From contig CDMY01000561.1 of assembly GCA_001179505.1 (NCBI GenBank), positions 1 to 51,696 of the forward strand: a stretch of 51,696 nucleotides of DNA, given 5' to 3'. Each line of letters starts with the position of its first letter. The stretch's first letter is position 1. Below, piece by piece: positions 1 through 51,696 of the stretch. The position numbers were made by a program, and so were the translations under genes. A model generated the notes under the pieces. It made no database searches. It saw only the letters and a list, made by a program, of their open reading frames with translations, and was not told where the DNA came from. Source of the DNA: Vitrella brassicaformis CCMP3155 (lineage: Eukaryota > Protista > Chromerida).

Positions 1-2
1 GG

Positions 3-3000
3 CTACCAACCATCGACCCAAGCAACGACAAGGCAGATGGAATCTCTCTCGCCGTCCACCATGCGACTGCTGTCCACGAAGGCGCACACGAGTGGAACCA
101 TCGTCATTTCCCGTGGGCTGACGTGCGTCATCCTGTGCTGGGCAAGCGGGCCGATGAGGAGGACTACGTGCGGTACGAGAGCACACTCCGCAAGGAGGTC
201 GGCGGGCTTCTGCAAGACCACGTGGTGCTTGGGAACGCCCTGATGCCCGGTGCTGCATCCAGTGCCACCCCATCAGCCAGCCAGTGATTGAGGAGGCAGG
301 CGCACACGAGTGGAATCATCGTCATTTCCCTTGGGCTGACGTGCATCATCCTGTGCTTGGCAAGCGGAGCGATGAGGCCGATTACGTGCGGTACGAGAGC
401 ACTCTCCGCAAGGAGGTCGGCGGGCTTCTGCAAGACCACGTGGTGCTTGGGAACGCCCTGATGCCCGGTGCTGGTTTCCTCGACATCCTGGCGGCGGCAG
501 GAGCGGCTGCAACCGAGAGGGCCCATGCGCCCGGGTCCAAGTCGCACACTGCGGCTATGGTGCACATGGAGGATGTGCTCTTCGAGCGGCCGCTGAGTGT
601 TCCCTCGAAGCCCGAAGAGTCCGGCAGTGCCCTTCCGTGCGTCCGCATTCAGGTCGACAAGAGCGCGGAGAGCGACTGCAGCCGCCCGCCCATGACGGTC
701 GAGATCCTTTCCAAGAGCCAGTCAGAGCAGTCCTTCGCGACGGTCGGGACGGGCCGCGTCGTCAGCATCGACCAGGCGCGCCCCGATGCGTCAGCAATGG
801 CGGTGTGTGCAGCCGAAGAGGAGCTCAAGAGTGCCAAGGAGCGATGCACCCGTGCTGCTGATCTGGAGCTGTTCTACGGCCAGCTGTCTCAGGTGGGACT
901 CCGCTACGGCCCCCGATTCCAGACCGTGAGCGACCTCCAGGATGGGAGCAGACAAGGTCTCTCTTGGGCGCTGCGACGCGTCTGAGAAGCTGTGGAGTCA
1001 CGTCAGGCTGGTCAAGCGGGACGAGATGGGAGCGACAATCGACTTAACCCTGCATGACAGCACGGGTCAGGTGCTGGCGGCCATCAAGCACCTCAACTTG
1101 CGCCAGATGGACGCGACGCCCGTCGCAGAGATCCCCAAGGAGCTTCTGTGGCACCTGGAGTGGCAACCAGCCCTCACCGACCAAACAACCACCTCGACAA
1201 ACGAGGAGGAGGAGGAGGAAGAGGAGGACGACAACCAGGAGGAGATAGAGGCACGCGAGAGCCAACCAACTGACACGCAAGAGGCAGAGTCAACTCCGCC
1301 CATGCGGTGCCTCGTCTTCGGCATGTCCTCCGAGCTCAAGAGTGACTTGGCCAGCAGTGGAGCAGAGGCCAGAGTCGGCCTTGGCCTGGCCCCCGAATCA
1401 AGGCTGCTGGCCTTCGGTGAGCTGCCCAGCGATTCCGAGCTGGAGGCTCTCTTGGCGGCCCAGGAAGATGAAGCGACGGGACGTCAGTATCTGTGGGATG
1501 CCATTCTGTACCTGGGAGGGCTGCTGAGGCGACAAGAGGCGAGCGAAGTCGACGTCCTGAACGAAGCACTTTGCCTGACGCAAGCGATGCTGGCGCTGGG
1601 TCGGAAGGTGCGGCAGAATGCTCCTCCGATGTGGCTCGTGACGTCTGGCGTCGCGCAGCCATCAGAGGAGCAGAGTGCGGCAGACCTCGACTTGGTGGCG
1701 CATGCGGGTCTGTGGGGCTTTGCCAAGAGCGCTCGATTGGAGCTGGAAGCCAACATCGGCAGACGAATCCAGCTTGGCTGTATCGACCTGCACACCGCTG
1801 GGTCTCATCAGGTGGACCCCTCGAGTGTGGCCTCGCTCATCGCAACCGTGCAGACGGAGAAGCGAAAGCCGCCGAATGCTTATGAGAGCGAGATCATGAC
1901 GCGTGGTGAGGCTGACAAGCCGAGCGTCCTCTACTCCCGCCTCAGGAAGTCGGCATTGCCTGTGAGAGGCGCCATGGAGCTGTTCTTGCCTCGCCGCGGA
2001 GCCCTGAGCAACCTGAAGCTTCGCCCACTGGCCGAAGCCTCGCGCATCGCCCCCCCTGCTGGCTGCGTGGAGGTGCGTGTGCGTGCGGTTGGTTTGAATT
2101 TCCGTGACGTGTTGAACGTGATGGGTCTGTATCCTGGTGACCCGGGTCCGCCTGGCGGCGATTGCTCGGGGACGGTCGTGAGTGTTGGAGCGGGTGTGAC
2201 GCATCTGAGTGTGGGCGATGATGTGTACGGTGTTGCACCCGGGTGTCTGCGGACGTATGTGGCCACGGATGCCCACTTGATGGCCATCAAGCCGGTGACC
2301 ATGTCGTTCGAGCAAGCCGCGGCGCTGCCAGTCGTCTTCGTCACGGTCCAAGTGGCCTTCAGGGAGCTCGCCAAGGTCACAAAGGGCGACAAGGTGCTCG
2401 TGCACGTGGCGACGGGAGGGGTGGGCTTGGCCGCTCTGCAGTACTGCCAGCAAGTGGGAGCGACCGTGTTTGCGACGGCCGGCAGTGAGGCGAAACGGGA
2501 CTACCTGCGCCAGACGTGTGGCGTCCAGTACGTGACCACATCGCGTGACGCCAAGCAGTTCAAGGAGGACATGCTGTCGTTCCTGGGGGGCGCCAGTAGT
2601 GGCAAGATCGATGTGGTCCTCAACTCGTTGATCGACGACTACATTCCCTTCTCTCTTGACCTCATGGCGCCCAACGGCCGCTTCATGGAGCTCGGCAAGC
2701 GCGAGACCTGGACCAAGGACAAGGTCGCCGAAAAGAGGCCCGACGTCATGTACGAGCTCATCGCCGTCGATCGGTTCATTGAGGAGAACCCCTTGAGGGT
2801 CGAGACCATCCTGCAGGACATCTCCGCCGGAATCGCTGCCAGGAGGCTGCAACCTCTTCCCCTGCACGTCTTCGACATGACCAGTCAAGACCAGCATGTG
2901 GGCGGTGTTGCCGGCTTCCGCTTCCTGCAGCGGGCGCAGCACATCGGCAAAGTTGTTCTGAGCGTGCCGACCGCCATCCAAGTCGAAACCGTCGCTTCTT

Positions 3001-6000
3001 CACAGGGCAGCGGCAGCTACGTCATCACCGGCGGCTCTGGCGGCTTGGGTCTCTTGCTGGCCGACTGGCTGGTACATGAAGGAGCTAAGCACATCGTTTT
3101 GCTGTCGAGACGAGGCAAGCCGTCAGCTGCTGTGGCTGCCACGGACCTTTGGCAACGCCTCACGGCAGCGTCCAACACATCCTTCAAGGTCCACTCCGTT
3201 GCCGCGGATGTGTCCAGGAAGGACGACTGCGAGAGGTTGTTCCAGCAAGTGGCGGAGAGCATCCCTGATGCGCCAGTCAAGGGCATCTTCCACGCCGCTG
3301 GTGTGCTGGAAGACGCAACGCTCAACAACCAGACGAAGGACAACATCACTAAAGTCTACCTGCCAAAGGTGAGACGAGCACATGGATCCACTGGGGTCTT
3401 GACATCAATCTCTTGCGTATTTGTTGCCTTAGGTCATGGGAGCCTGGTATCTTCACGAGCTATCCCAGACATTGCCTCTGCATCTCGACCACTTCATGCT
3501 GTTTTCATCGGTGGCGTCCCTTCTGGGCAACTTCGGCCAGAGCAACTACTCGGCAGCCAATGCCTGCCTTGACGCACTGACGGTCCATCGACGGTCGAGG
3601 GGACTGGCCGCTCAGTCCATTCAGTGGGGCCCGTGGGTTGAACAAGGCATGGCGGCCAAGCTCCGCCAGCATCTCGACAAGGTGGGCATCAAGGGCATCT
3701 CCAACGAGCTGGGACTACGCGTCATGGGCGACGTCATGAGCCACCAGCTGGCGACGGCCAGCCGGCCAGGAGTGGGCGTCATCGGTTGTCAGGCCCTCAA
3801 CTGGCCAGTCTTCTTGAGGCGCCACGAGACGGTGCCGAGCCTCTTTGCCGACATCCCCATGGCATCCACGGCAGCCGCTGACGGCAAGGGCAGCCTCGAT
3901 CTGAGCAGGATGAGCAGAGACGATCTGGGAGACATCCTGTGCTCACTCGCCGAGGAGGTGGCAGGGTCCGGTGAGAGGCCGGAGCCCGATGCGCCTCTGA
4001 TGGAGCTCGGGTTCGACTCGCTCGGCGCCGTCGAGTTCCGCAACGCCATCGCAGACATGACAGGCGTCAAGCTGCCACAGTCCCTGGTGTTCGAGAATCC
4101 CAGCATCAACGACCTCGCCGACTTCATCCTGAGCAGAGCGGCAACCAAGAGCAAAGACGAGCCGTCAGATGAGGCGGCGGAGGGAGCTGACGGGCAGAAG
4201 ACCACCGCAGAAGCCATCGCGAGCGTCACTGGCATCCCGGCCGACATCATGTCGCTGACGGTGGAGGAGTGGCTGCGCTTCACCTTCTCTAAGAACAAGC
4301 GCTACTTCCAGTACGTCGACGCCTTCGAGAACAAATACCCGTCAGTCGACGCCATGTCTAAGGAGAGCGACGTCCACGGAGCCATAAGGTCCCTCAACGT
4401 CAAGAATGCAGACGATACGCAGCTGATCGCGGCCGCGTGGGAAAGGCTGATCAGCGCTGACACCACGGAGGCCAAGCCTGGCAGGAAGCAGAAGACCCCA
4501 GACGTGTACGAGGACATGAAGATGCTGTCCAGTTGGCTCGACGCCGAGATTGCAGGACGCATCAAGTCAGCTCTTCCACCGGTGCCCCAGAGCCAGGTTC
4601 GCCGTGTCCTGCTGACCGGCGTGACGGGCTTTGTGGGTCGCTGCCAACTGGTGACACTGCTCGAGAGGGAGAAGCCTGGCAAGCTCTTCGTGTACTGCCT
4701 CGTGCGCGCCTCTAGCGTCGAGCACGGCCTGCAGCGAATCCGTCAGGCCTGCACTGAGGCGAGGATATGGCGGGAGGAGTTTACCGAGAGGATCGAGGTG
4801 CTGCCTGGCGACTTCACGCTTCAGGACTTCGGACTGGGAGAGGAGAAATTCCAAGAGCTGTGCCGCTCGATCGACATGGTAAGGAACAAATGGCAACCAT
4901 GTCGATGGTAGGGTCATAATCCTCTGTTGCGTTCTGTCTTCAGGTTTACCACACCGGTGCCGATGTGAATCTGATGAACAACTACGCCAAGCTGCGTCAC
5001 ACCAACACTCTGGCCATGAAGGGCGTCATCCGCCTCTGCGCAACACACAGACTCAAGGAGCTCCACCACACGTCGACCCTTGGCGTCTTCCCGGTACCCA
5101 TACACACACACGAGTGTCGCCTATCCTATGTGTGGATGCATCTGTATCATCCATCATGTGTGTGATGCGAATGGACCTTTAGGCGTTCTACGCGGCGTTC
5201 GGTCAAGAGTTCAGCCGCATGAGCCCCATCATGGAGGGTGTCTCGCCGGACGAGAAGGAGATGAAGAAGTTCTTCCCTCCAACCGCCATCGGGTACCCCT
5301 GGAGCAAGTGGGCCACCGAGCAGACACTCCGCAAGGCCCGCGACATGGGCCTTCCTCTCTGCATCTACCGCCTGCCCAACACCAACCTCAGCCTGCGCAC
5401 GGGCTTCACCAACCGCACGGACTACCTCACGGCCCTCATGGTGTCCTCCATGCAAGAGGGCATGTTCCCTATCGGAGCCACAGCTGCGCCATTCACACCC
5501 GCAGGTGAGAATCGAATCGCACGTCAAAATGCTTCCCGCGCTGGGACAGCCAGCACAGATAGATTCTCTCACTATCTGGTTTGTGCCTTGTTCGTTCGTT
5601 CTGTGCAGACACCATATCTGAGATGTTGGTTGAGGCGTCCTTCCTTGAGAATCGCAAGCACTGGTTCTACCACCTGGTGGATGCTACCGTCGTCACAAGG
5701 TCAGTCAGGCACCATGTCCACCCTAAGGCACGACAGCACTGGGACATTTTGTCTTCGCCCTGTTGTGTGTGCAGGCACGAGCTGGAGCGGTGGTCAGCTG
5801 ACATGGGCGTGAGCTATCGCGGTGTGCAGTACCAAGAGTTCCTCAATGCCGTCAAGGAGAGAGGCCGGGCCTCGCCGATCCATCGATTCGTACCACTCAT
5901 GCAGGTAAACAGTGAAAAAACGAATGGTGCAAGGAAGTAGGGGATACATTTGGTTGTTGTCCCGTTCAGCATTGGCGTCGGTATTGGTTTGACTCTGAGG

Positions 6001-7783
6001 AGCGGACCGAGCCGCTGCCAATCAGCAACAAACACATCTTCGAGGATCTGCCCAACTTCAAGTGGCCCAGTGGCCGCGACGTCTTCCAGGCATCCTTCAT
6101 GGTGAGGGAGGGAGACAGACATACCAGCTCACACACAGTCAGACTGACCTGGCTGGACGTGGTGCTTTTGCCCGCCTTCCTTCAGTACTCGTGCGAGGCT
6201 CGTTTCTTCATGCCCAACTCCAAGTCGATCGGGATGGTTGCCGATGACATGGTGGCACTGGCCAAGAAGAACGCGGGCCTCGACACACTGCCGCACGGGC
6301 TGCCTGGCGGCGACGCATTCTTCACCCAGCCCATCCGATCCCTCACGGACAGCGCCAGAGAGGACGTCAAGCTGAGCTTCTTCGGGCAGTTTGCACTCTC
6401 CCGGAGTGTGCACCAGCTGCTCAAGAACGCCCTCTTCCTCCAGGCCATGGAGCAGCAGCACCCCGACATCCTGCGCCAGCCCATCTCTCAGCCGCTCGTC
6501 ATCGTGGGGCCTGATGTGCTCAGCACCACCTTCCTCCAGCTGCTCATGGCACAGGACCCGTCGAATCGCGTGCCACGCTTCTGCGAGGTCAACTTCCCCT
6601 ACGGCGAAGACGGATCTTTCAGACCGGAACCACTACCCAATAACGCTCCGTGGGAACAGGTACGCATGCACATCATACCACCCAGCAATGGGGCCTGGGC
6701 CGATCGATCGATGATTCGTGTGCGTGTCTTGTTTTGTTTCGTCCTGCAGGATCCTCGGATGGCGGCCGCCCAGCGGCTGCTCGAGTCCTCTCCCATGCTG
6801 GGCAACGAGTACACGTCCATCCTCCCTCGCAGCGGCGACATGCCCGACGACGACACGGCCATATTCGAACACTCACTCCGCGCACACACCTTCTGCATGG
6901 GGTATGGCGCGCCGTCGTATGGCGAGTGGCTCAAGGCGTCTGATGGCACGGAGATCAAGAAGGGCTATGCAATGCACAAGAGGTTCCTGCAGCACCTGCA
7001 GTGGCAGCGGGCGGGCGATCGGTGGGTGCTCAAGATGCCCGCACACATGCTGGCTCTTGACGCGCTCTTCGAGACCTACCCGGATGCACGGGTCATCTTC
7101 CTCCACAGGTGAGTGAGGATGGGAAGCCACACACATAGGAGATCTGTGGCATCCCTCTCATGTCTTCCTCTGCTGTTGATTTGCTTTGCCATTTCAGAGA
7201 CCCCAAGGTTGCCCTCGGACCTGTCTGCAAGATCGTCAGCTCTGTGCGCGAGAAGCTCATGGACGACGCTGACGTCACGGTGACGAGCCATCAGCAGGCG
7301 GAACTCATGGCCGAGATGGTCAACACGGCCGCCGCCTTCCGCAGGGACCACCCCGCACTGAAGGGCCGGTTCGTCGACGTGACGCATGACGCGCTTCTCC
7401 GCGACCCCGTCGGGACGCTCAAGAAGGTGTACCGCCAGTGTGGGCTGTCGATGTCTCGCCGCGCCTCCCACTCCATGTGGGAGTTCATCAACCAGCACCG
7501 CGACAAGCGAGACCAGCTCTTCAGACAGGTGGAGCCCCTCGACCAGTTTGGCATCGACGAGGACGAGCTGGACGAGGCCCTCCAGCCGTACCATGACAGC
7601 CGGCAGGTGCAGCAGGCGAGGCGGGGCTTCTCGCGTCTGCTGCCCACGTGCGGGGCCAACATGAGACGGCCACCGAGTCGAGGAGAGAGGCGGGGTCTCA
7701 CGCTGCCGTCGCTGCCGAGGCTGCCAAGCATGCCCAAACGGCGCAGCGAATCGTACCGACAGGACAAGTCGAGCCTGCAGTAG
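3..7783 (+). CDS. Type I modular polyketide/fatty-acid synthase, 3' part (5' end outside window): DH(disrupted)-ER-KR-ACP-SAM-like-thioester reductase-sulfotransferase-like; multi-exon
   Basis: DH HxxxGxxxxP (QDHVVLGNALMPGAG); ER (RAVGLNFRDV, HVATGGVGLAA, HIGKVVL); KR (ITGGSGGLG, HAAGVLED, FSSVAS..GQSNYSAAN); ACP (GFDSLGAVEFRN); reductase (LLTGVTGFVG, GYPWSKW); ST-like (WVLKMPAH, IFLHR/DP). In-frame GT-AG introns include 3369-3432, 4879-4943 and 6102-6185. Stop TAG at 7781-7783. The frame is disrupted near 255 and 941. Confidence 0.92.
81..473 (+). repeat. Diverged direct repeat of 175 bp (81-255 and 299-473, period 218 bp) covering the post-AT linker and DH N-terminus
   Basis: Manual alignment gives 10 mismatches, all in the first 105 bp; the last 70 bp are identical. 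Confidence 0.95.
4600..5903 (+). other. Thioester reductase (NAD-binding/extended SDR) release domain of the PKS
   Basis: RRVLLTGVTGFVG, VYCLVRA, EVLPGDFT, VYHTGADVN..NYAKLRHTN, HTSTLGVF, GYPWSKWATE (YxxSK), IYRLP. Confidence 0.88.
6186..7783 (+). other. C-terminal sulfotransferase-like domain (bacterial Sulfotransfer_3/Stf-type) of the PKS
   Basis: QPISQPLVIVG..STTFLQLLMAQDP..R, PDDD..IFEHS, HKRFLQHLQWQ..RWVLKMPAH..LDALFETYPDARVIFLHRDP, FVDVTHDALLRDPVGTLKKVY, H.Y-like tail region LDQFGID. Confidence 0.8.
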
Positions 7784-9298
7784 TCATGTAGGTAGAGAGA
7801 GGTGCTGAGGTGCTGTAGAGTGTAGGTCTGTCTGTAGTGTTTAAGAAAATTTCTCTGTAGTGTCACATGCATACATCACATCAACCAGTCTGACGTCAAG
7901 GGAGGGAGGGCATTCCACGGGTTGGGTTGGGTTGGGTTGGGTGATCACTGTGTTGTCGTGTAGCCATCCACCCACCTCCCTGTGCACACGGCTAAGCCAT
8001 TCATATATTAGCCGTCAGGCGTGCCATGCGGTCTGTTTCTGTCCTTCTCTGTGGCCTATGTTTTTCGTACTTTAGTTTCGTATGCATGGATAATTCTGTT
8101 CGTGTGTCCCATCTGTCTGTCTGTCTGTCTGTGTGTCTGTTTGGCTCAATGAAGGTGGGTTCGGCAGAAAGGTATCTGAGTATTGGTCCGCTCAGAGGAG
8201 AGCACGCTCGGTGGATGTGGACTGCGAACGCGGGGGGAGCACGATGGTTTCAGTTTGTGAGCAGTGAGTTGATGTCGTGTTGTTTTGAGGCAATCGCACC
8301 TTCCGTCCCCTGTGCTGAAATCGCAGCCATGTATGGACGAAGCTGACGAAGCTTCCGACACCTTTTGCCATACCATCCACCAGCTGTTCTGTGCTCTCGT
8401 GTGTGGTGTGCCTGCCTGATACGTATGTGACGCGTGTGTGTGGTGTGTACAGAGTGTGTGGCGTGTGTGATGTGTACGTGCTGTGTGTGGTGTCTGCATG
8501 TCGTGCCGGCCGGCCATGGGCTGCATCGGTGATTGTGATGGTGCATCGCCCGGGTGGCCACACCAGGCCTGTGGGGGTGTCTCTTGAGCGTCCATGCCAC
8601 GGTTGCTGATCGATATTGTTATTTGTGCTGAATGCCGGTACATGACCAGCCAGCTCATACATAGGGCATCCATCCGTTCTGCATTCCGCCCTGCGTGTTG
8701 CCTCTATCTCGTTGTGCTAGACCACACTGCCAACCGCTCGCCGTACTCACCACCCACAATGCGAGCAACTCTGCACGGTGGTGTCTGTCTGTCTTGTGAC
8801 CGTGCTTTTTCCCATTGTCTTTATCGTGCTGTGTCGTACGGTGTTCTTTTTACTTATTTATTGGCGGTGCGAGTAAAGGGCAAAGGAGGGAGGACACGCA
8901 AGCAACACATGTGAATATGAAGATATGACGGGCGTGAGCTGGCTCGACTGTTGTTGACCTGACCTGAGCTGACGGGATGCGATCATTTTTCTCTGAGGAT
9001 AGATCCATGAGATGCAGCCGTTCGGTGGACGCATCGCATCACCCACCCCACCCCACCCTTGCATGTCAGGTGTGTGGGAAAATTTATCTGTGGATATCCG
9101 TGCCATGTATGTGTGTGTGTGTGTGCGTCTTGTGCGTGCTGTGTCTGCGTCTTGTGCGCGCGTGTCGTGTGTGCGTGAAGAGACGGACAATTCTGTGATT
9201 TTCGTGGCGCACTTGTCGTTCGTCGCCAGGAGGGCACAAAGACTGTGAGCTGACGGCATGCCTTGTAAGTGAAGCCAACGACTTATTACCCATCCATA

Positions 9299-11134
9299 TC
9301 AACACAGAGAGACAAAATCCCATACACTCCTTGGCGCATCACATGCTGCAGTGCCGTGCTCATCATCACAGTCAAGGTAGGGCGGCAGCAAGTCCATGCT
9401 CTTCAAGTACGCTCGATTGTGGAACTTCGACAGATGTCTCATCCCACTGTCGCACAGTATCGTCACAAGCACTGCTCCGCTGTCTCGCGGAATCGCCCCT
9501 GACATGACCGCTTTCACCACACCGACGCAGTTGCATGAAGCGGACGAGCCCACAAACAGGCCTGACAACACAACACAATGCAAGACAGCTGGGTGCAGGT
9601 ATGCGACAGACACACACAGGCCCCTGACCGTCTTGCCGCAGAAGGTATTGGCTCATGGCGACTGCCTCTTCGTCAGTGACCCTAAACGCGTCGACAAGGG
9701 ACAGCAGCTGATGACCCCGCAGAGACCAGTGTCGGCCCGCCTCCTTCCCTCCCTCCGTCTCTCGGTCCGTCCCTCCCTCACCTGAATGCCTCGTCGATGA
9801 AGGGCACCGCCAGCTCGAAGTTCCTCGTCAATCGATTGAGCCCAATGCCCTCTGCGATGGTGTCAAAGATGATCCGTCTGCGGTACCCCTCTCTGTCCTC
9901 CCTCGTCCACAACACACCAAGACTCGCCTGCATCATACATGTGGGTGAGACAACAACCAGACACACACCGGGGTGTGTGTGTGTGTGTGTGTGATGGGCG
10001 TCCTTTCGAAATATCGCACCTTTCCTGCGAGTGCTGATCCTGGGGGGTCCGCAAGGATGATCTTCACATCAGGGTTGTGAGCTGCAGTGCACATAACACT
10101 CATTTCGCATTCAGCACCCACATAGCAGGCAACAGACTGCTGTACCTTTCAGTCTTGCGCCGACACCTCCGATTGTCCCGCCAGTTCCTGCTGCAGACAC
10201 GAACGCGTCCACCTTGCCGTTGGTCTGCCGCAGGATCTCCTCCCCTGTGCCGCTGAAGTGAGCCAAGAAATTGGCCGTGTTCTCAAACTGATTCGCAAAG
10301 AATCCCCTGCCTGCGTTGATGGATGCACACAGACACACGGACAGCGCACGGGCAGACTGTGGTCTTGTTCCACGGTCCCGCTGTCTCACCTCACCTTCAA
10401 GGGCTGGATCATCCGCGGCGTTCTCGGCCGCCCTGCAGTAGTGTGATGGATCAGCCATCGATACGTTCTTGCAGTGAGCCACCCGGGCCCCCAGACTCCG
10501 CAGCGTGTCGGTCTTCTCCTGCGCCTGGTCGTCAGGCATGAATATGCAGCACTGATACTTCTTGGCGTTGCACACCAGCGCCAGGCTGATGCCAGTGGAG
10601 CCGCTGGTGCCCTCAAACACACAGCCGCCTGTATGCCAGACAGACAGACAGAGCATACACACAGGCAATGAATGAATGCATCGCACCCTTCCTTCATGGC
10701 CCTGTCTGTCCTCACCTTGCCTGAGGCGTTCCTCTCTTTCTGCCGTCTCGATGATTGACTTGGCCACACGGTCCTTGACGCTCCCTCCCGGATTCAGGAA
10801 TTCACACTTGGCGAGCACTGTACATCCAAGATCTCTCGACAGGCTGCAGCCAGGCAACACACTTGTGTGAATGAGTCTACATGTCAGATGGCTGTGCCCA
10901 CCTCTCGATTCTGATCAGCGGCGTGTTGCCAATGAGGCCCAGAAACCCACCCGGAATGTCGTCAGGCAAGCATCCTCGTCCCGTGAGCCGCCGCAGCCAC
11001 GAGCGGATGAGTCCAATCCATGATGTGACGCGACGGAGGCCATCGGGCCTCACGAGAAAGACGGCAGATGCGAGAAGTGCTCCAGCGGCACCGAGGCGCC
11101 AGACGTGCTTCGCTGGATCGCCAGAGATCTCCAT
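9299..11134 (-). CDS. Cysteine synthase-like PLP enzyme (N-terminally anchored cysteine synthase 2/MCY1-like subfamily), about 8 exons
   Basis: LIGNTPLIRI, KCEFLNPGGSVKDR (PLP Lys), EGTSGSTGISLA, NQFENTAN, AAGTGGT, DTIAEGIG, LFVGSS, VTILCDSG.RHLSKF; hydrophobic N-terminus; exons join in frame at GT-AG sites. Confidence 0.9.
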
Positions 11135-11619
11135 TTGTTGACTGATCGACCGCTGAGTTTTGAGCGAGCGCGCAGGTGATGGTGCAATGTTGAATGCACA
11201 CGAGTCAGTCAATGAATGAGGCTGCTCACTTGCACACACGTATGGACGCAGGGACACACACGGTTTGCAGTGTCTGTCAACTTACACACCCACTGTACAT
11301 AACAACTCGAGGATATCAGGGAGGGCCAAGAGAGGGAGATGCTGACTGACGTGACTCACACACCCCACCCCACCCCAGCAAACACTCACGTTTACCACCC
11401 CCGAGCCATCCATGAGGCAGATCGGCAGGTCTGCGGGCTGTCAGTCAGTCGGTCTTGAGGTACGCATTAAAACCGTCTTGGGTAGAGAGAGAGGGGGCGA
11501 CCAGGCGGGCGCCGTGCTGGCTGTGTCGTGTGCTCATTTGCCGCTGAGAGAAAGCGAGAGCAGCGTCAGCCAGACGAGAGTCCTCTTGCTCCTGGTGCCC
11601 CCATGTGTGTGGTGAGTGC

Positions 11620-12257
11620 TTACGTGTTCATGATGAGGGTGATGTTCTCCCCCTTGAGCAGTATCCTCCCGACGCTGACCCGCGTCTTCTTCTTGACGTA
11701 CACCTCCTCAGCGTCGTCCAACACCAGATTCATGTACTCGTCAAACCCCTGACACGCACACGCACACAACACACACAAGGCACAGAGAGCAGTGATTCGT
11801 GAAATGGCAAGAATGAACAAACGAACAATTGTTTGCATCTGCCTGCTACCATGCTGACCATAATTCTTCCTTCAATTCTCATGTCGGGTTGTTCGTATAG
11901 CCAGATCTGCACCCTCGCCCGATTCGTCAGATACCGAAATATCTGATTCTGCACACACACGACACCCACAGAGAGGAGAAGCAAATAGAAGCATGAATGA
12001 TGCAGCACAGATCAGCGCACTGGTCGCATCACCTCCTGCCCGCCTGCATCGCCTCCTCTCTGCCTCTCTCATGGTCTGGCTGGCTGGCTGGCTGGCGTGT
12101 CTGCACATCTGTGTAAAGATCTGTGTGCGCAGATCTGCCCGTGTATCAATCTCCCTCCCTCCCTCCCTCCCTCCCTCCCTCCCTCCCGTGCGTGTGTGTG
12201 CGTCCTTACGATGGGCAGGGTCATGATCTTCTGTAGCTTCTTGTTCGACATCGCCAT
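11620..12257 (-). CDS. SNRPE: Small nuclear ribonucleoprotein E (SmE), 3 exons
   Basis: [16 protein letters not shown] / [22 protein letters not shown] / [29 protein letters not shown]. Confidence 0.96.
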
Positions 12258-12483
12258 GGTGAACGACGCAGGGAGGGAAGATCAGGGAAGAGCACAACTC
12301 AGCAGCAGGCGTAATGCAGCCTTCCCAGCAACCAAAGCCGTGGAGGGTGTCGTTTGTTGTCTGCGGGCTCAAACGCAGCAGCGGTTTCAGGGAGCACCCT
12401 AGGCGGCTCAAACTTTCTCCCGAGGTTGGAAAAAGGAGAGAGTGGTGCAGCAGCATCGTGTTTGGGATAGCTTCGCTGGCACA

Positions 12484-14620
12484 ATGGATGCGATAAGGGC
12501 CCTCATCTCCCAGAAGAAGAAAGAAACAGCAGGTGCGTGAAATCACACGGGGAGCAGCTCGTGCCGCATCACTGTGCACATGTGTGTGAGTGTGCATCGT
12601 CATTCCTCAGACTTGAAGACGCAGGGGAAGCAGTGGATCTCGCAGGCCGACGTGAGGCGCCGTCGCGACGCGGAGAAGCAGCGCGAGAGGGAGGAGGAGG
12701 AGCGAAAGGAACGGGAGCGCACGGAGGAACGACTCAAGGTGGGAATGGACCAGCCAGCTCAGCAACAGGAACTCACCTGTCCAGATGGCTAACTCTGTCG
12801 GTACGGTGTGCCCTTGTGTGTCGTCCTTCATTCAGCGGTTCTCTGAGTATCTGGATCGCAAGAAGAAAGACGACGAGCATGAGGTGACCAGGCTCACACG
12901 ATTCTCGCGATGGCTGACGCATGGACGGCATCTTGTGTTTGTCAGGAGGAGGATGTGCTGTCGCGTCACGTTCACGAGCACAACGAAGGGGCCGCTGACG
13001 ACGGTAAGCCGAATAACGACAAGGGCGGGAGGCGTTCGTTCATCATCCATGGCCGTCTGTCTGTCTGTCCGTGGCATGTGGCCAGAGGGGGATCCCGGTA
13101 TGGATAAGTCAGAGGTGTTTTACCGACTGCGTAGGTTTGGCGAGCCCGTCACGCTCTTTGGAGAGACCGACATGAAGCGGTACCTATGGCAGCCAGCCGC
13201 AAAGAGAGCTGCCCCCACTCTGGGTGTCGTGTCAGTTGGAAGCGTCTGCATCGACTGGAGTTGGAGCGTCACGACGACGACCTGATGGGCGGACAGAGAC
13301 ACGCATACCTCTCACTAGAGTGAGCAACCACCTGTACAGCACACACTACCAATGACACTGGACGGTCGATCAATTATCTCTCCCCTCTGGCTGTCTGTCG
13401 GTCAGGAAGCGTGGCTTCTCGCGCGATGAGGATGACGAGGACGACCACGACGACCACCACAACACGTCACCTTCCAAGGCCAAAGACACCTCACCGGACA
13501 AATCCAAAGGTGCAACCACATTCATGCAGTCAGCTTCATGCCCGCTCTTCTCATGTCCGGGTGCGTGTGTGCAGGTGATGCGGCTGATGGCGATCGCAAG
13601 CGCAAGGCGGAGGGCGGCGACTCTGACAGCGATGAGGACAAGGACGGTGAGGGTGGGAGGAAGAGCAAGCGGCAGCGGGGCGAGGCGGCCGATCCCGGCA
13701 AGAAGGACAAGGAGGACGAAAACGCACCAGGATACAAGGAGGAAAAGTACGTACGTGTGTATGTGTGAATGGATGTGCTGCGTCCATCCATGCAGCACAT
13801 ATCGGTGTCGTGTGTGTGTGTGTGTGTGTGTGTGTCAGGCTTCGTCAGTGGATCAAGAAGATCCTGCGCGAGTGGGACAAGGAGCTCGTCCAGAGGTACA
13901 GGCAGCGGAGGCACATACGTGAGACGATGCGAAGTTGGCCGTTACTGGTCTGCAGGCCCGAGGAGGAGAAGAAGACGTCCGACGGCAAGATTGCCACGAT
14001 GCAGCACCGCGACACGCGACAGAATCTCAAGCCGCTCACCAAGAAGCTCAAACAAAGGGGGTACGCAAACCGCCAGCCATACCACAAACAGACAGGGCGG
14101 CAAGGCACTGCTTCCTCTGAGTGCACTTGTGTGTGGCAGGCTGGATCCCGATGTGTTGGAGAAGCTGTATGAGATCGCATGCCTGTGCGAGGAGCGCAAA
14201 TACGTGCAGGCTCACGACCTGTAACCCCACACACACGACGCACGTCGACTAGTGGGGGAAGACAGCCATATTCGTCCATCCATGGTGTCTGGGTTTGTGT
14301 GTGTGTCTCAGATACATTCAGCTGGCCATCGGCAATGCCGCCTGGCCCATGGGTGTGACTATGGTGGGCATCCACGAGCGCGCGGGGAGATCAAAGATCT
14401 TCACATCACAGGTGGGGTGGCCACACATGCACACACCGTGTCCTGAAGCCAGGGACCATGTCTGCCTGTCCTGTGTGTGTGTGTGTAGGTTGCGCACATT
14501 TTGAATGACGAGACGACTCGGAAGTACATCCAGATGGTGAAGCGGCTGATGAGCTTCTGCCAGCGCCATTTCCCCACCGACCCGTCCAACATGGTCCGCA
14601 TCGCCACCAACACCGTCTGA
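12484..14620 (+). CDS. PRP18: Pre-mRNA splicing factor 18, multi-exon
   Basis: [19 protein letters not shown] (PRP4-like motif), [57 protein letters not shown]; stop TGA at 14618-14620. Confidence 0.95.
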
Positions 14621-14982
14621 GTGAGCGGACGGAACAGCACCTAGCTAGGGGGAAAAGGGGAGGGTGGAACTGTTGGTGTGCGTGTGTGTGTGGTGTGTGT
14701 GTGGTGGACCGCTGGGTGGTTTGAGCAAGTGGTATATCATTTTTGCATGCGGATGTGACGGTGTGTGGTTTGCCTGTCTGACTCGCTTCGCTGTCTTGGG
14801 TTTCATCAGGTATACTGCATGCAATGCAATCACATGCTCTCCTCTCGACACCCGTACACACCATACATAGAGTTCGGTCACTCGATGGCCCACCCCAGCC
14901 ACCCAGCCACCCACGTACAAAACTCACAGCACACGCACTGCACTCCCTCGTCCATCCATCCATCCATGAAGACATCCATCCG

Positions 14983-15556
14983 TCACTGTGACACGTACTG
15001 CTCGCCCTCGATGCTTATGACCTGACTGCTGGACTGAATCACCACCTCCTCACCTGCACAGCCCTTCCCTGGGGCTATGTACTGACTGTGATAGCCCTCA
15101 GCCTGCCAGTTCTTGCACGTGCAGCCTGGTCGATGCTGACCAGCACAGTTCGTGGCGTCATGGAACTTGAGCTTGCCGAGGTCCACAATGAGCGTGAGGA
15201 CAACGGCTGGGCTGCCGGTCTTCCGGCTTCGCATCCTGGCGAACTTGGCGGCCTTGGTCATGTCGTTGGTCACATAGATACCGATTCCCAGCATGTGTCC
15301 CCCCTCGCCGCCACCAGCCGATGGGTTGAAGCCAACTGCATACACACACACACACACACACACAATCTCTTCCCGTGACTTGCATCATTTAAATGAACAT
15401 ACCTGCCCGAATCCTGTCTGCCGAGGCCTTGTCTGTCCCGTGCAGAACTCTCCGATGCTGAGACCTCCCCGTCCCATCACAGATCGTGCATCCGCGCGAC
15501 GAGCACCCGAAACACGAACCAGAGAAGGTGTCGGGGAGCTGATATGACATCACCAT
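14983..15556 (-). CDS. Small Gig2-like / PARP-fold mono-ADP-ribosyltransferase (168 aa, 2 exons) with N-terminal CxxC-CxxC motif
   Basis: Exon 1 15556-15403, intron 15402-15336, exon 2 15335-14983. Motifs LHGT..SA..I..GF.PS..MLG.GIYVT, VDLGK, W...GY.S, EEVVI. An in-frame stop precedes the ATG. Confidence 0.75.
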
Positions 15557-16035
15557 TGCTCAGAGAATGCACTGAGGCAGCGACAGACAGAGCAGGATGG
15601 AGAAGCTGATTGGGAAAATCGGTAGGAAAAGCGATCGGCGCAATTCCTGCGAGCTTTTGACTTCGCGACTCGTACGTCCATGAAATGACAGAAACACGAA
15701 AGGGCATAGTCGATTGGATCCACCGAATTCAGTAAGTAGCACATATGGAGACACGGCACAGTCCCTTGATGTGCCACAAATCATGGATACGGACGGTGAT
15801 AGCAATACTAAGCGCCTCAGCAGTGAGGACGCCCTCATGGCACATACTTACATCACACATACTTCATCATCCGGCACAGCCAATTCAATGCTGTTGACTT
15901 CTTCGCCTTCTTTCCGTATTTGCGTCACTGGCTGAAAGGTCATCGGATGGCTTGTCGACAATCGGCACCACCACCTGCTGCTCTGATCTGTCGTCACTCG
16001 TCAGTCGTCACGCTCGTCTCTTCTCCCCGACGGTG

Positions 16036-17199
16036 TCAGCGACACAGTATCGACCGTCTTTGTAGTGACACTTGTCGGCCCGGAACAGCCATCCCCTCAG
16101 CGTCGCTGAAGCGGTGGGGGTACCCAAGCCCGTCTCTGTGTCTCCTCACCCTGAGCAGGCACGGGATCCCTGAAACAGCAAAGACGGAGGGAGCGATTTC
16201 TTGGGGAAAGAAAAGTATCGTTTTTGTCTTGTGTCTCTCCTGCCTGATGGTTGGTTGAAGAGGCCCCATGTGGTGTACTGCTACGGCCTTCATCATGTAT
16301 CTCCAGGGCGCTTGAGACTTCTGGAGAGTGGATGGATTCAGGACAGGGGCTCCCAGGGGACCTAGCGGTCTGCATGGGGGCGGGGGTGGGGCCCGTCTGG
16401 CGACTGTCTGACCAGCTGAGCCCTTGACGTCTCCTGCCGGTGGAGGGAAGAAAGGTGCCTGATGACGCAAATGAAGAATCAGTCCGGTTTGTGAGACGAG
16501 ACAGCCCCCTTGGTCGATGGTCACCTTGGCTTGCACCTTTGCCTGCATCATCTGTGCATGTCGCAGCTGGGTAGGAGCCCAGCACTCAAAGTAGTGGTCC
16601 ATGGTCTCCTGCGACACCTGACGAAAGGAGACGCATGTGGACACAATGGCCGGATCCCTTGCAGGTGTCTCACTCACCTTGGATGTGTCGCTCTGCCGTA
16701 CATTATTACTGGGGACGGGAGGAGGGGCCTGAAAGATTTCTCCTGCACGAAAGAGGAAAACGAGCAGTGGTATGTTAGACGCACGGATGGGATGGGCGAG
16801 TGGAGAGCATGCACTGCCAGGAGCTTACGTACCCGCTGTTCCCATCATTGCCGCACTGAAGCGTGAGGTCGATGAAGGGCAGACAGACTGGACGGGGCCT
16901 ATCTCTTGCCGCTGGGGCTGGTCTGTCGCCTGGATCGCCCCGCCCCGCAAGGTCATCACGCCGCAGTGACCGGCGGGGCGAAGCCGTGTAAGCGCCGGGT
17001 TAAAGTTGTCAAGATAGTCGAGGCTCTCGTCATGAAAGAGGGAAGGTTGCGGCTGCGGGGGGTGTCGAGGAGTGTTGCTGAGAGAGCTCAAGACGGCCTC
17101 CAGCTCATCCTCTTGATGACGTCTTTGGCACGCGGAGAAGTTGCCCATGGCTCGGGGTGTCGAAGGGTGTCGACGATGACAACTTCTGACGATGAACAC
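16036..17199 (-). CDS. Hypothetical Pro-rich protein, at least 3 exons; start either 17199 or 17148 (MGNFSAC)
   Basis: Three segments join in frame through canonical GT-AG introns (..MMGTAG / EIFQAPPPVP..DTSK / VSQETMDHYFECW..). No family recognised. Confidence 0.45.
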
Positions 17200-17786
17200 A
17201 AGTGCTTAGCTGTCTACTGATGAGAAAAGGAGAAGTTCGAGACGTTTCCTTCTCAATTGCTGGGGGCCAGCCCCCGCGATCGCTGCATGCAGCTTCAATC
17301 GCCCGGCCTTAATCATTGTCAACCATGTTGCTGTGGCTGCTGGATCTCTCTCACTCAGACTGCCGTCCTTTAGCCTCCTCATCTCATCATACATGATACT
17401 GTGGGGATTGGGGATGGAAATCAATCCAATGGGTTCATGGGACACGTTGCGAATCGTTGCCTGTTGAGTGAATGCACTGCATGACTGAAGCGGGCCACCA
17501 CACACCCACGCAGGCCGCACCACGAACCAATGTGGTCACAATTGCTCGGCTGACAGGCAAGCATACATACCAGATCGTACATGTACATGAGCGGCAACAA
17601 CAAATACCAACTACTGCACGCAGACTACACAAATACCCCGACAGACGCAGCCAAACAAAGACAGACCATACAGAGCAGCAGTATCGATCCACATGAGCTG
17701 CAAACCCAACAAATATGAATGAATGCAGTGAGTGCACCTATGTCTCCGTCTACCGGCAGCAGAAATAATCGATATCTACCTACACA

Positions 17787-20700
17787 CTACGATGTCCCGC
17801 TCTCGTCGAAGACTATCGTATCGCTGTCATGAAGGTCCCACCACCTGCCTCCGTTCCGCAACGCAGTCGCAGTCATCCCACCAAACACATCCTCTCTCCC
17901 CCACAAGCGGTGCAGCAGACCTTCCTGCGTCCGGTCGTGTGGACACTCACGCGGCCCAGAGACCACCCCCTCCCTGTACATCCGCCCGCCGTCATGCACC
18001 TTCAAGTGGCACCTGCCATTGCCCTCATCGAATGAGAAGAACCGACAGCTGCTGTCTTGTGCGCAGAGGGCCTGGCACGATGCAGCGGAGTCGGCTTGCA
18101 GTGGGGGGGTGTTGGGCACGTCGAGGCGAGCCATGAAGACGTCGTGCTCGAAGCACTCTATCCTGACTGGCTGCTGGCCCAGGAATGTCATGGTTACATT
18201 CTCAGCTGACGCGCCATCGGCCTGCAGCATCCTCCCTGCGCCCATTCGGACAAAAGACACACACACACTTGTGGACTTGCCAGCATCTCCGTGTGGACGT
18301 GTCAGCATCTTTGGACGTACGCCTTACTGTTTGTATGTCCTAGTGGTGTTAAGAGGGTCCGCGAGGGTATGCCCTTCGACCCATCGTGAAGCAGTGGAAC
18401 CGCTCTGAAATAGCAGGTGGCCTCGTGTAGGCAGTGTGCCCGTTGCTGCATGGTTCCGTCGACCTTGAGCTTTTCCTCAAACTTGGTCTTGTTCAATGTG
18501 GCGAGGTGGTGCTTGGGTGGGCTCGACGGACCGCCGTACACCTCCCACCTCTTGACATTCGTCACCCCGTTCCTGCAAAGCACAGCAATCGAGTCTGTCT
18601 CCTTGGTGTGTCTGGCTGCATTCTCCCTACCAGCTGAAGTGGATTGTGGGCGCCTTCTCCCCATGCGGCCGTGCCACCATCAGCGGAGGGTCTTTGGACC
18701 TGCCCCACCAGGGCAGCTTGTGCGTCTGGAAGGCTCCATTCTGCTGAATGAACCGGAGCTCCAACACGACCTTGCCCTCTCGCGTCACCTCTGTATAGAA
18801 AGGGATGTTGACTTTGCCTGCGCCGCCCCAGTTGATGGCCGCATTGCCGTTGGGGAGTGCCTGCATACTCCCCATTGCAAAGCCATACGGACCTGACAGG
18901 ACGCAGAACACGGACAGGAAGCAGTCGACGTCTCTTGCACGTCGTCTGTCTGTCTGTCCACACTCACCTTTGTGTGACCGAATCTCCCTGGCGGTGTTGT
19001 TGTCTTCATCGACCTGGTAGACGACTGCCTGAGACCACCAAGTGTCCTGGATGAGCGGGGTGGTGGAGTGGTGGTTGTCGAACATGGTGAGGACGTTGCT
19101 GTCATCGATGCGTGTGTGGTGCTGGAACTTGAAGGGCGACACGCCCTTGCCCTTCTCGACCTCCATGGTGCTGAATGCAGGGCTGCGGTTGGCCCCGCCT
19201 AGCATCCACGCCACCTCGCCTCTCATGTCGATCTTCAGCACCTGCACACATGGCATGGCATAGGTATGGCATAGGTATGTGTGTGAGCCAGGCCAGGCGG
19301 CGGGCATATTATTCTGCCCACCGTAAGTGGTCTGAGTGAGAGCAGGATGCCCCCGTCCCGTGTGAATGACACCGAGTTGGGATGGGTGGTGTCGATGACG
19401 GAGTAGTCGGCCTTGCCCAGCAGCTGGTCCAGCTTGTACTTGCCCCTGATGAGCACCGGTATCGGCCACTGATCGATGGCACGCCACTCGAGCAGCACGT
19501 CGCCGTTCTTGTCGACCATTTGCGTCACGGCTGTGTCGACCATGAGCACCTTTGGCATGTTGGCTGCCTTGTCCTTGGTGAAGTGGTGCAGGTGAAATGT
19601 CTGCCTGTCGTAGATGATGAACAGGCGGGTGCCGTCCTCCCTGATGGCCACATCGTGCTGGTCAGCCATGTGCCTGTAAGACAGACATGATATGGCCAGA
19701 GAGATGAGATGCACACCCGCCACGGGTGTGTATATCGTGTGTGTGTGGCATTGGTCTGTTTGTGCTACCCGTGGGCGGCCTGGTGCCTCTCGATGGGGTG
19801 GTAATGGTGGTTCATCTCTATCCACTCACGGCTGGGTCGCTCACCGCCCATCACACGACTGACAAACAAACCTCATTGCAGCATCCCGCCTTGGCCCCTG
19901 CCTTCCCCCTCTCCCGCTCACCTGTCTTTCCTCTCGAGCTGGTCGAACAGCAGCATGTTGCCGCGCCCGCTGGTCCGAAACACACGCTGGCGCTTGTTGG
20001 AGGCGTACCTTCGCCAAAAGACCGGCTGGCCGTTGCTGTCGACGATCGTCAGGAAGGGCCGTTGGTAGTCTGGACGCATCGTGAACTGATCCACGAGGGA
20101 GAGCCACCATATCCTCCCCTTCTCGATTTTGTCTGGGTCGCCAGACGCCTGTGTGACCTCGAAGTGGGGGTAATCGCGCGGAAGGGTGGCGAAGTAGCGT
20201 GTGGGAAACCTCTTGAAATCATGGCCGTCTGCATCCGCCTGCGGCAATGGCCACTCTGACGGCTCCCTCGCGCCGTCGTCGTCCACTTTGGCGTCGCGGT
20301 CAGGATCACTGTCTTCCAGCTGTTCCGAGTCGAAGGGGTTCTCGTCGTCAGGCGTATCAATGAAGAAATCCCATTCTTCCGCCTCAAAGGGGCCGTAGTC
20401 CCACCGCTCGAGCATCGCCTGCCTGGATTGCTGCCACTGGCTGTTGCCTTTGTTGCTGGCCCACTCAACTCCCGCTTCCATCTCCACCTGCTGTTGCCCC
20501 CCTGTGGGCAAGTAGGCCTTCTGCGGCCTGTCGGTCACCACAAACGACCACGCCAGCCCTCTGTATGCCTTGCCGTCTTTGTCCACCACGCCAGGGGCCA
20601 TTTTGACGGTCACCTTCTCATCTGGATGGAACATCCGCTGTGGCCTGAACGTGATGGTTGAGCCGTCAGCTGCCACGTGCAGGTTGCCGCTGATGTCGCC

Positions 20701-21276
20701 GCTGCGCTCTCCCCTCACCCATAGACGGTCACGAATGGACGATGGCTCGACCTTGATGCCGTCCTTCAGCCGAACCGCGATGGTCGTTGCGGGTGACACG
20801 AAGAAAGCGAAAGGCCTCGGATGCACATACTGAAAGTCGCCGAGCCTCTCATGGCCCTTCTTCTTTGCAGTGACCATCATTTGGCCGTTGTCAGCAGCCG
20901 CTGTTGCGGCCGTGTCACTGAGGCCGAACTGGTCCCAGGATGACTCGCTGAAAGCCTTCGGTGTGACTTCAAGAAACTCGATTGGCTTGCCGTCGTCGTC
21001 AGTCAGGGCCTCCGTCTTTGCGCGACCACTCAGCTCGGCCTCAAGCAACGACAGATACGCATCTCGTTCTTTCTCCTCTTCTTCTGCAGGTGGCTCGTCG
21101 TCGAAAACATTGCTGAAGGCAGCCGTGGATGCGGAAGGGTCATCGTCCCTCGCACTTGCTCGAAGGTTGGCAAGCTGAGAGTCCTCACCTGTTTCTTGAC
21201 CTTTCACGTCGCTGAGGACTACTAGCAACACCTCGAGAAAGAACCCCAAAACAAACGCCTCTCTGTGTTTTCTCAT
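17787..21276 (-). CDS. Secreted arylsulfate sulfotransferase (ASST, PAPS-independent) with Ig-like (Big_5-type) N-domain and C-terminal PAN/Apple domain
   Basis: Signal peptide (AFVLGFFLEVLLVVLSDVKG); P..FFVSPATTIAVR..V.GERSG..G..TITFRP..F.PDEKVTV; QHDVAI, THPNSV, LLSLR, FQHHTR, MFDN, GSMQALPNGN..INWG, SWNGAT-like region; Apple motif CFEHD..SAASCQALCAQDSSCRFFSF..CHLK..VSGPREC. Confidence 0.85.
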
Positions 21277-21310
21277 GCCGGCTTACTTCGAGTAGTACTT
21301 CTATTTCGGA

Positions 21311-21338
21311 TAAACCCAACCCTGAAACCCGAACCCTG
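21311..21338. promoter_or_regulatory. Degenerate telomere-like (telobox-like) AAACCC/GAACCCT cluster in a divergent promoter
   Basis: taaaccc-aaccctg-aaaccc-gaaccctg, between the ASST ATG (21276) and the Gly-rich gene ATG (21545). A regulatory role is inference. Confidence 0.3.
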
Positions 21339-21544
21339 CACTCTGTGTCTTTTTCAGCTCGCACACCGAGAGCTGCCCTCTCTCATCTCTCCCCAGGCCT
21401 CTCTTGTCTTTCATACTCCCTCCATCGGTAAGCAAAAGCCTTAGGCGCGAACCTTTGCTTGACTAACGTGCTCCGTTCTGTCGTCAGAGTTGAGTCTGAC
21501 CACAGCGCATTCTGCTTCCTTTCTCCCAGATCTCGCTCAACACG

Positions 21545-21793
21545 ATGGGCTGTTGTTCCTCAGCTCTCGCCTCGGAGCCTGTCGAGTCGCGACCGAAGCA
21601 CAGGGGTCCCGGCTCTCATGACAGCGGCGCTTACCCGACCTACGGAGGGGGATGGTTCAACGCACCCGCATTCGGGGGGATGGGCGGTGATGGTGGTGGG
21701 TGGGGTGGAGGTGGCTATGGTGGTGGAGATTGTGGTGGTTTTGGAGGTGGGTGTGATGGAGGAGGCGGTGGGTGTGATGGCGGCGGCTGCTGA
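21545..21793 (+). CDS. 82-aa Gly-rich microprotein with MGCC dual-acylation motif
   Basis: MGCCSS N-terminus and GGGCDGGGGGCDGGGC tail. A probable 5'UTR intron at 21428-21529 (GTAAGC..TCTCCCAG) supports + strand transcription. Confidence 0.65.
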   Translation: MGCCSSALASEPVESRPKHRGPGSHDSGAYPTYGGGWFNAPAFGGMGGDGGGWGGGGYGGGDCGGFGGGCDGGGGGCDGGGC

Positions 21794-22571
21794 GCGGCTG
21801 TCGAACGATGCGTCTGTCCCTTATGACCTGCCTGCGTCCGGTAGCATGTGTGTTGTGACTTGTCGTCGTCCTTTTGTCTTTTCTCATGTTATGCCGTTTG
21901 TGTGCTTTTACCGTCAGTTTGTGTACACAGATGTGTCACTACAAGTCGCGTGTTGTATGTATCGCTCGTAGCAGTCAGTGTACCCTTGATTCGTCCTTTA
22001 TGTGGTATGTCGTCGTGTCGTTGATTCAGCCCTGGGATGTCTTAGAATGAGCAGTGCACTCAGACAGACAGACAGACAGTACAGCAGTCAGTGTAGTGGC
22101 CTGTCTGCCATCAGGGAGGAGAGTGGCTACCAGGGAGATAGATAGATGTCTGCATTTTCCTTCTGGTCATTTAGCATGGCAGAGAGGCATTTATTTGTCA
22201 AGACACCACACCACACCACACCACACAACACAACACATTCTCAACAATGCTCACACACACCAGTCAGTCTCATCCGCTGAGTTTGTCAACTCGTGCAGCT
22301 CTTGGATGTGCGAGTGTGTGCATATTCATGCAATGGAGAGATGGCCGGACGGATTGACCTGCAATTTACTCAACTGTGTATCTCGGTCTAGTTGCGTGGA
22401 TCCGTCTGAGGCAAGGCACGTCAGAGAGGCACTCACTGCCTCTGCAAAATAACGATCAGGCACACGAACATACAGCTGTGGACTGCTTCGCAGTCGCCTT
22501 GATAAGTCAACAGACGCCAGCACAGCACAGCACAGCAACCTTCGACAGTCAGTCAGACGAGACGGCCACAC

Positions 22572-23943
22572 TTACTCACTCACTGACTCGGGCACAACCT
22601 GCAGTACTTCAATCTCATCAGCCTCGAAGACGGTAGCGCCTCCGAGCAGCACGTCATCATCATAGTCTGTCTCGCCCTGGTATTCATCATCATCACACAA
22701 GAACTCCTTCTCCGGAAAAGCTTGCTGACAGCTCCTGATCCAGTCCGGCTCATTCCAGGTCTCTCGTGTTCCAATGCACAGGTAGTCGTGGCCCACTTTC
22801 AATGCGGAGCCGAGACTCTCGTCGCCTCTCCTGGCGACCACCACTTGCTGACGCCACTTGGGGATAGGAATCTTTCGTGCGGCAGGGTCGTCGAAATGCC
22901 CCGCCAGCGAGAAAAACCACACGTCAGTGTCGTATTTGTGGACGTCGTTGCCGTCTTCGGGCGCTCGAATGCCCGCCTCTATGTAGCAGCCGAATATGTA
23001 CTCGTTTCTCCGGACGAGCAGCACCACCGGCCCGGTGCTGTTTTCCATGATGTCGAAGAATGCGTCTTCGTCCCATTCTTCTTTTGTGCCTCTGAAAACG
23101 GGGCGTAGAGTCTTGTCCGGCCCAAGCCACTCCTCAAGCTGATCGAGCTGCTTTCGTCTCAAGGAACTGCCAAAGGTGGCCTACGTACGGAAGACAACGG
23201 TGCCGAAGTGAATGTCTCTCCCCCTCGCTTACCATTTTTTCTCTGAATTCCTTACGTAGCTCCTCTCGAATGTTCTCCTCCAGCTCGCGACGCAGCTGTG
23301 CACGGATCATAACCAAATACACTCGTGAATGAATGTGTGCAGTCACGCTGCAGTGTGCGTCGGGCTCACCTCTTCATGGTCCGTGGCAACGCTACCTCCC
23401 GCGTCAATCAGTGATGCGACGGTGCTCTCGCAGACGGTGCCCTTGATGTCAGACACGCTCCGGTTGAGGCCACAAATGGCGTTCTTGATGGTCTCGAGCT
23501 CATCGGTATGTTCTTCCAGTTGTGATGTTTGCTCGTCCAGTTGGGTGCCTCGCTCGTCGACTTGCAGAGCGTGACGGTCCAATTGGCCCACAATGTCGTC
23601 CAGCTGTACACATGCGACACATACACAGAACACACAAATACACATGCAAGTACATGCGACAGAGCTGGCTTGCCTTGTCGTCCTCCACAAGCGAAAGGAC
23701 GGACGAGTTGATGGAAAGCAGCAATTGCTTCTGCTCTTCCAGCTGGGTTTTGATCTCATTCATCACAGTGTCGCTGACGCTCCCCTGTCGTCTGAAGATG
23801 GCTCTCGTCTGCTGCGGATCTGCGCGAGACGTCAGCCCGTTGTGTCGACCTCCGAGAAGCATCGCGTGGCGATGTCGGATCAGCGAGGGAAGGATGAAGG
23901 CCGAACATGATTGGACAAGAAGCAAAAGACTGAGAGGGGCCAT
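22572..23943 (-). CDS. TLDc-domain protein with coiled-coil and signal/bipartite leader, about 4 exons
   Basis: LEEWLG..LRPVFRGT..W..AF..PVVLLV..YIFGCYI..WFFSL..FEADEIEVLQV; heptad-rich middle exons; N-terminus MAPLSLLLLVQSCSAFILPS. Confidence 0.8.
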
Positions 23944-23996
23944 CTTTGCGACAGTGCAATGAATTCCTGCCGACGACGATCCCCTATAGGCTCGCA

Positions 23997-25857
23997 ATGA
24001 CCGCTAAGCTTGCAAGGACACGGAGGGCGGATCTGTGGATGATGATGCTGAGGAAGCTTCCGATCACTGAATCTGCAAGGATGCAGCGGAGATTCTTCGC
24101 TGCAGCAGCAACGGCCGTAAGCAAGAACACACACACTGCCGTGTGCAGCACTGCACGTGTGTGGTCTGGCTCTGTTTGCTTGCTGCAGGCCGTCAGGAAG
24201 ACTGCGTTATACGACTTGCACGTGGAGCTTGGCGGCAAGATGGTGGACTTCGCCGGCTGGATGCTGCCCGTGCAGTACACAGACGGCATCATCAAGTCGC
24301 ACCTGCACACCCGCTCCAACGCCTCCCTCTTCGATGTGTCCCACATGGGCCAGGTGCGGCTGTTCGGCAAGGACAGGGTGGCCTACCTGGAAGGCCTCGT
24401 GGTGGGCGACATTGCTAGCCTTCAGCCGACTGAGGGGCGCCTGACGCTCTTCACCAATGAGAGGGGCGGCATCAAGGACGACTCGATCGTCACGGCTCAG
24501 GAGGACTATCTGCACCTGGTGGTCAACGCTGCCTGCACCGAAAAGGATGTGGCGCACATGAGGGAACACCTCGCGAAGGCCAAGGCCAAAGGTAGGATGG
24601 AACAGGCAGGCACCACAATGCGGTCAGACAGAGAGGTGTGGGTGTATCGTCTTGCTTGTCAGGGATGGATGTGGATATGACCTTGCTTGAAGACAAGTCG
24701 CTGCTGGCGCTCCAGGGCCCCGAGTCGATGTCGACTCTGCAGCGATACGTGCCTCCAGGCACCGACCTGACCAAGATGCCCTTCATGACGTCACAAGTTC
24801 TCACCGTCGACGGCATCCCTGACTGCACCGTCACCAGATGCGGATACACGGGAGAAGACGGATTCGAGGTCAGCCAGGGACAGAGTGACCGTGCTACCGT
24901 GCCTGTGTCCATCCGGTCGATGCGATGCATGTTCTCTTGTGTGTGCAGATCTCCGTGCCGAGCGAGCATGCCGTCAAGCTGGCCAGTACACTCTTGAGCA
25001 ATGAGGCCGTCCAGCCAGCCGCACTTGGCGCAAGGTACGGTACACGAACAATGGTGGTGGACACACACACACACACACACATCCTCTAGTGAGTGCTAAA
25101 TGTACGTGGGCTGTCTGTCTGTCTGTGTGTGTAGGGATTCGTTGCGTCTGGAGGCGGGTCTGTGTCTGTATGGCCACGACGCCGACGAGGACACCACACC
25201 CGTGGAGGCCGCACTCGTCTGGACCGTCGGTAAGAGAGGACACACATCGACCTGTGTTCATAGCTAATCCAACAGACAGACTGATCCATGACAATAAATG
25301 TGGATACATACGGGGTGTTTGTCTATCAATATGTATGTCTTTAGGGAAGCGGCGTCGGGCCGAGGGAGGCTTCCTGGGTGCCGACACGATTATCAGCCAG
25401 ATCAAGAATGGCGTCAGCAGGAAGCGGGTCGGACTCACCACAACCGGACCGCCAGCAAGAGGTGACACCTGAAGACACGACACGATCCCCAACCACGCAC
25501 CGATGTGATGTGTCTGCCCTTGGTGGTGTGTTCATTGTGTTGCTAGAGGGGGCTGACATCCTGTCTCCTGATGGCGAGAAGATCGGCAATGTGACGAGCG
25601 GCACCTTCTCGCCATCGCTGTCCAAACCCATTTCCATGGGATATGTGCAGACGCCCTTTTCCAAGGTGGATGGGGATGGCTGCAGTGCACGAACTCACAA
25701 CTTGTGTGTATACGGGCGTGGTGATGGATTGATGTACGTGTGTGCGTCAATCGATCAGGTTGGCACGAAGGTATTGCTGGAGGTTCGCGGCAAGAGCCGG
25801 GAGGCCGAGGTGGTCAAGATGCCATTCGTGCCCTCCAGCTACTACAAAGTGCCGTGA
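23997..25857 (+). CDS. gcvT: Glycine cleavage system T protein (aminomethyltransferase), mitochondrial; exact start Met uncertain
   Basis: [103 protein letters not shown]. Confidence 0.96.
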
Positions 25858-26536
25858 GCACCCGTCGAGTGGACTGACGATGCAGGCGATGCCGGCAAAT
25901 TGGGGGGAATACATGTGTGCATGTGCTTGTCGTGAATGGCTGATTGTTTGTATCATACATACTGCTGATGTCGTGCTCACTCACTCACCTTCGTGAGAGT
26001 CGACTTTTGTCCCACAGCATCCATCCCATCGATGGATGGATGGATTCGTTTTGCCCCATGGCTGCTCGTTTCAATGTCTTCATCGATTGATTGCCCTCAG
26101 GAGAGTCTATTGTGTGTTCATGCTGTGCATCGATCGCACCCATTCATTCATCCAGCGAGAGTTTTTTCATGCCTTCACTCACTGATGACCTTGAGTGCTT
26201 CCTGCGTGCTGTGTGCATCGCTTGCTGCCCTTCTACATGTGCTGTCGTGGGGCAGACAGACAGTTTTCCAGACGAGTGTTCAACGGACCAGACGTTGCAT
26301 GGATGGATGTCGACACATGACCATTTTTCTTCTCAACGCTGCATACATGTCTGCATGTCTGTCAAGTAGCCAACGAGGCAGCCAACGAGCAATCTCATAT
26401 CACAACACGGATGCATCCAGCTGCGCTGGACGGACTGTACACATATATACGAACACATCCGTTCGAACGCCCCAACCCTGCCCTCTCTGTACACCACGTC
26501 GTCATTGACCGCCCTGACACGATGGCGGTGAGGTTG

Positions 26537-27070
26537 TCACTGGTCTATCTTCTGTTGCTGCTCCTGCTGCTCTATCTGTTCTTGCCGGCGCTTCTCTTGC
26601 TCTTTCTCGAGAGACTGACCCTCGATCACCTCCACGTACGGCAGCGCGGCGCCCTTGGCCTCGTCGAGAGCCACCCAGCCACTCACGGGCGGCAGAGGGT
26701 TCCCCGTCTTCGCCACGTACACGCCATACCCGTCAGGCCCATCCATCCACCACTGACCGTCGCCCTTGTTCCTGCCAACCAACACACACAGCACGCAAAC
26801 ACCGACACATGACAGCCAAGCAGACAGACAGGTGTCCATCCCCTTGATGTGTCTGACTGACCAGTAGACATAGGAGCCGTTGTCGATGTGCTGAAACCAG
26901 AGATAGTCCGGGTCAGTGAGTCGGCTCCAGGTCCGCTCGGTCTCCCACTTGTTGGCCTCGCACACACTGCGGAAGCCGTCGGGGATGCAGTGGGCCATGG
27001 CCTTGTAATACCCGTTCACCGCCGCCACGCCCGCTCTCCTCACCTTCAGTGCAAGGTTCCGAGGCGCCAT
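26537..27070 (-). CDS. Conserved-looking hypothetical protein (Trp/Gly/Tyr-rich), 2 exons
   Basis: MAPRNL..AGVAAVNGYY..IPDGF..VC..W..W..SYVYW / NKGDGQWWMDGPDG.GVY..PPVSGW; the intron joins in frame. Confidence 0.7.
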   Translation of the reverse strand: MAPRNLALKVRRAGVAAVNGYYKAMAHCIPDGFRSVCEANKWETERTWSRLTDPDYLWFQHIDNGSYVYWSVRHIKGMDTCLSAWLSCVGVCVLCVLVGRNKGDGQWWMDGPDGYGVYVAKTGNPLPPVSGWVALDEAKGAALPYVEVIEGQSLEKEQEKRRQEQIEQQEQQQKIDQ

Positions 27071-27297
27071 GATAGATGGGCACGTGGAAGGGCTGTAGTC
27101 GGCAAATGCGATGGCTGAGAGGAAGACAGGCAAAGGCAAAAGCATGCACTGATCTGACTCCTCAGGAGCTGTCTTTCCGCTTTCAGCACGAGACAGTCCT
27201 CGGGAGCTCGCACTCGAGAAGGACATTCCGTCAAACTGCTCGGCTGGAGAGGAAGGAGAACTGCTGTGGAGTAGTGGTATCTTGTGTGTGTTGAGTC

Positions 27298-28388
27298 ATG
27301 TCGAAGAAGTTTGAGGACCCGTACTACATTGCCGTCGAGTGAGGCACACGCAAACACAGCACCAGAGTGGCAGATGGCCGACCTCCCATGGCTTGGTGAT
27401 CTGTGTGTGTCTGTGCAGTACGGTGAACACATCACTCAAGAAGGTCAACTCCCTTTTTTCTGAAGTCAACGATGCGGTAGGCACACCACGCCATGAACGA
27501 TGGAAGGAATCAATGACCACGTGCTGCCGCCTCACCATTTTCATGATCCGCAGAGCTTCGGCACTCGGCGGCGCGCGGACAAGTCTGACGTCAAGGGGAC
27601 AATACTGAGTGAGCTGCGGACGCTTGACTATGACATCCAGGACCTGGAGGCGTCCATCGTGGCGGTAGAGCGGGACCCGCAGAAGTTCAACCTGGACACA
27701 CGGGAGGTGCAGACGAGGAAGGACTTCGTGTCGTCGACCAAGGTGACCGTCCGCAAGATGCGCGACAAGCTCAACGCCATGCAGCGGGCGGCCGCTGAGG
27801 CGGAGGCGCCGCGGAGGGCCGAGGTGGAGAGGAGCAATGCCGCCTTTATCGGCAGCCAGAGGCAGGAGCAACAGGTGGGTAGGCAGGGACACTCATGAGG
27901 GCTGTGTGTCGATGCGGGTTGTTCGTGTGTGTGCAGACGTACATGCGTCAGCAGGATGAGCAGTTGGAGGAGCTGGCCAAGTCGGCCGAGCGGCTCAACC
28001 ACACCGCACTGACCATCAACCACGAACTAGAGGACCAGCAACGGTCGGCCAGCACACGATGAGATGAGAGGAAGGCTGCAGGAGTAAGGCATGTGTGTGA
28101 ATTGTTTGTATTGCAGGATGTTGAGTGAGTTGGATGAGGATGTGGACAACACGGCCGAGAAGATGAACTTTGTCATGAAGCGCATGGCCAAACTCCTCAA
28201 GACAAACGGTAGGCACCGTTCACCCACCCGACACACCCGGACGGATGCACACAGTGGTCTGCTCATGCATACGTACTCATGTATGCCTTTCCGTATGAAC
28301 GTGTGTTTCAGACACGCGTCAGTTGTGTCTGATCTTGCTGCTGGTGCTCATCCTGGTGTTGCTCTTCCTGCTCGTTTTGTACACATAG
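27298..28388 (+). CDS. STX6: Syntaxin-6/Tlg1-like Qc-SNARE, multi-exon
   Basis: EDPYY N-terminus, DLEASI..VERDPQKFNL..EV..RKDFV, SNARE motif QQDEQLEEL..I..ELEDQ..ML.ELDEDVD, C-terminal TM (LCLILLLVLILVLLFLLVL). Confidence 0.88.
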
Positions 28389-28689
28389 CATCCATCCCAC
28401 CCACGCCAGTCTGGCTCAGCCAATCAGTCAGACGCTAAAAGGCCGTGCATTTATGTAGCGGCAAAGACAGTCTGTGTAACCGTGTGTGTATGACATCCTT
28501 TGCTGCTGCGTCCTCGGGATCCACATGAAGTCGCGTCTCGCTCTACCCCCGGTGCGAGTATGCGACTTCGTGTGCATCTCCAGACGTCGCAGCAGGGACG
28601 GATGACGCACAGCAAAGGGACGGACACCCTTCCTAGAGCCGATGGGCACTTGTACTCTGTCAATGCGACTGATTTGATCAGTCAGTCAG

Positions 28690-31169
28690 TCAGTCCAGTT
28701 CTTCGAGCGGCCGTGAGTCTACTTCAGGCAGAGGCACGCGGCGTCTCCTCTCCACCTCTGCAGCCGTCAAACACCACTCGCCCTTTTCATCGCTCTCCCT
28801 CTCTCCTCTCTCATCGGCTTTGTGTGTGTCCTGGCCGGCCTCCTCTTCCTGCTGCTGCTGCTGCTGGTGCGTGTCGGTGCTAGTCTTCTTCTGAGACAGG
28901 TAGCTCTTCATGCTGGCTACCAACGCTGCACGGTGAGGATCCATGAGCGGAGGGGCCGGGGAGGGGGCGGGCGATGGACACGAGACTTCCTCTGCCGCCG
29001 CGTCGCGGTTGGTCTCGTCGCCAGCATTGCCCTCGTTCAAGTCCTCTTCCTCGATCACGATCCGTGTGGGCACCTCAACTGATGGATGATGTGTCCCATT
29101 CGTCTCTTCCTTCTCAGCCTCCTCGGCAGTCGGCTCGTCTGCAGCTGCTGGCGCTGTCTCGGTCTCCTCTGTCGGTGGCAATGGCGATGGGGCTGGTGGT
29201 GGTGGTGCGGTGGAGAGGGCCTCATCGGTGGCTGTGGTGGTGGGGCGGGTGAGGACGGGTGGTGTCGCTGACGGCGCACCCATGTCGGTGTCTGTCGACT
29301 CATCCCAACTCTCAGACAGAACTGACCTGAACGGATGTCACACACAAATCTGTGTAGGTGTAGAGATCGATGTGGTGTGGCATCGGACCTCTCTCTGCTG
29401 TGGTGGTCTGGTTCGAACACTTTCCACCCGGACTGCAGCAGACCTGTCCGCTCGTACTCATCTCGAGAGGCCGCCTGCGCCTCAGCCTCGCTGTGGGGGA
29501 GAATGGACAGACACGCTGAGACACACGGACGGGTGTCATTGACTCTGTGTGGCTGTGTACTGGTCGCATACCGGTCGATTCTGTCGAGTGCCTTTTTCAT
29601 TTTCTCTCTGTGTCTCTCCTGCATCTCACGGAAGTCGGCCACCATGCTGCAACTCGCCTCGTCCTGCAACACATACACGCACACATAGGCGGATGAGATA
29701 ATGACGATTAGCACGGGCTTCTTCTTCATCTCTGTCCACTGTACCTGTTCCTTTGCATACAGTCTGCGGGCCTCCCGCTCGGCCTCGATGCCGCCACGCA
29801 GCCAGGCCTCACACGCACGACTGATGGAGGAGAGAGATACATGGGCAGAGAATGTACTCCCTCTCTGGGTATGAATGAGTACATGTCTCCTTTCTGTGTG
29901 TACCGTTCCAGCTCCTTGACAGGGCGGTCATCGAGGTAGCGCAACTTGTGCAGACCTGAGCACATCCATACATTGCCATGTCAGTCAAGTCATCAAACAG
30001 TCCTAGGAGTGGGTGGGTTGCCCACCTGCGACAAGTTTCTTGCGATAGTGTGTCATTTTGCGTACGGCTGGGTTGCCGTGGAAGTAGAGACACAGCAGCT
30101 TGGGCATGGCACCAAACAGACCCAGACAGGCCTCCTCCATCGATGGGTCTGTTGTCGTGGTGGTGCTGATGAAGGACAGCGCCTGCCCGCCCTCACTCAC
30201 CACATCGATGTAGTTGTGAGACACGTCAACCTGGCACACACACACATATTGCGTCTTTGGCGTGCGTGGGTGTGCGTTGGTCGGTGGGCTGCTTACGTTG
30301 ACGATAGATGGGCATTCGAGCAGTCCCTCGAGGGCCTTGATTGATGTGAGGGAGTTGTGCGCAACCTTGAAATTCTCGAGGGACGTCAGGCACTGAACGA
30401 AACACCAAAGATGCATTCGTGTGCCGATGCAACGCACAGAGCCGGGCTCCTGTGGTCTCACAGCGAGGTTCTCGATGTTGCGAATTTGGTTGTGCGAGAG
30501 GTCCAGCGCCACCAGCTCGGTGCAGTGGTCTAGCCCCTCAATCCTATGGATGTTGTTCTGCTGCAGATAGCTGCATACAACCACGCAAACACACACACGA
30601 CAGACACACAGCGATGGTCGCTCCATGCCTGTCTGCGTGTCTGCCTTAATGTGTGTCTGCGGATGTCTGTCTCACAGGCATTTGAGGTTGACGAGTGGCT
30701 CCATGTTCTCAATCTTGCGGATGCCATTGCCCTCCAGATACAGCGCACGGACCTCGTAATACTCATCCAGATTCATGATCTACACAGACATACACAATCA
30801 TTCATAAACCACTCAATCATGCCCTGACAGATCCTCCCTGCCTCCGTCGCTCACCTTTTGGAAGCCCTTGAAATGCAGGTACAGTTTCTCATTGAGCCAG
30901 GGCGTCTCGTAGAGTCCCCTCTCGCGGCACACCTCCCTTAGCGTCTCGGGCGTCATGGGGTACGACAGGTCAGCCGTGCTCAGGGATCTCGCACCCGCAC
31001 TCGCCAGCACCTTCCTCACATCCAATGACGCGCTGTGGCTCTTGCGATAACTGCCGTGCCCAGTGCCGTGCTGTGCGGGCGCTGCTGCAGCGCCATTGAC
31101 AGTGGAGTGGTCCTGGGGTCGTTGGGCCTCTTCCGGGTGGTCAGCATCGTCGGGAAGAAAGCTGCTCAT
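28690..31169 (-). CDS. DNAAF1: Dynein axonemal assembly factor 1 (LRRC50/ODA7), LRR protein, multi-exon
   Basis: MTPETLREVC..GLYETPWLNEKLYLHFKGF, LYLEGNGI.KIEN, LYLQQNNIHRIEGL, LDLSHNQI..IENL, YFHGNP.VRK..HYRK, LRYLDDRPV..ER, EAW.RGG.EAER. Confidence 0.9.
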
Positions 31170-31470
31170 GGTGACGAGCACGTGAGACGGAGATGTGGGG
31201 CCGAGACGGCAACACCGTGGAGAAAAGAAAGAGGCACAAAAACGAGGGTGCAGGAAGATCTTACCCTTCTTCGATGGGGGCTACTGCTGCTCCTGCTGCT
31301 GGCTTCTGGCGTTTATTCGCTCCCCCGACCGACTGCGAGCTGAAAGGCGTCTGTCTGCCTTTCTTATAGGTACGCAATAACAAAAGATGTCGGTCACTTG
31401 AACGACCTCGAACCACCGTTGCCATGTGCTTGCCATTGCAGATCTTCCTTTCTGCCGCGGCGTCAGCGAG

Positions 31471-32127
31471 ATGACGACTCCGGTGCGCCTCGATGTGGGC
31501 GGGACTGAGTTCAAGACGGCGAAATCGACACTCGGCAGACACCCACAGACGCTGCTGGGGCAGTTCGTGACCAACGAGTCGACTGCTGAGTATCAGCTGA
31601 TCCAGCAGGGCCAGCCGGTCTTCATCGACGCCGACCCTTCGCTCTTCCCCTATGTCCTCGACTTCTACCGCCACGGGACGCCCATCTTCGTCGATGGCTC
31701 GGTGGACGTCCGGAGGGTGATGCGCGAGCTGCACTTCTTTGGCATACAACTGGACAGAGCACAGCTGCAGCCCCCCGATGAGCCCGAGACCAAGCCCCCC
31801 AAGAGCGAGACGCTGCGGCGGCTGGCCAAGAGATTCGCTGAGCTGATGTTGAGGGAGGACTGGCTGCGCAAATCCGTGGGGCAGTCAGTGTCAGGAGTGC
31901 CACCGCTTAACTTCACACAACTGCTGCAAGAAGCTATAACGGAGGTGTCGGAAGCAGAAGAGTATGCCCAAGCTTTGAAGACAAGCCAGGAGGAGCGGGG
32001 CATGTTTCTGGTCTGTGTCGAGGCCGAGGTGCAGAACGTCAAGCCGCGAAAAGATGTGCAAGTCAGGTATGCTGCAGTCAGGCCGTATGTTGGGAATACT
32101 GACGCGGTTTGGTTGCAGTATGAGTGA
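31471..32127 (+). CDS. BTB/POZ (KCTD/T1-type) domain protein, intronless
   Basis: VRLDVGGTEFKT..STL..HPQTLLG..FIDADPSLFPYVLDFYR..RELHFFGI. Confidence 0.88.
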   Translation: MTTPVRLDVGGTEFKTAKSTLGRHPQTLLGQFVTNESTAEYQLIQQGQPVFIDADPSLFPYVLDFYRHGTPIFVDGSVDVRRVMRELHFFGIQLDRAQLQPPDEPETKPPKSETLRRLAKRFAELMLREDWLRKSVGQSVSGVPPLNFTQLLQEAITEVSEAEEYAQALKTSQEERGMFLVCVEAEVQNVKPRKDVQVRYAAVRPYVGNTDAVWLQYE

Positions 32128-33345
32128 TGGGATGGACTCGACTAGTGTACCATCAGCTGAACAAAAGTCCGTCCAAGCAACCGTGCAAAGCGTTTTCACA
32201 GCAATGCACTGTTATGACGACCGATCTGTAGCCAGCAGCTTCGGGCAAGAAGCAAGTCGAATTCACTCCAACTCCATGCAAACACACTGATTAATTAATT
32301 AGTCCGGCCCTGCCCCTTCCTCTCCATCCAGTACTCTCGCCGTGTTTTGCCGGCCGGGCCTTCCTAGAGACCAAAAATACTCCCGAAAAAACGCGACGAG
32401 CAAACCCATCCATGCCGATGGCAGGAACAACCAATGTAGGCGGCCAATCCAATCCAACCATGGGTGGAAAAACGTACGTCTGTGGAAAAAGAACACAGCG
32501 GCTGTGCTGTACTCGACCGTGCTGGTGAGTGAGATATGGACAAGTCAAGTCACCCATCCAGGCTCCCGTAGCTCCCACATATAAAGCGCCTTCACGTCAG
32601 GAGACAGTGAGTGAGTCCGTCCGACGCACATGCATCAATCAAAAGGCGGTATGTCGATCCAGGCGGTTGAGCACTATCACACCCAAAACCGGTCCTTTCT
32701 CTGTCCATGTCGCGTATGCAGCCAGGATGCATGGAATGGGACGAACACCTGTACACACATGCAGCCAGGCACCACACCGACGGAGCGTTAGCCCACACGC
32801 ACCCTCACAATACCACGTGGCATCCACACCACACCAGACAGACCAGAAACAGCCAGCCGAAAAATCTGTCATAAACACACAGTGACGGGCAGTCAGGTCG
32901 ATACACACGCGCAGCGAGCGAGAAATCGATGCAGCGCGCGGTGTTCCTTTTTTCTTTTATGTACACGCGTCCACGCCATGCCAGGAGGCAATCCACCCAT
33001 CCATCCATCCATCCATGCCACAGTGCCATCCATCCATTCGCTCACCCAATCAATATTCACACTCGACCCATGCTCCCTTCCCTACTGCATGCAATGTCTG
33101 ACCGTTTGTCTGTGTCTCTCTGTGTCTCTCCGCACATGCACACCCAATCCCGCTCGCTGCGCGTGAGGGCCCTGTCCGCCCGGAGACCCGCTCACCCATC
33201 CACTCTCTCACGGAAAAATAGTCGCTTCCACGGAGGGGCGACCGGCATATACACACATACATACACATACATCAACACGCACCAATACACATATATATGG
33301 GTATACGCACGGCACGGCACACACACGTGTGAGTATGATAGCAGG

Positions 33346-36300
33346 TCAGTAGGCCTCCAGGTGGTATCGGTGTTCGCCCTTCATCTGCCGGATGATGCTG
33401 CCGCCGTCACAGATGCCCTCACTACACTTGATCAGAGCAGTCTTCAACAAGGAACCAACCACACGCACACGAAGAGATTGCTTCATATATGTGCCCATGT
33501 AGGTGTATATATGTGTGTGTGCATTCTATGCCCACCTCCATTTGGTTGAGGATCTTGCCGCTCGATCCGCAGTAGAAGAACTGGCAGTCGGGCCGCTGCA
33601 GCAGCTCCCACACAGCGGCGCCGTTCTCAGCTATCCTGCAACCACACAAAGCACACAAAGCACAGACACACACAGATGCATAGATAGATGGCCCAACGAG
33701 ACTCTTCTTCTGTGTGTGGCCGATGCGCCTGCTTACTTGTCGTGTATGTAGACCTTCTTCTTGGGGTCGTCCCGCGAGAAGGCGTAGAAGGAGGCCGACA
33801 CGCCGCCGTCCTGGATGTCCTCCTGACACACGAAGTCCTTGGACGCGTGCCGACACCCGTGCACCAACACAAAGTCGCCAGACAGACCCCTGAACATGCG
33901 CAGGCAGATAGATAGACGACCATGTGGGGACGATTGGATGCGCCAGTGGGTAGGTGGGTGGGTGGGTGGCTGACCTGTCCTTCCGTTCTTGCAGGAACGC
34001 TCTGACCGGCGCGAAGCCTGAGCCGACCGTCACGCACACCATGGGGGTGTTGCCGTCCATCGGATAGTTGAACACACCCTTGCGGAGCTGATGACAGACA
34101 ACACACAACACCATGTATAGACAACGCAAAGCACAACACACATGTGATCGATCTATTGACCGTGAGAATCTCCTTCCTCCATGTGTGTCGTGTCGGTCGC
34201 CTTGCCCTACCTTTCCTGCAATGGGTGTGGTTTGGATGTACTCGAGCGGCTGTCTGCAGATGTGTCCCGTGCAAAGGCCGCCCGGGACGTCCACCACCAG
34301 CAGCTCGATCTCATCGGGGCAGCGCGTGTCGGACGACGCTATGCTGTAGAACCGCGGGTGGATAATGTCACACGCAGACACTATCTGCAGGCAGCACACA
34401 TGATTGGTGATTGACACACACACACCGAGAGGAGAGGGAGACCAGACCGTCCGAAGGCATCCATGTATGTGTCCCTCTGTGGCTCATCCTCCCTCACCTC
34501 TGAGAAAGAGTACTTGCCCTTGGGCAGCGACATGATGGCCTCGGCGGCATTCTTGTGCGCCACGGCCTCAGGCGGTACGAATCCCGTGTCCGGGCTTACC
34601 AGCCGCCGCAAGTAGTACGGCACCGGCCCGTTGAGATCCACAAACTGCGACAGCAGCCGGTGCAGCGTCATGGGCATGCCGGGGAAGGCCCGCAGCGGGT
34701 CCTCGCTCGTCACCTCCACCAGCTCCTCGTGGGCTCTCATGGGGTCCTTGCCCAGCCACATGAGCAGCCGATCGACCAGCTCTGGTGGGTTGCAGGGCAC
34801 CAGGCCGAAGTGGTCGCCTGTGCGGTAGGTGCTGGGGCCGCCGGCGGCGCCGGATGGGACGGTGAACTTGAAGACGTACTGGGCGGGCTTGTATCCTTCT
34901 GGGGTCACGCGAACGCGGTCCTTGACGTGAATCTCGTCGAAGCCTGGTTGACACAGGCAGTGTCACACAAACACAGACAGGTGTGGGTGTCTGGTTCCCA
35001 AGCATCGAATCCATCTTTGTGGGTGTGTTAGTTACCGATGGGAATGAGTGTTTTGCAATGCTCCATGGCCGGTGGCGACACGGGTGTGGTGGCAGGCTTG
35101 ACGTGGATGAGCTTGGTGGCCGGGAGGTGCCACTGGTCCTTCTCGAAGCGGTGGTTGTAGTGCGTGTGGAACAGATGGTGACGCAGGTGCTCGTCCTTTA
35201 ACTCCCCTGCACCACACACACACACACACACATGCATATGGATGCATAGGGATTGATGGATGGATGGCTGCAGGTGTTCATTTGCGTCGGTCGGCTCGGT
35301 TCACTCACCCTTGTACAGTCTTTCGACGGCTGGGGTCTCGTGTGAAGCGAAGTATGTGGCCTTCTCGTCTCGCTTGTATAGCTCCTGCTGCCGCTTCTGT
35401 ATCTCCTTGAGGTCGAGCGCCCGCGGGTTGCCGGCACCGCCCACACAGCCACCCTCACAGTTCATCACCTGCAGGCACCAATGCGTTAATGCATGCATCC
35501 ACTGGATGTATATCGATGGATAGATGTTATGTGTGTGGGGGCGGGGGAAGGGAAGGTCGCGTGCCTTACCTCGATCATGTGGTACTTGTCCATGTGCGGG
35601 AGGACCTCCGAGAGGTGGTCCATGCCGTTGACGATGGCCACCTTGATCTCCACACCCTCCTTGACCGGCAGCACCAGCTCCTTGACGTCACCCTACCACA
35701 CACGACACGGACACAGACAGAAACACCACACGACACATGTGCCTATGTATGTGCTGTACAGGCCTCCATCCATCCATCCATCCCATGATGGCTGTCAATG
35801 CACCTACCTGTTGTCTGGCGGGCTGGAGGGAAGCGTGTGGCGGTTCGTTGCCCGTCACCATCTTGTACGCCGTCCGAGCGGCCGCCTCAAGCACACCTAC
35901 ACACACACAGAGAGAGAGACACAGAGACACAGAAGCAAGTATGTGCACACGCGAGATGAGCACATCCTGTGCAGTGCTGCGTGTGCGTACCCCCCGACGC
36001 GCCGAAGATGACGGCTCCTCCCGAATGTTCGGCGAACGGCTGGTCGAAGTGGAGCTTCTGTGTGTTGTTCTTGGCGGCCTCGAGGTCGAAGCTGCCCTGG
36101 TCCATCAACTCCTTGGTCGTTATCACAGCGTCTACACACAGACACACAGACAGACAGACAGACAGATAGGCGCACCTGTTGTGTGTGTGTGTCTGTGTGG
36201 GTGGATGGAAGATCAGATCGTACCAACGGCGTGTTCGAGCTGGACGCGCTGGACCTCGTCCTTCTTGGCGATGCAGGGCATGACCGACACCATGAAGATG

Positions 36301-37666
36301 TCATCAGCCGACACACCCTTCTGCGAAGCCCAGTGATGCTTCACTGCACACACACACATCACACACAGATAGAGAGAGAGGGAGAGCAACCCCACGCACC
36401 CAAAGCCACCCCACTCCCCCACCTACCGAGTGCACCGAGCATGGCCTGGGGCGACTTGCAGGTGGACAGATGAGGGATAAGGTGGGGGTAGTGTTTCTCG
36501 ACCATGTTGATCCAGGCGGGGCAGCAGGAGGTGAACATGGGCAGGGGCGACTCCTGCGAGGGGGCTGTGATGCGCGTGACCAGCTCGGCGGCCTCCTCCA
36601 TGATGCAGATGTCCGCTGCCATATTGGTGTCGAACACCATATCGAACCCCAAGTCGTGCAGACCGTAACAGATCTGATGGATCCACACACGCATTCATGG
36701 GTGGAATATATAGACACACGGAGAGTGAGTGGGTGGTGTGTGGAGTGTGGGTGGTCACTCGCTCTCTCCCTCATTCCTTCATTCACCTGTTCCTCTGTGA
36801 GAACGGACCGTATGGCCGGCGCCACCTGGGCGATGGTCACCTTGCCCTCCTCCTTGAGCTTGCTCAACGTTTCCTGACCAATGAATGGACGCCCACACAC
36901 ACACATGGTCAGACAGGCGTCACGTGACAGACACCTTTCGCTCTCCCTCCCTCCGTCCGTCGTCTCACTCACCCGTATGGGCATGGGTGGTGAGGAGATG
37001 GCGCCAGTGGGGCAGACCTGAGCGCACTTGCCGCAGAGGAGGCACGTCGACTGGTTGAAGAGGAACTTGTCGCCCACAGGACAGGCCTTCTCGCACGCCC
37101 AGCACTCGAGACACTTGGTGGGGTCGAAGGCCAGCGGCGGCTTGTAACCGCACTCGGGGTTCACCGCACGACACTCGTCGCGAAGCCGCGCCACCTCGCC
37201 CACATCGACTATACACACACACACACACATCCATCCATCCACCCATCCAACCAACACACACACGTACCATCGCCCGTGTCTGTCTGCATCTCCCTCCCTC
37301 CCTCGGTGCATACCTACCGTGGATCTCCTGCTGCTTGGGCTGTGTCTGTGCGGCCGCAACAGCAGCGTACGGGAGGCGCCAGGTGAGGGTCCATGGTGCG
37401 TACGATGGCAGGGTGGATGTGGCCGTCACCAGAGGGGGCCGGTGGAAGAACAGCCCCTTCCCCAGCACCCGGCTGTTGCTCACAAACAGCGGCGTCCGCC
37501 GGGCGGCCGACGCGGCCACACTCTGCTGGTGCGTGCGGTCATGTGCCTTGGCGGCGACGGTAGCTGTTGAGATGGCGCGCAGAGGAGGCAGAGCGAGGGC
37601 GAGGGAGCCGGCGGGCAGCCGCAGGGGGGCCGACGCCAGAGTTTGGAGGCTCCTGTTGGTCAGCAT
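33346..37666 (-). CDS. hydA: [FeFe]-hydrogenase (2x[4Fe-4S] plus H-domain) fused to C-terminal CysJ/cytochrome P450 reductase-type FAD/NADPH-binding module; organellar presequence; about 16 exons
   Basis: CLECWACEKACP and CLLCGKCAQVCP; H-cluster motifs FTSCCPAW, MPCIAKKDE, EVMNCEGGCVGGAG; FGASGGVLEAAAR. Then GDHFGLVPCN, PRFYSIAS, GLCTGH, GSGFAPVRAF, HGCR, AFSRDD..KVY, FYCG, RYHLEAY-stop (TGA at 33348-33346). Confidence 0.92.
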
Positions 37667-38117
37667 CTTCTCTCAGTCACTCACAAACGTCTACAAACGT
37701 CGCAATAGCGATAGGTCGCCAGCTGCTTCAGTCAGGCGACGGATTCATCAAACAGTGCTCGAAAGCGGGTCGTTGTCCAAGTCACGCTAGCTGGGAGGCA
37801 GACAGCTTCAAGCAGCGACGTGTGTCGCGAAGTGTCCCAGCGGAATTGGGTCAAATCTGAGCTCGCATTTGGCGGGAGAAGTGAAAGCACATCCCCTTTC
37901 TCGTTGTGGTTCTGATACCCGTGAGTCCCCATCGCCAGTAGTTCTCAGTCGACAATCGTCGCTAGTCGTCACAAGTGAGTCATGGGACACCAGGCTAGGG
38001 AAGGGAAGGTGGCACGGAGATGCACCGTGACATTGCCTCCATCTCACGTGCCGATTGCTGACCAGCATCTTTGCCTCTCGGTGTGTGTCCTCGTGTGTGT
38101 GGTCAGATAGATCAGCC

Positions 38118-38774
38118 ATGACGGACTTCAGCCTGCAGATGTTGATAAAGGACAACCGGGAGGCCCAGGAGGCCAACAAGGCGGCCAAGGAGCTCGACGC
38201 CAGCAAGATGGGCCGCTCTGGGTCGGACGCCTCGACCTCGAGTCAGGAGAGCCTGCCCAAGCCCCCGCCTGCCAGCGTGGTGCCCAACGGCATCCCCGAG
38301 CCGCCACTCTGGGGCGCTTACCGGTCCATCAAGGACATGGTCTGGAAGAAACTATTCACACCCAAGACGCTCACCGAGCCCGGCGCACAGAAGCCTGCTG
38401 CCGAGCCTGAGAAGGTCAGTCAGTCAGTCACCAAAGGATATCGTCTGTTGTCTTGACCTGGTCTCTCTGTGTGTGTGTGTCAGCAGCCTGTGTTCAACCC
38501 CGAGGTGCCGCCTGAGAAGGAGCAGCCTGCCGGGTGCAGCGGTGGCGTGCATCTGCCGCAGCCGGGCCTCCACGACGCCCACGGCAAACCTGTGGGCGGC
38601 ATTACCTTCGAGCACATCCGTGCCCGCGGCCGGTCCATGTCTGAGGAGATCCAGCACACGAGCGACGCCGTGAGCCCTCCGGCATCGCCCACCCACACTG
38701 GCCCCCTGCCGCCGCCCGTGGCCGTCAAGACGCCCGAGTATGACATGTCCGGCCACAAGGTCTACCGATACTGA
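38118..38774 (+). CDS. Hypothetical Pro-rich protein, 2 coding exons, divergent from the hydrogenase
   Basis: MTDFSLQML..LWGAYRSIKDMVWKKLF..EPEK / QPVFNP..EYDMSGHKVYRY; GC-rich codon usage; probable 5'UTR intron at 37975-38106. Confidence 0.7.
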
Positions 38775-38877
38775 GTGAGTGGCTGACACACACACACACA
38801 CACGACCAAGTAGAGAGTTAGTGCGAGGGTTGAGGGGTGGGTGAGAGAGAGAGAGATTGATGTTATGTGTTGAGAGG

Positions 38878-39035
38878 CGAGGAGAGGAGGGGAGAGGAGA
38901 GGAGAGGAGTGGAGGAGAGGGGAGAGCACCGCGGATGGCTGATGGTGTTTTCTGTGTGTACTGTCTGGCTGTCTGGCTGCCTGGCTGAGAGACTCTACTG
39001 AGTCGCTGAGTTGCGTTGCGTTGCGTTGTATTGCG
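38878..39035. repeat. Simple-repeat block: (GGAGA)n, (TGGC)n, (GTTGC)n
   Basis: Directly visible pentamer and tetramer runs downstream of the 38118-38774 gene. Confidence 0.8.
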
Positions 39036-40936
39036 TTGTATACCAGAAGTTTTTTGTGTGGATGGTGGATGGTGGATTGGATGTGCGGAAAATCTAACAG
39101 ACAGACATGGGCGAGGTGGCGATGCCTGTGTGGTGTGTGGCTGCCACTTGCATTGCACACGCGTCTAGGAGGGATGTGCTGCTGCTGCTGTTGTCTGCCC
39201 GCATTCACATGGATGGATGGATGGATGGACATGTCTATTTGTTGGCATTTTTCCGACCGCATTAATTGCGGTGGCAGGCAGGCAGGCAGGCAGGCATGTG
39301 TTGGTTGCGTGTGTGTGTGCATGTACACTACACTATCGTGTGGGAGCGTGGCGGTTCTGTGTCCGCGTGTACGGGCATGGCATGAGAGAGGCGAAAGAAG
39401 AGAGAGAGGCACACACTCCCTCGCTCTTCTTCCCCACCCAATCCAATCCAGGCGTCCCTACGCGCACAACCACCCAGGAGCTACCCATATACAGACAGAC
39501 TGGAGGGAGGGAGGAGGGAGGGAGGGAGGGGGAACACTGATTCATTGATCGACTGGCCGCGCCGCCTGCACACAGCATACCTACATTCATACACACAGCA
39601 CATGTGTGCGTAAAGGGGGAGAGAGCTGAGTGGTGTGTGTGATGTGCTGTTTGTTTTTCACCACAGCGGGCGGGGCGGCTGGCTGAATTGGGAAATAAAT
39701 ATATAGCTGAATGGCTGGATGGCCGGATGGGTAAGTGTAGCTGACACTGCGCCTGAGGGTATTTTTGGTGCCAGCTGCACCTGTCGCGATGGATCGATGA
39801 ATGCATGGATGGATGGACGGAAGATTAGCATAATGGTCGTCTCGTGAGTGGGTGGGTGAGGCTCAGACTGGTCCTTGAGCGGTTTGGTTGGATCAGGCAA
39901 TTCACTGAGCCAGCCACTGCATTTGGGGTCGTTCAAGAGCCGGCCTCATCCACACACGCAGTGCTGCGAGCATTCGTCTGTGTATGTGTGTGTGCCTGTG
40001 CACGTGTGGACAGATCCAAGAGAGAGACAGAATGAGCGTCCGTGGAAGAAGTGAGGTTGCCCTGCCATCCATCCATCCCCAAGCCTTGACTGCTTGTTCT
40101 CATGCCCACCCGGAGTTTTTCTTTTTGCACTCTATAGGCAGGGAAGGCCTGATGGCTGAGTGAGTGAGTGAGCGACTGAGTGAGTGGAATGGGGTCGGGG
40201 AGAGATGGAGGGAGTTGGTGGGGAGACTCGTCCGAGCGATTGTCTACACAGACAGACAGACCCATGTATGTGGGCTGGGCGGACTCGTCGATTGATAGAC
40301 AACACGTTGAACGAACATACGCAATGGCAGTCCGATGTCGTACCTGTCGCCTCTGTGCTGTGCTGTCTGTCGGCGCCTTGTGCCTCAACTCCATCTGTGT
40401 CGACCGTCACGTGGTCACACGCAATGGTCGAAGCCGATAGAGCATGGACACGAGACACCAAACACACCAACACGCCAAGGTCACGACTCACTCACTCACT
40501 GATTGCTCAAAAGTGCACGCTTCCCCCTCACTCTCACTGTCTAAGTGGACGCATGTCACACCCACCCACTGACTATCCATCGCTATGTCAATCAACAGAC
40601 ACACACAGAGACGCACTCATACCCATCCACACCCATCCAAAGGCTCTTGCAAGCCAAGCCCTCTCTCTGTACACACAACACACGGCAGGCCTTCGTCCAT
40701 CGCATATATCGGCCGATGGACGGCAATGCATTCATTGCAATCAAGGTAGGTAGGTGGTGGTGAGCTGAGCTGAGCGGGAAAAATTGGGAATGAAAGAAAC
40801 GGAGGGAGGGAGGGAAACACAACACATCCATCCCACGCAAGGCAGCACAAGGAGGAGACTAAATGGGGTTCCTTATTTTCTACATCACACCATCGCCCTC
40901 TGTCCTTTTGCCTCTCTGTCTTGGGCCGGTAGCTAG

Positions 40937-41339
40937 CTATAGTATCTTCCTCGGCGCCATTTCCTTCTCAAGGAATGTGACACAGTCCCCCACTGTGGCC
41001 GCCTTGCTCTCCATCCTCCGACGCAACTCATCGTGAACCCTGCACACACACACACAGAGAGAGACACACAGAGAGAGAAAGAGAGAGAAAGAGAGAGAGG
41101 GAATTTGGGCATGCAGCACACAGGGTCGATGGCTGGCTGGCTGGTTGGTTGGCTGGTTGGTTGTTTGGTTGAGCGACCGTCGGTGTTTCCTGAGGAGGTT
41201 GGTGGCCTTGTGGAAGGCCCACTTGACGCGCAAAGAGGCCGTCTCGTCATCAACACCTGATCCGATCCAGCAATCAATAAGACACGCCCTAGGAAAAAAG
41301 TGTCTGTCGTGTATGCGCTGCGCGTGTGTCTGCTTTATT

Positions 41340-41372
<33 letters not shown>

Positions 41373-41567
41373 GACCTTTCAAGTAGTCCTTGTCGCGCAT
41401 GAGCTTGACAAACGCATCGGACTGCCGGGGGTCGGCCACTATGCACTCGGGATGCTGGAGGTTCTCAGCCGCCACACCAGCCAACAGCCACACCAACTGC
41501 ACTCACACACCACCATACCATAGCCCCTTACTTCTGCGCGTGTGTGTGGCCAGTGCGCCAGTCTGTC

Positions 41568-41598
<31 letters not shown>

Positions 41599-42750
41599 AC
41601 CAGTTTGTCGATGCCGGCAGGTGTAAGGAGGTCCATCCTTATTCGTGGGTCCTCTGCCATCTTGAGCGCCTCGAGGACGTTGGGTCTGAAGCAGAAGCAC
41701 GGGAGGCCCAAGAGGTAGGCCACGAGGAAGGCGGCGCTCTCCACGCGGCACTGCCGCTCCTTGTCGTCCACCAACAGACGCTTCAGACCTGCTACAACAC
41801 TCTTGGAGACCACACCACCACCTGCACACACATAAAGAGCCATGCCACACAGACGCCAAGCCCGTGTGGCACCCCATTTCATTGCTGGCTGTGTGTGTGT
41901 GTGCGTGTGTACCCTTGACGATGTCATATACGCCGGCTGCCGCGAGGGCCAGTAGGGCAACGGTGGGGTAGATCTCATCGAAATCGCCATAGATGTAGTC
42001 ACCCAACTGACACACAAAGGCAGTGAAGGAAGCATGGCCGCAGCCCGCCCGTCCCGTGTCTGCCTCTTTGGATGGTTTGCGTACCGTTTCAGCCCCCACC
42101 CCGGTGCCGACGTATCCCATGAATGCGCTCGCCACCACCACATCCTTCGAGCGGCTGTCCTCAGGCATGTCAGTCAAGCTCTCCGTCACACTCGCCAGCC
42201 TCCCTGCGTCGACGGGCGACCCCTCCCACCCCTTGTCAGCCTGCCCATACACCACCGACAGCCCGCTTCCCGTCGCCAGCTCGAGCGACCGCTTCATCGC
42301 CTCCGCGTCATTCGTGACGGCTGCCGCGTCTACCAGCAGTGAAAAGGTCCTCGGGGTGGCCTTGAGGGCCTTCTGCCTCATCTCGTCGAGCAGGGTCCAC
42401 CCCTCCTGCAGAGAGGACTGACGCGCGTCGGGCGACTTGTCGTTGAGCACTCGCCGGAACAGCCCCTGGGCCAGGGTGTTGTACTTGTCCGCCTCGGGCA
42501 GGCTGTCCAGGATACGCGCCAGCTCGCTGTCGCCGCCGCCACTGGGGGACTCGATGAAGCTGAGGCTTTCGCTGCGAGTGGCTGACAGACGCAGCACTGA
42601 CGCAGCGGCATGCGGCGGGCGGAATGGTTGTCTGTGGAGGCTCACTGGCGGTGCGAACGAGGGATCTCTCCTGAGCTGCCGCCGATAATGAATAGCCAGG
42701 CCGCTGTCAAGCCATATCAGCAAGACGATGGCTGCCGAGTGCAGCTTCAT
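40937..42750 (-). CDS. Probable plastid-targeted FtsH/M41-like membrane protein (plant VIR3-like group) with degenerate HExxH and a PPR-like repeat, about 6 exons
   Basis: Signal plus transit-like leader; LLDEM..TPRTFSLLVDAA; two TM segments; KRLL.DD.ER..RVESAAFLVAYLLGLP; LLAGVAAE; A..ATNLL..ME..TVGDCV.FLE. Confidence 0.7.
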
Positions 42751-42936
42751 CTTCAGAAGGGAAGGCACCAAGTGCCGGACACGCGCCTGGAAACCCCAGA
42801 TCTCGATCAGCGTCGCTGCCTGAGCAGAAAACTAGAGGGATTTCCGCCTTCACTTCGTCCCTGAGTTTTGTGGCTAGCTCGCACATCGTGATAGGGTGAA
42901 ATCTCTCCCTTGAGGTCACAGGAGAGATCTCTGCAG

Positions 42937-43275
42937 ATGGAGCCAGGTGAGGACAGCAGAAAGGCAGGCTGACACCTGTGCATAAGCTGCTATGATGATG
43001 ACTGTGTGTTTCAGTGTACGTCATTCTCGTGGTAGTGGGATTGTTCATGCTTGCCGTGGCGGGATACGCATGCTACGTCAACACGCTTCTGGCGGAACGG
43101 AAGAAATCCAGCGGGAAACCAAGCAGAAAGGTGAGTGTTCGGAGTATCGTCAGGGCATCAGTGCACTGATGGATGTTGTTATGCGATGCTGCTGTCGTTG
43201 GGCCATTGGTCGTTGGGTGATGCGGTGCAGAAACCTCGGAAGAAGGACCGGACCTTTTGGTCCATCGGCGACTGA
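42937..43275 (+). CDS. 56-aa single-TM basic microprotein, S1FA-like, 3 exons (not in ORF track)
   Basis: Exons 42937-42946, 43015-43130 and 43231-43275 with GTGAG donors and CAG acceptors give MEPVYVILVVVGLFMLAVAGYACYVNTLLAERKKSSGKPSRKKPRKKDRTFWSIGD-stop. Confidence 0.75.
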
Positions 43276-44565
43276 CAGCTGTTTTTCTTTATGACGTGAC
43301 GTGTGGGGCTGTCTGTCTCTTGTGTCACTCGGCGTGCCTCTCGGGTGGGTGGGTGTATAGCTAGTAGGTGTTTGCAACTGGCGTGTGTCTTTATCCTACA
43401 GACTGACCGCACGCACAATTGGTTCTCGGACTGACGAGATAGCGACAGGCGAATGAATGAGATGGCTGTGTCTGTGTGTGTGTGCGTCATATGCATGATT
43501 GCGTGACTGACGTGGCATGGTAGAGGGAGGCAGAAGGAGGCATCAGATTCCGTCTATCCAGGTAGCCGCAGCCAGCCAGCCAAAAGATTCGACGTAAATG
43601 TCAGTGAGCCAACCGGCCGGACACGCACGTCATTGTCCATCCGCCACAAATCACATGTAGCACACAACAGCGCTCACACGCACACACACGTGCACACACC
43701 ACACCACACCACACCAAACCGCCACATACATGGGGACACCAACATCCATCCATTGTGGAGGCATCCATCCATCATTGCCAACAATCCATGCTAGCCATCC
43801 ATGTCATGTGATCTGATGTACGTCGTTGCAACAAACAACACGCGATCCGATCGAGTGTGACCGAAAAAGTGTCATACATACATGATGCTATGCTATGTGT
43901 GTTATGTGTGTCATCCATTCATGGGGTATGAAGCCATCCCTCCCTCGCCCCTCACCCTCCCTCCCCTCCCCTGGCTCCCTCCTCTCTCCCCGGCCCGTTG
44001 ATGGATGACCATAAAGGATTGCCAATCCCTCCATCCATCCCTTCATCCATCCCTCCATCCATCTCTCACTGTTTACTGAATGCATGAAATGGATCTACCT
44101 AATCTATATGTGCGGCCTCGTCGTCGCATCGCACCACATCGCCTCGCATCGCATCGCATCAAAAGCCATTGATTGCACATCCGCCGCGTCACCCGCAAGG
44201 TCATTGTCACCTTGGCTGGTCGGCCGATAATGTGCTCAGCAGCACATTTCAGACAGCATCTCTCATTCTTCTTCCACGGCACAGCGGCATAAAATGACGT
44301 GACGCCGCCCCCCCGCAACACAACACACACTCACACAACGGCTGGCTGACTGCCCCACGCCACCAACACACAGGGTATGGTATCGTCCCACACACACCAA
44401 CCAAACCGAGACAAATGCACCAAACACACACAGACGCGCGCCGCGCCCAGCGACCAAACCCACTTACCAAACAAACAAACAGCTGCCTTCCCCCGTCCCA
44501 TCCATCCCACATACCATACCTTGTGCGCCTGGCCGTCTGTCTGTCTGTCTGTCTGTCGCCCTCAG

Positions 44566-47500
44566 TCAGATTGGCATGATCTGTCCCCAGATCCACCGGA
44601 TAACATTGTCAGTCCGCTCCTTCTTCCTCTGCCGCTCCACCTTGCCTCGCCTGCCCCACATCGACTTGCTCTCGTCGGCAACATCCCTCCCGTCACACAG
44701 GTCCCGCCAGATGTCCAGCCGCGCCCGCGAGGTCGCCTGGAACTGGTGGAGTGCGTCGATGGGGAAGCCGTACTCGCGCGCCACCTGGGGGCCGTTGAGG
44801 CACGAGGAGGCGTAGTTCTCAATGTCTTGCCGCCGGATGGGTGCTCGCGCATCGACGATGAGTGCCCTGCCGCCGAAGGGGAAGAGGCTCGCCAGCACAT
44901 CGACCAGGTCGTAGTGCACCAGCACACGAGAGATCTCCTGCAGATCAGACAGATGAGTCAGTCAGATCATGGGAGAGGCGATATATGAATCAATCGTCCG
45001 TCCATTGGCGGACACACATTCCATGTCTCGGGGTGCCTGCCTACCATGTATGGTGGCATTTCGTAGAGCCTGGTCTCCGCGATGAGGGCGTAGGAGGGGA
45101 TCTCGTCCACCAGCACCAGACTGATCTTCGCACCCACAGACACACCCTCACCCTCGCCAGCACCCACACGGACATTCGCCATGTCCGCCACGGCATGGAG
45201 CAAGGCGCTGCTCAGCCCGCCGCCAGCCACAATGCCCGCAATTGAACGCACACGCACATCGTCGTCGGTGAAAGAGGCGATCACCTGCTGGATCTCCCAC
45301 GCGTGGAAGCCCACATTGGAGAAGCCCGCCAGCCGGGGAATGGCGTCTGACGCACCTGGGGGGACATTAGAGGCGGGGGGGCTGGTGGCGGTGACGCCGA
45401 AGCCTGTGAGGCTGACGATGGCCACACCGATGGGGCGTGTGGTGCTGTTGGTGGGGATGGACGAGGGGTAGTTGAGGGCCTGGCTGGACTCCAGAACGTC
45501 ATGTACGTCATGGCTGGCAGATTTGACACCCGTCGGCCGATGGTAGGTGTCATACTGCCACTCCCAAGCGTCGATCATGACCACCAGGTCGACCTTCATG
45601 CCCACGCCCACACGCCGGCTGCCGCCACGATAGCCCGTCGGCATGTTGTAATGCGGCAGCCACAAGAGGATGTCGACGACTCCCTTGCCGGCCGTGGGGA
45701 TCACCCACCTCTCCATCAGGTGCTCTGGCCCCCACCTCACCGTGCCCAAAAACTGACGCAGGGGCGGCGAGAGGGAGAAGGTGGACCAGGACGATCGGCG
45801 TAAACCCTGCAAATCCCTTCTGGCCGCCATCCTCTCTTGCCCGTGATGCTGATTCTGGGGTGAGGCGTGCTTCGCTTCAGCACGCGAGCCTCGGTGTGCG
45901 AGTGGCGACGGGAGGGGGGCTGTGCGGGTGTACTCCCCCAGGGGAAGGGGATCGAAGGTGCGAGTGGAGGCTGCGGGGCCGATACCGGCGACCTTGGCGA
46001 CGGACTGGCGGACGCTCTTGAGCCACTCGACCAGCGACCGCTCCCATCGTTTCTTTCCATATCTGATGCGATCGAGGTCGTGCCTCCGCGCAGCCGATAT
46101 CTCATGGATCCACTGCGCCAGACCCCACTCGTCACGATACGACGAGAACACCTGACCTGCGTAGATACACACATTCACACACACACACACACACACGCAC
46201 GGATACCCAGATCCATCCATCAGTGCGCTCATGATGCACGTCAGTCACGTCACGTGTGCCTTTGTACCTGTCCTGGTGACCTTGAGCGATCTGCAAGGCA
46301 GCGGCCGTATGTCCATATCGTTGACGACATATCCGCTGGGCACCGGCAGCTCCATCCCCTCCACCCACTGCAGCCGACGATCCCACTCCCACCCAAACGA
46401 CGACACACCCGACTCGTCGGAATCAATGGGCGACACAGCAGCCTCACCCTTGCCGCCTCCGCTGCTGCTGCTGCTGCTGCAGCCGCCACTGTGCTTGTCG
46501 GCGGCATAGGGAAGGTCCCCCGCAAAGACCGACTCGCGCGTGACCAGCTGGTCGCTGTCGAGCATGCCGAAATGGTACATGAAGAAGCCATAGAGGTGCT
46601 CCTTGGTGTTCTTTGAGTAGCCGTGGGGCGCCAGTGCCGTCGCTGCGGTGAGGGGGAAGGATGGGGGCAAAGGGATGTCGATGGAGTGGTTGGTGAGGGA
46701 GAGGAAGGCCGGGAGTGCGTCGCGTAGGGCCTGCATGCCGCCCTCCATTGGGAAGTCTTGGTCGTTGGATGACATGAGGACCTGTGTGGGCAGGGGGGCG
46801 CGGGCCACCAGCAGGTCGGGCTTGTCGAGACCTATGGCGGCGCCACGCATCCACTGCTGCTCGCTGTCGGATGACCCCTGCCATGACAAATCTACCTCAA
46901 ACGTGCTCATCTGACCAACACAACCAACAGAGGGAAACAAAGGAAAAGATGACGTTTGTCCAGCGGTGACGTGCGCGACGTGTGCAGTCCTTACGTAGTT
47001 GGCAATCGAGGCCGCCTTGATTCGGTCATCGATGGCCGCCACGTAGGCCGTCTGTGTGCCGCCCCCGCTGCACCCCGCCATGCCGATCCGCTTCCTGTCC
47101 ACCTCGCGCCTCTCCAGCAGAAAGTCGACCGCCCGTGTGCCCTCCCACACCCACACGGACAGCGGCGAGAGGCCCAGGAGGAACAGCGGCGGGCCCAGAT
47201 AGTTGTGTTCTCGTGTGGGGGAGCCCCCCCGTGCGTTGCATGTGCCGGCGGAGGCGTCGTCTGCGTTGTAGCTGCCGGTGCCTGCGTCGCTTGTGTGGGT
47301 GGCGGGGTTGAAGTACTGTAGCCGCTCACCCTACATGGATGGCATGGAGCCGACAGAGTGACAGACAGGGAGGGAGCAAAGATCCATCATGAGGCTGTCT
47401 GTGAGAGTTTCCTCCACCTGACCTACCTGTCCTGGTGGGTCGAAGGCGAAGACGATGATGTTTCTGGCGACCAGGTTGAGCAGCACCTCTTGTAAATGGG

Positions 47501-48388
47501 ACTCGCGGAAGGACGGGATGACGTGGCCCGACGCGTAGATGACAGCAGGACAGGGGTTGGCCGGGGTGCACTTGGCGGGGATGAGGAGCGCCCCCGTGAC
47601 GTGCATGTTGGGCAGTGTCTGGTACACGATGGTCTCGACGTCGAAGGTGATCTTTCCGACGTCCGTGTGCCTGACGTGGGTCGTTCGGGAAGTGGCGCTG
47701 GCCTTGAGCTCGAGAGTGGGGAAGTACTCGAGGGGGTAGAATATCTCATCGCGAAGCTGCTGGCGGATGACGTCCCTTCGTATGGCCCAGAAAGTGCTGT
47801 TGGTGGCCGACACGGACCGCAGCTCCTCCGCCCGCCGCCGCAACAGCTTGACGGCCGACTCGGTGAAAGTGCTCTGCAGGGCCCTGTGCGGATCATGCGC
47901 ATAGTAACGATACCTGCACACACACAGCACACGAAGGGCGCGGATCACGTCAGTCATTGATTGGCACATGCATGATATATGACTGGCCTGAGGCCTCTTT
48001 CTGGTCTGGCTCTGTGTTGTCTGACTGACCAGCTGGTGAAGTCGGCAGGTCCCCTGAGCTCGATATTGACTATCCGTCTTCTCCATAACAAGACCGCAAG
48101 CAAAACCGATGTGGCGGCGACAGCTAGGACGCCCAGCGTGCCGCCAATCCACCACCACTTACCGCATCGACAGCCGCAGCCGCCACAGGGCCTCCGTCTG
48201 TGATGCCGTGGGTGGTGATGATGCCGGTGCTCATCTCTCGGATCTCTCGTGTGTCCGTGAGCGCCAGTGGGTGCATCTGAGGTGGGTAGGTGGTCTGACG
48301 CTGTGCTTGTGCTGGCGGTGGTTGCAGATGACCTCAGGCCTAGGATGGGAGAACGCATGGGATAGTAGGCATCTTCTGGGGACTTCAT
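44566..48388 (-). CDS. Type II membrane-anchored alpha/beta-hydrolase (bacterial acetylxylan esterase/dienelactone hydrolase-like), multi-exon
   Basis: TM WWWIGGTLGVLAVAATSVLLAVLLW; ETIVYQTLP..VTGALLIP..PAVI..SGH, AFDPPGQGER, RAVDFL..REVD.KRIGMAGCSGGGTQT..AAIDDRIKAA (GxSxG), APLP, PHGYS. Confidence 0.85.
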
Positions 48389-48893
48389 TGCCGGCACCTA
48401 TGCATATCACCCATCATTCCCACCAGCTGCCGGGACACCTCACTCAAGCGATCGGAGAACTACAAGCTCGCAGGAAGGGGAATGGGAACTCATGAATCCA
48501 CACAAAGGAGAAGTAGATCCAGTGCAATGCAAGCGAGGGCAGCTTCTTCGGCAGATCGTCAAAGGCCAGCACCCGAGGCGAGCCTCCCCCACTGGGTGCA
48601 TATATACACATCCATGCAATGCCCAGCAAACAGCACAACTGCAGCAGCAACAAAGAGCAAACAGCTGCCTGCGAGGCAAAAGGAAAAAGATGGGGCCTCG
48701 CGGCGCTCCCGCCCGCCAATTGACAGATCCTTTCCAGGAATCGTTCTGTTTGGCATGGCGTCTCCGACATGCGCCAGCTTGGCTCATGTCTTGGATGCTG
48801 CGGGTTGTGCAGCGTTGGAGGCTGCGTCACGCGAGTCCTCACGCACCGCACGGCGAGCGGCCACGCGACGCTGACTCGTCGCTCCTGCACACA

Positions 48894-51415
<2,522 letters not shown>

Positions 51416-51472
51416 CGTCCCGGCCTGCACCTCCAATGTCTTCAGCGATTGTGTTGGTCAGCCCGGGGAGTT

Positions 51473-51499
51473 CAGGGTTTAGTAGGGTTCAAGGGTTTT
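51473..51499. promoter_or_regulatory. Telomere-like GGGTTTA/GGGTTCA cluster upstream of the TTLL gene
   Basis: cagggtttagtagggttcaagggtttt, about 60-85 bp 5' of the putative TTLL ATG. A regulatory role is inference. Confidence 0.3.
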
Positions 51500-51696
51500 G
51501 CCGCTCAGCTCATCCAATCGTCCCCACGTCAAATCTGTAAGAATAGGTGGGAGAGAGTCGGGGAGAATGGTGAAGAGAGGATCTGCCGGGCGGTCAGTCC
51601 CGGATAAAGGATTAAGTCAATGCAACGTAAGGTCTGTGGATTTTGTGGAGAGTCCACGTAGGACATGTAGTATGCGTCAGTCCATCCTGTCTGACG

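What the first reader, a model, noticed from the sequence alone, without database searches (positions are those of the whole stretch)
4600..7783. PKS ends in thioester reductase followed by a sulfotransferase-like domain
Seen: after the last ACP come a reductase domain and then a bacterial Sulfotransfer_3-type domain, joined in frame by canonical introns. Established: R domains release aldehydes or primary alcohols, and protist and apicomplexan type I synthases can end in R. The best-known PKS-embedded sulfotransferase (CurM/olefin synthases) has the order ACP-ST-TE. Inference: R-then-ST is a different arrangement that could make a reduced alkyl alcohol and sulfate it (alkyl-sulfate lipid).
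Basis: partly seen in the sequence, partly recalled or inferred. Interest (0 to 1): 0.75.

Follow-up and report, generated by a model that had tools for sequence, protein, structure and literature searches.

The report
Synthase tail: reductase plus degenerate sulfotransferase
The end of a giant lipid-building enzyme gene of the alga Vitrella brassicaformis does fuse a chain-releasing reductase to a sulfotransferase-shaped domain in one spliced message, but this ending was noted in parasites and sponge bacteria in 2013, and this copy has lost residues that normally hold the sulfate donor, so it probably does not sulfate its product.

Summary
Observation confirmed. On the + strand a fully reducing type I PKS/FAS module (DH-ER-KR-ACP) is followed by a thioester reductase (R, NAD_binding_4) and a Sulfotransfer_3 domain. 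They are joined in frame over nine exons to a stop at 7781-7783. Seven of the eight introns in 4600-7783 appear as exact GT..AG joints in two RNA-like public runs and not in two DNA-like runs. These include the two introns between R and ST.

The arrangement is neither rare nor new. All 18 long relatives tested end in R then Sulfotransfer_3, and 13 of them also show the ACP. They come from Chromera, other Vitrella genes, gregarines, Rhytidocystis and Cardiosporidium. Della Sala et al. 2013 described R+ST in sponge-symbiont SwfB and coccidian FAS and proposed an alkyl sulphate product. No biochemical test was found.

What is particular here is the ST-like domain. It lacks residues invariant in 115 bacterial homologues: the 5'-PSB loop reads GPDVLSTT instead of GlPRtGTT, H183 is Leu, and the 3'-PB Ser is Pro. 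It still evolves under purifying selection (dN/dS 0.13) and a close proxy models as a confident Stf1/Stf9-type fold.

Most likely this copy releases a reduced chain and the ST-like domain has a non-catalytic or altered role. This scan already reported the same tail on four paralogous pieces of this genome.

The parts
284..3368 (+). Upstream part of the last PKS/FAS module: DH, ER, N-terminal part of KR. The gene runs off the window's left end. There is at least one frame change near 942-985 that I did not resolve.
   Evidence: Pfam PKS_DH_N/PS-DH, ADH_N/ADH_zinc_N and KR. tblastn of paralog P0272.
3369..3432 (+). Intron (GT..AG, phase 0)
   Evidence: Sequence read. The junction ..LPK|VMGAWY.. 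matches paralog P0121. It lies outside the stretch laid with reads.
3433..4878 (+). Exon: KR C-terminal part, ACP (about 3934-4128), linker, R domain N-terminus with the GVTGFVG nucleotide-binding motif (about 4612-4640)
   Evidence: Pfam KR, PP-binding and NAD_binding_4. Best solved match of the R N-terminus is MxaA 4u7w, 9.7e-16.
4879..4943 (+). Intron (GT..AG, phase 0), supported by homology only
   Evidence: Sequence. The junction IDM|VYHTGADVN matches P0272 and P0121. RNA-like contigs have no depth at 4782-4928.
4944..5093 (+). R exon 2 (contains the ..HTSTLGVF.. Thr motif)
5094..5182 (+). Intron
   Evidence: GT..AG joint skipping 89 nt in X1 and X2, absent in X4 and X5.
5183..5504 (+). 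R exon 3. Catalytic YxxxK (GYPWSK): Tyr at 5294-5296, Lys at 5306-5308.
   Evidence: Pfam NAD_binding_4, profile positions 165-238. 100% identical to transcript-derived P0124/P0273.
5505..5608 (+). Intron (phase 1)
   Evidence: Joint skipping 104 nt in X1 and X2.
5609..5699 (+). R exon 4
5700..5774 (+). Intron (phase 2)
   Evidence: Joint skipping 75 nt in X1 and X2.
5775..5904 (+). R exon 5 (C-terminal subdomain)
5905..5969 (+). Intron (phase 0)
   Evidence: Joint skipping 65 nt in X1 and X2; the shorter side is only 21 nt.
5970..6101 (+). Exon 6: conserved 44-aa segment between R and ST (HWRRYWFDSEERTEP...)
   Evidence: Conserved in paralogs P0001/P0121. Flanked by both RNA joints.
6102..6185 (+). 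Intron (84 nt, in frame and stop-free, but spliced)
   Evidence: Joint skipping 84 nt in X1 and X2.
6186..6659 (+). ST-like exon 7. The former 5'-phosphosulfate-binding loop GPDVLSTT lies at 6507-6530.
   Evidence: Family HMM 3.7e-29. PDB STF9 2z6v, 1.1e-05, aligning PRTGTT to DVLSTT. An RNA contig at 6434-6656 is identical to the window.
6660..6749 (+). Intron
   Evidence: Joint skipping 90 nt in X1 and X2.
6750..7108 (+). ST-like exon 8. Family-invariant His183 is replaced by Leu at 6822-6824. LKMPAH and YPDA are kept.
   Evidence: Family HMM 6.5e-40. PDB STF1 2zq5, 2.9e-12. Column statistics.
7109..7197 (+). Intron (phase 2, splits the Arg codon of HRDP)
   Evidence: Joint skipping 89 nt in X1 and X2.
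7198..7783 (+). ST-like exon 9 and stop. The 3'-phosphate motif reads RDPKVALGP, with Pro (7220-7222) where the family has an invariant Ser. A basic Ser/Pro/Arg-rich tail of roughly 50-80 aa follows the ST-like domain.
   Evidence: Family HMM 1.6e-21. Pfam Sulfotransfer_3, profile positions 129-214. RNA contigs at 7195-7521 and 7495-7913 are colinear with the genome.

Best explanation
This is the 3' end of a Vitrella brassicaformis type I fatty-acid/polyketide synthase gene. Its last, fully reducing module (DH-ER-KR-ACP) hands a saturated acyl chain to an intact MxaA-like thioester reductase. The reductase releases the chain as an aldehyde or primary alcohol. The C-terminal domain descends from the Stf1/Stf9-type (Sulfotransfer_3) sulfotransferase that ends many chromerid and apicomplexan synthases. 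In this paralog group it has lost key PAPS-binding residues, while the fold is kept under purifying selection. It therefore most likely no longer transfers sulfate from PAPS. It probably serves a non-catalytic role, for example holding or handing on the hydrophobic product, or supporting the reductase. Shown here: the domains, their order, the splicing, the motif losses, the selection and the fold. Inferred: the chemistry of release and the loss of sulfotransferase activity.
For: Domains and order come from Pfam. Splicing: seven exact GT..AG joints occur in RNA-like runs and not in DNA-like runs. Transcript-derived Vitrella proteins P0124/P0273 run from R into ST in one ORF.

The reductase looks intact. 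GVTGFVG, STLG and YPWSK are present, and the best solved match is MxaA 4u7w.

The ST-like domain was compared with 115 bacterial homologues. Residues that are 98-100% conserved in them are changed here: R120 to V, G122 to S, H183 to L, E192 to D and S283 to P. Other invariants are kept (G117, K250, H254, H274, R275, P277). Most apicomplexan R-ST tails and the Vitrella paralog CEL94036.1 keep GLNR(S/T)GTT...H...E...HRDP...S.

A Lys/Arg in the 5'-PSB loop and a Ser in the 3'-PB motif are general PAPS-contacting residues of sulfotransferases (PMC3733922).

Comparison with paralog CEM36688.1 gives dN/dS of 0.13 for the ST-like exons and 0.11 for R. The former loop has drifted again between the two paralogs (STT against GNA; 3 of 13 exon-7 changes in 8 residues, P=0.025).

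The AF2 model of the 92%-identical proxy P0273 has pLDDT 92.3. Its best fold matches are STF9 and STF1.
Against: No enzyme of this family or of any R-ST tail has been assayed, so inactivity is inferred from motifs alone. Several conserved residues remain: K250, H254, R275 and E143. By its spacing from the loop, E143 may be the catalytic base; that is my recollection of TPST2, not tested here. Strong purifying selection is also what an active enzyme would show. A different residue could in principle replace the lost Arg. The structure model is of a close relative, not of the window's exact protein.
Confidence: 0.6

Rival explanations
1. The ST domain is active. R reduces the acyl-ACP to a primary alcohol and the fused ST sulfates it with PAPS, giving a long-chain alkyl sulfate.
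For: The same R-ST logic was proposed for SwfB and coccidian FAS (PMC3908369). The domain is expressed, is under purifying selection, folds confidently as a sulfotransferase and keeps K250, H254, R275 and E143.
Against: The 5'-PSB Arg (100% conserved in 115 homologues) is Val and the loop Gly is Ser. The 3'-PB Ser (100%) is Pro and H183 (100%) is Leu. The closest paralog has drifted further in the same loop, to GNA, and has RNP for RDP. That is the pattern expected for a site no longer used. A canonical paralog (CEL94036.1) exists in the same genome and could supply the sulfating function.
Confidence: 0.27
2. The ST-like domain has acquired a different catalytic activity. Examples would be another donor or acceptor, or a role in product hydrolysis or transfer.
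For: Purifying selection persists despite loss of PAPS motifs. Several chromerid R-ST tails carry differently remodelled loops (GFDRASVM, GVARVAGQ, GHPRAAGS), which suggests diversification rather than one dead end.
Against: No new conserved motif was identified, and the remodelled loops differ from each other. There is no precedent known to me in this fold for the Stf type.
Confidence: 0.08
3. The ST-like part is a decaying remnant without function.
For: Hallmark residues are lost.
Against: dN/dS is 0.13 over 391 codons. The frame is intact across three exons, all introns are spliced in RNA-like runs, and the model is confident.
Confidence: 0.03
4. R and ST are two separate genes that only appear joined.
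For: The ORF 6099-7112 starts with an ATG, and no single contig spans the whole stretch.
Against: Spliced joints at 5905-5969 and 6102-6185 link R exon 5, exon 6 and ST exon 7 in frame. Transcript-derived proteins and the annotated paralog model span R and ST. All 18 long homologues tested show the same fusion.
Confidence: 0.02

Closest known systems
R-ST tail of apicomplexan/chromerid type I FAS/PKS1 (Toxoplasma, Eimeria; here also Gregarina, Selenidium, Rhytidocystis, Cardiosporidium, Chromera) and SwfB of sponge symbionts
   Same: The thioester reductase is followed directly by a Sulfotransfer_3 domain after the last ACP. The ST domains of the fusions form one clade apart from the stand-alone bacterial sulfotransferases sampled (SH-aLRT 100). 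The architecture was noted in PMC3908369 and PMC3760245.
   Different: Most members keep GLNR(S/T)GTT, His183, Glu192 and the RDP...S Ser. This gene and its closest Vitrella paralogs do not. SwfB is a free-standing two-domain protein, not part of the synthase.
Mycobacterial sulfotransferases STF1 (2zq5) and STF9 (2z6v)
   Same: Closest solved structures by sequence and by fold (TM 0.70-0.85). They share the N-terminal helical extension and the LK.P.H and YPDA...HRDP blocks.
   Different: They are stand-alone enzymes with a canonical PRTGTT loop. The window has DVLSTT at that place.
CurM / olefin synthase ACP-ST-TE off-loading
   Same: A sulfotransferase-fold domain is embedded at the end of a PKS.
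   Different: The order and logic differ. There ST sulfates a beta-hydroxyl before TE-driven decarboxylative elimination. Here there is no TE and ST follows R. The fold match to 4gbm/4gox is weak (TM 0.28-0.43).
MxaA-type terminal reductases (myxalamid; 4u7w) and Cryptosporidium FAS1 R domain
   Same: The R domain follows the last ACP and has the SDR motifs. MxaA is the best solved match.
   Different: Those enzymes end at R. Here an extra domain of about 470 residues follows.

Membership tests
PKS/FAS terminal thioester reductase (NAD_binding_4, MxaA type) | Placed directly after the last ACP | tested here: met
   PP-binding at ORF residues 167-231, NAD_binding_4 from residue 393 of the same exon.
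PKS/FAS terminal thioester reductase (NAD_binding_4, MxaA type) | Rossmann GxxGxxG and catalytic Thr/Tyr/Lys | tested here: met
   GVTGFVG, HTSTLG and GYPWSK read in the translations. Alignment to MxaA and 8v1x.
PKS/FAS terminal thioester reductase (NAD_binding_4, MxaA type) | NAD(P)H-dependent reductive release of the acyl chain | not testable with these tools
   Needs an enzyme assay.
PAPS-dependent sulfotransferase, Sulfotransfer_3 (Stf1/Stf9 type) | Sequence and fold of the family | tested here: met
   Pfam scores of 39.1 and 40.1 bits against a cut-off of 27. Family HMM 1e-21 to 1e-40 per exon. Proxy model TM 0.74/0.83 to 2z6v.
PAPS-dependent sulfotransferase, Sulfotransfer_3 (Stf1/Stf9 type) | 5'-phosphosulfate loop P(R/K)xGTT | tested here: not met
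   GPDVLSTT. Arg is 115/115 and Gly 113/115 in homologues; here they are Val and Ser.
PAPS-dependent sulfotransferase, Sulfotransfer_3 (Stf1/Stf9 type) | 3'-phosphate motif RDP(x5)S | tested here: not met
   R, D and P are present. Ser (115/115 in homologues) is Pro here.
PAPS-dependent sulfotransferase, Sulfotransfer_3 (Stf1/Stf9 type) | Sulfuryl transfer from PAPS | not testable with these tools
   Needs binding and activity assays.
R-ST tail of apicomplexan/chromerid synthases and SwfB | Contiguous R then ST after the last carrier domain | tested here: met
   The same R-then-ST tail is in all 18 long homologues tested, 13 of them with a detectable PP-binding domain upstream.
R-ST tail of apicomplexan/chromerid synthases and SwfB | ST domain belongs to the fusion clade | tested here: met
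   Tree with proxies P0272/P0273: fusion clade 100*, chromerid subclade 98*.
CurM/olefin-synthase ACP-ST-TE | ST followed by a thioesterase, acting on a beta-hydroxyacyl-ACP | tested here: not met
   No TE is present. ST is the last domain before the stop at 7781-7783. The fold match to 4gbm/4gox is weak.

The most novel reading that the evidence does not exclude
Chromerid algae have turned the sulfotransferase at the end of their reduce-then-sulfate synthases into a family of conserved pseudo-sulfotransferase domains. These domains no longer bind PAPS but are kept as product-binding or regulatory modules. The canonical paralog (CEL94036.1) and the apicomplexan enzymes still make primary alkyl sulfates. 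That would give a natural active/inactive pair for finding out what the untested R-ST tail does, including in oocyst-forming parasites.
Probability: 0.35. Interest if true: 0.6.

Novelty: new variant of a known kind. Interest (0 to 1): 0.4.

Why it matters
The R-ST ending sits on the large type I synthases of chromerids and many apicomplexans. These include the very abundant oocyst PKS1 of Toxoplasma and Eimeria. The R-ST chemistry has never been tested, and alkyl sulfates escape standard lipid analysis (PMC3908369). Vitrella offers canonical and motif-degenerate versions side by side in a culturable, non-pathogenic alga. Comparing them could show whether these synthases make alkyl sulfates and what a conserved dead sulfotransferase domain is for. 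For this window alone the result is modest. The finding is real, but the idea is already published, it has been seen repeatedly in this genome, and its proposed product is less likely for this copy.

Tried and rejected
1. Separate R and ST genes. Rejected on the spliced joints, the spanning transcripts and the conserved fusion.

2. CurM-like chemistry. Rejected because there is no TE and the ST is of a different subfamily.

3. Decaying pseudogene domain. Rejected by dN/dS of 0.13 and the intact frame.

4. Sequencing error at the degenerate loop. Rejected because RNA-like and DNA-like contigs are identical to the window over 6434-6656, and the paralog shares the Val.

5. Identity with an annotated protein. 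I looked for the window's own gene and found only close paralogs or mosaics. CEM36688.1/Vbra_483 is 85% identical in DNA. The transcripts P0124/P0273 are identical in R exons 3-5 but differ in the last exon.

6. Literature on a biochemical test of any R-ST tail, and on STF9 residue roles. Nothing usable was found in the held library.

7. A sulfur-metabolism gene cluster around the gene. Not convincing: only a PLP enzyme and an ASST-like gene lie some kb away.

8. Joined spliced protein. The exons were searched one by one by reference. The database proteins P0272/P0273 served as proxies for the tree and the fold.
Full report
**What is there.** The window is GC-rich (55-63%) and carries short GT-AG introns. 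On the + strand, Pfam finds PKS_DH, ER (ADH_N/ADH_zinc_N), KR, PP-binding (ACP), NAD_binding_4 (thioester reductase, R) and Sulfotransfer_3, in that order. Every match is above the curated cut-off. The gene runs off the left end of the window.

**Gene model.** I read the three frames and the DNA. The exons are ..-3368, 3433-4878, 4944-5093, 5183-5504, 5609-5699, 5775-5904, 5970-6101, 6186-6659, 6750-7108 and 7198-7783. All introns are GT..AG and their phases keep one frame. That exon encodes a conserved segment (HWRRYWFDSEERTEP...) also present in paralogs.

**Transcript evidence.** Two RNA-like runs (X1, X2) carry exact GT..AG joints for 5094-5182, 5505-5608, 5700-5774, 5905-5969, 6102-6185, 6660-6749 and 7109-7197. 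Two DNA-like runs (X4, X5) carry none of these and cover the introns.
- The tool labels X1 and X2 only as "RNA?". The intron-exact joints, absent from the other runs, are what make them transcript data.
- The intron 4879-4943 lies in a hole of the RNA contigs. It rests on the junction IDM|VYHTGADVN, shared with paralogs.
- Contigs are short, so no single record spans R to ST.
- Transcript-derived Vitrella proteins P0124/P0273 (UniRef A0A7S1KGP7 and A0A7S1KFC6, 690 aa) run from R exon 3 through ST to a stop in one ORF. They are 100% identical to the window in exons 3-5.
- RNA contigs at 7195-7521 and 7495-7913 are colinear with the genome, so the last exon is as read.

**Organism and paralogs.** The window belongs to Vitrella brassicaformis.
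- It is 85% identical in DNA over 2420-7653, and 100% identical over 2057-2432, to contig CDMY01000900.1 of assembly GCA_001179505.1.
- That contig encodes CEM36688.1, a 2820-aa protein that matches in length Vbra_483.t1 of PMC7464705.
- That gene is a close paralog of the window's gene, not the same gene.
- Other Vitrella genes with the tail are CEL94036.1 (KR-ACP-R-ST) and CEL93275.1.
- A0A7S1KFH3 is a 494-aa ST-only transcript product. It shares a 100% identical block of about 155 aa with window exons 8-9.
- The mosaics point to gene conversion among paralogs, to chimeric transcript assemblies, or to both.

**How common is the architecture?** A full HMMER scan with the ORF 6099-7109 found 3188 proteins at E <= 0.001. 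Many of the best hits are long.
- All 18 long hits scanned end in NAD_binding_4 then Sulfotransfer_3, and 13 of them also show a PP-binding (ACP) domain upstream.
- Named sources are Chromera velia (Cvel_3734, Cvel_19857, Cvel_17954), Gregarina niphandrodes, Gregarina sp. Poly1, Selenidium pygospionis, Rhytidocystis pertsovi, Cardiosporidium cionae, further single-cell transcriptomes, and two metagenome contigs.
- Della Sala et al. 2013 described SwfB (R + ST) of sponge symbionts. They noted the same contiguous domains at the end of two coccidian type I FAS, and proposed conversion of the carboxyl end to a primary sulphate (PMC3908369).
- Bushkin et al. 2013 drew ST at the end of Toxoplasma/Eimeria PKS1 (PMC3760245).
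- I found no biochemical test.

**What kind of sulfotransferase?** By sequence, the exons hit only STF9 of M. avium (2z6v) and STF1 of M. tuberculosis (2zq5) among solved structures. Instead I folded the 92%-identical database protein P0273:196-640 with 59 homologues. The model has pLDDT 92.3 and pTM 0.92. Foldseek puts STF9 and STF1 first (TM 0.70-0.85). CurM ST (4gbm) and olefin-synthase ST (4gox) reach only TM 0.28-0.43. In a tree, the ST domains of the R-ST fusions form one clade (SH-aLRT 100) apart from the stand-alone bacterial enzymes sampled. A chromerid subclade (98) holds both the canonical Vitrella paralog and all motif-degenerate ones.

**The twist: degenerate cofactor motifs.** I built an HMM from 115 stand-alone homologues of about 340-480 aa and aligned each exon to it. 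The table lists the positions that are 98-100% conserved in those homologues.

| Family position | Conservation in 115 homologues | Residue in the window |
|---|---|---|
| R120, 5'-phosphosulfate loop (GlPRtGtt) | 115/115 | Val (loop reads GPDVLSTT, 6507-6530) |
| G122, same loop | 113/115 | Ser |
| H183 | 115/115 | Leu |
| E192 | 114/115 | Asp |
| S283, 3'-phosphate motif (HRDPxxxxxS) | 115/115 | Pro |
| G117, K250, H254, H274, R275, P277 | 100% | kept |
| E143 | 97% | kept |

- The Lys/Arg of the 5'-PSB loop and the Ser of the 3'-PB motif contact PAPS throughout the superfamily (PMC3733922; otherwise textbook knowledge).
- Most apicomplexan R-ST tails, and Vitrella CEL94036.1, keep all of these residues.
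- The window gene, CEM36688.1, CEL93275.1, three Chromera genes and some unnamed relatives carry variously remodelled loops. Only the window type lacks the Arg.
- The change is not an assembly error. RNA-like and DNA-like contigs agree with the window over the loop.

**Is the domain decaying?** No. Against CEM36688.1, dN/dS is 0.13 over 391 ST-like codons and 0.11 over 399 R codons, with dS about 0.3-0.4. Within exon 7, three of the 13 amino-acid differences fall in the eight residues of the former loop (STT against GNA; binomial P=0.025). The paralog also has RNP for RDP. The fold is constrained while the old cofactor site drifts.

**Most likely mechanism.**
- DH-ER-KR make a saturated chain on the ACP. 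This follows from the domains and is inferred.
- The R domain has an intact nucleotide-binding motif and Thr/Tyr/Lys. Its nearest solved relative is MxaA, which I recall as a four-electron, alcohol-forming reductase. R releases the chain as an aldehyde or alcohol (inferred).
- The ST-like domain in this copy probably does not use PAPS. It is kept for another role, for example binding the hydrophobic product or supporting R (inferred, confidence about 0.6).
- The main rival is that the domain still sulfates the alcohol (about 0.27).
- Neofunctionalisation, decay and separate genes are minor alternatives.

**Relation to earlier notes of this scan.** After my own analysis I found four earlier follow-ups on paralogous pieces of this genome. 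They reached the same reading: the tail is real, it has been known since 2013, and some copies have lost cofactor residues. The scan has therefore found this before on other DNA.

**Verdict.** This is a new, motif-degenerate variant of a known but untested kind of synthase ending. Interest is moderate.

Noticed in passing
window 2057-2432 vs L001 3580-3955: A 376-bp block in the ER region is 100% identical to the paralogous contig CDMY01000900.1. The following 5.2 kb is only 85% identical, and the sequence upstream is not alignable at DNA level. This looks like a recent gene-conversion tract between PKS paralogs.
   Followed up: partly
window about 6985-7520 (exons 8-9): The Vitrella transcript product A0A7S1KFH3 (P0003, 494 aa, ST only, own N-terminus) is 100% identical to the window over about 155 aa. 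It is only about 55% identical upstream, and it follows the Vbra_483 tail downstream. Either conversion among paralogs or a chimeric assembly would explain this.
   Followed up: partly
window 7525-7591: In run X2 (a different organism label from X1) the transcript contig carries 7 listed base differences at 7525-7553 (10 over the whole contig). It then leaves the window at 7591 into the ...YSETRQIQTQ tail of the paralog. This looks like strain-specific or converted 3' ends.
   Followed up: no
window 5701-5764: Both DNA-like runs hold a contig that skips 62 bp inside intron 5700-5774 (ends CA..GT, not a splice). This is probably an indel allele or a paralog.
   Followed up: no
window 7018 and 4015: Contigs of DNA-like and RNA-like runs branch away from the window at these points (loose ends). 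This is as expected where near-identical paralogs share k-mers.
   Followed up: no
window 10111-10860 (-): An ORF with a PLP-dependent enzyme domain (PALP, 1.1e-38), of the cysteine synthase / threonine dehydratase type, lies 2.3 kb downstream of the synthase.
   Followed up: no
window 18627-19487 and 19918-21276 (-): An arylsulfate sulfotransferase-like (ASST, PAPS-independent type) ORF lies next to a bacterial Ig-like domain ORF. There is no evident link to the synthase.
   Followed up: no
window about 1220-1300: A long acidic low-complexity run (EEEEEEEEDDNQEE) lies in the linker after the DH domain.
   Followed up: no
window 942-985: The DH region changes frame between ORFs 284-985 and 942-3572. 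About 50 residues of the paralog are unmatched there. An intron or small exon here was not resolved.
   Followed up: no

What the first reader, a model, noticed from the sequence alone, without database searches (positions are those of the whole stretch)
33346..37666. [FeFe]-hydrogenase fused directly to an FAD/NADPH reductase module, lacking a flavodoxin domain, in an apparently plastid-bearing alveolate
Seen: one spliced reading frame runs from an Arg/Ala/Ser/Thr-rich presequence of about 115 aa, through two [4Fe-4S] motifs and all three intact H-cluster motifs (TSCCPAW, MPCIAKKDE, EVMNCEGGCVGG), into a CysJ/CPR-like FAD- and NAD(P)-binding half. It ends in RYHLEAY. The AFSR..K.Y motif matches the residues that bind the 2'-phosphate of NADPH in CPR/FNR enzymes. 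No FMN flavodoxin domain lies between the halves. Established: HydA fusions with NAD(P)H-binding modules are known from some anaerobic protists such as breviates. Inference: a self-contained NADPH-to-H2 enzyme, probably mitochondrial and independent of ferredoxin, giving an otherwise aerobic/photosynthetic lineage an anoxic redox valve.
Basis: partly seen in the sequence, partly recalled or inferred. Interest (0 to 1): 0.85.

Follow-up and report, generated by a model that had tools for sequence, protein, structure and literature searches.

The report
Hydrogenase fused to flavodoxin-less NADPH reductase
The alga Vitrella brassicaformis really does encode one protein that joins a complete hydrogen-making [FeFe]-hydrogenase to an NADPH/FAD reductase module with no FMN (flavodoxin) domain, a stripped-down version of a fusion known from anaerobic protists whose activity nobody has tested.

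Summary
Confirmed. The window is a Vitrella brassicaformis CCMP3155 contig. On its minus strand, 37666..33346, sixteen GT-AG exons translate exactly to the deposited 934-aa protein CEM22873.1.

Pfam finds two Fer4 motifs, Fe_hyd_lg_C, Fe_hyd_SSU, FAD_binding_1 and NAD_binding_1, but no flavodoxin, even at E = 10 on the linker. A transcript contig runs from exon 7 across the hydrogenase/reductase junction (intron 35035-34944) to the 3' UTR. Chromera velia has a 918-aa orthologue with the same architecture. So this is a real fusion.

The fusion kind is already known: HydA-CysJ "long" hydrogenases occur in parabasalids, breviates, jakobids, Pelomyxa and, here, glaucophytes. In a tree of the reductase halves, all hydrogenase-fused ones form a clade (100/100). 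The chromerid pair is sister (100/96) to flavodoxin-bearing parabasalid-type fusions. The flavodoxin was therefore lost secondarily.

H-cluster, FAD and NADPH 2'-phosphate motifs are intact, and the reductase half models confidently as a CPR/CysJ FAD-NADPH module.

The proposed path, NADPH to FAD to [4Fe-4S] relay to H-cluster without FMN or ferredoxin, is inference. Mitochondrial targeting is plausible but untested, and I found no RNA support for exons 1-4. No paper I could search describes this variant. It is a new variant of a known kind.

The parts
33346..37666 (-). Whole coding region: 16 exons, 934 codons plus stop; protein CEM22873.1 / UniRef A0A0G4G3N6
   Evidence: The concatenated exons translate exactly to P0133. 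The protein's identity and its 51,696-base contig are given.
37318..37666 (-). Exon 1: N-terminal extension (aa 1-117). Rich in Arg/Ala/Ser/Thr, first acidic residue at 43, no Pfam domain. Putative organellar (mitochondrial-type) presequence.
   Evidence: Composition and hydropathy; no Pfam hit. There is no RNA support, so this exon rests on the gene model and the open frame only.
36973..37208 (-). Exon 2: F-domain with two complete CxxCxxCxxxCP [4Fe-4S] motifs (37113-37078 and 37044-37009)
   Evidence: Fer4 6.3e-11 and 1.2e-12; motif coordinates.
35309..36873 (-). Exons 3-9: H-domain (Fe_hyd_lg_C) and the start of the small-subunit-like tail. Carries L1 TSCCPAW, L2 MPCIAKKDE and L3 EVMNCEGGCVGG.
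   Evidence: RNA contigs confirm junctions E5/E6, E6/E7, E7/E8, E8/E9 and E9/E10.
35036..35206 (-). Exon 10: end of the Fe_hyd_SSU-like tail (HLFHTHYNHRF) plus a linker of about 35 aa (EKDQWHLPATKLIHVKPATTPVSPPAMEHCKTLIPI) that stands where other fusions carry the flavodoxin domain
   Evidence: Alignment with flavodoxin-bearing fusions; no flavodoxin signal; low pLDDT in this stretch of the models.
34944..35035 (-). 92-nt GT-AG intron between the hydrogenase half and the reductase half. It sits exactly at the start of the FAD domain (PIG|FDEIH).
   Evidence: Transcript contig L001 joins 35036 to 34943. P0001, an ORF from that contig, reads MEHCKTLIPIGFDEIH across the junction.
34211..34943 (-). 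Exons 11-12: FAD-binding barrel with an inserted, shortened connecting domain; RFYSIASS at 34354-34331
   Evidence: FAD_binding_1; AF2 model and Foldseek matches to CPR/CysJ modules; alignment to BM3 and CPR.
33346..34087 (-). Exons 13-16: NADPH-binding domain with GSGFAPVRAF, AFSRDDPKKKVY, FFYCGSS and terminal aromatic RYHLEAY
   Evidence: NAD_binding_1 7.1e-08; aligned with CPR AFSRQDPSKKVY. All four introns are confirmed by RNA contigs.
32199..33345 (-). 3' UTR of about 1.15 kb
   Evidence: L001 is collinear with 33443-32199; Logan RNA contigs reach 32700.

Best explanation
This is a nuclear gene of Vitrella brassicaformis, with an orthologue in Chromera velia, that encodes one polypeptide. 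From N to C it has: an N-terminal organellar-type extension; an M2-type group A [FeFe]-hydrogenase (two [4Fe-4S] relay clusters plus a complete H-cluster site); a short unstructured linker; and the FAD/NADPH module with a reduced connecting domain of a CysJ/CPR-type diflavin reductase. It descends from the eukaryotic HydA-CysJ fusion and has lost the FMN (flavodoxin) domain. Proposed mechanism (inferred): NADPH gives a hydride to FAD. FAD then hands single electrons directly to the distal [4Fe-4S] cluster of the hydrogenase, within the chain or across a dimer, much as FNR-type flavoproteins reduce Fe-S partners. The electrons reach the H-cluster and reduce protons. The reaction is reversible. 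In an aerobic phototroph the likely use is to vent excess NADPH as H2 in dark anoxia. Shown here: gene structure, the fusion transcript, domain content, intact cofactor motifs, fold, and secondary loss of flavodoxin. Inferred: cofactor loading, the electron path, direction, and compartment.
For: The gene model equals the deposited protein. One transcript contig spans exons 7-16, including the junction between the halves. Chromera Cvel_23382 has the same architecture, 49-55% identical in both halves. The flavodoxin block is missing exactly between the HTHY tail and the PIGFD start, with no remnant and no intron longer than 123 nt to hide one. In the reductase-half tree the 14 hydrogenase-fused halves form a clade at 100/100, and the chromerids are sister to 8 flavodoxin-bearing fusions at 100/96. 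For the HydA halves, an AU test does not reject one clade of all fused enzymes (p 0.856). The four H-cluster cysteines, the proton-relay Cys, K, E and M are present, and the best PDB match is HydA1 8a6t at 2e-82. RFYSIASS, GSGFAP, S-R..K.Y and CG motifs are conserved. The C-half model has pLDDT 89, pTM 0.87, and matches CPR/NOS/MSR/CysJ FAD-NADPH modules at TMq 0.70-0.77. The 819-aa model has pTM 0.79, which suggests a defined packing of the two halves. Bacterial proteins that join an Fe-S domain directly to the same FAD/NAD module without flavodoxin exist (P0134, P0137, P0149). HydEF and HydG are reported for this genome (PMC8003979).
Against: No enzymology exists for this protein or, as far as I could read, for any flavodoxin-less HydA fusion. 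In diflavin reductases FMN is the obligatory one-electron exit, so its loss could instead mean loss of coupling. NADPH (about -320 mV) to H2 (about -414 mV at pH 7) is uphill, so uptake is thermodynamically favoured; the title of the T. vaginalis study (Smutna 2022, seen only as a citation) points to uptake for a cytosolic enzyme there. I had no model coordinates, so the FAD-to-cluster distance is unknown. Exons 1-4 and the presequence lack RNA support in my data. One transcript contig carries a 4-nt deletion in exon 9 that would break the frame. The L3 motif variant MNCEGGC is unique to chromerids among 228 HydAs examined.
Confidence: 0.55

Rival explanations
1. The same protein works physiologically in the other direction. 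It takes up H2, made by another hydrogenase or by neighbours, and reduces NADP+ to supply NADPH.
For: The reaction is thermodynamically downhill. The title of Smutna et al. 2022 (cited) proposes hydrogen uptake for a cytosolic ferredoxin-independent hydrogenase in T. vaginalis. The architecture is equally compatible with both directions.
Against: Chromerids are reported to carry PFO/PNO, PFL and maturases, an H2-evolving fermentative set like that of Chlamydomonas (PMC6732389; PMC8003979). No second hydrogenase was looked for. Group A enzymes with the proton-relay Cys are typically good H2 producers.
Confidence: 0.2
2. The FAD/NADPH module does not feed the hydrogenase clusters directly. A separate small carrier (free flavodoxin or ferredoxin) shuttles electrons, so the fusion is a tethered FNR plus hydrogenase pair rather than a self-contained enzyme.
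For: In all characterised diflavin reductases FAD passes electrons only to FMN. The FMN domain is cleanly missing. The connecting domain, which normally positions the FMN domain, is kept although shortened.
Against: Fusion to the hydrogenase is conserved in two genera after the flavodoxin loss. pTM of 0.79 for the two-module model suggests direct packing. Fe-S-domain/FAD/NAD proteins without FMN exist in bacteria.
Confidence: 0.15
3. The reductase half is a decaying or re-purposed remnant, for example a redox or oxygen sensor, a protective NADPH oxidase, or a structural appendage. The hydrogenase then works with ferredoxin like ordinary algal HydA.
For: Both chromerid halves sit on long branches. 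The Pfam FAD_binding_1 score is weak (60 bits against 96-159 in other fusions) and the connecting domain is shortened.
Against: Every FAD- and NADPH-contact motif checked is intact and conserved between Vitrella and Chromera. The half is modelled at pLDDT above 90 over most of its length. The open frame is preserved across 6 exons.
Confidence: 0.08
4. Annotation artefact: two neighbouring genes (a hydrogenase and an FNR-like reductase) were wrongly merged.
For: The prokaryote-style gene caller split transcript contig L001 into two ORFs. The reductase ORF P0001 begins at an internal Met. L001 has a 4-nt deletion in exon 9.
Against: L001 is one contig across the junction with a spliced GT-AG intron. 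The genome frame is continuous. The Logan RNA contig over exon 9 shows no gap. Chromera has the same single ORF. There is no room or signal for a promoter in the 92-nt intron.
Confidence: 0.02

Closest known systems
   Same: A group A H-domain with a small-subunit-like tail is fused at its C-terminus to a CysJ/CPR-type FAD_binding_1 + NAD_binding_1 module. The reductase halves form one clade that includes the chromerids (PMC4989108; PMC10579272). The only AlphaFold DB cluster that matches both halves of the model is such a fusion.
   Different: Those proteins carry a flavodoxin (FMN) domain between the halves, often have an extra N-terminal 2Fe-2S/NuoG-like domain, and are predicted to be cytosolic without a presequence (PMC4989108). 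The chromerid protein has no flavodoxin, only two [4Fe-4S] motifs, a shortened connecting domain and an N-terminal extension of 115-140 aa.
Diflavin reductases: E. coli CysJ (SiR-FP), NADPH-cytochrome P450 reductase, P450 BM3 reductase, NOS reductase, methionine synthase reductase
   Same: The fold of the FAD/NADPH module including the connecting domain (Foldseek TMq 0.70-0.77, E about 1e-28), and the motifs RxYSxxSS, GxGxAP, SR..K.Y and CG.
   Different: There is no FMN domain, identity is 18-30%, the connecting domain is about 27 residues shorter than in BM3, and the presumed electron acceptor is an Fe-S relay in the same chain.
Pyruvate:NADP+ oxidoreductase (PNO) of Euglena, Cryptosporidium and chromerids
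   Same: The same evolutionary logic: a ferredoxin-dependent Fe-S enzyme is fused to a CPR-type NADP module so that electrons pass between Fe-S clusters and NADP(H) (PMC6732389; Euglena PNO is a structural hit).
   Different: PNO keeps the FMN domain and runs towards NADPH. Some PNOs have lost the whole reductase module (PMC6993867), not just its FMN part.
Bacterial 'sulfite reductase subunit alpha'-like proteins with a PF04060 Fe-S domain + FAD_binding_1 + NAD_binding_1 (for example Limnoglobus roseus, Planctomycetes; P0134, P0137, P0149)
   Same: A CysJ-type FAD/NAD module joined directly to an Fe-S domain with no flavodoxin. This is a precedent for FAD-to-Fe-S transfer in this family.
   Different: They have an independent origin, branching inside bacterial CysJ and not with the hydrogenase fusions. 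They have no hydrogenase domain and are uncharacterised.
Chlamydomonas HydA1/HydA2 and the multimeric NAD(P)-linked [FeFe]-hydrogenases (HydABC, Hnd)
   Same: The H-cluster site (Chlamydomonas HydA1 6.4e-73; HydA1 of bifurcating HydABC 2e-82). They occur in a phototroph or use NAD(P)H respectively.
   Different: Chlamydomonas HydA has no F-domain and depends on ferredoxin. HydABC and Hnd use separate NuoE/F-like FMN subunits, not an FNR-like FAD module in the same chain.

Membership tests
Group A [FeFe]-hydrogenase (HydA) | H-domain recognised by Fe_hyd_lg_C, plus the small-subunit-like tail | tested here: met
   PF02906 6.7e-69 (232.7 bits against a cut-off of 22.1) and PF02256 1.3e-10; PDB HydA chains score 2e-82 to 1e-60.
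Group A [FeFe]-hydrogenase (HydA) | H-cluster motifs L1 TSCCPxW, L2 MPCxxKxxE and L3 ExMxCxxGCxxG, with all four ligand Cys and the proton-relay Cys | tested here: met
   TSCCPAW, MPCIAKKDE and EVMNCEGGCVGG are present. The two residues flanking the first L3 Cys (N, E) are unusual: 2 of 228 sequences, both chromerid.
Group A [FeFe]-hydrogenase (HydA) | Maturases HydE, HydF and HydG in the same genome | not tested
PMC8003979 tabulates HYDE/HYDF (fused) and HYDG as present in V. brassicaformis CCMP3155; scan note s1-221866 mentions a HydE-HydF gene.
Group A [FeFe]-hydrogenase (HydA) | H2 evolution or uptake activity | not testable with these tools
   This needs biochemistry.
Eukaryotic HydA-CysJ fusion hydrogenases | C-terminal FAD_binding_1 + NAD_binding_1 module in the same polypeptide and transcript | tested here: met
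Eukaryotic HydA-CysJ fusion hydrogenases | Flavodoxin (FMN) domain between the hydrogenase and the FAD domain | tested here: not met
   No PF00258 at E<=0.001 on the whole protein or at E<=10 on the linker. The block is a gap in the alignment. Other fusions score 1e-18 to 6e-35.
Eukaryotic HydA-CysJ fusion hydrogenases | Common descent of the reductase half | tested here: met
   Clade of 14 fused halves at 100/100, with the chromerids nested at 100/96. The HydA half is not resolved, but one clade is not rejected.
Diflavin reductase (CysJ/CPR) family | Both FMN and FAD/NADPH modules | tested here: not met
   Only the FAD/NADPH module with its connecting domain is present.
Diflavin reductase (CysJ/CPR) family | NADPH 2'-phosphate binding S-R...K.Y and FAD motif RxYSxxSS | tested here: met
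   AFSRDDPKKKVY aligns with CPR AFSRQDPSKKVY, and RFYSIASS aligns with RYYSISSS. The assignment of these residues to the 2'-phosphate comes from established CPR structures (my knowledge).
Plant-type ferredoxin-NADP+ reductase (two-domain FNR) | FAD barrel and NADP domain without an inserted connecting domain | tested here: not met
   The model has a helical insert of about 100 aa (residues about 104-205 of the C-half model) and matches CPR-type modules best. FNR chains score only about 1e-11.
Nar1/NARFL-type hydrogenase-like proteins | Hydrogenase-like fold that lacks the H-cluster 2Fe-site residues | tested here: not met
   The H-cluster motifs are complete, so this is not a Nar1-like protein.

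The most novel reading that the evidence does not exclude
Chromerids carry a self-contained, FMN-free NADPH:[FeFe]-hydrogenase in which a CPR-type FAD passes single electrons straight into a [4Fe-4S] relay. It is imported into the mitochondrion of an otherwise aerobic phototroph. That would be the smallest known single-chain NADPH-to-H2 enzyme and a natural example of a diflavin reductase rewired to do without its second flavin.
Probability: 0.35. Interest if true: 0.7.

Novelty: new variant of a known kind. Interest (0 to 1): 0.5.

Why it matters
HydA-CysJ fusions are widespread in anaerobic protists, but their electron path and direction are still largely conjecture. A natural variant that has lost FMN yet kept every FAD, NADPH and H-cluster residue in two genera is a ready-made experiment on whether FAD can feed an Fe-S relay directly. 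If it can, the protein is a compact, carrier-free NADPH-to-H2 catalyst of interest for bio-hydrogen engineering. It would also add an NADPH-linked, probably mitochondrial, hydrogen valve to the metabolism of the closest photosynthetic relatives of apicomplexan parasites. If it cannot, it shows how such fusions decay. The gene itself is already in public databases as an uncharacterised protein, and the presence of HydA in Vitrella is already recorded. The advance is the recognition of the architecture and its origin.

Tried and rejected
1. Two separate genes: rejected by transcript contig L001 and by the Chromera orthologue.

2. A hidden flavodoxin exon: rejected. All introns are 83-123 nt, the transcript lacks it, and there is no Pfam signal at E<=10.

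3. Independent recruitment of a plain FNR: rejected by the fold (a connecting domain is present) and by the tree.

4. Nar1-like protein: rejected by the motifs.

5. RNA support for exons 1-4 and the presequence: none found.
- The two small RNA contig sets have no depth there apart from repeat spikes.
- An exact 36-nt exon-1 pattern found nothing in JGI metagenome/metatranscriptome contigs.
- A protein search with residues 1-330 returned only bacterial and algal HydAs at <=47% identity.

6. The HydA-half phylogeny gave no resolved position. The chromerids sit on a long branch weakly next to a bacterial sequence, so only the AU test was usable.

7. The whole-library phmmer search with the FAD/connecting exon:
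- My query wrongly included 13 intron-derived residues at its end.
- It found only the protein itself, Chromera, and a spurious 2418-aa repeat protein at E<1e-10.
- No further flavodoxin-less relatives are visible.

8. Papers:
- Flegontov 2015 (MBE), Stairs 2015 and Smutna 2022 are not held, so I could not check whether they mention the architecture.
- Accession and gene-id searches found no paper.

9. Model coordinates are not exposed, so no FAD-to-cluster distance could be measured.


Full report
**What is there**

Six-frame translation of 33200-37800 shows, on the minus strand, a chain of short open segments that carry hydrogenase and reductase motifs, separated by stop-rich stretches. Pfam on the individual segments gave Fer4, Fe_hyd_lg_C, Fe_hyd_SSU and FAD_binding_1.

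I enumerated GT-AG junctions and compared them with RNA-derived contigs and with a JGI transcript contig (L001). This gave a 16-exon model:
- E1 37666-37318
- E2 37208-36973
- E3 36873-36787
- E4 36673-36427
- E5 36343-36224
- E6 36131-35991
- E7 35896-35808
- E8 35692-35570
- E9 35468-35309
- E10 35206-35036
- E11 34943-34498
- E12 34384-34211
- E13 34087-33975
- E14 33889-33737
- E15 33635-33536
- E16 33441-33346

All introns are GT-AG and 83-123 nt long. The concatenated exons translate exactly to P0133, which is GenBank CEM22873.1 / UniRef A0A0G4G3N6, an "unnamed protein product" of Vitrella brassicaformis CCMP3155. Its contig is 51,696 bases long, the same length as the window. Vitrella is a photosynthetic alveolate of the Colpodellida (chromerids).

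**Is it one gene?**

L001 is a 2,729-nt transcript contig from JGI sample 3300017148. It is collinear with exons 7 to 16 and a 1.15-kb 3' UTR, and it joins 35036 directly to 34943. That is the junction between the hydrogenase tail and the reductase half.

The ORF called on that contig (P0001) starts at an internal Met and reads MEHCKTLIPIG|FDEIH across the splice. Logan contigs from two RNA runs independently confirm nine introns.

L001 carries a 4-nt deletion at 35352-35355, which is why a prokaryote-style gene caller split it in two. The Logan RNA contig over the same exon has no gap. I therefore treat the deletion as an assembly error or a variant, but it remains unexplained.

Chromera velia encodes a 918-aa orthologue (Cvel_23382, A0A0G4GU65) with the same domain order. 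It is 55% identical in the hydrogenase half and 49% in the reductase half. The fusion is real and conserved.

Exons 1-4, including the N-terminal extension, have no transcript support in anything I could reach. They rest on the open frame, canonical splice sites, homology from residue about 141 onward, and the deposited model.

**Domain content**

On the full protein Pfam reports:

| Domain | Residues | E-value |
|---|---|---|
| Fer4, two motifs | 148-188 | 1.2e-12 |
| Fe_hyd_lg_C | 207-476 | 6.7e-69 |
| Fe_hyd_SSU | 485-537 | 1.3e-10 |
| FAD_binding_1 | two stretches, best 611-684 | 2.4e-16 |
| NAD_binding_1 | 802-895 | 7.1e-08 |

There is no Flavodoxin_1. Six other fusions scanned in the same call score 1e-18 to 6e-35 for that domain; a seventh, P0027, scores only 4.2e-4 (20.9 bits), below the curated cut-off of 25.

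An alignment of ten fusions shows the whole flavodoxin block, about 190 columns, as a clean gap in both chromerids. The gap lies between the conserved ...HLFHTHY... tail and the conserved P(I/V)G(F/Y)D start of the FAD domain. Scanning the linkers at E<=10 finds nothing flavodoxin-like. No intron is long enough to hide a domain of about 450 nt.

**Catalytic and cofactor sites**

Against solved structures, the hydrogenase half matches HydA1 of a bifurcating HydABC (8a6t, 2e-82), Chlamydomonas HydA1 (6.4e-73) and CpI (about 1e-65).
- L1 (TSCCPAW), L2 (MPCIAKKDE) and L3 (EVMNCEGGCVGG) are present, with all ligand cysteines and the proton-relay cysteine.
- The MEEAAEL, KSPQ and IFGASGG segments align with their counterparts.
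- Two chromerid peculiarities stand out. One is an 11-residue deletion in the loop before the GFD motif. The other is the L3 variant MNCEGGC, seen in 2 of 228 HydA sequences, both chromerid.

In the reductase half, RFYSIASS, GSGFAPVRAF, AFSRDDPKKKVY and FFYCGSS align with the FAD- and NADPH-contact motifs of P450 BM3 reductase and CPR. For example, CPR has AFSRQDPSKKVY. The protein ends in an aromatic residue (Tyr), as CysJ and FNR do.

An AlphaFold2 model of residues 525-934 has pLDDT 89.2 and pTM 0.87. Its best PDB matches are the FAD/NADPH modules of CPR, NOS, methionine synthase reductase and CysJ (E about 1e-28, TMq 0.70-0.77). TM normalised by target length is about 0.72 for isolated FAD/NADPH modules but about 0.53 for full CPR, so the FMN part is simply missing. 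The model keeps a shortened helical connecting domain. The linker is of low confidence.

A model of residues 116-934 has pLDDT 89.5 and pTM 0.79. In AlphaFold DB clusters the only entry that matches both halves is a 1,151-aa HydA-CysJ protein.

**Origin**

By BLAST, after Chromera, the best matches of the reductase half are the reductase halves of flavodoxin-bearing hydrogenase fusions: 127-160 bits, against 122 or less for everything else.

A careful ML tree (54 sequences, LG+C20+F+G4) separates all 14 hydrogenase-fused reductase halves from CysJ, CPR, BM3, nitrate-reductase-fused and Fe-S-domain-fused relatives with 100/100 support. It places the chromerid pair as sister (100/96) to eight fusions of the parabasalid type. 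That group includes Histomonas meleagridis and the cluster containing Tritrichomonas musculus. Other fused lineages include the glaucophytes Cyanophora and Cyanoptyche.

All outgroups and all other fused lineages carry flavodoxin, so the chromerid state is a secondary loss.

The hydrogenase-half tree is unresolved, as the literature says is usual (PMC4989108). Even so, constraining all fused HydAs to one clade is not rejected and is even better than the quick free search (p-AU 0.856).

A whole-library phmmer search with the FAD/connecting exon found no other close relative among 1.84 billion cluster representatives. The flavodoxin-less form is so far confined to chromerids.

**Mechanism (inference)**

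The parts list is an NADPH site, FAD, two [4Fe-4S] clusters and an H-cluster. This suggests a direct NADP(H)-linked hydrogenase.

Without FMN, FAD must act as the two-electron/one-electron transformer and reduce an Fe-S cluster directly. FNR-type flavoproteins do this with ferredoxin. It is presumably also what the bacterial Fe-S-domain/FAD/NAD proteins found here do (P0134, P0137, P0149).

NADPH to H2 is uphill at standard conditions. Evolution therefore needs a reduced NADP pool and low H2, as in dark anoxia. The reverse reaction is favourable.

Rivals are:
- physiological H2 uptake;
- dependence on a free carrier;
- a vestigial or regulatory reductase half.

None is excluded by sequence.

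**Targeting**

The extension is about 115-140 aa in Vitrella and about 55-75 aa in Chromera. It is Arg/Ala/Ser/Thr-rich, has its first acidic residue at 43 (Vitrella) or 57 (Chromera), and has no segment hydrophobic enough for an ER signal peptide (maximum 9-residue Kyte-Doolittle mean 1.6-1.8). It has no Pfam domain.

Chromerid plastid import needs a signal peptide, so a mitochondrial presequence is the better guess. This is heuristic only. By contrast, CysJ-fused hydrogenases elsewhere are predicted to be cytosolic (PMC4989108).

**Known or new**

Already in the literature:
- HydA-CysJ fusions (PMC4989108; PMC10579272).
- The presence of HydA, fused HydEF, HydG, PFO and PFL in Vitrella (PMC8003979; PMC6732389).
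- The use of Vitrella HydA in phylogenies (PMC6993867).

I found no paper describing the missing flavodoxin domain, the presequence, or any biochemistry of the chromerid enzyme. Three relevant papers were not readable.

**Verdict**

This is a new variant of a known kind, of moderate interest.

Noticed in passing
window 35352-35355 (exon 9); L001 about position 284: The JGI transcript contig L001 lacks 4 nt (genome GCCACATACTTCGC, contig GCCACTTCGC). This shifts the frame inside the Fe_hyd_SSU-like tail and would separate the two halves. A Logan RNA contig over the same exon shows no gap. It could be an assembly error, a strain difference or a rare transcript variant; I could not tell which.
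   Followed up: partly
They also share an 11-residue deletion relative to solved HydAs. The effect on the H-cluster environment or oxygen sensitivity is unknown.
   Followed up: partly
window 35765-35783, 36344-36386, about 37288 (introns of the gene): Short low-complexity repeats in the introns, of (TGGA)n/(TG)n type that translate as GWMDGWMD and VCVCVC, give k-mer depth spikes of 10-20x and dozens of loose ends and false joints in both DNA and RNA contig sets. They are evidently dispersed throughout the genome.
   Followed up: no
window 37874-38300 (+ strand): A divergently transcribed neighbour is present. RNA contigs join 37974 to 38107 with a GT..AG intron on the + strand. Its first seen base lies 208 bp from the hydrogenase ATG, so the two genes probably share a short bidirectional promoter region (37667-37873).
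   Followed up: no
proteins P0134, P0137, P0149, P0243 (bacterial, 519-562 aa): These proteins, labelled 'sulfite reductase subunit alpha', from Planctomycetes and others consist of a PF04060 Fe-S domain plus FAD_binding_1 plus NAD_binding_1 with no flavodoxin. This is an independent, apparently uncharacterised flavodoxin-less branch inside bacterial CysJ.
   Followed up: partly
proteins P0023 (Cyanophora paradoxa) and P0024/P0253 (Cyanoptyche gloeocystis): Glaucophyte algae also carry HydA-flavodoxin-FAD-NAD fusions of 1,004-1,330 aa. The fusion is therefore not confined to anaerobic heterotrophs.
   Followed up: partly
window 32199-33345: The gene has an unusually long 3' UTR of about 1.15 kb, covered end to end by one transcript contig.
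   Followed up: no
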